DNA of 39,475 bases, from positions 1 through 39,475 of the forward strand of contig RFXU01000001.1 in assembly GCA_009921505.1 (NCBI GenBank), written 5' to 3'. The DNA comes from Flavobacteriaceae bacterium (GTDB lineage Bacteria; Bacteroidota; Bacteroidia; Flavobacteriales; Flavobacteriaceae). Positions 1 through 39,475 of the stretch are shown here, piece by piece. How positions within the stretch are numbered: position 1 is the stretch's first letter; each line of letters begins with the position of its first letter. The translations under genes and the position numbers were made by a program. Below the pieces are notes generated by a model. That model saw only the letters and a list, made by a program, of their open reading frames with translations. It had not been told where the DNA came from and did no database searches.

Positions 1-696
1 AGTGTGTTTGTCACGCACCAAATACAGGTCCTTAGTGGGTGGTCCACGCCAATTACCAGCTGGTTACATCAGCGTATTATCAAACGTTTTGACCAATGCT
101 GGGTTCCAGACTACGAAGGCCAAGACGCGCTCAGCGGAGTTTTAAGTAACGATCCTGATTTCAAATTCCCTACAGCCTATATAGGCCCCATTAGTCGGAT
201 GAAAAAAGAAAAGCTGAAACCGACTATTGACATCCTTGTTTTACTCTCCGGACCAGAACCTCAGCGGAGTATGCTAGAAGCAATCATGCGGGAAAAATTT
301 AAGCATTACCCTCAAAGGGTGGTTATGGTTTGTGGGGTTATTCAAGAAAAGCCTAAAGAAGAGATGATTGATGGAATTCAAATTTTTAATTTCCTAACGA
401 GCAATGCTTTAGAGGCCCTCATTAATCAAAGCAAAGTGGTCATATCTCGTTCAGGCTATACGACAGTAATGGATTTGGCCAAAACAAAAACACCTGCTTT
501 TTTTATCCCAACTCCTGGGCAATATGAACAAGAGTATTTAGCAAAACGTCTAAGTCAAAATTCGATTGCTCCTTATTGCCAGCAATCTGCATTTGACCCT
601 ATTCTGCTCAGACAACTAAAAGATTATGACGGCTGGCCGGTTACGGCGCAAAAAGAAAAGTTAAGCACCCTCTTTGGCATATTCCAAGGTAAATGA
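1..696 (+). CDS. glycosyltransferase, GT-B fold (MurG/GT28-like C-terminal half); 5' end lies outside the window
   Basis: The ORF is open from base 1. The C-terminal Rossmann-like half (SRSGYTTVMDLAKTKTPAFFIPTPGQYEQEYLA) resembles the nucleotide-sugar binding segment of GT28/GT1 enzymes. Confidence 0.55.
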   Translation, partial: SVFVTHQIQVLSGWSTPITSWLHQRIIKRFDQCWVPDYEGQDALSGVLSNDPDFKFPTAYIGPISRMKKEKLKPTIDILVLLSGPEPQRSMLEAIMREKFKHYPQRVVMVCGVIQEKPKEEMIDGIQIFNFLTSNALEALINQSKVVISRSGYTTVMDLAKTKTPAFFIPTPGQYEQEYLAKRLSQNSIAPYCQQSAFDPILLRQLKDYDGWPVTAQKEKLSTLFGIFQGK

Positions 697-1716
697 GAAT
701 TCTGAGCCTACCCCAAACTGGCTTTCAACATATATTTTTTCGTTGTGCGCCTCGATGAGGTGTTTGACTATGGCCAGACCAAGGCCACTGCCGCCCACGG
801 CACGAGAGCCACTTTTATCTACTCTATAGAAGCGCTCAAAAAGACGAGCCAAATGTTTTTCCTCGACGCCTTCACCGTTATCCGTTACGCGAACCAAACA
901 TCGATTTTTGTTCAGCCGATCAACAGCAACCTCAGTCGTCCCTGAGGGCTTTCCGTATTTAATGGAGTTATCGATTAAGTTTGTCAAAACTTGTTGAATT
1001 CGCTCGCGATCTGCATACACCATGATGCTGTCTTTGTAATCTTTATCAAAAACCAAAGACAATTCCTTGCCTTGGGCCTTCATTTCAAGTAGATCAAAGG
1101 CATTTTGAATCAGCTCAATTATATTAAAGGATTCACGCTCTAAGGTCAGCCCACCCATTTCAATTTTGGTGATCATGTCCAAATCCTTGACGATATATAT
1201 GAGTCGTTCTACAGCTTTATTGGCCCGTTGCAAATATTTTTTTCGAACCGTTTTATCTTTCATTGCCCCGTCTAGTAGGGTTAAAATATAACCTTGTACC
1301 GTAAACAAAGGGGTCTTTAATTCATGGGCTACATTCCCCATAAATTCGCGACGATAGGCTTCCCGATCCTTTAAGGTCGCCAATTCTTGCTGACGATTTT
1401 CTGTAAAACGTTCCACTTCTTGAGTCAACGCATTAAGGTCTGTGGTGATCAGGGTACGCTCCTTTTGCGTCTGCTCCAATCCCTGAGCATCCTGGTAGAT
1501 TTTTTTTATTTGACGATAAATCAGTCGTTGAACATGGTAGCGAACAAGAAAAAAAACAGACAGGAAAAACCCTAATCCAAAGACTATCCACAACCAGAGA
1601 TAAGCCTTTAAATCAAGACCATAATACAAAACCAGAGCTAAAAAAATAGCCATAATGGAAATTATGGCTGCCAATTTTAGGGCAAATTTGGTTGTTTGTG
1701 ACTTCGGTGCAACCAT
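661..1716 (-). CDS. two-component sensor histidine kinase (two N-terminal TM helices, HisKA + HATPase_c)
   Basis: It has an H-box (HELKTPL), N-box (NLIDNSIKY), G1 (DNGEG) and G2 (GGSGLGLAIV). Its start overlaps the stop of the upstream response regulator by 1 nt (TAATG). Confidence 0.9.
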   Translation of the reverse strand: MVAPKSQTTKFALKLAAIISIMAIFLALVLYYGLDLKAYLWLWIVFGLGFFLSVFFLVRYHVQRLIYRQIKKIYQDAQGLEQTQKERTLITTDLNALTQEVERFTENRQQELATLKDREAYRREFMGNVAHELKTPLFTVQGYILTLLDGAMKDKTVRKKYLQRANKAVERLIYIVKDLDMITKIEMGGLTLERESFNIIELIQNAFDLLEMKAQGKELSLVFDKDYKDSIMVYADRERIQQVLTNLIDNSIKYGKPSGTTEVAVDRLNKNRCLVRVTDNGEGVEEKHLARLFERFYRVDKSGSRAVGGSGLGLAIVKHLIEAHNEKIYVESQFGVGSEFSFTLEYAKEGA

Positions 1717-2399
1717 TATTCAACAAACTTATAACCCACTCCTTTTACCGTTTTAAAACGATCATCGCCAATTTTCTCACGTAATTTACGAATGTGCACA
1801 TCGATCGTTCGGCCACCGACAATGACTTCATTGCCCCACACAACATCCAAAATTTCTTCACGCTTAAATACTTTTCCCGGCTTGGAGGCTAACAAGGCAA
1901 GTAACTCAAACTCCTTTCTGGGAAGCACCATCTCTTTTTTATCCTTGATGATCTTATATTCTTCGCGATTAATAGTCAAATTACCCAATTTGAGATTTTG
2001 GGGCGCATCTTGAACTTCTTTAAATCGGCGCAAAAGTGCCTTGACTTTGCTGACCAAGACTTTCGGCTTTACCGGTTTGGTGATGTAATCATCCGCGCCA
2101 GCCTCGAAACCAGCTAGCTGAGAGTAGTCCTCACCACGTGCGGTCAAAAATGTAATAACGCTTTCAGAAAGTTCGGGTATGGCGCGCAATTTCTCGCAGG
2201 CCTCTATTCCGTCCATCTCTGGCATCATTACATCCAAAATAATGAGTTGAGGCTTGTGTTTTTTGGCTTGGTCCAAAGCGCGTAGGCCGTTTTCGGCAGT
2301 CACCACGACATAGCCTTCTTGGGTTAAGTTATACTTGACAATCTCCAGGATATCTGGTTCGTCGTCAACAAGCAAAATAGTGATGTCTTTTTTCTTCAT
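1716..2399 (-). CDS. OmpR/PhoB-family DNA-binding response regulator
   Basis: The receiver domain shows LLVDDEPDI and IILDVMMPEMDG. The C-terminal winged helix shows RTIDVHIRKLREK and GVGYKF. Confidence 0.92.
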   Translation of the reverse strand: MKKKDITILLVDDEPDILEIVKYNLTQEGYVVVTAENGLRALDQAKKHKPQLIILDVMMPEMDGIEACEKLRAIPELSESVITFLTARGEDYSQLAGFEAGADDYITKPVKPKVLVSKVKALLRRFKEVQDAPQNLKLGNLTINREEYKIIKDKKEMVLPRKEFELLALLASKPGKVFKREEILDVVWGNEVIVGGRTIDVHIRKLREKIGDDRFKTVKGVGYKFVE

Positions 2400-2681
2400 G
2401 GCCGTTTTAGCAGATGATGTTAAATATACATTTTATTGTGTTTGAGGTCAAATTTAGCCCAATTATTAACCATAAGGTAACATAAACTGAATAACCCACG
2501 ATTTTATAAATAATACCCGAGAATTTAAGCATTCGCGCGACAACACCCTTAGTTTTGACTAGGGATGATTTAATTTAGACCCAGCAGTTTTTACAGCATT
2601 AGGTTTAAATAATTAAAATCTGTGCTACCCCCTAGATTGCCTTTAGCTCCTCACCAAGTTTAATCAAAAACAAAAAAAATC

Positions 2682-3617
2682 ATGAAATCACATGTATTGA
2701 GCGGGCTTTGTCTTATTTTGACTCAAGCAGGACAGGCCCAAGAATTATTCATTGCAAACTTCGAACAACCATCTGTGCATAACAGTCTTTATTACGATTT
2801 GGAGGACCCAAGCACCTCACATCCTTTGGTGAATAACCCCGATGAGCCCATACTGAACTTTACAGGACAAGGCAATAATCTCGGTTATAGCGCTTTTTAC
2901 ATTCCCTATGACGATCCAAGCACAGGACTCAGTGATGGCGATCATGCGGGAATTACAGATGATACGGGAATCACTGGAGCCTGGAGTGAAGGTAATCAAG
3001 GCTACGTCCTAAGTGATATCGATGGCAATTTTATTCTGAACTTTTCTGAAATTCAGTTACAGCCATCGACAGAAACTACGGTTTCTTGCAGTCTCTTTAT
3101 AAGGGAATCGACCTATGAAGGTGATGGAACACAAAATGCCTCCAATTCTGATCGCATCGCTATATATGTGGTCGACCCATCAAGTGGATTAAAAATTGAT
3201 TTAATAAACACTGAAGGCCACGATATTGACGACTTGGATATTGAAGGACGTTGGCTGAGGCTCACGGCGCAAATCTCCGGGTTTGATCGCGCAAAACTCG
3301 TGGTTGAAGCCCGAAATAACGCAAGTAATGAAGCCTTTTATATCGATGACATCCGCTTTGAAAGACAGCTCAACATCACTGATATAAAAACCAAAGAATC
3401 ACTGGTAGTTCCCAATCCAATTGATCAAAATTTTTCATTAATTCGTCGCCCTTCAGACTTAAAAGAAATTTACATTCAAAATATTTTCGGACGCATTATT
3501 TGGCGCGGAGATATTCACCAAAATTCATGGTCGGTCCCCCATTTGAATAGCGGCTTGTATTTCCTAAATATCGCCGATCGTGACCTTACTTGGACCCAAA
3601 AAATAATTAAAAAATAA
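2682..3617 (+). CDS. secreted protein of unknown function with T9SS C-terminal sorting domain
   Basis: It has a signal peptide (MKSHVLSGLCLILTQAGQAQ) and an acidic beta-rich domain of about 235 aa ending in FYIDDIRF. The last ~75 aa (LVVPNPIDQNFSL...GLYFLNI...KIIKK) look like a type-A Por/T9SS CTD. Confidence 0.75.
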   Translation: MKSHVLSGLCLILTQAGQAQELFIANFEQPSVHNSLYYDLEDPSTSHPLVNNPDEPILNFTGQGNNLGYSAFYIPYDDPSTGLSDGDHAGITDDTGITGAWSEGNQGYVLSDIDGNFILNFSEIQLQPSTETTVSCSLFIRESTYEGDGTQNASNSDRIAIYVVDPSSGLKIDLINTEGHDIDDLDIEGRWLRLTAQISGFDRAKLVVEARNNASNEAFYIDDIRFERQLNITDIKTKESLVVPNPIDQNFSLIRRPSDLKEIYIQNIFGRIIWRGDIHQNSWSVPHLNSGLYFLNIADRDLTWTQKIIKK

Positions 3618-3674
3618 AGGGAGACTGCTGCCGTATTTAACGCTAATTTGATTCAATATTCCCTATTTTTGGGT

Positions 3675-4670
3675 ATGACCCAAATCGAACAAATCAAAGC
3701 GCGTATTTTTTTGCCTTTATCCCATCGGGAGTTCGATCAAGTCGCTTTAGCGCTTTTCGCTGAACAATACAAACATGTTGCTCCATATAAAACCTATTGT
3801 GACTTGTTAGGAAAATCACCGGACAATGTTCTAGATGTTGACCAAATTCCCTTTATCCCCATAGGATTATTTAAGGATCATAAAATCTTGCACAACCAGG
3901 CGGTTCCCGAGGCAGAATTCACCTCAAGTGGAACCACTGGAACCGTCCCGAGTGTGCACTTAGTCCCTGATTTGAGGTTTTATGAACACTGCTTTAGCGA
4001 AGCCTTTACAAGGCGATACGGCCCTATAGACCAATATGTCGTTCTGGCCCTTTTGCCTTCGTATTTAGAGCGCACTGGATCCTCTTTAGTTTATATGGCA
4101 AATGCCCTTATTGAGCAGTCAGGACATAGCGAGAGTGGGTTTTATTTAGATCAACTCCAAGAGTTGCGCACACTGATGCATAAGTTAGCAGCTCAAGGAA
4201 AACGAATTTTACTTTTGGGCGTTTCATATGCTTTATTGGACCTGGCCCAAATGGGCCCATGGGAACTTCCTGCTGATACCATTATTATGGAAACCGGCGG
4301 TATGAAAGGAAAAAGAGCAGAATGGACCAAGGCCGCGCTGCATCAAGAGTTATCTTTTCAATTTGGTCTAAACAATATACATAGTGAATACGGAATGACT
4401 GAACTTATGTCTCAAGCCTATGCCCAATCTGAGGGCAAATTCCAAGCCCCCCCTTGGATGCGTGTACTCACTCGAGATCCTGAGGATCCACTGAGTTTGA
4501 TACGCCAGCGCACTGGTGGTATCAACATCATAGATTTGGCCAATGTCTATTCATGTGCTTTTATCGGCACGCAAGATTTGGGAAAGATCAATTCAGATGG
4601 GAGTTTTTACCTTTTGGGTCGTTTTGATCATAGCGATATCCGAGGCTGTAACTTATTATTAGAGTCATGA
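3675..4670 (+). CDS. LuxE/PaaK-like adenylate-forming acyl-protein synthetase/acyltransferase
   Basis: The motifs FTSSGTTG, ETGGMKG and SEYGMTE are typical of the adenylate-forming superfamily. I prefer the ATG at 3675 over the TTG at 3648 listed in the ORF track. Confidence 0.6.
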   Translation: MTQIEQIKARIFLPLSHREFDQVALALFAEQYKHVAPYKTYCDLLGKSPDNVLDVDQIPFIPIGLFKDHKILHNQAVPEAEFTSSGTTGTVPSVHLVPDLRFYEHCFSEAFTRRYGPIDQYVVLALLPSYLERTGSSLVYMANALIEQSGHSESGFYLDQLQELRTLMHKLAAQGKRILLLGVSYALLDLAQMGPWELPADTIIMETGGMKGKRAEWTKAALHQELSFQFGLNNIHSEYGMTELMSQAYAQSEGKFQAPPWMRVLTRDPEDPLSLIRQRTGGINIIDLANVYSCAFIGTQDLGKINSDGSFYLLGRFDHSDIRGCNLLLES

Positions 4671-5542
4671 GCAGAGTTGACCGGTATAAGGGCTTAAAGT
4701 ACCGTATAATAATCCTTCTCATTGGGACGATCATACTGCGGGGGCTCATTGAATTAGTCCACAATAACGCCAAATATGTCAAAAGTGACGATCTTCCGTC
4801 GGATACAGAACAGATTTGGCTAGAAAAGGACCAAGACAGTATTTTGGTGTATCGACATGGTCGTTCTTGGCAAAATAATTTCGGGACCCCATATCATACA
4901 AAACTTACGGTTCGATATGACGATGTCACACAAGCGATTCAATCCCACAGACTTATGAATCCAGAAGGATTAACAAGTTTTTGGGGGGAGCTTTATGCTC
5001 AAATGGCTCAAGAAAATGGCCCAAAATTGGACTTGATTTTAGATGCTTTTTATCAAATCTACCTACAGCAGCCTATTTCGGCAGAATTGTTTGCAGAAAT
5101 GGTGGTAAGCTGTATTCAAAACATACCCTATGCTTTAGTCTTTCAGGAGGCCTGTCAAGAACCCGAAAATTATCAGGGATGGATTCAAGAATTACTTAGC
5201 GAATGCCCTGATTGCTGCATCGGAGACCAACCCTTTGGACTGCAAAGCCCACTGGGATTCATGCAAAATCTCAAGGGGGATTGCGATACACGCACCGTTT
5301 TTTTATTTAGTGTACTGAGTGCGTTTAATTACGATGTCGCCATTCTTAACAGCGACGTATATCGGCATTCAATTCTAGGCTTGAATCTTCCCTCGGCCGG
5401 GCAGTATAAACTATTTCAAGGAAAAAAATATTTGGTATGGGAGACCACTGCACCCAATCACATGATGGGTTCCTTGCCTCCTCAAATCGGTAATATGAAT
5501 TTTTGGAACGTCGTATTGACTCATTCCCCAGAACCCAATTAA
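4667..5542 (+). CDS. membrane-anchored hypothetical protein, possible transglutaminase-like Cys-His-Asp/Glu fold
   Basis: Its start overlaps the previous stop (ATGA). It has an N-terminal TM helix (YRIIILLIGTIIL). The segments GDCDTRTVFLFSVL, YRHSILGL and YLVWETT occur in the order expected for a transglutaminase-core catalytic triad. Confidence 0.55.
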   Translation: MSRVDRYKGLKYRIIILLIGTIILRGLIELVHNNAKYVKSDDLPSDTEQIWLEKDQDSILVYRHGRSWQNNFGTPYHTKLTVRYDDVTQAIQSHRLMNPEGLTSFWGELYAQMAQENGPKLDLILDAFYQIYLQQPISAELFAEMVVSCIQNIPYALVFQEACQEPENYQGWIQELLSECPDCCIGDQPFGLQSPLGFMQNLKGDCDTRTVFLFSVLSAFNYDVAILNSDVYRHSILGLNLPSAGQYKLFQGKKYLVWETTAPNHMMGSLPPQIGNMNFWNVVLTHSPEPN

Positions 5543-5567
5543 TAAGTGAATCTCTTAACTTTAACTC

Positions 5568-6083
5568 ATGAACGCACCACTTTTTTATCTAGCTTTATTT
5601 GAAATAGTCTTTTCCCTATTGGTCAGTGTTGGCGTAATCTATGTCTCTTATGGGATTTTAAGACGTGTGTTTTTCAAGCAAAATGACCTCAGCGGCAAGG
5701 ATATGGCCTTTACCGTTTTAACCTCCGGTTTGGTACTAAGCATTGGTTTAATTCTAAGCGAAATATTACCACAAATCACCCAAGTGGTGCGCGTCGCCAC
5801 CACCCAAGGCAACAGTCCAGATTATCAAACTATAGTTCTTTACGCAGCCCTTTATTTGACGATAGGATTTTTTATTGCGCTTATGATCAATACCGCAGTA
5901 TTCGGTTTATTCTCGATGTTGACCCAAGGCATTCACGAATATAAAGAGATAAGAAACAACAACTTAGCAGTAGCCCTAATTGTAGCCGTGACCATTATCA
6001 GTATCACACTGATTGTTAAGGAGAGCATTGCGGTGCTGATTAGTGCGCTTTTGCCTTATCCTCAAGCGACAAACTTTTTATAG
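5568..6083 (+). CDS. DUF350-like integral membrane protein (4 TM helices)
   Basis: It has four hydrophobic helices. The segment EIRNNNLAVALIVA resembles the NN-x-A-x-A signature of DUF350/YjfL proteins. Confidence 0.6.
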   Translation: MNAPLFYLALFEIVFSLLVSVGVIYVSYGILRRVFFKQNDLSGKDMAFTVLTSGLVLSIGLILSEILPQITQVVRVATTQGNSPDYQTIVLYAALYLTIGFFIALMINTAVFGLFSMLTQGIHEYKEIRNNNLAVALIVAVTIISITLIVKESIAVLISALLPYPQATNFL

Positions 6084-6113
6084 CGATAACTCAGCGAATT
6101 CTTGAGGGGTTTG

Positions 6114-7409
6114 TTATAAAACCTTGAGAATGCAGTAATTCTTTTTACCGCGCTGCAATAAAACAAACTGGTTGTCAATCAAATCTTTAGATTGAATAAC
6201 ATAGCCCAATTCAACTTTGGTTTTATTGATATAAATGCTCTGCTGCTCCAATGCGCGTCGCGCTTCGCCGTTTGATTTTAAAAATCCGGATTTTTCAACC
6301 AAAGCAGCCACAATGTCCAGTCCTGAATCAATTGTATCGCGAGAAACCTCAGCCTGAGGCACCCCATCAAAAACCTCTAAAAAGGTATTGCGATCCAATC
6401 GTTTTAATTCTTGATCGGTGGCCTTTCCAAATAAAATTTCTGAGGCTAAAAGCGCATTTTGATATTGCGCTTGGCCGTGCACCGTCTGCGTGACTTCTTG
6501 AGCCAGTCGTTTTTGGAGGGTTCTTAAATGCGGGGCCTGCTGATGCTCAAGAATCAATGAGTCTATCGTTTCGCGGTCTAAGAAAGTGAAAATTTTAATA
6601 TAACGCTCAGCGTCTTCATCACTGGTATTTAACCAATATTGATAGAATTTGTAGGCAGAAGTTCTGTTTGGGTCAAGCCAAATATTGCCCCCTTCGCTTT
6701 TACCGAATTTACTGCCATCACTTTTTGTAATCAAGGGACAGGTCAAGGCATAACCCTTTGATTGCCCAATACGGCGAATTAGTTCAGTTCCCGTGGTGAT
6801 ATTGCCCCACTGGTCGCTTCCCCCCATTTGAAGGGTACAGTCATGAGCCTTGTAGAGATGTAAGAAATCGTACCCTTGAACCAACTGATAAGTAAACTCT
6901 GTAAAGGACATACCATCGCCTTCTTCTCCTTTAATTCTGTTTTTTACAGAATCTTTGGCCATCATATAATTGACGGTAATGTGCTTGCCTACATCACGGA
7001 TAAAATCCAAAAAACTAAATGACTTCATCCAGTCATAATTGTTCACCAAAAGCCCTTGATTCGGGGCCCCACTGTCAAAATCCAAAAAATGAGATAGCTG
7101 TGCTTTAACGCATTCTTGATTATGACGAAGTGTTGCTTCGTCAAGAAGTTGTCGTTCGCTTGATTTACCAGAGGGGTCTCCAATCATTCCGGTGGCCCCC
7201 CCGACCAAAGCTACAGGTCTATGGCCACAGCGCTGTAAGTGCGCCAATAACATAATGGGCACTAAATTCCCAATATGAAGCGAATCAGCCGTTGGATCAA
7301 AGCCAACATAGGCAGAGCGCATTGCCTCATTTAAATGCTGTTCAGTATCGGGCATTACATCATGAATCATTCCTCGCCACTGCAGCTCCTGAATAAAGTT
7401 TTTCGGCAT
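6114..7409 (-). CDS. tyrS: tyrosine--tRNA ligase
   Basis: It has the HIGN (HIGH) motif, the KFGKS (KMSKS) motif and a C-terminal S4-like domain, at 431 aa. Confidence 0.95.
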
Positions 7410-7509
7410 GGTTTTCTGGTTTTGAGCAAAGATAATGGCCTAATTGAAAAAACTAAAGTTCACCTGCGATTATTTCCACCGATATCCATGAAATCTGTAC
7501 CTTAGAGCT

Positions 7510-8514
7510 ATGATATTGGTTACAGGTGGTTCAGGATTTTTAGGCGCGCATTTGCTGTCTGAGTTAACACAAAAACATGAGATCATCCGCGCGCTGTACA
7601 GAGACCTCAATGGGATAGAAAAGGCGCGTGAAGTATTCCGGTATTCCTTCAAAGAAGAAAGTCCTTTATTTGATAAAATCGAATGGATTCAGGGCGATTT
7701 AAACGACTGCATGGTTCTTTCTGAAGCCCTTAAAGGAATTACAGAAGTTTATCATGTCGCGGGACTTATTAATTTTGAATGGCGCCGTCATTCCGAGCTC
7801 AAAAAAACCAATACTACAGGTACTGCAAACTTGGTGAATTGTTGCTTGGAGGCCAAAGTCAAAAAGCTATGTTATATCAGCTCCATTGCCGCCCTAGGAC
7901 AAATCACCAATACCCAAGGACAGGATTCGTTTGATCCCCCTTCATTTAAAGACCCCTATGGCCTAACCAAGTATGGCGGAGAGCTGGAAGTTTGGAGAGG
8001 CGCTCAAGAAGGGCTTCAAGTCATTATTTTACGGCCTGGAGTAATTTTAGGCGAGGGGTATTGGCGCAGTGGCAGCGGTTTTCTTTTGAAATTTGTCAGT
8101 ACAGAGCCCACATGGTATCCCCCGGGAGGAACGGGTTTTGTGGATGTCAAAGACGTTGTGGCTTATTCAATTAACCTCATGGAGGGCTCCGTGTACAATC
8201 AAGCCTTTACACTGGTCGGACATAATATGACTTATCTCGAGGTTTTGCAAAAAATAGGCCATGCCTTAGGCTCAAAAAAATCGCCAAAACGGAAGATTCC
8301 TCTATGGGTGGGGCGTGTAGGACATTATTTAGATTTTTTGCGGGCTTGGATTACTGGAAGCGCTCAAAGACTCCCCAAGGCCTATATCTATGCCATGTTT
8401 GAAGCCTCCTCTTACGATGGAACAGCGGTAACAAACCTTGTACCACTAACCTATACGGAATTAGACAAGACCCTAGATAGGATATGTCGCTTGGCCCCTT
8501 ACAGAATAAATTGA
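7510..8514 (+). CDS. NAD-dependent epimerase/dehydratase family (extended SDR) protein
   Basis: It has an N-terminal VTGGSGFLGAHL Rossmann motif and a YxxxK-like segment (YGLTKYGGE). Confidence 0.85.
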   Translation: MILVTGGSGFLGAHLLSELTQKHEIIRALYRDLNGIEKAREVFRYSFKEESPLFDKIEWIQGDLNDCMVLSEALKGITEVYHVAGLINFEWRRHSELKKTNTTGTANLVNCCLEAKVKKLCYISSIAALGQITNTQGQDSFDPPSFKDPYGLTKYGGELEVWRGAQEGLQVIILRPGVILGEGYWRSGSGFLLKFVSTEPTWYPPGGTGFVDVKDVVAYSINLMEGSVYNQAFTLVGHNMTYLEVLQKIGHALGSKKSPKRKIPLWVGRVGHYLDFLRAWITGSAQRLPKAYIYAMFEASSYDGTAVTNLVPLTYTELDKTLDRICRLAPYRIN

Positions 8515-8520
8515 TGCCCC

Positions 8521-9054
8521 TTACTGGCTTATCGCAGGAATAATTTTTTGATTGAGCACATTAGTCTTAGCCGAATCTAGCAAAGAATCTTTATCCTTTT
8601 TTTGCTGCTCGGCGTCAATTAAAGCGATAGAATCCAGCGATTTTTTAACTCCTGAAAGTTTTGTTTCCACCTGCTCAAGTATGCGCATATATGGATCGAT
8701 CTGAGATGCATAGTAAGCCGTATTCTGCGCAAATTGAAGACTGTCTATTTCATATTTTGCATACAGAATAGAATCCAGCTGAACACCACCCATTCTCAAA
8801 ACACGATTGTTATTGCTTCGCGCGGCATTGCCAATGTAAGCCTCTACGAGTACATCGACCATTTTAGCCTCAGGAATAATTTCATCAGGAATATCTGGCC
8901 GAACCACATCCTGACAAGCAAAAACCCCAAGGGCAAGAAAAATCAAAAGCGCATATTTTGACAAAACAAGAAGGTGTTTATTTGACTCCTCCCAAGGGTT
9001 AGACCAAAATAAATTTGTGCCACGGATTAGCGTTTTCTTGCTGGTCATCTTCAT
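8521..9054 (-). CDS. DUF4296-like lipoprotein
   Basis: It has a lipobox-like signal (LLIFLALGVFAC) and sits in the conserved position downstream of pyrC in flavobacteria. An in-frame TTG at 8964 would give a cleaner signal peptide (MSKYALLIFLALGVFAC), so the start is uncertain. Confidence 0.65.
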   Translation of the reverse strand: MKMTSKKTLIRGTNLFWSNPWEESNKHLLVLSKYALLIFLALGVFACQDVVRPDIPDEIIPEAKMVDVLVEAYIGNAARSNNNRVLRMGGVQLDSILYAKYEIDSLQFAQNTAYYASQIDPYMRILEQVETKLSGVKKSLDSIALIDAEQQKKDKDSLLDSAKTNVLNQKIIPAISQ

Positions 9055-9057
9055 TAA

Positions 9058-10401
9058 TTATCGGTTAAACAACAGTCGTTCTCCATAAGTTCTTTGCGGA
9101 AAAAATCCATCGGTGTATACAAGTTGACCATTGACCAAGGTATGCATCACCCGAGCCTGAAAAACATTACCCTCAAAAGGCGACCAGCCGCACTTATACA
9201 GAATATTGGATTTTTTTACCGTCCAAGGGGCATGCAGATCGACTAATACCAAATCTGCTTTATAGCCTGAACGAATATACCCTCTATCCTTGATGTCAAA
9301 AAGTTTTGCCGGGTTGTGTGCAAATTTTTCGACTATTTTTTCCAAAGAAATCACCCCTTGATGATAGAGTTCTATTAGCGCGACAAGGGCGTGCTGTACA
9401 AGCGGACCTCCCGAGGGGGCACTAGTGTATTTATTTGATTTTTCCTCGCTGGTGTGCGGCGCGTGGTCCGTCGCAATAACATCAATGCGGTCGTTTAATA
9501 AGGCCTTGCGCAAGCCCGAACGATCTGCTGGGGTTTTTACTGCAGGGTTCCATTTAATCTTTGAGCCCAGGCGCGAGTAATCTTCATCACTGAACCAAAG
9601 GTGGTGGATACAAACCTCCGAAGTGATATTTTTTTTCGTTAGGTCAGACTGCGCTTTAAACAAGCCAGTTTCTTTTGCCGTAGATAAGTGAAACACGTGG
9701 AGACGAGCCCCGTGTTTTTTGGCCAGTTCTATCGCTCGTGAACTCGAAAGGTAGCACGCCTCTTCAGATCGAATAACCGGGTGCATGGCCATAGGAATAT
9801 CTTCCCCGTATTTCGCGATTTGTGTCGCAAGATTTTCCCGAATGGTTGCTTCATCTTCACAATGCACAGAAATAACCATTTTAGTATTCTTAAAGATCGC
9901 TGCCAAAACCTCTGGATCATCCACGAGCATATTGCCTGTAGAGGATCCTAAAAAGAGTTTTATTCCTGCCACCTTAGTTGGGTCGGCATTAATGAGGTCT
10001 TCTAAATTATCATTGGTTCCACCAAGCATAAATGAATAGTTCGCCCAAGAGCTCTGTGCGGCGATGGCAAACTTCTCCTCAACTTTATCCATAGTTGTGG
10101 CCTGAGGAACCGTGTTTGGCATTTCAATAAAACTCGTAATTCCGCCAGCTACAGCCGCCTTAGATTCAGATTCTATGGTGGCTTTATGGGTCAATCCAGG
10201 TTCTCTGAAGTGAACTTGATCATCAATCATCCCCGGCATAAGATAGAGCCCATCGGCGTCGATGACTCTTGTGTTTGGAGATTTGGCGCTAATTGTCGAC
10301 GCAATCTCTTCGATGCGATCACCGACAACCAACACATCACAAGTATCGATACTTCCTTCATTCACCACCTGTGCATTCTTAATCAATACTGATTGATTCA
10401 T
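9058..10401 (-). CDS. pyrC: dihydroorotase (cyclic amidohydrolase superfamily)
   Basis: It has the metal-binding DDQVHFREPG (HxH) motif, then VHCED and ATDHAPH. Its start overlaps the upstream GT2 gene by 4 nt. Confidence 0.85.
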   Translation of the reverse strand: MNQSVLIKNAQVVNEGSIDTCDVLVVGDRIEEIASTISAKSPNTRVIDADGLYLMPGMIDDQVHFREPGLTHKATIESESKAAVAGGITSFIEMPNTVPQATTMDKVEEKFAIAAQSSWANYSFMLGGTNDNLEDLINADPTKVAGIKLFLGSSTGNMLVDDPEVLAAIFKNTKMVISVHCEDEATIRENLATQIAKYGEDIPMAMHPVIRSEEACYLSSSRAIELAKKHGARLHVFHLSTAKETGLFKAQSDLTKKNITSEVCIHHLWFSDEDYSRLGSKIKWNPAVKTPADRSGLRKALLNDRIDVIATDHAPHTSEEKSNKYTSAPSGGPLVQHALVALIELYHQGVISLEKIVEKFAHNPAKLFDIKDRGYIRSGYKADLVLVDLHAPWTVKKSNILYKCGWSPFEGNVFQARVMHTLVNGQLVYTDGFFPQRTYGERLLFNR

Positions 10402-11129
10402 ATATCTAATCTGTTTAATAATTTTTTAAAACGCATTTTCAGAACACCAAAAATAGCTTCTGAAATAATTCCTTTGGACATTTTCGAAGTCCCACGAGTC
10501 CGGTCCGTAAAAATCACAGGGATTTCTTTGATTTTAAACCCCTTTAAAAATGCCTTGTATTTCATTTCAATTTGAAAAGCATAACCCACAAATCGAATAC
10601 GAGATAAATCCAGTCCCTCGAGTACCTCTCTGCGATAACATACAAAGCCCGCAGTCGTGTCTTTAATGTTCATGCCCGTCACCCATTGAACGTATTTGGA
10701 TGCCCCCCAAGACAATAGAACCCGACTCATTGGCCAGTTCACCACATTAACCCCGGTGATATAACGAGAGCCAATGGCCATATCATATCCCTCGCGGGTA
10801 CAACAATTATAAAGGCGAATTAAATCATTAGGATTGTGTGAAAAATCCGCATCCATTTCGAAAATTATAGAATAATCTCGTTTGAGGGCCCACTCAAAAC
10901 CGGCGAGGTACGCACGCCCTAAACCAGATTTCTCTGTGCGTTTAAGCAAATTCAGGTGTTCTGCGTATTCGGGGATTAATCGCTCGACGATTTCACCCGT
11001 CCCATCTGGGGATCCATCATCCACCACAAGTACAGAAAATATGCGTTGTAGTGAAAACACATTGCGCAGAAGCTTTTCAATGTTTTCAGATTCGTTAAAA
11101 GTAGGAATGATAATGAGACCTTCGGCCAT
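10398..11129 (-). CDS. GT2 polyprenol-monophosphate mannose synthase-like glycosyltransferase
   Basis: It shows IIPTFNE, VVDDGSPDGT and EMDADFSH, the motifs of dolichol/polyprenol-phosphate mannosyltransferases. Confidence 0.85.
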   Translation of the reverse strand: MAEGLIIIPTFNESENIEKLLRNVFSLQRIFSVLVVDDGSPDGTGEIVERLIPEYAEHLNLLKRTEKSGLGRAYLAGFEWALKRDYSIIFEMDADFSHNPNDLIRLYNCCTREGYDMAIGSRYITGVNVVNWPMSRVLLSWGASKYVQWVTGMNIKDTTAGFVCYRREVLEGLDLSRIRFVGYAFQIEMKYKAFLKGFKIKEIPVIFTDRTRGTSKMSKGIISEAIFGVLKMRFKKLLNRLDI

Positions 11130-11224
11130 TTCAAAACTTTGCTCAAAGGTACTTTTTTTTCATTACTCCAGTCTTGTCAAAGCCCTTTTGAGCGCTGAAA
11201 AAACTAAAAAATTAGCGTAATTTT

Positions 11225-11890
11225 ATGAATTGTATGGAACACTTACTCCGCGTAGAATTGAATCGTGATTGGTTAACCCTAATACTGATTGGCGCCCTGG
11301 CATTCTTAGGCATTTTGCGTTATTGGTTTCCAAAGCGCATGAGTGAATTATTATTGTTGCCTCTAAACGATAAGTATTTTGCCTTAGAAGGTCGGCAAAA
11401 GGGTTTTATACATCCATTCAATATTTCAATGCTGGTGATTCAACTCGTGGCTTTTGGTATTTTACTTTCGGGGTTAAAGCGCTTTGATCATGCACAAAGC
11501 CTAAGCCTCCAATTTCATGAGTTCACCAACGGAGTTTTTTTAGTCAGTGTGTATTTGAGTATTCGCTATACTTTGGATTGGGGCATTGGATATATCTTTA
11601 ATTGCCAAAAGGTGTTAGCCGCATATCGATATCAAAGATTTAGTTTTCATCATTTGATATCCATCGGAATTTTAATTTTATTGGCCACTCTATTTTTTAG
11701 TCGCTTACCGTGGGCAATAATATTGGGGATTCTTTCGATAACGCTCATCTTCACCCTAGGGGCAACCATAATTTATAGTGTTCGACGCAATTCGACGACC
11801 ATAATAAATAACTTCTTGTATTTTATTTTGTACATTTGCGCACTTGAAATAGCACCATATGTCTTGCTGTATCAGACAGCTATGACATGA
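11225..11890 (+). CDS. DUF4271-like multi-pass membrane protein
   Basis: It has about 6 hydrophobic helices and the conserved flavobacterial position immediately upstream of hemD. Confidence 0.65.
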   Translation: MNCMEHLLRVELNRDWLTLILIGALAFLGILRYWFPKRMSELLLLPLNDKYFALEGRQKGFIHPFNISMLVIQLVAFGILLSGLKRFDHAQSLSLQFHEFTNGVFLVSVYLSIRYTLDWGIGYIFNCQKVLAAYRYQRFSFHHLISIGILILLATLFFSRLPWAIILGILSITLIFTLGATIIYSVRRNSTTIINNFLYFILYICALEIAPYVLLYQTAMT

Positions 11891-11909
11891 GGATAAATCT
11901 TAGAGGCTT

Positions 11910-12659
11910 ATGAAGGTGAAAACTATTTTAGTGTCCCAACCCGAACCAAAAGTTGAAAATTCTCCGTATTTCGACCTAGTCGACAAACAAAAAGTCAAAA
12001 TAGACTTTCGTCCTTTTATTCACGTAGAAGGCGTGTCCAGTAAAGATGTGCGCACTCAGAAAGTCGATTTGAGCCAGTATTCGGCCATTATTTTAACCAG
12101 TCGAAACTCAGTCGATCACTTTTTTCGTATCGCTGAGGAATTGAGATTTAAGGTTCCGGATACAATGAAATATTTTTGTCAGAGTGAAGCCGTGGCCTAT
12201 TATCTTCAAAAATACGTGGTCTATCGAAAGCGCAAAATTTACGTGGGGAAGCGTACCTTTACCGAACTCTCGCCTCTGATAAAAAAATACAAGAATGAGA
12301 AGTTTTTACTTCCTTCTTCAGACAAACTTAAGCCTGAGGTCCCTACGGTATTAGATGATTTAGGCGTCCACTGGAAACAAGGCACATTCTATAAGACGGT
12401 CATCAGTGATCTATCTGATCTGCGCGATGTTTATTACGATATATTGGTGTTTTTCAGCCCGAGTGGAATTGAATCCTTGTTTGAGAACTTCCCTGATTTC
12501 CAGCAAAATGACACAAGAATAGCAGTATTCGGGAACACGACAATAACAGCCGCCACCAATAAAGGTTTAAGGGTAGATATTCAAGCACCGACTCCCGAGA
12601 CTCCGTCCATGACCATGGCCTTGGAACGCTACATCAAAAGCGTTAACAGCAAAAAATAA
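11910..12659 (+). CDS. hemD: uroporphyrinogen-III synthase
   Basis: It is 249 aa with a HEM4-like two-lobe pattern (ILVSQP, ILTSRNSV, VFFSPSG, VFGNTT). Confidence 0.75.
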   Translation: MKVKTILVSQPEPKVENSPYFDLVDKQKVKIDFRPFIHVEGVSSKDVRTQKVDLSQYSAIILTSRNSVDHFFRIAEELRFKVPDTMKYFCQSEAVAYYLQKYVVYRKRKIYVGKRTFTELSPLIKKYKNEKFLLPSSDKLKPEVPTVLDDLGVHWKQGTFYKTVISDLSDLRDVYYDILVFFSPSGIESLFENFPDFQQNDTRIAVFGNTTITAATNKGLRVDIQAPTPETPSMTMALERYIKSVNSKK

Positions 12660-12669
12660 TAGGCTCAGA

Positions 12670-14274
12670 TTAGATTAAAGGACCCCCCGCCATGATCTCC
12701 TGATTGGCGTAGGACTCGAACTTTTTAAAGTTTTCTTTAAACGACGCAGCCAGTTTACCCGCTGTTTTGTAATAATGCTCATCATTATTCCAAGTTTGTC
12801 TTGGACTTAAAACCTCTGTAGGCACCCCAGGACAAACACGAGGCTGGGAAACACCAAATACAGAGTGAATATGGTAATTATCTTTGTTCGCTTCCTCTAA
12901 AGATCCATTCATGGCCGCCGTAATCATGGCCCGCGTGTACTTTAGTTTCATGCGCTGACCAACCCCATACGAGCCCCCTGTCCAACCGGTATTCACAAGC
13001 CAAACATTGACTCCAGCAGCTTGCATTTTTTCACTGAGCATTTCAGCATAAACCGTCGGATGTAAGGGCATAAATGGTGCGCCAAAACAGGCTGAAAAAC
13101 TGGGTACTGGCTCAACAATTCCAGCCTCAGTACCAGCCACCTTTGCAGTATAACCACTAATAAAGTGATACGCTGCTTGACCAGGCGAAAGTTTTGAGAT
13201 TGGAGGCAATACCCCGAAGGCATCCGCAGTTAAGAAAAATATATTCTTTGGATGATGGCCTATTGATGGAACCTGAATATTAGGAATATGTTCTATTGGA
13301 TAGCTTACACGCGTATTTTGGGTTATTGAAGTATCCGAATAATCCACTACCCCTTTAGCATCCATGATGACATTTTCAAGAATAGCCCCAGGCTTGATGG
13401 CACGATAGATATCTGGCTCGTTCTCCAGGGTTAGATTAATCACCTTTGCGTAACAACCGCCTTCAAAATTAAAGACAGTATCTTCTTTTGTCCAGCCGTG
13501 TTCATCGTCTCCAATTAAACGACGGTCAGGATCTGCCGATAAAGTAGTCTTTCCTGTTCCAGAAAGGCCAAAGAAAATGGCAGTATCTCCATCAGGCCCC
13601 ACATTTGCCGAACAATGCATGGGTAACGTATGATGTTCAACAGGCAGTAAAAAGTTTAACGCAGAAAAAATTCCTTTTTTAATCTCACCGGTATAGCCCG
13701 TCCCTCCGATCAAGGCAATTTTTCTTGTAAAGTTTAATATCGCGAAGTTATGCTGTCTAGTTTTATCGCGCTGGGGATCGGCCATAAATCCGGGCGCATT
13801 AACAATCAACCAATCTGGCTCAAATGTTTCCAGCATGGACTGATCTGGGCGTAAAAACATATTGGCCGCAAACATATTGCTCCAAGGATATTCATTAATC
13901 ACACGAATATTAAGCTTATAATTTGGATCCGCACAGGCATAAGCCTCTCGAACATAAAGTTCTTTGTTTCCGAGATAGTCGGTTACCTGTTTGTAAAGCG
14001 CATCAAAATCTGAAGGATCAAATGGAATATTGACCGGTCCCCACCATACTTTGTCTTGGGTAATCTCGTCTTTTACGATAAATCGATCCTTTGGGGAACG
14101 CCCTGTAAACTCACCGGTATTAATTGCGAGTGTACCGTTATCGGTTTCAACACCCATGCCTTTTTCAACGGTGGCTTTCTGAAGTTCTTCTGAAGTGAGT
14201 TGATAATGGACCTGAGCACCAGAAATACCATATTGCTCCAGCGAAATCGATTTCGAATTTTGGTTATTGTGCAT
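12670..14274 (-). CDS. pckA: phosphoenolpyruvate carboxykinase (ATP)
   Basis: It has the kinase-1a loop GLSGTGKTTLS, then IGDDEHGW and NTGWTGG, at 534 aa. Confidence 0.95.
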   Translation of the reverse strand: MHNNQNSKSISLEQYGISGAQVHYQLTSEELQKATVEKGMGVETDNGTLAINTGEFTGRSPKDRFIVKDEITQDKVWWGPVNIPFDPSDFDALYKQVTDYLGNKELYVREAYACADPNYKLNIRVINEYPWSNMFAANMFLRPDQSMLETFEPDWLIVNAPGFMADPQRDKTRQHNFAILNFTRKIALIGGTGYTGEIKKGIFSALNFLLPVEHHTLPMHCSANVGPDGDTAIFFGLSGTGKTTLSADPDRRLIGDDEHGWTKEDTVFNFEGGCYAKVINLTLENEPDIYRAIKPGAILENVIMDAKGVVDYSDTSITQNTRVSYPIEHIPNIQVPSIGHHPKNIFFLTADAFGVLPPISKLSPGQAAYHFISGYTAKVAGTEAGIVEPVPSFSACFGAPFMPLHPTVYAEMLSEKMQAAGVNVWLVNTGWTGGSYGVGQRMKLKYTRAMITAAMNGSLEEANKDNYHIHSVFGVSQPRVCPGVPTEVLSPRQTWNNDEHYYKTAGKLAASFKENFKKFESYANQEIMAGGPLI

Positions 14275-14344
14275 TTGTCGTGCGTTAGATTGTGCCTACA
14301 AAAATAAAAAAATCAATTCGTACTAAGCCCGAGTTTAACAGACT

Positions 14345-14752
14345 TTATCCTCTCATTTTTTTCAAAATACCCCAACCCAGAAGCAACCAACCTACAATAA
14401 AAAGTACTCCCCCGATGGGAGTGAGCGGTCCTAGAAATGAAGAATCGAAAAAAAGAAGAGCCTTTGCTGACATCAAATACAAAGAGCCTGAAAAAAATAA
14501 GATCCCCAGCCCCATGGATCGATAAATCCATGGTTTTATCCTTGTCGATATTTTGTGACTCGACCAAATGACAAGCAAGACGGTTAAATGAAAAACCTGA
14601 TAAAAGAAGCCAATTTCAAAGCGTTGGTATTCTTCAGGAGCAATCAAAGACTTTAATCCATGAGCGCCCCATGCCCCAAGAACCACCGTGATGCCCCCCA
14701 ATAAGCTCAATATAACCCCTTGAATTTTATCATTATGCTGCATTTGTTCCAA
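14345..14752 (-). CDS. DUF423-like small membrane protein
   Basis: It is 135 aa with 4 TM helices. The GAWGAHG motif is typical of the DUF423/YgdD family. Confidence 0.7.
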   Translation of the reverse strand: MEQMQHNDKIQGVILSLLGGITVVLGAWGAHGLKSLIAPEEYQRFEIGFFYQVFHLTVLLVIWSSHKISTRIKPWIYRSMGLGILFFSGSLYLMSAKALLFFDSSFLGPLTPIGGVLFIVGWLLLGWGILKKMRG

Positions 14753-14807
14753 TTCTTATTTTCTATATTCGTCAAACTTTCGACCTTAAAACTACAAAAT
14801 TAAGTAC

Positions 14808-16178
14808 ATGCGCCATATTCTTGTCATCGGAGCTGGACGATCTGCCACGAATCTAATTCATTATCTCGCTGAAAAAGCGTCGGATCAACAATTGGAAATT
14901 ACCGTAGCGGACCTGTCCTTAGAAGCAGCCAATAAAAATATTCTCGGGATGGCTCATACGCGTGGCATCGCGCTGGATGTGAACGATGCCGATCAGCGAC
15001 AATCGTTGATTCAGGCCCACGACCTGGTGATCTCTATGCTCCCGGCGCACATGCATGTTGAGGTGGCAAAAGATTGTTTAGCCTTTGGCAAACATATGGT
15101 CACCGCCTCGTATATCAGTCCAGCGATGGAAGAATTGGACCAAGAGGTCCGCGCCAAAAACTTAATTTTCATGAATGAATGTGGCCTTGACCCTGGCATC
15201 GATCATATGAGCGCCATGAAGGTCATCGATCAAATTCGGGCTCAAGGGGGAAAAATGCTCTTATTTGAATCATTCACAGGAGGCTTAATCGCCCCAGAGA
15301 GTGATACTAATCTGTGGCATTATAAATTTACCTGGAATCCGCGCAATGTAGTTTTGGCAGGACAAGGAGGTGCAGCAGAATTTATCCAGGAGGGCACCTA
15401 CAAATACATTCCCTATCACCGTCTCTTTAGAAGGACAGAATTCTTAGATATTGAGGGCCACGGGCGCTTTGAAGCTTACGCGAATAGAAATTCATTAAAA
15501 TATCGCTCAATCTATGGACTTGAAGACATCCTAACCCTTTATCGTGGAACAATCCGACATGTCGGATTTAGCAAAGCCTGGAATATGTTTGTCCAGCTGG
15601 GTATGACTGACGATAGTTACCGCATCCCAAATTCGGAAAACCTCACCTACAAAGAGTTTGTAAATTTATTTTTGCCTTATTCCCCGACAGATTCTGTCGC
15701 CTTAAAGCTTCGACACAATTTAAAAATCGATCAAGACGATCTCATGTGGGGAAAACTAGAAGAACTTGACTTATTTAACACAGAAAAAACCATTGGCATT
15801 AAGAATGCAAGTCCTGCCATGGCCCTACAGAAAATTTTAATGGATCAATGGACCTTGCAACCCAAGGACAAAGACATGATTGTCATGTACCACAAATTTG
15901 GCTATGAAGTTAATGGGGTTAAAAAACAAATTGACAGCAATATGGTCCTTATTGGGGAAGACCAAACCAATACAGCGATGGCAAAAACTGTAGGCCTACC
16001 CGTAGCCATTGCGGCTTTAAAGATTCTCAATGGGGTGATTAAAAACCCCGGGGTTCAATTGCCTATTCACAAGGAAGTATACACCCCAATTCTAGAGGAA
16101 CTCGAACAGTACGGCGTTCTATTTCAAGAATATCACGTGCCGTACATGGGGTACAACCCCAATAATGTGGCTGGATAA
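14808..16178 (+). CDS. saccharopine dehydrogenase family protein
   Basis: It has an N-terminal ILVIGAGRSA Rossmann motif, then ECGLDPGIDHM and a C-terminal saccharopine-DH-like domain. Confidence 0.8.
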   Translation: MRHILVIGAGRSATNLIHYLAEKASDQQLEITVADLSLEAANKNILGMAHTRGIALDVNDADQRQSLIQAHDLVISMLPAHMHVEVAKDCLAFGKHMVTASYISPAMEELDQEVRAKNLIFMNECGLDPGIDHMSAMKVIDQIRAQGGKMLLFESFTGGLIAPESDTNLWHYKFTWNPRNVVLAGQGGAAEFIQEGTYKYIPYHRLFRRTEFLDIEGHGRFEAYANRNSLKYRSIYGLEDILTLYRGTIRHVGFSKAWNMFVQLGMTDDSYRIPNSENLTYKEFVNLFLPYSPTDSVALKLRHNLKIDQDDLMWGKLEELDLFNTEKTIGIKNASPAMALQKILMDQWTLQPKDKDMIVMYHKFGYEVNGVKKQIDSNMVLIGEDQTNTAMAKTVGLPVAIAALKILNGVIKNPGVQLPIHKEVYTPILEELEQYGVLFQEYHVPYMGYNPNNVAG

Positions 16179-16201
16179 TTATTCGGGAGGAAACCTAGCT
16201 A

Positions 16202-16891
16202 TTATCGACGATCCAAAAACATCATGACAAAGTACATGAGTGTTGCTATTGAACCTAGCGCAGCAACAACATAAGTTCGTGCCGCCCAATTCAAAGCGTC
16301 TTCAGCACCATGTAATTCCTCAGAAGTGACCATGTTTTTGGTCTTAAGCCATACCAAAGCACGTTTACTCGCATCGAATTCCACGGGTAAAGTGATAACA
16401 GAAAACACCGTCGTGGTGGCAAAAAGCAAAATACCTAACAAAAACAATGAGCTGCCAAGTGCCGAGCCTGTCGCTGATAAAATAAGGCCCATCATGATGA
16501 CAAAATTCGACAATTTACTGGCGACACCAACCATAGGCACTATGGAAGAACGCATGGTTAACCAAGAATAGGCCTGGGCATGTTGCACGGCATGACCGCA
16601 CTCATGAGCAGCAACGGCAGCAGCCGCAGCATTGCGCTGATGATAAACCGATTCACTTAAATTTACCGTTTTGTTGGTCGGATTGTAATGATCCGTCAAT
16701 TGGCCAGGCGTTGAAATAACCTGCACGTCATAAATTCCATTGTCTTTGAGCATCTGCTCGGCAATTTCTTTACCGCTTAGTCCATTGCGCAAATGCAATT
16801 TACTGTAGTGTGCAAATTTCTTTTTAAGGGTATTACTTACCCACCAACTCGCTAAAAAAATTAGCCCTGCTAAAAGATAATATCCAGACAT
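16202..16891 (-). CDS. membrane zinc metallopeptidase (YugP-like)
   Basis: It has the HExxH motif (HECGHAVQH), one N-terminal TM helix and several C-terminal ones. Confidence 0.85.
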   Translation of the reverse strand: MSGYYLLAGLIFLASWWVSNTLKKKFAHYSKLHLRNGLSGKEIAEQMLKDNGIYDVQVISTPGQLTDHYNPTNKTVNLSESVYHQRNAAAAAVAAHECGHAVQHAQAYSWLTMRSSIVPMVGVASKLSNFVIMMGLILSATGSALGSSLFLLGILLFATTTVFSVITLPVEFDASKRALVWLKTKNMVTSEELHGAEDALNWAARTYVVAALGSIATLMYFVMMFLDRR

Positions 16892-16988
16892 AATTTAAAT
16901 CTTAAGGTTACTGCTTTGGCGTCAAATCTAATGCCAAAACAATATTAATCCATTTGTCTGACATTCTGACTGAGCAATAGTCAAAACC

Positions 16989-19850
16989 TTAACCCACAAT
17001 ATTCACAATTTTTCCAGGGACTACAATAACTTTTTTCGGTGTTCTTCCCTGTAATTGGGCCTGAGTGCGTTCATCAGCCAGAACTGCAAACTCGATTTCC
17101 TCTTTGGACAAATCCATCGATAAGTCTAGTGTAAATCGTGTTTTACCATTAAAGGAAATAGGATAAGTTTTTGAGGATTCGACCAAATATTTTGGATCGT
17201 GTTCTGGAAAAGCGACCCCGGCTATACTTTGCTCATGACCTAATTTCGACCAAAGCTCTTCAGCAATGTGGGGCGCGTAAGGGGCAATCAACACGACCAA
17301 AGGCTCTAAAACACCGCGCTCATTGGCTTTAAGCGCGCTTAACTCATTTACAGCAATCATAAAGGTGCTTACAGAGGTGTTGAAACTAAACTCTTGAATG
17401 TCTGAGTTCACCTTTTTAATTGTTTTGTGCAAGACCTTTAACGCCTCTGAACTTGGGGTGTTTTCAGAAACATAAAAAGACTCAGTTTCGCCACTGTGAT
17501 AGAGCTTCCAAAGTTTTTTCAAAAATCCATGAACCCCTGTAATTCCTGCAGTACTCCATGGTTTTGATTGTTCTAAAGGCCCTAAAAACATCTCGTAAAG
17601 TCGGAGGGTATCCGCGCCGTATTGATCGCAAATATCGTCTGGATTAACCACATTAAACTTAGATTTTGACATCTTCTCGACCTCTCGCTTGACCTTGAAT
17701 GTACCGTCTTCCTCGCTAACAATTACTGCCCCGGAATATTCTGGTCGCCAGGCGATAAATTTTTCGACATCCAATTCATTAGTTAAAGACACCATGGATA
17801 CGTCACAATGTACGCTTTGCAACTCCTTGGGATCAAAATCCTGAATACGTCCCGCGGAAACCAGTTGCTTCCCATCGGCGGTCCGATAAACAAAGGCACT
17901 CTCTCCAAGGATCATCCCTTGGTTAATCAATTTTTTAAACGGTTCATCAACACTGATAAACCCGCGATCAAATAAAAATTTAACCCAGAATCTGCTGTAC
18001 AAAAGATGTCCTGTGGCATGCTCACTTCCCCCGATATATAAATCAACAGAACCCCAATAATCTAGGGCCTCTTTACTGGCAAAGACTTCTTTATTTTGAG
18101 GGTCCATGTAGCGGAAAAAATACCAACTACTCCCCGCCCAACCCGGCATAGTATTGAGCTCAAGAGGAAATACCTTGTCGTGGTCTATGTGTTTATTAGA
18201 CACCACGGCTTTTTGTACCGTATCCCAAGCCCATTGATCTGCGCGACCCAAAGGCGGATCGCCATCTTCGGTAGGCAAATAGGCATCGACCTCCGGTAAA
18301 ACAAGGGGTAAGTATTGGGGATCGATCATCTGTGGGAGGCCATTTTTATAGTAAACTGGAAATGGTTCCCCCCAGTAACGCTGACGACTAAATACCGCAT
18401 CACGCAGTCGATAATTAATGGTCCCACGACCGTGCCCACAGGCTTCAAGTGCTTTGATGGCCTCTGCACAGGCTTGGCTATAATTTAGGCCATTGAGAAA
18501 GTCACTTTGATCAATAATACAAGGGTCCTTTAAGGCGTAAGCCTCGTTCTCTATGGAAACATCTTTGAATATATTCGGAATAGGCAGGTCAAAGTGCTTG
18601 GCAAAATCATAATCACGCTGATCCCCACAGGGCACAGCCATCACAGCGCCTGTACCATACCCGGCCAAGACGTAATCCCCAATCCAAATGGGCACTTCAG
18701 CCCCGCTCAATGGATGTATGGCGTAAGCGCCCGTAAACACCCCGCTAATACTCTTGACATCGGCCATACGCTCGCGCTCGCTGCGCTGAGCGCTCGCCTG
18801 CACATAAGCCTCTACGGCCTGCTTTTGTTCCGCAGTCGTTAGGCTAGCGACCAATTCATGCTCTGGCGCCAAGGTTAAGAAACTGACGCCAAAAATTGTG
18901 TCAGGACGCGTGGTAAATACCTCGATGTGGGCTTGGTGTCCTTTGACCTCAAAAACGACAGACGCGCCTTGTGAACGACCAATCCAATGCCTTTGAGATT
19001 CTTTTAGAGGCTCCGGCCAATCCAATTGATCGAGCCCATCGAGTAAACGCTGAGCATAAGCGGTGATGCGCATGCTCCACTGCTTCATTTTTTTACGAAC
19101 CACAGGGTGTCCTCCACGTTCTGAAACGCCGTTTACAATTTCATCATTGGCCAATACAGTCCCCAAAGCGGGACACCAATTGACCTCAGACTCTGCCAGA
19201 TAAGTCAATCGAAATTGACTCAAGATGGCTTCTCTTTGCTCTTGACTAAAAGCCTGCCAATCCGCAGCCTGAAAAACAGAAAGTTCCGGCGATAAATTCT
19301 CGGAAAGTACGCGGCATAAGTCTTGACCTAAAGCACTGCTCCCGCCTTGCTCAAAAAGCGCAATAAGGTCACTGATAGGTCGGGCTTTATCCTGACTCGG
19401 GTCGTACCAGCTTTGGTAAAGCTGAATAAAAATCCACTGAGTCCAACGGTAATATTCGGGATCAGAGGTGCGAACCTCCCGCTGCCAATCAAAACTAAAT
19501 CCCATGCGATCGAGCTGCTGTCGATAACGGGCAATATTTTCTTGGGTCGTTTTACTCGGGTGCTGCCCGGTTTGAATGGCGTATTGTTCCGCAGGCAAAC
19601 CAAAACTATCATAGCCTTGAGGATGCAAAACATTAAACCCTTTGTGTCTTTTATAGCGTGCATAAATATCACTGGCGATATAGCCCAGAGGATGTCCTAC
19701 ATGAAGCCCTGCCCCAGAGGGATAGGGAAACATGTCTAAGACATAAAACTTTGGTTGACTTCCAGCGTCATCACTGGCGGCAAAAGTTTGATTTTGGGCC
19801 CAAAAATTTTGCCATTTTTCCTCGATAGAGCGAAAAGTATATTTACTCAT
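16989..19850 (-). CDS. leuS: leucine--tRNA ligase
   Basis: It has the HVGHP (HIGH) and KMSKS motifs and a CP1 editing domain, at 953 aa. Confidence 0.97.
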   Translation of the reverse strand: MSKYTFRSIEEKWQNFWAQNQTFAASDDAGSQPKFYVLDMFPYPSGAGLHVGHPLGYIASDIYARYKRHKGFNVLHPQGYDSFGLPAEQYAIQTGQHPSKTTQENIARYRQQLDRMGFSFDWQREVRTSDPEYYRWTQWIFIQLYQSWYDPSQDKARPISDLIALFEQGGSSALGQDLCRVLSENLSPELSVFQAADWQAFSQEQREAILSQFRLTYLAESEVNWCPALGTVLANDEIVNGVSERGGHPVVRKKMKQWSMRITAYAQRLLDGLDQLDWPEPLKESQRHWIGRSQGASVVFEVKGHQAHIEVFTTRPDTIFGVSFLTLAPEHELVASLTTAEQKQAVEAYVQASAQRSERERMADVKSISGVFTGAYAIHPLSGAEVPIWIGDYVLAGYGTGAVMAVPCGDQRDYDFAKHFDLPIPNIFKDVSIENEAYALKDPCIIDQSDFLNGLNYSQACAEAIKALEACGHGRGTINYRLRDAVFSRQRYWGEPFPVYYKNGLPQMIDPQYLPLVLPEVDAYLPTEDGDPPLGRADQWAWDTVQKAVVSNKHIDHDKVFPLELNTMPGWAGSSWYFFRYMDPQNKEVFASKEALDYWGSVDLYIGGSEHATGHLLYSRFWVKFLFDRGFISVDEPFKKLINQGMILGESAFVYRTADGKQLVSAGRIQDFDPKELQSVHCDVSMVSLTNELDVEKFIAWRPEYSGAVIVSEEDGTFKVKREVEKMSKSKFNVVNPDDICDQYGADTLRLYEMFLGPLEQSKPWSTAGITGVHGFLKKLWKLYHSGETESFYVSENTPSSEALKVLHKTIKKVNSDIQEFSFNTSVSTFMIAVNELSALKANERGVLEPLVVLIAPYAPHIAEELWSKLGHEQSIAGVAFPEHDPKYLVESSKTYPISFNGKTRFTLDLSMDLSKEEIEFAVLADERTQAQLQGRTPKKVIVVPGKIVNIVG

Positions 19851-19986
19851 AATGCGCTGATATTAAAACCTCGACCGTTTTATTGGTGGCAAATTTACAC
19901 CTATTGACCGAAAGAGAAAAGTTTAAACCCAAGGTATTCCCTCATCCCAAAATTCCTTGTATTTTTACACTGAATCTACCTGAACT

Positions 19987-20865
19987 ATGAGTCGCTCCTT
20001 TGAAAAATTTCAAAAAAGACGCCTAATTTCCTCCTACATCTCTGCGGTGGTGAGTATTGGGCTTGTTTTATTCTTACTTGGATTTTTGGGGCTCATTTTA
20101 ATCAATTCCAAAAAGGTTGCCGACCATTTCAAAGAGCAAATTGCGTTGACCATCTTCTTAAAGGACGATGCCCGAAATGTTGAAATTGATCAGCTCCAAC
20201 AGACCATTGGACTTGCCCCCTACACAAAAAATGCTGTTTATGTTTCCAAACAGCAAGCCGCAGAAGAACACAGCGCGCTAATTGGCGAAAATTTCATGGA
20301 ATTCCTTGGAGATAACCCTTTGAAAAACAGCATCGATGTTTTTTTATTGGCTGAGTTTGTGACCGCCGAAGAAATCGAAAACATCCAAAATGAATTGTTG
20401 GAAAACAGTTTTGTCGAGTCTGTGAATTACGACAAACCCCTGATTGTTTTGCTCAATGATAACATCAAAAAAATTAGTTTTTGGGCATTAATCATCAGCG
20501 GTATCTTTTTGGTCATTGCGATCGTACTGATCAATAACTCGATTCGCCTCTCAGTTTACGCCAAACGATTTACCATCAAAACCATGCAACTGGTTGGGGC
20601 AACCAAAGGCTTTATTCGCGCACCCTTTGTCCGTCAAAGCATTTTGTTTGGGACTTTTGGCGCCTTAATTGCCCTCTCAGGTTTGTTTGGGGTATTGTGG
20701 GCTCTAAACGACTATTTTCCTGAATTAGATATTGTGGGCGATGTACAGGGGCATGCCTGGTTAGCGGTCTTTGTATTGGGCGCAGGAATTATCATTAGCG
20801 GCTTAAGCACCTTTTTTGCAACCCGAAGATTCTTGAACCTGCGCAGCGACGAATTATATTATTAA
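19987..20865 (+). CDS. ftsX: cell division protein FtsX-like permease
   Basis: It has an N-terminal TM helix, a periplasmic domain and 3 C-terminal TM helices. The conserved ftsX-DUF3098-uppP-truB order also supports the call. Confidence 0.85.
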   Translation: MSRSFEKFQKRRLISSYISAVVSIGLVLFLLGFLGLILINSKKVADHFKEQIALTIFLKDDARNVEIDQLQQTIGLAPYTKNAVYVSKQQAAEEHSALIGENFMEFLGDNPLKNSIDVFLLAEFVTAEEIENIQNELLENSFVESVNYDKPLIVLLNDNIKKISFWALIISGIFLVIAIVLINNSIRLSVYAKRFTIKTMQLVGATKGFIRAPFVRQSILFGTFGALIALSGLFGVLWALNDYFPELDIVGDVQGHAWLAVFVLGAGIIISGLSTFFATRRFLNLRSDELYY

Positions 20866-20967
20866 CCGGAAGCCTATAGTCAGCCCATCACCTCTGTACG
20901 CTGGATTAGAATGAAAAGAAAAAACGTAACTTAGCGGCACGCTTAATAAGACCATTTTAATTCTGAT

Positions 20968-21231
20968 ATGGGGGAACAAAAAAGAAAAAAGGAACAGGCC
21001 GAATCTTCATTTGTCTTTCACAAAGCCAACTACAAAATCATGTTAGCTGGCCTTGCCTTTATTGCCCTAGGATTTATTCTTATGGCAGGAGGCGGTAGTG
21101 AGAATCCTGAGGTATTCAATCCAGAAATTTATAGCTGGAGAAGAATCCGTTTGGCGCCAGCCCTTATTCTAATTGGTTTTGGACTTGAGGTTTACGCCAT
21201 TCTCAAATCTCACGATAAGTCAGAATCATGA
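20968..21231 (+). CDS. DUF3098-like small membrane protein
   Basis: It is 87 aa with two TM helices. Its stop overlaps the uppP start (ATGA). Confidence 0.7.
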   Translation: MGEQKRKKEQAESSFVFHKANYKIMLAGLAFIALGFILMAGGGSENPEVFNPEIYSWRRIRLAPALILIGFGLEVYAILKSHDKSES

Positions 21232-22013
21232 ATTATTGGGAAGCCATCGTACTGGCCATTATTGAGGGACTTACAGAATTTTTACCCGTGTCGTCCACGG
21301 GACATATGATCATTGCTTCATCATTTTTTGGCATTGCCCAGGAAGAATTTACTAAGCTATTTACCATCGCAATTCAACTGGGGACAATTTTAAGCGTGGT
21401 GGTTCTTTACTTTAAACGATTTTTTCAAACCATAGAATTTTATAAAAAATTATTCGTCGCTTTTTTGCCTGCGGTAGTTTTAGGCTTGATGTTCAATGAT
21501 TTAATTGATCAATTACTAGAGAGTCCAGTTACCGTGGCTATTTCTCTTATTATTGGCGGGGCAATACTCATTAAGGTAGACGCCTGGTTCGGACAAGGAA
21601 CGGATACAGAGGTCAATTATAAGACCGCCTTACTTATTGGTTTTTTTCAGTGTTTGGCCATGATCCCAGGGGTTTCGCGAAGTGGAGCAAGTATCGTCGG
21701 GGGAATGTCGCAAAAACTCTCGCGCACTGCAGCCGCTGAATTTTCTTTTTTCTTGGCCGTTCCTACCATGCTCGGTGCCACAGCAAAAAAGTCTTTTGAC
21801 TATTACCAAGATGGGTTTTTACTGACCCAGGAGCACATTAACCTCCTTATTTTAGGCAATGTAATCGGTTTTCTTGTCGCTCTGGTTGCGATAAAAACCT
21901 TTATCAACTATCTCAGCCGAAATGGATTTAAAGTCTTTGGTTATTACCGGGTCATTATTGGGCTATTATTGTTAGCCCTTCACTTTTTTGTTCAGCCTTT
22001 AAGCCTGGTATAA
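21228..22013 (+). CDS. uppP: undecaprenyl-diphosphate phosphatase
   Basis: It has the EFLPVSSTGH motif and PGVSRSGASI, with 8 TM helices. Confidence 0.92.
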   Translation: MNYWEAIVLAIIEGLTEFLPVSSTGHMIIASSFFGIAQEEFTKLFTIAIQLGTILSVVVLYFKRFFQTIEFYKKLFVAFLPAVVLGLMFNDLIDQLLESPVTVAISLIIGGAILIKVDAWFGQGTDTEVNYKTALLIGFFQCLAMIPGVSRSGASIVGGMSQKLSRTAAAEFSFFLAVPTMLGATAKKSFDYYQDGFLLTQEHINLLILGNVIGFLVALVAIKTFINYLSRNGFKVFGYYRVIIGLLLLALHFFVQPLSLV

Positions 22014-22705
22014 TGTCTGACAACCCCTTTGTAAAAGGTCAAGTAATCCTGATTGACAAACCTCTAAATTGGACCTCGTTTCAGGTCGTGAATAAAGTTC
22101 GCTGGCTGATCCGTAAACACTACGGATTAAAAAAATTAAAAGTAGGACATGCCGGAACCCTAGATCCGCTCGCCACAGGTTTACTCATTTTGTGCACTGG
22201 GGCGATGACGAAATCTATAGAGGAATTTCAAGGTCAAGAAAAAAAATATTCGGGTCGCCTAAAGCTTGGCGCGACTACACCAAGCTATGATCTTGAAACA
22301 CAAATCAATGCCACATTTAAATATGAGCATATTACTGAAGACATGTTATACGGGGCAATACCACAATTTACCGGGACCATTTTGCAGAAGCCCCCTATTT
22401 TTTCAGCAATTAAAAAAGACGGAAAACGACTCTACAGTCTCGCCCGCGAAGGCAAAACCACTGAGTTGCCTGAGCGAGAAATTACGATAAAAGAATTTGC
22501 CCTAAGTGCCGTTGAATTACCTGATGTGGAATTTAATGTGCGCTGTAGTAAAGGCACTTATATCCGCTCCTTAGCCCATGATTTTGGTGCGGCACTAGAC
22601 AGTGGAGCCCATTTAACTGCACTGAGACGAACAGCAATTGGCAGTTATGATGTGGCCCAAGCCATAAGTATAGAGCAATTTGAAGATCAGCTTTCTCGGG
22701 TTTAA
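22013..22705 (+). CDS. truB: tRNA pseudouridine(55) synthase
   Basis: It has the catalytic motif GHAGTLDPLATGLLIL. Its start overlaps the uppP stop (TAATG). Confidence 0.93.
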   Translation: MSDNPFVKGQVILIDKPLNWTSFQVVNKVRWLIRKHYGLKKLKVGHAGTLDPLATGLLILCTGAMTKSIEEFQGQEKKYSGRLKLGATTPSYDLETQINATFKYEHITEDMLYGAIPQFTGTILQKPPIFSAIKKDGKRLYSLAREGKTTELPEREITIKEFALSAVELPDVEFNVRCSKGTYIRSLAHDFGAALDSGAHLTALRRTAIGSYDVAQAISIEQFEDQLSRV

Positions 22706-22729
22706 TTTGTCCCGAAAACAAAGCGTTTT

Positions 22730-24466
22730 TTAAAGCTTCAATACCTGACGATAGACGGTCCCAAAGGATCCGCTGAACTGCACCCATAACACCCCTTGCC
22801 ACTCAGTATTTAAAGCTAACTCATAACTTCCATGTCCTTGCGGAATAGTTCCACGATAAAGCTCCTGTCCCAATACGTTATGAATTGTGACCTGAACGGG
22901 CTCGTGAATTTGATTCAGTCTAAATTTTACTGATCCTGTCGTTGGATTAGGAACCGCAGCCGAAATAAAACGAGTACTACTGAAATCATCCATTGATAAA
23001 TTCCCCACATTTATGGTCCAAAATCCCTCTGGGGCGACCAATGGTCGGGAAAGGGACTTTCCTGAATTTGCTGTAGCATCAATGTAATAATCCACAAGGG
23101 CCGCATCGTTTGGCATTTGCAAATCAACACTCCAGGTATCATTGCCAAGAGCGGTCATTGGCGCCGACGCAAAATCTCCTGCACTATCCCGCCAATATAC
23201 ACTTGCCTCTTGAATCCCTGAAATATGTTGAATTCGGGCGTCAATGGCAACCGTTGCTCCCTGAGCGGCTTGGTCTACCGGCTGATGAACAATCCACAAG
23301 GGCTCATCGACACCGATGGTATGCGTGATACAATGTATGGCCCCCAAAAGCGAGATTAAATTCTCTCCAGAATTATCTACATCAATTCCGACAATATTGT
23401 AACCTGGTAATAATTCTTGCCAACGTTCTAGGGCAGGCACATCCACTTCAGGTCGATAGGTAGGCACCAAAACCGTTTTGTTAATAAAAACGGCATTAGT
23501 ATAAGTACGGTAAGAACCGCCATTGTCGGGATATAATCCAGAACTACTTGGAGGTGCAGGGATCCATTCTATATTATAAGGGGTCCCAAATACGGAGGGA
23601 TAGTTCGCCACGACCTCAGCAATATTGGCTTCAATTTGTGGCCCATCAGCCACTCCAGGCGGATATTGACTTACCAAGAGGGTTTCCTCATCCAATAACT
23701 TCATGTGCATATCGATATGATGAATCACATCATAGGGTAAGGTTGGCATTTTGATATAGCGATCAATGCCTAAATACGCATTCATGATTGCATCGATCTC
23801 AGCCTCAGTTTTTGCGCTCACACCATAGGGGTTACCAGGCGCATTTTCGTCTAAAATAAGATCTGATGCAAAAGCGGTCCCAAGGCCATCACTCATATAA
23901 TTGCCTCCTGTATTCACTAAATCATTTGTTCCTGTGTTGGTAATATAGATGGGTAAATCAAGAAGCGTTGCATGGGCCGAAGGCATGACATCATCATTTG
24001 GCCGTGGCCTGTTGTAAATCCAATCCGTTAGGGCACGTGTCCCGACATCATTGCTGTAGACTGTGTTTCCGGCATAATCGCGAATCCAAATAGAATCCCA
24101 ATTCTCGTTCATGAAAATGACGCGGCTCAAATCGATACCGGCACCGGATAAGTAATTTGACACAGAAGATTGATTTTGCGTAGTAATCACTACATGACAT
24201 TCATTGACAGCCGCGGCCACAATTTGTCTTAATATATTCTGAAAACTCGGCTCCCAAGTAATGACTAAATATTCTACTTCTTCCCATTCTGCCATGGCCC
24301 TTACCGGTTCTGTCGGAGGGTCTGTTACTTTGTTTTGTGTGAACGAAATCTGCCCAAGGCTACTTTTTTCAGACTGTGTTAAACCCTTGGGAAGTGGGTT
24401 TTGACCCCAGGTAATTGAGGTCATTAAAATTATAAGGGCAAATAAAATCCGGTCGAGTCGCGTCAT
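22730..24466 (-). CDS. secreted agmatine deiminase / Porphyromonas-type peptidyl-arginine deiminase family protein with T9SS C-terminal sorting domain
   Basis: It has a signal peptide, a guanidino-modifying-enzyme core ending in the catalytic GAIHCITH, a beta-sandwich spacer, and a C-terminal VPNPTTGSVKF...VYRQVLKL CTD. Confidence 0.85.
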   Translation of the reverse strand: MTRLDRILFALIILMTSITWGQNPLPKGLTQSEKSSLGQISFTQNKVTDPPTEPVRAMAEWEEVEYLVITWEPSFQNILRQIVAAAVNECHVVITTQNQSSVSNYLSGAGIDLSRVIFMNENWDSIWIRDYAGNTVYSNDVGTRALTDWIYNRPRPNDDVMPSAHATLLDLPIYITNTGTNDLVNTGGNYMSDGLGTAFASDLILDENAPGNPYGVSAKTEAEIDAIMNAYLGIDRYIKMPTLPYDVIHHIDMHMKLLDEETLLVSQYPPGVADGPQIEANIAEVVANYPSVFGTPYNIEWIPAPPSSSGLYPDNGGSYRTYTNAVFINKTVLVPTYRPEVDVPALERWQELLPGYNIVGIDVDNSGENLISLLGAIHCITHTIGVDEPLWIVHQPVDQAAQGATVAIDARIQHISGIQEASVYWRDSAGDFASAPMTALGNDTWSVDLQMPNDAALVDYYIDATANSGKSLSRPLVAPEGFWTINVGNLSMDDFSSTRFISAAVPNPTTGSVKFRLNQIHEPVQVTIHNVLGQELYRGTIPQGHGSYELALNTEWQGVLWVQFSGSFGTVYRQVLKL

Positions 24467-24532
24467 GTAACTATATTTTTCAGCAAGATAATTAAAAATG
24501 AGGCTTCATTCGCAAAGATCAAAGTCTTGGGT

Positions 24533-25933
24533 CTACCAGAATATCAAGGCGGTCACAAAGACCACAGCCCCCAAAACCATGATCCATAAAGTATAAGGCA
24601 AAAGCTCGCTGGCCTTTAGTTTCGTAATCCCTAAAAGAGGCAATGCCCAAAAAGGCTGCAGCATATTGGTTAATTGATCGCCGTAAGCCAGAGCCATAAT
24701 CACTTTTTGCACTGGGACCTTTAAGGAGATGGCCGCCTCTAAAATCACAGGCCCTTGAATGGCCCACTGACCGCCCCCAGAAGGAATAAATACATTTACG
24801 ATGGCGGCACTTATAAAGGTTAAAATTGGGAGGGTTTCAGCAGTGGATAAGGCCACAAAATAATTCGCGATGTCTACGACGAGTCCGCTGCTTTGCATCA
24901 CGCCCATGATGCCAAAATAAAGAGGAAATTGAATTAAAATTCCCGAGGCTCCAGAAATCGCCTCATCAACAGCCTTCAGGATACTGGACACCTTACCATG
25001 GGCTATAAATATTAATCCCAGCATTAAGAAATTTAGCATGTTGGGGGTAACAATTCCACCTCTTAAGGAGGCCCCATAGTTATAAAAAAAGGCAATGAGC
25101 ATTACTAAACCAAAGCTGTAGGCTAAGACTTTTGATTCATCCCAGTTTGTCTTTATAAAACGAGAGTCCGACTGCTGATAAACCAGATTTTTATCCTCAG
25201 GATTTGTGGCATCCTCCTGGGCAGGATCCCCGTTTAAGTTAGGTGCCTGATTTTTCCCCATGCGTCCCAACCAAACTAAAAGTAATGGAACACTCAATAA
25301 GAGGATTAAAAAAACTAATACATTTTGAACACTGAAAACAGTATCGGTGTAGGCAATTAAGTCGGGTAAAAATGCAGACAATTCTGGGCCGACTAATGAG
25401 GCTAAATGACCCTGTTCTCCAACTTTGGCAGGTGCAGAACCACTGATTCCTCCATGCCAAATCATCATCCCTGCATAGGCCGCCGCGCCAACCAAAGGAT
25501 AATTAATCTTAATGCCTTGTGCTTTGGCCGCCTCACCAATCTTACGAGCCATTAAGGCCCCGAAAATTAGACCAAGACCCCAATTAAAAAATGAGACCAA
25601 CATGGTCAAAACTGAAACTAAAATTACCGCATGAGTTGTGCCCTTAATACTAGTGGTAAGGACTGAAATAAAACGAGTCATCACCGGGCTTAGCACGAGC
25701 ATATGTCCCAAAACCAGAATGAGCATCATCTGGTAGGCGAAAACCAGCAAATCCTTTTGCCAAATCCCTTGCTCCCAATAACCCAAAAGACTCAGCCAAT
25801 AAGGATCAGATGTTTTTGGCTCAGTAAATATCAGCGCCAAAACAAAAGTCAATGCCGTGAGCAATAAAGCAATAGAAAAAGGCGACGGCAAAAACCGTCG
25901 AAAGAGGGTTTCTATGACGGCCGTTGGCCGCAT
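24533..25933 (-). CDS. AtoE-like short-chain fatty acid transporter family protein
   Basis: It is a 466-aa polytopic membrane protein whose overall pattern resembles the TIGR00366/AtoE family. The assignment rests on resemblance only. Confidence 0.7.
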   Translation of the reverse strand: MRPTAVIETLFRRFLPSPFSIALLLTALTFVLALIFTEPKTSDPYWLSLLGYWEQGIWQKDLLVFAYQMMLILVLGHMLVLSPVMTRFISVLTTSIKGTTHAVILVSVLTMLVSFFNWGLGLIFGALMARKIGEAAKAQGIKINYPLVGAAAYAGMMIWHGGISGSAPAKVGEQGHLASLVGPELSAFLPDLIAYTDTVFSVQNVLVFLILLLSVPLLLVWLGRMGKNQAPNLNGDPAQEDATNPEDKNLVYQQSDSRFIKTNWDESKVLAYSFGLVMLIAFFYNYGASLRGGIVTPNMLNFLMLGLIFIAHGKVSSILKAVDEAISGASGILIQFPLYFGIMGVMQSSGLVVDIANYFVALSTAETLPILTFISAAIVNVFIPSGGGQWAIQGPVILEAAISLKVPVQKVIMALAYGDQLTNMLQPFWALPLLGITKLKASELLPYTLWIMVLGAVVFVTALIFW

Positions 25934-26305
25934 TTAGAACGGTAAATCGTCGTGCTCATCGTCTTGATGATCGCCAATGGGCTCAAAAGCGTCTTCTGGC
26001 GGCATTGGCGGCATAGATGGGCTACCGGCATCCAACAACTCAACGCGCCAGCCTTGAATAGAATTAAAATACTTCGTCTCACCCTGTGGATTTACCCACT
26101 CACGACCACGCAAATTGATGCCGACTTTAACCGATTGACCCACACTTATTGTGTTGAGTAAGTCCGTTTTGTCCTGGACAAATTCAATCATTAAGTGTTG
26201 TGGATATTGCTCCTGAGTGGTGACCACCAATTCGCGTTTTCTAAATCCGTTGCTGCCAAAAGTTTGGGTTGTTCCTACTAATTTTACGGTCCCTTGTATT
26301 TCCAT
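25934..26305 (-). CDS. DUF3127-like OB-fold protein with acidic SSB-like C-terminal tip
   Basis: The N-terminal ~90 aa (MEIQGTVKLV...YPQHLMIEFVQDK...WRVELL) match the DUF3127 pattern. A Pro-rich linker follows, and the protein ends in DDEHDDLPF. Confidence 0.7.
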   Translation of the reverse strand: MEIQGTVKLVGTTQTFGSNGFRKRELVVTTQEQYPQHLMIEFVQDKTDLLNTISVGQSVKVGINLRGREWVNPQGETKYFNSIQGWRVELLDAGSPSMPPMPPEDAFEPIGDHQDDEHDDLPF

Positions 26306-26331
26306 CGGTATTATATTTTATTACAATATTA

Positions 26332-27162
26332 CTATTCCTGTATTAATACTTGCCAAGCCTGTTCAATAGCTCCTTGCTCAATCAATTGCTTGGCCTTTTT
26401 TTGCCTATTTATATCCTGGCCACTGTGCTCATGGGCCCCTTCTGGAAGAGCGCTTACATTAGCGAGTTGAGCCAAATCATTTCCAGAGAGAATGTCACTT
26501 TGTCGAATCGCCCTTGGTAAGGCATCAATCCCTATGCCCAGATCACTGTTGGGTTTAGCCACTTCAAATAACCCAGATTTAGCTCTAGAATACCAATTGC
26601 CCCCCATGCGCGAAACAAGGTCTATTTTCTCAGGATCAATTTGACCTTGAGAATTGAGTATATCTTGGCTAATATGCAATCGCTCTACCTGGGCCATAAC
26701 CAAATTACCTGCACCCCCCTCAGTGCCCAAAGGTACCACATTGACGACCTTACATTCCAATTGAACCGGAGCTTCCTTAACCCTCGGCGGGCGCACCGTT
26801 TCGGAGGCCTCCATAGTAAAGCCGGCTTTCACGAATTCATTAACGCCCTTTGGATATTCTGTAGAGGCCAAACTCATCTGCTGGACCATCGCGTAATTCA
26901 CCACATTAATCACAACCTCGGGCACCGCCTGAACATTTTCAAGAGTATGCTTGACCGTATTGCCGCGAACCCGTCGCGCGGGAGAAAATATCAAAATAGG
27001 CGGACGTGCACTAAAAACATTAAAAAAACTATAAGGCGCTAAATTGACCTTACCTTCTTCATCTACCGTACTGGCAAAACAGATCGGACGCGGCCCAATG
27101 GCTCCTAAAAGATACCCGTGAAGTTCGGGTGTTTGTAACTCATTTGGATCTAAATGCAACAT
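26332..27162 (-). CDS. flavin reductase-like FMN-binding domain protein
   Basis: PRPICFASTVDEEGKVNLAPYSFFN is typical of the flavin reductase family. There is a C-terminal extension of about 70 aa. Confidence 0.75.
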   Translation of the reverse strand: MLHLDPNELQTPELHGYLLGAIGPRPICFASTVDEEGKVNLAPYSFFNVFSARPPILIFSPARRVRGNTVKHTLENVQAVPEVVINVVNYAMVQQMSLASTEYPKGVNEFVKAGFTMEASETVRPPRVKEAPVQLECKVVNVVPLGTEGGAGNLVMAQVERLHISQDILNSQGQIDPEKIDLVSRMGGNWYSRAKSGLFEVAKPNSDLGIGIDALPRAIRQSDILSGNDLAQLANVSALPEGAHEHSGQDINRQKKAKQLIEQGAIEQAWQVLIQE

Positions 27163-27256
27163 CTTTGTAAAGGTAGTTTAATTGCAGAAATCTTAAAAAA
27201 GTACCCCATATTAATATTAACATAATTGCGTTATCTTTAAACGCAATAACAGCCCT

Positions 27257-28411
27257 ATGCGAACTCTTAGCGATTTTACTCGTTGGCTATTTGTGGTGCT
27301 TTCAGCCCTAATTGTCTCTCTAATTGCCTGGAACACCTACCGACTCTTTACCCAACTTAAAGAAAACGAGCGGCATAAAATGTCGATTTGGGCAGGCGCT
27401 TTTGAAGAATTTCAGCAAGTCGACATCACGAATAAAGATTGGAACAGCAAACTTATCCTCAATATTCTTCAGAGCAATACCACCACACCTATGATCCTCT
27501 ATACACACAAAGAGGACAACTATTCGGCCAATAATCTCTCAGAGGAAGTCCTTCAGGATCCAGAGTATCGCCAAGCATTAATCGAGCAATTTAGCTCTGA
27601 ATTCAATCCTATAGAAATCCGTTACAACAACGAATTACTTCAAACCATCTATTACGGAAACTCTCCGGCCATTACCAAAATAAAATATTACCCTCTCGTC
27701 TTGCTGGTCATCTTACTGCTGTTTTATTCAGCCTTGGTGTTTTTCTATAATACCTCAAAGTCTGCCGAGCAAAATAAGCTATGGGCGGGAATGGCCAAAG
27801 AGACCGCACACCAAATCGGGACACCCTTATCCTCTTTGGTGGGTTGGACAGAATTATTGAAATCCGAAGACATCCCCAAAAATTACATCACAGAAATTGA
27901 AAACGATATCAATCGTTTGAAAAAAATCACGGATCGATTTTCAAAAATTGGCTCAACCCCGACCCTATCGCCTATGGATATCGTCACTTTGACCAGAGAA
28001 ACCTGCAATTATCTCAAAAGTCGCAGTTCAAATCTGATCTCATTTGACATAGACCTTCCAGACTCGGCTATTCTCGTGGCGCTCAATGCCGAACTCTTCA
28101 GTTGGACTTTAGAAAATTTGGTAAAAAATGGAATTGATGCCATGCGTGGACAAGGCACAATTTCGATCAGCATGAGTTCACAGAATAAGCGCGTTTTACT
28201 GCATATCTCAGACAGCGGAAAAGGCATTCCGAAAAAGTACTTTAATAAAATATTCCGTCCGGGCTTTACCACGAAAAAACGCGGTTGGGGCTTGGGACTT
28301 TCCTTAGCCAGACGTATCGTTGAAGATTATCATCGCGGGAAAATACGCGTTTTAAAAAGCATCAAAGACCAAGGGAGTACCCTTGAAATAAACCTACCTG
28401 AAGTTGCCTAA
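27257..28411 (+). CDS. orphan sensor histidine kinase (TM - periplasmic domain - TM - HisKA - HATPase_c)
   Basis: It has an unusual H-box (AHQIGTPLSSL), an N-box (LVKNGIDA), then DSGKGIP and GWGLGLSLARRIV. Confidence 0.85.
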   Translation: MRTLSDFTRWLFVVLSALIVSLIAWNTYRLFTQLKENERHKMSIWAGAFEEFQQVDITNKDWNSKLILNILQSNTTTPMILYTHKEDNYSANNLSEEVLQDPEYRQALIEQFSSEFNPIEIRYNNELLQTIYYGNSPAITKIKYYPLVLLVILLLFYSALVFFYNTSKSAEQNKLWAGMAKETAHQIGTPLSSLVGWTELLKSEDIPKNYITEIENDINRLKKITDRFSKIGSTPTLSPMDIVTLTRETCNYLKSRSSNLISFDIDLPDSAILVALNAELFSWTLENLVKNGIDAMRGQGTISISMSSQNKRVLLHISDSGKGIPKKYFNKIFRPGFTTKKRGWGLGLSLARRIVEDYHRGKIRVLKSIKDQGSTLEINLPEVA

Positions 28412-28770
28412 TGATTGTCAAAGAATTTGTCATACACCGCGCTGACATAAACAATCACTGTCCCAATTGTTTTTCTGCCCGGGGCATGGTTTTCTCTTTT
28501 ATTCAAAATCAAAAAGAGAATTCATGGGTTATTGTCACCTCCAAAGAGATCCAAGAACAACTTTTTTGTCAGCACTGTAGCCAAGAAGTTTACCCTGGAT
28601 CATGGGACGAAGCCATAGAACGTGTTTATGCCTATCAAAGAAAATGTTTTAAGCCAATGCCCTCGGGATTCCGGTTAAAAAAGAAAGGGAAAATTGCGGT
28701 CGGGCTAGCTTTAGCCACTTTACTCTGCGGCGTAGGGGTTTGGATTAGCCTTCAAAATGGCTGGCTATAG
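28411..28770 (+). CDS. small zinc-ribbon protein with C-terminal TM anchor
   Basis: Its start overlaps the kinase stop (TAATG). It has CPNC and CQHC motifs and a C-terminal hydrophobic helix (IAVGLALATLLCGVGVWI). Confidence 0.55.
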   Translation: MIVKEFVIHRADINNHCPNCFSARGMVFSFIQNQKENSWVIVTSKEIQEQLFCQHCSQEVYPGSWDEAIERVYAYQRKCFKPMPSGFRLKKKGKIAVGLALATLLCGVGVWISLQNGWL

Positions 28771-29140
28771 CTTGGGCTAAGCCTTCAAACTCTTGAGCGC
28801 TCATTTCAATTTTTTGAACAAATCTGATGTCTTCCATATGATTTAACGGAATCAAATGCACATGTACATGAGGGACCTCAAGGCCGATAACAGACATGCC
28901 TACTCTCTTGCACTGAACGGTTTTCTCCAAAGCTTTGGCTACTTTTCTAGAGAATTCCATGAGTCCGTGGTAAGTTTCTTGATCCAAATCGAATAGTTTA
29001 TCAACTTCAATTTTTGGGATGCACAGAGTATGGCCTTTGGCATTGGGATTAATGTCTAAAAAAGCCAAGAAATCATCGTTCTCTGCAACTTTATAACAAG
29101 GTATATTTCCTTGAATAATCTGTGTAAAGATGCTGGCCAT
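28745..29140 (-). CDS. HIT family (histidine triad) nucleotide hydrolase
   Basis: It has the HVHVHLIP histidine-triad motif, at 131 aa. Confidence 0.9.
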   Translation of the reverse strand: MASIFTQIIQGNIPCYKVAENDDFLAFLDINPNAKGHTLCIPKIEVDKLFDLDQETYHGLMEFSRKVAKALEKTVQCKRVGMSVIGLEVPHVHVHLIPLNHMEDIRFVQKIEMSAQEFEGLAQAIASHFEG

Positions 29141-29142
29141 GA

Positions 29143-29619
29143 TTAGTCGCGGGTAATTTGTATGATTTCAAAATTCATAACTCCGTTGGGGACTTGAATT
29201 GCAGCCATTTCACCAACTTTTTTACCCAATAAGCCCTTACCAATGGGTGAATCAACAGAAATTTTTCCCGACTTAAGATCAGCCTCGCTTTGGGCCACAA
29301 GCTTGTAGGTCATTTCCATATTGTTTGTGGTGTTTTTGATTTTCACCGTAGAATGCACCAAAACTTTTGAGGTATCCAGTTGAGATTCATCGATTAAACG
29401 GGCTCCTGCCAAAGTCTCTTCGAGCTTGGCAATACGCAATTCGAGCAAGCCTTGCGCTTCTTTGGCCGCATCGTACTCCGCATTCTCACTTAGATCGCCT
29501 TTATCGCGCGCATCGGCGATCGCCTGAGATGCCTTTGGTCGTTCCACATCACGCAATCGATCAAGTTCATCGCGCAATTTTTTTAATCCTTCTGCAGTGT
29601 AATAAGATACTTTACTCAT
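29143..29619 (-). CDS. greA: transcription elongation factor GreA
   Basis: It starts MSKVSYYTAEG and has GDLSENAEYDAAKE in the coiled-coil plus a C-terminal FKBP-like domain. I prefer the ATG at 29619 over the TTG at 29649 from the ORF track. Confidence 0.93.
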   Translation of the reverse strand: MSKVSYYTAEGLKKLRDELDRLRDVERPKASQAIADARDKGDLSENAEYDAAKEAQGLLELRIAKLEETLAGARLIDESQLDTSKVLVHSTVKIKNTTNNMEMTYKLVAQSEADLKSGKISVDSPIGKGLLGKKVGEMAAIQVPNGVMNFEIIQITRD

Positions 29620-29689
29620 AATCGACTTGTTTAAAAAAAATATCCCCAAACATTACGCCTTTTTTCGAAAGCCAGGTTGTGCTGTTGGG

Positions 29690-29719
29690 AATAAAAAGAT
29701 CCCATACGTGATGGGATCT
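29690..29719 (-). terminator. intrinsic-terminator-like hairpin plus U-tract upstream of greA
   Basis: The minus strand reads AGATCCCAT-cacgt-ATGGGATCT followed by TTTTATT. That is a perfect 9-bp stem followed by a T-run, about 75 nt 5' of the greA ATG. Confidence 0.45.
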
Positions 29720-29802
29720 CTTACAAAGATATAAAAATTTTATTCTGATAACTTTATCGTAAATTTCGCGTTGTACTCAAAAGTCGATTTTTAATCAAAT
29801 CC

Positions 29803-30249
29803 ATGAAAAAATTATTCCCATACCCCTCCCTTTTGATCGCTCTTATTTTTACGATGATGAGTTGCGGGGGTGAAGACGATACGCGGCTGATTAATAATCC
29901 TTATTTGAATCCGATTCCCGTCTCACTTAATTTAAATCTTAACTTACCCCAATACAACCTATTGAAATATCCGGGAAATTTTATCGTACTCAACAATCAA
30001 GGCGTCGGTGGTATCGTCGTCTATAATGTCAACAATAGTCTGTACACTGCCTTTGATTTAAGTGACCCAAACCACAGTCCTAATAACTGCTCTATTATGA
30101 CCCTTCAGGGCATTATCGCAACTTGCCCCTGTAGCGATGGCAACAGTTACGATCTAGTTACCGGACAGCACCAATCTGAAAGCCAGGCTTATCCCATGCT
30201 TCCTTATCGCGTACAGCGCAACGGTGACGTTTTGATAATTAGCAATTAA
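29803..30249 (+). CDS. lipoprotein with degenerate Rieske-like fold
   Basis: It has a lipobox (FTMMSCGG). The C-terminal half (VVYN...AFDLSDPNHSPNNC...CPCSDGNSYDLVTGQ...YRVQRNGDVLIIS) mimics the Rieske CxH...CxxH layout but lacks the His ligands. Confidence 0.55.
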   Translation: MKKLFPYPSLLIALIFTMMSCGGEDDTRLINNPYLNPIPVSLNLNLNLPQYNLLKYPGNFIVLNNQGVGGIVVYNVNNSLYTAFDLSDPNHSPNNCSIMTLQGIIATCPCSDGNSYDLVTGQHQSESQAYPMLPYRVQRNGDVLIISN

Positions 30250-32477
30250 AAACCAAGGGTAACTCCGGCCAAAATATTGAACAAGGCCTGAGGATAATAC
30301 CCCGTTCCTTCTATCGTAGTTATCGTATCGGGTATAGAAAAATCATCGTCATAAGTGTAGTAGTAACCATTGCTGCTGTACACCGCACTAAAGATATTGT
30401 TAGCCAACACCTGAACCGACATTGATTTTCCGATCAAGGGTTTGGGCAGTGCATAGGTAATGGTTGCGTCATGAACCGTATAGGCCGGTAACAGCGATAC
30501 TGCACTTTCGGTATTGCTCATAAACTGGTCCCCCACGTGACGCGTCGTCCAAGAAAAACGTGCGCCCTCAAAGGGGGTGTAGACTAGAGTACCACTTGCG
30601 ATCAAACTCGGTGCAAATGAAATATCGGTCGTTCCTAAATTTTGTAATTCACCATCAAACGTCGTGACAAAATCCAAATTTTTATTTTGACTCCAAGCCA
30701 CTGCCGACTGCAGGGCCCATTTTTTTGAAAGCTCCATCGAGCCCTCTAATTCCAACCCAGCTCGATAACTTTGGCCGCTGGTCGCTCGAATAGGCGCCCC
30801 ACTGTTATCAATGGCACCGGTAAGCACAAGTTGGTTTTGATAGTCCATATAATAGGCCACCACACTGTAGTTATAGGCTAGGCCTTTGGTCGATTGACCA
30901 TGGGCCCGCCAACCCAGTTCAAAATCATCCAAACGTTCTGGAGTAAAAACGCCCTGCTCAAAATCACTACGTCGGGGCTCTCTGTGCGAACGCCCAAAAG
31001 AAGCATAAAGCAATTGATCCTTACCAAAGTTTCTGGTCACCCCAAATTTTGGATTGAAAAATGCATATTCTTGGCGCACATTAAGTGGCACTAAATCAGA
31101 AGTGATTCCCGAGGTGCGGTAATTAATCCATCGCTCTTGTAGGTCTCCATAAATAGACCAATTTTTGTCCATGCGCCAGTTTACTTTGGAGAAAATGCTC
31201 GTTTCATTTTTATCTCCATTCCCGGAATAATAGCGTTGTCTTGGATTGGCCTCTGGGGCGTAGCGCGCCCAAATCAATTCTCCAAAATGATCTCCACCGT
31301 AATAACTTGTATAAATTCCTGAGGTCCATTCTATCTCAGGCCCCTGATAATTCAAGTGCGCATTTAGGGCGTAAAAATTATTGTTTAACCAACGTCGCCT
31401 TACTAAATCTGTGGCGCTAATGCTTTGACCGTCCACCACAACTGGATTCAAGCCATAAGTCGATAGATCGGCATCACTGCTAAAGAGAACCGATTGGCTA
31501 TACCAAGCATCAACATATTCTTCAAAAAATCCACGACCGTGGGTGTAGTTCAATGAGACTTGACTGTCCCAACGATTGGATAAATCTTGACTCCAAAGCA
31601 ATTGGACATGGTCTTGTTTGTAGTTATCTACTTGCTGATCGTAAAAACCCTCTAAGTTCCCCTGATCATCAAATTGGGCCCCCGCCGGATTAAAGCGACG
31701 ATTTACCTCCATTGTTGCCTGATCAATCCCATACCAAGACTGATAGGTGATCTCACGGCCGCCAAATCCGATAAGGCTAATTTTAGTGCGCTGGGATTCG
31801 TAATCGCCCTGAAGCCAATAAGCCGCTAAATCGCTCGAAGCGCGCTCAATATAACCATCACTGTCTATTTTAGACAAGCGGCCAGAAAATGAAAAGCCAT
31901 CCGAAAGTGGTCCAGAAGAAAATTTGAGATTGTGTCTTTGGGTGTTAAAGGACCCTCCACTGCTCTGAATTTGCAAGCTGGGCTCAGATTGCGCCTTAAA
32001 GGTGGATAAATTTAAACTCGCCCCGAAGGAGCCTGGTCCAAAGGTCGTACTCCCCACCCCGCGTTGAAGCTGCAGGTCTTGGACTGAAGAACCTAGATCG
32101 GGTAAATTGACCCAAAACACCCCCTGGCTTTCAGCATCATTATAGGGGATTCCATTGATACTCACATTCACACGAGTCGCATCGCTTCCGCGCACACGAA
32201 GCCCCGTATAGCCGATTCCCGCACCCGCGTCGCTTGTGGCAACGACCCCGGGCAAATTTTGAATTAAATAGGGTAAATCTTGCCCCAAGTTTAAGGGCGC
32301 CAAATCTTGGGCCGAAAGATTGGACTGAGTGATGGGGTCCTGAGCTTTGGCTTTAGTTGCTTTGAGCAGCACAGCGCCTAAGGTTTGGATTTGAGTTGAG
32401 TCTTGAAGTTGTGGCTCTTGAGCCAACAGGCTGCCGCAGAGACTCCCCACAGCAAAGGTTAAAAATAAAGGTTTCAT
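30246..32477 (-). CDS. TonB-dependent outer-membrane receptor (TPP-riboswitch controlled; probable thiamine/thiamine-precursor uptake)
   Basis: It has a signal peptide, a plug domain (LPGVVATSDAGAGIGYTGLRVRG), a 22-strand-barrel-sized body and a terminal aromatic residue (LGF). A TPP riboswitch sits in its 5' UTR. Confidence 0.92.
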   Translation of the reverse strand: MKPLFLTFAVGSLCGSLLAQEPQLQDSTQIQTLGAVLLKATKAKAQDPITQSNLSAQDLAPLNLGQDLPYLIQNLPGVVATSDAGAGIGYTGLRVRGSDATRVNVSINGIPYNDAESQGVFWVNLPDLGSSVQDLQLQRGVGSTTFGPGSFGASLNLSTFKAQSEPSLQIQSSGGSFNTQRHNLKFSSGPLSDGFSFSGRLSKIDSDGYIERASSDLAAYWLQGDYESQRTKISLIGFGGREITYQSWYGIDQATMEVNRRFNPAGAQFDDQGNLEGFYDQQVDNYKQDHVQLLWSQDLSNRWDSQVSLNYTHGRGFFEEYVDAWYSQSVLFSSDADLSTYGLNPVVVDGQSISATDLVRRRWLNNNFYALNAHLNYQGPEIEWTSGIYTSYYGGDHFGELIWARYAPEANPRQRYYSGNGDKNETSIFSKVNWRMDKNWSIYGDLQERWINYRTSGITSDLVPLNVRQEYAFFNPKFGVTRNFGKDQLLYASFGRSHREPRRSDFEQGVFTPERLDDFELGWRAHGQSTKGLAYNYSVVAYYMDYQNQLVLTGAIDNSGAPIRATSGQSYRAGLELEGSMELSKKWALQSAVAWSQNKNLDFVTTFDGELQNLGTTDISFAPSLIASGTLVYTPFEGARFSWTTRHVGDQFMSNTESAVSLLPAYTVHDATITYALPKPLIGKSMSVQVLANNIFSAVYSSNGYYYTYDDDFSIPDTITTIEGTGYYPQALFNILAGVTLGF

Positions 32478-32496
32478 TCGTAAAGAATTTACGAAT
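32476..32496 (-). promoter_or_regulatory. start-codon-sequestering hairpin (riboswitch expression platform)
   Basis: The minus strand reads ATTCGTAAA-ttc-TTTACGAAT followed by G. The stem is a perfect 9 bp, and its 3' arm contains the A and T of the receptor ATG (32475-32477). Confidence 0.45.
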
Positions 32497-32574
32497 AAAA
32501 GGGGCCATTATTCCGTGGTTATCAATTGATTTTGTCGATTTAACGACGCTGCGTTCAGAAATTGATTCTGGACA

Positions 32575-32665
32575 TGTTCCTAAACAGCATTACCTGTTCA
32601 AGGTTCTATGGGTATAATCTCAGCCGAACTTATTTAAAACAAAATGATCAGCACCCCTTTGAGAT
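32575..32665 (-). promoter_or_regulatory. TPP (thiamine pyrophosphate) riboswitch aptamer (THI-box)
   Basis: The minus strand reads GGGGTGC-[P3 hairpin GCTGATC..GTTCGGC]-CTGAGA-ttat-ACCC-atag-AACCTTGAACAGGTAATGCTGTTTAGGAA. This matches the conserved GGGGUGC / CUGAGA / ACCC / AACCUGAUCUGGAUAAUGCCAGCGUAGGGAA blocks in order and spacing. Confidence 0.85.
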
Positions 32666-32672
32666 GATGGTG

Positions 32673-32702
32673 CAAATTTAGACAAAGCCTCTAAGGGCAC
32701 AA
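32673..32702 (-). promoter_or_regulatory. candidate Bacteroidota sigma-A promoter for the riboswitch-receptor transcript
   Basis: The minus strand reads TTG-N19-TAAATTTG, matching the -33 TTG / -7 TAnnTTTG consensus. It ends about 10-15 nt upstream of the aptamer. Confidence 0.45.
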
Positions 32703-32785
32703 AAAATTACAGTGAAGAAATTATTGCCCTGCTTTTTATAAGGGCTGCAGCAGATAAATGAGAGGACCGCTATCGTGGCCTATTT

Positions 32786-34312
32786 CTAAATTAATGGCCT
32801 GTGTGCCTTGGCAAGCAAATCGTTTACAGTTTTTACCGGGTTAAAGGTTTCAAGGGGCACGGCTACAAAAACCGTGTGCCATTTTGCCATCGCCCCATTC
32901 CACAATCCAGGCAGCTCAAGGGCTTTGAGGGGCTTCCCTTGATGGGTTTTGTGGGCGATAAAACTCATGTGCTGATCACGATAATTCATCAAGTCGTACG
33001 GTTTGCCTTCATGATCCCGCAATCCACAAACTAAATCCACAGGATTAAAATGAGTGGCCTGAGAAAATACATCCATATGTCTTGAGTTGCCCTTATCAAA
33101 TTGGGCGCCTTCTAAAATCTGCAGATTCGGTATTTGATCCTCGTCCTGTATCCAAAACGGACCTCCTCCTGGGGCGCCGGTGTTGGCTACTACACCACAC
33201 ACTCGGAGCGGGCGATAGAGCAATTCATAAGCCTCCTCAGCTGTTTTAGGTAGCGTTCGTAGGCCAAAACTCTTCCAAAGAAAGGCATTTAAGGCTTCCA
33301 TAGAAACAGCTTCAGGTTTGGAGGACAAGGCCTTTAGATACTCGTGAATCTTGGACTGATAGTCCAGTAAAATTCCTGCAAGGCCTTTTTTGTAAAGCGC
33401 CATTTCCGGCACCTCCTCTTGGATAATTACATTGTCAATATTCTTAATAAACACGACATCAGCGTTGACCTCATTTAAATTTTCAAGCAGAGCGCCGTGT
33501 CCTGAGGGTCTGAATACAAGCCGCCCTTGATCATCACGAAAAGGGTTGTTCTCCAGATCCACCGCGATCGTTTTGGTCCGATCTTTTTGAAAGGAGTACG
33601 AAATATGATAATTCTTTTTGGTGTGTCGTTCTAACCGCGACTGTATCTGGGAAAATTCATTTTTAAATCCCTCTAAATGCTCGGGCGAAAACGTAAAATG
33701 GTTATAGACTTCATTCTTTGTTGCCGCGTAAAAAGCGCCCTCATAGAGTTGTTCTTCAAAAGCAGTGCGTATATTTTTTTTGTACCGGTGAAAGGGGATC
33801 AGTCCCTTGGGCAAACCCCCAAAATTCAATCCATGTTCTTGAACTAAAACAGAAACCATGGTATAGAAGCGTTTTTCTTTGGTCCAAGTTTTAAATTCAG
33901 GGTATAACTCACGAATCCGCTGACGAATAAGATCTATAAAAGGGAACTCTTTAAGATTGTTATAAAACTTAGCAATGGCTTGATTCTCGGGTAGAGTCAG
34001 ATAAGTATTTAGCCGATGTTTGTTTGGATCAAATGAATTTAAAAAATCAAAAAGAAAACCAAACATACGTGTTGCCGCCCCAGAGGCAGGAACAAATTTG
34101 ACCACCTCTAAGGCGTTTGATTGTTGTTCGAATTTACGCGCCCAATGACGCCACTGATCCATAGAACAATCAATAATTCCATCCCCAATAGTGGCCGGAC
34201 GCAAAATATCGAGTACAGGCACTCCTTGTTTAAATACCTGGATTTGGGCCATAACTTGGGCCTGGTCGATGCCTAACTCTTGAATATCCTCTATGTCACG
34301 ATGGTCAAACAT
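32786..34312 (-). CDS. DUF4301-like protein; putative nucleotidyltransferase (UDPGP-like motifs)
   Basis: It is 508 aa and carries the motifs VKFVPASGAATRMF, FRPSGHGALL and VFIKNIDNV. Its start overlaps the upstream kinase gene by 8 nt. Confidence 0.8.
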   Translation of the reverse strand: MFDHRDIEDIQELGIDQAQVMAQIQVFKQGVPVLDILRPATIGDGIIDCSMDQWRHWARKFEQQSNALEVVKFVPASGAATRMFGFLFDFLNSFDPNKHRLNTYLTLPENQAIAKFYNNLKEFPFIDLIRQRIRELYPEFKTWTKEKRFYTMVSVLVQEHGLNFGGLPKGLIPFHRYKKNIRTAFEEQLYEGAFYAATKNEVYNHFTFSPEHLEGFKNEFSQIQSRLERHTKKNYHISYSFQKDRTKTIAVDLENNPFRDDQGRLVFRPSGHGALLENLNEVNADVVFIKNIDNVIIQEEVPEMALYKKGLAGILLDYQSKIHEYLKALSSKPEAVSMEALNAFLWKSFGLRTLPKTAEEAYELLYRPLRVCGVVANTGAPGGGPFWIQDEDQIPNLQILEGAQFDKGNSRHMDVFSQATHFNPVDLVCGLRDHEGKPYDLMNYRDQHMSFIAHKTHQGKPLKALELPGLWNGAMAKWHTVFVAVPLETFNPVKTVNDLLAKAHRPLI

Positions 34313-34841
34313 GCAAATTGGGCCAGGTTTTATTAATGAATTGACAAGCCTGAATCACACGGTCTTGATGGGATCCTTCGATCACTTCATAACACGCCTT
34401 CTTTTGATCTAAATAGGTTTTAAAGATACTGAATAAGGTTTCGCGGGCCAAAGGTTGATCACGCAAGTCATCGGCCTCCCATGGGATGTCTGGCTTGGTC
34501 AATAAATAGATGACTTGGTTTTTTGACGGGCGCATAAATTGAGGGATTTGGCCCCAATTGGCGCCAAAATAATACTGAAAATACACCTCAAGTTGTTCTA
34601 TGTTGGTGTCCATAAATATGGGGTAATGTCCGGATGACGCCTGCTTTAATGCCCGCTGCTGTGCTTTAAATTGCCCGTCCAATAAGTGGGGGATGTCTTG
34701 GCGAGCAACCGTGCGCTTTTGCGTATCCCAAATGTCTTGGGCGTAGGTCCTTAAATACTCTGTCGCCAAAACCCCGTCATAACGCGTCACTAGAGCTGCT
34801 GCGAGGGTTGATTTACCACTACACTCAGGGCCAAAGAGCAC
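34305..34841 (-). CDS. P-loop kinase resembling the ribosylnicotinamide-kinase (RNK) domain of NadR, stand-alone
   Basis: It has a GTG start and a Walker A motif (GPECSGKST). The segments EYLRTY, IFMDTN and LLTKPDIPWEADDLR parallel the NadR C-terminal domain. No NMNAT domain is present. Confidence 0.8.
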   Translation of the reverse strand: MLFGPECSGKSTLAAALVTRYDGVLATEYLRTYAQDIWDTQKRTVARQDIPHLLDGQFKAQQRALKQASSGHYPIFMDTNIEQLEVYFQYYFGANWGQIPQFMRPSKNQVIYLLTKPDIPWEADDLRDQPLARETLFSIFKTYLDQKKACYEVIEGSHQDRVIQACQFINKTWPNLHV

Positions 34842-34919
34842 AATTTGCGGAGCAATTATTTGATCAATTGAGGCGATAAAAAAGAGTTATATGGAAATAA
34901 AACTATGATTTTGAGGCAA

Positions 34920-35540
34920 TTACTGAACTTTTAAAGATCTGCGCCATGCGCGTAAACCTTGAACCGCCAGCACGGTAAAGATAAGGTATTGCAACGAAAG
35001 CATTCCCATACCGCGATAGGCATAAAGCGGCACAGTGATCACATCGCCGATGATCCATAAGGTCCAGTTTTCTATTTTTTTATTGGCCATATACCACATT
35101 GCCGTGAAAAATATCCCAGAGGTTACCATATCGACATAACTGAACCACTGCATATCGTAATCAAACCCTTGGTACACGGCATAAGTGACTCCAACAGTGA
35201 TTAAAAAAAAGATAAGGCCTACCCAGCGCTCTTTAAAGTTAGTAGCACTGATTTCGTATACGGGTTGTTCTCCATTAAAACGCGTCCATTGATACCATCC
35301 GTAAAGACTCATGAGGCTGTAGTAAACATTCATCATCATGTCCCCATAGTACTGCGCCTGATACAACAAATACACGGTCAAAGCCGTCCCAATGAGTCCC
35401 GTGGGATAGACTAAAATATGGGCTCTCTTGGCGTACCAAACACTGAGTATTCCGCAAATAAAAGCAATGGCCTCAATCACTATTTGGGTTGCTCCTGCGG
35501 ATCGATAAGGACCAATAACAAATTCTATTAGGGTCTCCAT
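34920..35540 (-). CDS. pnuC: PnuC-family nicotinamide riboside (or related riboside vitamin) transporter
   Basis: It is 206 aa with 7 TM helices and W/Y-rich PnuC signatures (SLYGWYQW, KKIENWTLWIIGD). Its start overlaps the upstream gene's stop (TAATG). Confidence 0.85.
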   Translation of the reverse strand: METLIEFVIGPYRSAGATQIVIEAIAFICGILSVWYAKRAHILVYPTGLIGTALTVYLLYQAQYYGDMMMNVYYSLMSLYGWYQWTRFNGEQPVYEISATNFKERWVGLIFFLITVGVTYAVYQGFDYDMQWFSYVDMVTSGIFFTAMWYMANKKIENWTLWIIGDVITVPLYAYRGMGMLSLQYLIFTVLAVQGLRAWRRSLKVQ

Positions 35541-36286
35541 TAATTCTGGATTTTATTATTGGTTATAATTTCTTCGATAGCTGTGCCGATTACAACCATA
35601 TCGGCCCCCGCAGCCCAAGCGGACTCAATCTGCTGTGTTTCTCGCAGACCACCCCCAACGATTAAGGGCAGTTCTGTTTGTTTTTTAATCCTTGTGATCA
35701 CGGTTGCAGGAATCGGATTTTTGGCCCCACTCCCCGCCTCCAGATAAATGGATTTGGCCCCCATATATAATGCGGCCATGGCGCGATTTGCAATCTTATC
35801 AGGATCATTTAAGGACAAGGGAAGGGTCTTGGTTACTTTGGCCACAGCACTGTCCCGCCCGCCATCGATGAGCAAATAACCCGTAGCAATCGTAAATAAA
35901 TCTATGGCTTGAAGCTGCGCCGCCGCGCGTTCCTGTTGACGAATCAGATATTCAGGATTGTCTCCAGAAACAAGAGACAAAAATAACAGAGCATCCGCTG
36001 CTGGACTTATTTGCTCGGCGTCTCCAGGAAAAATCCAAATAGGCAGATTCACTAACCTTTTGATGGCCACAATCAAGTCATGAGTCACTCCCGGGGCTAC
36101 ACTGCTGCCTCCTACAAAAATGTGTGTGGTTGCATCGGGTAAATGACTTAACAATTTAGGGAGGACATCTTCCCCGCATTTATCCGGATCAATGAGCACG
36201 GCAAGTTGCTTCTTTCCCTTTCGTATGTCTGTCTTCCATCGATCTAAGGGGCTCAGAGGATCGCTAGAATTGCTGAATTCAGTCAT
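35540..36286 (-). CDS. geranylgeranylglyceryl / heptaprenylglyceryl phosphate synthase (PcrB/GGGPS family)
   Basis: It is a TIM-barrel protein with AVLIDPDK, IFVGGS, IYLEAGSGA and PLIVGGGLR, which are typical of GGGPS/PcrB. Confidence 0.85.
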   Translation of the reverse strand: MTEFSNSSDPLSPLDRWKTDIRKGKKQLAVLIDPDKCGEDVLPKLLSHLPDATTHIFVGGSSVAPGVTHDLIVAIKRLVNLPIWIFPGDAEQISPAADALLFLSLVSGDNPEYLIRQQERAAAQLQAIDLFTIATGYLLIDGGRDSAVAKVTKTLPLSLNDPDKIANRAMAALYMGAKSIYLEAGSGAKNPIPATVITRIKKQTELPLIVGGGLRETQQIESAWAAGADMVVIGTAIEEIITNNKIQN

Positions 36287-36307
36287 TGATTGATTGGGTT
36301 TTTCATC

Positions 36308-36985
36308 TCAATTATCAGGAGCTAAGTCTTTAGTCATCCCGCAAACATATTCATCGGTGATGAACCCTTTATATATAAAATGACGTTCTTGACCTTTTGT
36401 TATTTTTCCTTTGGCCTGCACCACGGGGCTCATTTCTGAGGGGAGGCCTGTCGGCACCTGCCCCTCTGGGCGCCATTGACTGAGTTCAATATCCCTTAGA
36501 AAACCCAAACCTGGCGTCGCTGCCATTTTGTAGATACTTTCTTTGGCCGTCCAAACATAGGTGTATTGATTTACCGTTTCAGGGGTGATTGCTCTGAGTT
36601 TAGGGCTTATCCCTGGACAAAACTTATGCGCAATACGCAAAATTTTTGGGCGTCGTAATTCGATGTCTATCCCGACGGGATAGGGGGATACAATAATGGC
36701 TGAGCGCTGATGAGAATGCGATATTGAAATATATTGCCCGGTATGCAGATAAGGTTTCCCGAAGGCATCGTAATACAGATCCTTATCCGTTAGATTGGCA
36801 CAATGGAGCAAGGCGCGTATACTGAGAAACCCCTTGCGATGCACCTGACTTTTCATAGCATCAAACCGCACTTTACTCTGATGGGTCATGGTCCCCAGGG
36901 CCAACAATTGGTCCAATGTTTCTGAGATATCCCAAAGGTAAACAGTGGCCTCAGGCCATGGGTTAATCGTTCTTAAAAGTGGCAT
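36308..36985 (-). CDS. 4'-phosphopantetheinyl transferase (Sfp-type) superfamily protein
   Basis: It shows FGKPYL, ISISHS, VGIDIE and WTAKESIYK. Confidence 0.8.
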   Translation of the reverse strand: MPLLRTINPWPEATVYLWDISETLDQLLALGTMTHQSKVRFDAMKSQVHRKGFLSIRALLHCANLTDKDLYYDAFGKPYLHTGQYISISHSHQRSAIIVSPYPVGIDIELRRPKILRIAHKFCPGISPKLRAITPETVNQYTYVWTAKESIYKMAATPGLGFLRDIELSQWRPEGQVPTGLPSEMSPVVQAKGKITKGQERHFIYKGFITDEYVCGMTKDLAPDN

Positions 36986-37045
36986 TGAGTCTAAAAAATG
37001 TTCCGTACTTTTGTCGGCAAATTCGAATCCATCAAATATAACAAT

Positions 37046-38249
<1,204 letters not shown>

Positions 38250-38273
38250 ACTTAGATTGATGTTCAATCCAAC

Positions 38274-38308
38274 AAAAAAAAGCCCCATCATGTGATGGGG
38301 CTTTTTTT
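38274..38308. terminator. bidirectional Rho-independent terminator between ahcY and rpmA
   Basis: The sequence is AAAAAAA-AGCCCCATCA-tg-TGATGGGGCT-TTTTTT. The GC-rich stem is a perfect 10 bp, with an A-run on one side and a T-run on the other. Confidence 0.85.
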
Positions 38309-38326
38309 AGTTATCGAAAATAATTT

Positions 38327-38590
38327 TTAGGCTTCTCCCTGTGGGACGATGGAAACAAAAGATTTTCCGCCTTTTTTCTTTTCAAATTTTACAGTACCGT
38401 CAACTCTAGCGTGTAATGTATGATCTTTTCCAAGATATACATTCTCCCCTGGATGATGTTGGGTACCACGTTGTCTTACGATGATATTTCCAGCAATTGC
38501 AGCCTGACCACCAAAAATCTTAACCCCAAGGCGTTTCGATTCTGATTCGCGACCGTTTTTAGAACTACCAACTCCTTTTTTGTGAGCCAT
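38327..38590 (-). CDS. rpmA: 50S ribosomal protein L27
   Basis: It starts [24 protein letters not shown], at 87 aa. Confidence 0.97.
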
Positions 38591-38609
38591 TTTCTTTCGG
38601 TTTTATAGG

Positions 38610-39137
38610 TTATACATTTTTGATTGCCTCAATAAGGTCTGCCTTCTTCATCGCTGAAATTCCGGCAACGCCCTTATCTTTGGCAAGGTCTTTTAGCTGC
38701 GCTACAGTCATTGCATCATAATCCACAGCATCATCAGCTTTTGCTGCCTTTGGCGCTTCAGCTTTTGGAGCTGCTTCTGCTTTAGGCGCAGCCGCTTTTG
38801 CTTTAGGAGCCGCTTTTTGAGCACCACTCGCCACGATTCCCTCAATAAGGATTTCAGTGAGCGCTTGACGATGCCCGTTCTTTTTACGGTATCCTTTTCT
38901 GCGTTTCTTTTTAAACACAATAACTTTGTCACCTTGAAGGTGCTTTAAGACTTTTGCACCAACTTGTGCGCCGTCTATAGCCGGGGCGCCAATAGTTACT
39001 TTGTCACCTTCACCAATTAAAAGAACGTTGTCAAATGACACTTTTGCGCCCTCTTCTTCTGGCAAACGATGGACAAAAACCTTTTGGTCTTTCGCAACTT
39101 TAAATTGCTGCCCTGCTATCTCTACAATTGCATACAT
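38610..39137 (-). CDS. rplU: 50S ribosomal protein L21 with a C-terminal extension of about 73 aa
   Basis: It starts MYAIVEIAGQQFKV, and the L21 core runs to about residue 102. The core is followed by (A/K/P/E)-rich repeats and a helix-extended-helix-like module (MTVAQLKDLAKDKGVAGISAMKKADLIEAI). Confidence 0.93.
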   Translation of the reverse strand: MYAIVEIAGQQFKVAKDQKVFVHRLPEEEGAKVSFDNVLLIGEGDKVTIGAPAIDGAQVGAKVLKHLQGDKVIVFKKKRRKGYRKKNGHRQALTEILIEGIVASGAQKAAPKAKAAAPKAEAAPKAEAPKAAKADDAVDYDAMTVAQLKDLAKDKGVAGISAMKKADLIEAIKNV

Positions 39138-39208
39138 AGCGTATCGATTAATTTATACTTTTTTAATTCCTTGTCCTCAACACAATATGGCTGAGGCTAA
39201 GGCGGGTG

Positions 39209-39238
39209 CAAATATAAATGTAAAATTTAATACCACAA
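39209..39238 (-). promoter_or_regulatory. candidate sigma-A promoter of the rplU-rpmA operon
   Basis: The minus strand reads TTG-N19-TATATTTG, about 70 nt upstream of the rplU ATG. Confidence 0.4.
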
Positions 39239-39297
39239 AGGTATTTTTACCTTAAAGCAATAGACGTTTTAGCAGCTCATTTGAAAGGGAGGCCACG

Positions 39298-39475
39298 CTA
39301 AACCTTTTTGTCTGAACCCTTTCTTTGATTCGCGAGATAAACCCCAAATAAAACAATCAGAGCAGAAATTGCTTGATACCACCCGAATCGTTCACCGTCA
39401 AATATACCCCACAAAACAGCCACAATAGGCATAGTGTAGGTGACTGAGGACGCAAAAACAGGACTCGAAATTTGA
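39298..39475 (-). CDS. EamA/DMT-family transporter, C-terminal fragment (5' end outside the window)
   Basis: The minus-strand translation is QISSPVFASSVTYTMPIVAVLWGIFDGERFGWYQAISALIVLFGVYLANQRKGSDKKV-stop. This matches the last two helices of EamA-type transporters. At 59 codons it falls below the ORF-track cutoff. Confidence 0.55.
   Translation of the reverse strand, partial: QISSPVFASSVTYTMPIVAVLWGIFDGERFGWYQAISALIVLFGVYLANQRKGSDKKV

Follow-up and report, generated by a model that had tools for sequence, protein, structure and literature searches.

The DUF4301 protein encoded in a 39,475-nucleotide stretch of Flavobacteriaceae DNA (hereafter the window) is predicted by structural modelling to adopt the UDPGP nucleotidyltransferase fold with the conserved catalytic motifs intact, and in Flavobacteriaceae this family is translationally coupled, or directly fused, to a P-loop kinase of the NadR type. 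Immediately beyond this pair lies a conserved TPP-type aptamer, which precedes a TonB-dependent receptor. On the evidence of the riboswitch and of genome context, the kinase and the adjacent Pnu-family transporter more likely serve to take up and trap thiamine than to salvage nicotinamide riboside. The complete explanation, in which a thiamine channel and kinase are joined by a nucleotidyltransferase acting in the kinase's pathway, is advanced tentatively, with slightly less than an even chance of being correct.

Organisation of the gene unit

The genes for the transporter, the kinase and DUF4301 follow one another head to tail (Table 1), and the coordinates, lengths and GTG start given for them in the initial annotation are all reproduced from the ORF list and the sequence, as is the 8-nt string ATGTTTGA shared by the TGA that ends the kinase (34307-34305) and the ATG that opens DUF4301 (34312-34310). 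Upstream, the transporter ATG overlaps the stop of a PcrB gene at 35540, and PcrB is therefore probably in the same transcript as the other three; 43 of 80 related loci have this gene in the upstream position. To the same-strand unit thus belong, in order, PcrB, the Pnu channel, the P-loop kinase, DUF4301, the TPP-riboswitch-like element, on which the initial annotation was silent, and the TonB receptor. The GTG start places the first kinase residue just 3 residues ahead of the Walker A loop. The in-frame stretch upstream of it, back to the stop at 34887-34889, contains no ATG, GTG or TTG, and close homologues are annotated either with this short start or with some 6 residues more.

Table 1. 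Features of the gene unit, in the direction of transcription
Feature	Positions	Strand	Length or residues	Remarks
PcrB/GGGP-synthase-family gene	35540-36286	minus		PF01884, E 3e-33; NF003198, 240.5 bits
Pnu-family transporter	34920-35540	minus	206 aa	ORF list and sequence
NadR-type P-loop kinase (AAA_28)	34305-34841	minus	178 aa	GTG start; stand-alone
DUF4301 protein	32786-34312	minus	508 aa	predicted divergent UDPGP-fold nucleotidyltransferase
Nucleotide-binding-loop-like motif VKFVPASGAATRMF	34061-34102	minus	DUF4301 residues 71-84	
FRPSGHGALL motif	33485-33514	minus	DUF4301 residues 267-276	
VFIKNIDNV motif	33428-33454	minus	DUF4301 residues 287-295	
PVKTVNDLL motif	32813-32839	minus	DUF4301 residues 492-500	candidate catalytic lysine K494
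TPP-riboswitch-like aptamer	32555-32672	minus		between DUF4301 stop and TonB-receptor start
TonB-dependent outer-membrane receptor	30246-32477	minus	743 aa	Plug domain; candidate thiamine receptor

Predicted fold and motifs of DUF4301

The 508-residue protein matches PF14134 over residues 5-505 (628.6 bits, cutoff 27, E 1e-188), a family of more than 3,400 clusters at 50% identity, of which about 1,350 match strongly; it has no assigned function, and in the literature searched one paper mentions it, once and in passing. Sequence profiles connect it faintly with the UDPGP enzymes: PF01704 scores 15.2 bits, below the gathering cutoff of 22 (E 0.0086), and aligns with residues 397-502 only, and a profile search of the PDB reaches yeast Ugp1 at E 0.09. 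The AlphaFold model (pLDDT 91, pTM 0.90) is more explicit, the best 20 Foldseek matches all being UGP or UAP/AGX enzymes (E 6e-11 to 8e-7, probability 1.0), with TM scores of 0.35-0.52 and identities of 10-19% to enzymes of this type.

Across 117 members of the family conservation reaches at least 97% at 75 positions, among them those of all the motifs. FRPSGHGALL (R268, P269, G271, H272, G273, A274 and L275 conserved at this level) is aligned by HMMER with YPPGHGDLFESL of yeast Ugp1, VFIKNIDNV (F288, K290, N291, I292, D293, N294) with LFVSNGDNL, and PVKTVNDLL (P492, V493, K494, D498, L499), which falls in the weak Pfam UDPGP region, with FLPVKTCSDLL. The catalytic roles of the P-x-GHG, N-x-DN and PVK(T) lysine elements are presumed from UGP and AGX structures, as is the assignment of E401 and N423 to sugar-contacting positions common to UDPGP enzymes. 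The loop VKFVPASGAATRMF, in which P75, A76, S77, G78, A80, R82, M83 and F84 are conserved to the same extent, resembles its putative counterpart, the GGxGTR(L/M) loop of sugar nucleotidyltransferases; set against the G-G-x-G-T-x-M-G of UDPGP enzymes, which has P-K close behind it, it reads P-A-S-G-A-A-T-R-M-F. A Gly-rich segment, ANTGAPGGGPFW, occupies residues 376-387. The initial annotation had picked out all of these motifs except PVKTVNDLL, and each is present; its suggestion that they reflect a UDPGP fold is borne out by the Foldseek comparison of the model together with the near-invariance of the catalytic motifs.

DUF4301 thus resembles the eukaryote-type UDP-sugar pyrophosphorylases UGP, UAP/AGX and USP (PF01704) in its modelled fold and its length of about 500 residues, and its GHG, NxDN and PVK(T)xxDLL motifs agree with theirs in content and succession; it is very probably an active NTP:phosphate-ester nucleotidyltransferase (NTP + X-phosphate -> NMP-phosphate-X + PPi). 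It differs from them in the Gly-rich loop, which is SGAATRM rather than GGLGTSMG or GGQGTRLG, in an approximately 80-residue helical insertion separating this loop from the conserved P168-K169, and in being limited to the Bacteroidota/Chlorobi group, where it forms its own family of unknown function. The low identity, sub-threshold Pfam UDPGP score, altered loop and helical insertion suggest that its substrate is also different.

Coupling to the kinase and phylogenetic distribution

In 71 of 80 genome loci DUF4301 is preceded by the kinase gene, and the 71 pairs include 42 with overlapping stop and start codons, 13 with gaps of 0-12 nt and 14-15 in-frame fusions. The fusions, which involve relatives of the kinase in Flavobacterium, Croceivirga and Flagellimonas and are found in five protein clusters, were confirmed as single ORFs in two isolates, F. 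araucananum and Croceivirga radicis. Coupling by overlap or fusion usually denotes consecutive steps or a complex, and the known proteins RibF, Fkp and HldE, in which a kinase and a nucleotidyltransferase are likewise fused or co-translated, suggest two consecutive activation steps here, although their domain families are other than a NadR-type kinase and a UDPGP-fold transferase; to our knowledge none of the three combines these two. Adjacency alone is nevertheless weak evidence, because synteny in Flavobacteriaceae extends over the entire AhcY-to-HIT block.

A conserved linkage of DUF4301 to pnuC and kinase genes, which the initial annotation had proposed to look for, stands for the kinase within Flavobacteriaceae, where it is attested by overlaps and fusions, but not as a general rule. 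In other Bacteroidota or Chlorobi all 13 contexts sampled contain DUF4301 without transporter and kinase, and among 41 kinase-centred metagenome loci DUF4301 is present in 5 and missing from 36. The stand-alone genes have varied neighbours, such as a recurring block of TPR, VCA0040-like and AroE genes or PBP1a with Nramp, and in other Bacteroidota their active site is unchanged. A neighbour in Capnocytophaga is, judged by eye from its N-terminal sequence, a probable phosphorylase of the maltose/trehalose type (GH65). DUF4301 is also retained at loci that have lost the kinase, alone or together with the transporter (L011, L061, L077, L022, L024).

Such a distribution would suit a sugar-1-phosphate nucleotidyltransferase that does housekeeping work in the Bacteroidota/Chlorobi group and has no role in vitamin salvage, perhaps a divergent UDP-glucose or UDP-sugar pyrophosphorylase feeding envelope glycans or a eukaryote-like GT3 glycogen synthase, a class of enzyme which occurs in Bacteroidetes (PMC11046441). 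Adjacency and fusion to the kinase would then be a consequence of shared transcription in a conserved syntenic block, and both the synteny itself and the survival of DUF4301 after loss of its partners are in keeping with this possibility, as are the UGP and UAP enzymes heading the structural matches and the invariance of the E, N, GHG, NxDN and PVKT positions common with Ugp1. Shared transcription would, however, account poorly for at least two independent in-frame kinase fusions kept across species and for the high proportion of overlapping codons; the identity to bona fide UDPGP enzymes is low, the Pfam UDPGP score is below threshold, the nucleotide loop and the insertion set the protein apart, and no sugar kinase, mutase or glycosyltransferase recurs as a neighbour in the contexts sampled. 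We therefore regard a purely housekeeping function as unlikely, though it deserves serious consideration.

A probable thiamine role of the transporter and kinase

The kinase belongs to PF13521 (AAA_28, E 8e-22) and, in agreement with the initial annotation, parallels the ribosylnicotinamide-kinase domain of NadR along its full length while lacking an NMN-adenylyltransferase (NMNAT) domain: in NCBIfam it aligns only to the C-terminal kinase part of the NadR models (positions 168-324 of 325), missing the equivalog cutoffs by a wide margin (TIGR01526, 58.9 bits against 341; NF005988, 30.5 against 201), and its only PDB sequence matches, covering residues 2-171, are the NadR entries 1LW7, 9X6F, 6GYE and 8X7F. 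Its relatives conserve Walker A (GPECSGKS), Walker B (DT) and the lid region (DIPWxxDxxR). A rough neighbour-joining tree does not cleanly divide NMNAT-fused from stand-alone kinases, the fusion being verified for two loci only (L103, L122).

By its sequence the transporter is a vitamin channel of the Pnu family, to which PnuC, PnuT and PnuX belong (PF04973 NMN_transporter, E 2e-49), PnuC by the name of the NCBIfam model it passes (TIGR01528, 93.9 bits against a cutoff of 42.45), and its specificity is not decidable at this level. It matches the N. mucosa PnuC structure 4QTN (E 2e-7), with WTLWIIGD aligned to WALWIVVN and conforming to the WxxW(x)3D/N motif of TM6, but this motif cannot separate PnuC from PnuT since both carry it (PMC5749112). 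Kinases co-located with Pnu channels trap the substrate (PMC5749112), and in a rough tree the window transporter groups with transporters linked to stand-alone kinases.

The nature of the substrate is instead suggested by the surrounding DNA. The aptamer aligns with the full length of Rfam RF00059 (1-105) at 39 bits, short of the gathering score of 54.3 (E 3e-5). A TPP-like aptamer occurs at the same position and strand in all five loci tested with Rfam, and a purpose-built model finds one at the same position in 63 of 80 related loci. Covariation supports the element: in 68 aligned sequences 96% of cells pair, compared with 34-60% in slid controls, and 11 of 17 pairs have changed on both sides. 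The TonB receptor starts about 80 nt downstream, and full-length homologues of 27-48% identity stand behind TPP elements in six further loci (L095, L091, L099, L111, L104, L102). Elsewhere, 8 of the 41 kinase-centred metagenome loci contain a TPP element, DUF4301 being absent from 6 of these 8, and three of the elements exceed the Rfam gathering score. In L102 riboswitch, receptor, Pnu and kinase form one operon, the sole riboswitch-led case, with a kinase only 32% identical to that of the window; L107 has the order Pnu, kinase, riboswitch and L110 the order kinase, riboswitch, thiM, thiE, and in L097 a TMP-TENI (TenI/ThiE-like) gene lies directly upstream of Pnu and kinase. These associations lead us to read the transporter and kinase as more likely a thiamine pair, and they tell against the nicotinamide-riboside premise of the initial annotation.

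That premise came with a specific model, in which a nicotinamide-riboside PnuC supplies the kinase, the kinase makes NMN, and DUF4301 may take over in trans the second step of NadR. On such a model DUF4301 would be a non-homologous NMN adenylyltransferase, and in other Bacteroidota it would recycle intracellular NMN. The full-length likeness of the kinase to NadR and the transporter score above the PnuC cutoff are consistent with it. So too is the analogy with PnuC-NadR salvage in Haemophilus, Salmonella and Lactococcus, where a Pnu channel accompanies a kinase that shares fold and motifs with this one and is joined to a nucleotidyltransferase, on the logic vitamin -> phosphate ester -> dinucleotide. 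NMN is a universal metabolite, which would suit the stand-alone occurrence of DUF4301, and its riboside phosphate could sit in a sugar-phosphate pocket. Yet DUF4301 has no HxGH-type NMNAT domain and its UDPGP fold is unrelated: there is no CTP_transf_like match in Pfam, no NMNAT among the Foldseek matches listed and no likeness to any known NMNAT, and the partner is fused at the C-terminus of the kinase rather than, as in NadR, at the N-terminus. The context of the module indicates thiamine and not NAD, neither the window nor the related loci having yielded a gene or regulator site related to NAD or an NAD riboswitch; moreover, the family motif is uninformative as to PnuC, and most of the kinase relatives are without DUF4301. 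The NMN model consequently appears improbable.

For the thiamine pair the closest precedent is OMthi-pnuT-tnr3 of Bacteroides, in which a TPP riboswitch, the TonB receptor BT2390, PnuT BT2396 and the thiamine pyrophosphokinase BT2397 are combined (PMC5613172). Shared with the window are the aptamer directly upstream of a TonB receptor and the clustering of a Pnu channel with a vitamin-phosphorylating enzyme, and the order in L102 is identical. In the window, by contrast, the phosphorylating enzyme is a NadR-type AAA_28 kinase (no thiamine pyrophosphokinase (TPK) domain was found in the six neighbouring ORFs profile-scanned), a UDPGP-fold enzyme is inserted, and the transporter is outside riboswitch control, to which only that of the distant L102 would be subject. 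We consider it somewhat more probable than its negation that the Pnu channel and kinase are the part of a thiamine uptake system that works at the inner membrane. Thiamine would cross the outer membrane by way of the riboswitch-gated receptor, pass the inner membrane by diffusion through the channel and be trapped by the kinase as thiamine phosphate. The whole would be a counterpart of OMthi-pnuT-tnr3 in which a NadR-type P-loop kinase replaces the pyrophosphokinase. Several observations, the low identity of the L102 kinase among them, run counter to the thiamine reading. In the window and all Flavobacteriaceae loci the aptamer lies 3' of transporter, kinase and DUF4301, which it therefore cannot control, so that only the receptor can be riboswitch-regulated; and the closest solved structures of the kinase are those of the NadR ribosylnicotinamide-kinase domain. 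No thiamine kinase of the NadR-type P-loop fold is described in the literature searched.

DUF4301 has, in our view, slightly less than an even chance of sharing a pathway with the kinase; each occurs without the other in most lineages sampled. Its substrate could most simply be the phosphorylated product of the kinase, or the same metabolite made inside the cell, and this would explain the stand-alone genes with an unchanged active site. We know of no physiological need for a nucleotidylated thiamine phosphate, and the presumed sugar-contacting E401 and N423 would make a sugar or riboside phosphate a better fit than thiamine phosphate. A direct reaction of DUF4301 with the product of the coupled or fused kinase, be it adenylylation (ThMP or ThDP + ATP -> adenosine thiamine di- or triphosphate + PPi) or another nucleotidyl transfer, is for us very improbable. 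The enzyme making adenylated thiamine derivatives has been partially purified only and never identified (2021 review, PMC8615392). Were DUF4301 to adenylate thiamine phosphate, it would be the first gene assigned to this synthesis, and the NadR-type P-loop kinase would also represent a new class of thiamine kinase.

A family conserved across Bacteroidota but lacking an assigned function is now placed by modelling as a predicted intact UDPGP-fold nucleotidyltransferase, and its repeated fusion to a vitamin-type kinase provides a concrete biochemical lead. Stand-alone NadR-type kinases and Pnu channels are tied to TPP riboswitches in several lineages, so that many genes now labelled 'PnuC' or 'nicotinamide riboside kinase' may be thiamine-uptake genes, a re-annotation which bears on how auxotrophy for vitamins B1 and B3, and cross-feeding, are predicted from the genomes of marine and gut bacteria. 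Should the kinase prove to act on thiamine, it would be a non-orthologous substitute for thiamine pyrophosphokinase or ThiK.

The module genes and a TPP element beside them

The three module genes lie in the window where the initial annotation had placed them, as both the ORF list and the sequence of the reverse strand show, and all the motifs quoted there were found. An 8-nt string, ATGTTTGA, holds both the kinase stop and the overlapping DUF4301 start, and because of the further overlap between the PcrB-family gene and the transporter the transcription unit, to judge from the sequence, probably starts upstream of the transporter and beyond that second junction. Of 80 Flavobacteriaceae loci, 43 have a PcrB gene close to the transporter and kinase, as do two more of the loci compared, L097 and L099.

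Features of the module in the window and of the gene block that follows DUF4301 elsewhere
Feature	Coordinates	Strand	Remarks
Pnu-family membrane protein, 206 aa	34920-35540	minus	ORF list and reverse-strand sequence; NMN_transporter E 2e-49 (Pfam)
P-loop kinase, 178 aa, GTG start	34305-34841	minus	AAA_28 E 8e-22 (Pfam)
DUF4301 protein, 508 aa	32786-34312	minus	DUF4301 E 1e-188 (Pfam)
PcrB/GGGP-synthase-family gene	35540-36286	minus	stop overlaps transporter ATG at 35540
TonB-dependent receptor	30246-32477	minus	downstream of DUF4301 and TPP element
TPP-riboswitch-like aptamer	32555-32672	minus	between DUF4301 stop and TonB receptor
TPR/VCA0040-like/shikimate dehydrogenase block	L082 5001-9855; L084 3577-10012; L087 5001-8327; L136 4001-8037; L139 4001-9308		related loci

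The kinase indeed has no NMNAT domain, the NCBIfam alignment being confined to the C-terminal, ribosylnicotinamide-kinase part of NadR models, and its only matches among PDB sequences are four NadR entries, over residues 2-171. The GTG start leaves just three residues, the whole of the first beta-strand, ahead of the Walker A loop; no in-frame ATG, GTG or TTG occurs upstream (34841-34889, minus) back to the stop at 34887-34889, and a non-canonical start codon, ATT or ATA, is possible. Elsewhere in the window an ORF judged by eye to be S-adenosylhomocysteine hydrolase-like (36998-38185, +) ends early at 395 aa, its expected C-terminus (...PEYYRY) resuming in another frame past an apparent internal deletion near 38150 (38150-38250), a break that may reflect a frameshift, a pseudogene or an error in the assembly.

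Absent from the initial annotation is the TPP element, which alters how the whole module is read. The Rfam TPP riboswitch model matches it over its full length (32559-32668, coding strand) with 39 bits against a gathering score of 54.3 (E 3e-5), such that the window yields no match at the gathering threshold and the element surfaced only at an E-value threshold. Since the match is thus below threshold, it was tested for conservation of its position, with a purpose-built model and by counting base pairs. Rfam finds the element in the equivalent position in 5 of 5 related loci, and the model, made from eleven copies, finds it in 63 of the 80, in every case immediately ahead of the receptor, including loci where the latter lies 6-7 kb away. 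Across 68 copies 96% of cells pair, compared with 34-60% in slid controls, and both sides change in 11 of the 17 pairs, which gives the element covariation support. Another RNA, Flavo-1 (Rfam RF01705, 68.7 bits), stands beside the PPTase gene in a Flavobacterium locus (L061, 2804-2879, -) and has no counterpart at threshold in the window.

Thiamine context of the transporter and kinase

The initial annotation took transporter and kinase for a nicotinamide-riboside (NAD) salvage pair, a framing which the neighbourhoods of their relatives do not support, since TPP elements, thiM-thiE and a TMP-TENI gene tie these relatives to thiamine. A TPP element accompanies 8 of 41 kinase-centred loci, six of them without DUF4301, and in three (L102, L107 and L110) it scores above the Rfam gathering score. 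In L102 (GC 0.69) a riboswitch heads a single operon of TonB receptor, Pnu transporter and AAA_28 kinase; in L107 the order is transporter, kinase, riboswitch; and in L110 (3968-6110), a high-GC metagenome contig with no transporter beside the kinase, a stand-alone AAA_28 kinase directly precedes a TPP riboswitch of 66.6 bits followed by thiM and thiE (Pfam). A TMP-TENI gene is directly upstream of transporter and kinase in L097, and L095, which keeps the Flavobacteriaceae synteny, has transporter, kinase, riboswitch and receptor without DUF4301. The receptors of the TPP-linked loci are full-length homologues of the window receptor at 27-48% identity.

The characterised counterpart is that of gut Bacteroidetes, in which a TPP riboswitch is followed by OMthi, pnuT and tnr3 (PMC5613172), and for Pnu channels the known mechanism is facilitated diffusion, the substrate then being trapped by a co-located kinase (PMC5749112). 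Whereas the gut system employs a thiamine pyrophosphokinase, a NadR-type P-loop kinase would stand in its place here. In the best-supported reading, to which we give somewhat better than even chances, the transporter would provide the inner-membrane step of thiamine uptake and the kinase, replacing the pyrophosphokinase, the trapping step. We rate it no higher because the riboswitch is downstream of both genes in the window's own lineage, because the riboswitch-led operon is that of a distant relative, and because neither the family motif nor a rough tree can separate specificities. The motif WxxW(x)3D/N, tried for distinguishing PnuC from PnuT, is common to the whole family; the L. lactis NadR structures, tried for kinase specificity, have an empty kinase site; and a tree split of NMNAT-fused and stand-alone kinases was set aside, the labels given by open-frame length and the HxGH pattern being unreliable. 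As Pfam confirms the fusion only in L103 and L122, the tree is not relied on to separate specificities.

DUF4301: fold and linkage to the kinase

That DUF4301 has a nucleotidyltransferase fold of the UDPGP type, as had been proposed from its motifs, is upheld by its predicted structure. An AlphaFold model built from a 64-sequence alignment (mean pLDDT 91, pTM 0.90) has as its best 20 Foldseek matches in the PDB exclusively eukaryote-type UDP-glucose or UDP-GlcNAc pyrophosphorylases (E 6e-11 to 8e-7, probability 1.0, TM 0.35-0.52), including human, yeast, Arabidopsis and Aspergillus UGP, Candida and Aspergillus UAP and human AGX2, and bacterial RmlA-type enzymes come next with E-values of roughly 1e-4 to 1e-2. 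It is the model and its Foldseek matches that carry the fold claim, since direct sequence search against the PDB gives no match, the Pfam UDPGP score of 15.2 bits is under the cutoff, and a profile search yields a marginal match to yeast Ugp1 (E 0.09). HMMER pairs RPSGHGALLENL of DUF4301 with YPPGHGDLFESL of Ugp1, VFIKNIDNV with LFVSNGDNL and FNPVKTVNDLL with FLPVKTCSDLL, and all three motifs are among 75 positions at least 97% conserved across the family (117 members, taken from Flavobacteriaceae, other Bacteroidota and Chlorobi). With this fold match and motif conservation DUF4301 is very probably an active enzyme. It is highly likely to be a nucleotidyltransferase, and it is widespread and mostly stand-alone.

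The proposed linkage to pnuC and the kinase holds within Flavobacteriaceae and fails as a general one. Among 80 genome loci retrieved with the DUF4301 alignment, nearly all from Flavobacteriaceae, the genes directly upstream include the kinase in 71 and the transporter in 74, the syntenic region as a whole comprising AhcY, PPTase, PcrB, transporter, kinase, DUF4301, receptor, lipoprotein, GreA and HIT. Stop and start codons overlap in 42 of the 71 kinase-DUF4301 pairs (23 with ATGA) and are 0-12 nt apart in 13, and 14-15 pairs form a single in-frame ORF. Several Flavobacterium species have the fused gene in genomes of isolates, and Croceivirga and Flagellimonas have it independently; the ORF lists of L047 and L063 confirm the fusions, and Pfam finds AAA_28 together with DUF4301 in five protein clusters. 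Taken together, the overlaps and fusions are good evidence of a functional connection.

DUF4301 is also kept after loss of the kinase (L011, L061, L077) or of both kinase and transporter (L022, L024). Neither gene is near it in any of the 13 contexts that were sampled from other groups (Tenuifilaceae, Capnocytophaga, Saprospiraceae, Marinifilum, a Chlorobi bin and several other Bacteroidota), and of the 41 metagenome loci retrieved with the kinase only 5 have DUF4301 after it. A conserved block recurs behind DUF4301 outside Flavobacteriaceae, made up of a ~470-aa protein and/or a membrane protein of the VCA0040-like type (PF04018) with shikimate dehydrogenase; the ~470-aa protein, considered as a partner in Marinifilum and Chlorobi, is a TPR protein absent from the Flavobacteriaceae loci. 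In Capnocytophaga (L054, 3690-7506) a 715-aa ORF on the same strand, 119 nt upstream of DUF4301, resembles by its N-terminal sequence a disaccharide phosphorylase of family GH65, whose product would be beta-glucose-1-phosphate.

Possible roles of DUF4301

In Flavobacteriaceae DUF4301 has come to sit between kinase and riboswitch, repeatedly fused to the former, and it may act on the kinase product or on the same metabolite made in the cell, a proposal we hold tentatively at slightly less than even chances. The residues common to DUF4301 and UDPGP enzymes include positions which we take, from UGP and AGX structures, to be sugar-contacting, and these suit a sugar or riboside phosphate better than thiamine phosphate, thus keeping two other explanations alive. 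The first, which we think rather unlikely, is a housekeeping sugar-1-phosphate nucleotidyltransferase unrelated to the kinase, possibly the missing UDP-glucose pyrophosphorylase for GT3 glycogen synthases; against a plain UDP-glucose pyrophosphorylase label stand the altered Gly-rich loop (SGAATRM), a helical insertion of ~80 residues before the conserved Pro-Lys and identities to UDPGP enzymes of just 10-19%. The second and more doubtful is the NMN adenylyltransferase of the initial annotation, which the same positions would suit and which comes with the nicotinamide-riboside premise. Replacement of ThiL was rejected, as the ThiL-catalysed step belongs to the described gut Bacteroidetes thiamine pathway and the fold is unlike that of a phosphotransferase. 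Synthesis of adenylated thiamine derivatives, for which the enzyme has never been identified at gene level (PMC8615392), is an improbable function.

In the literature searched, DUF4301 is mentioned solely in an unrelated rumen metaproteome study and no P-loop (NadR-like) thiamine kinase is described, so that the finding is not already known. It combines known kinds of component: a Pnu channel and its trapping kinase, a TonB receptor gated by a riboswitch and a transferase of the UDPGP fold.
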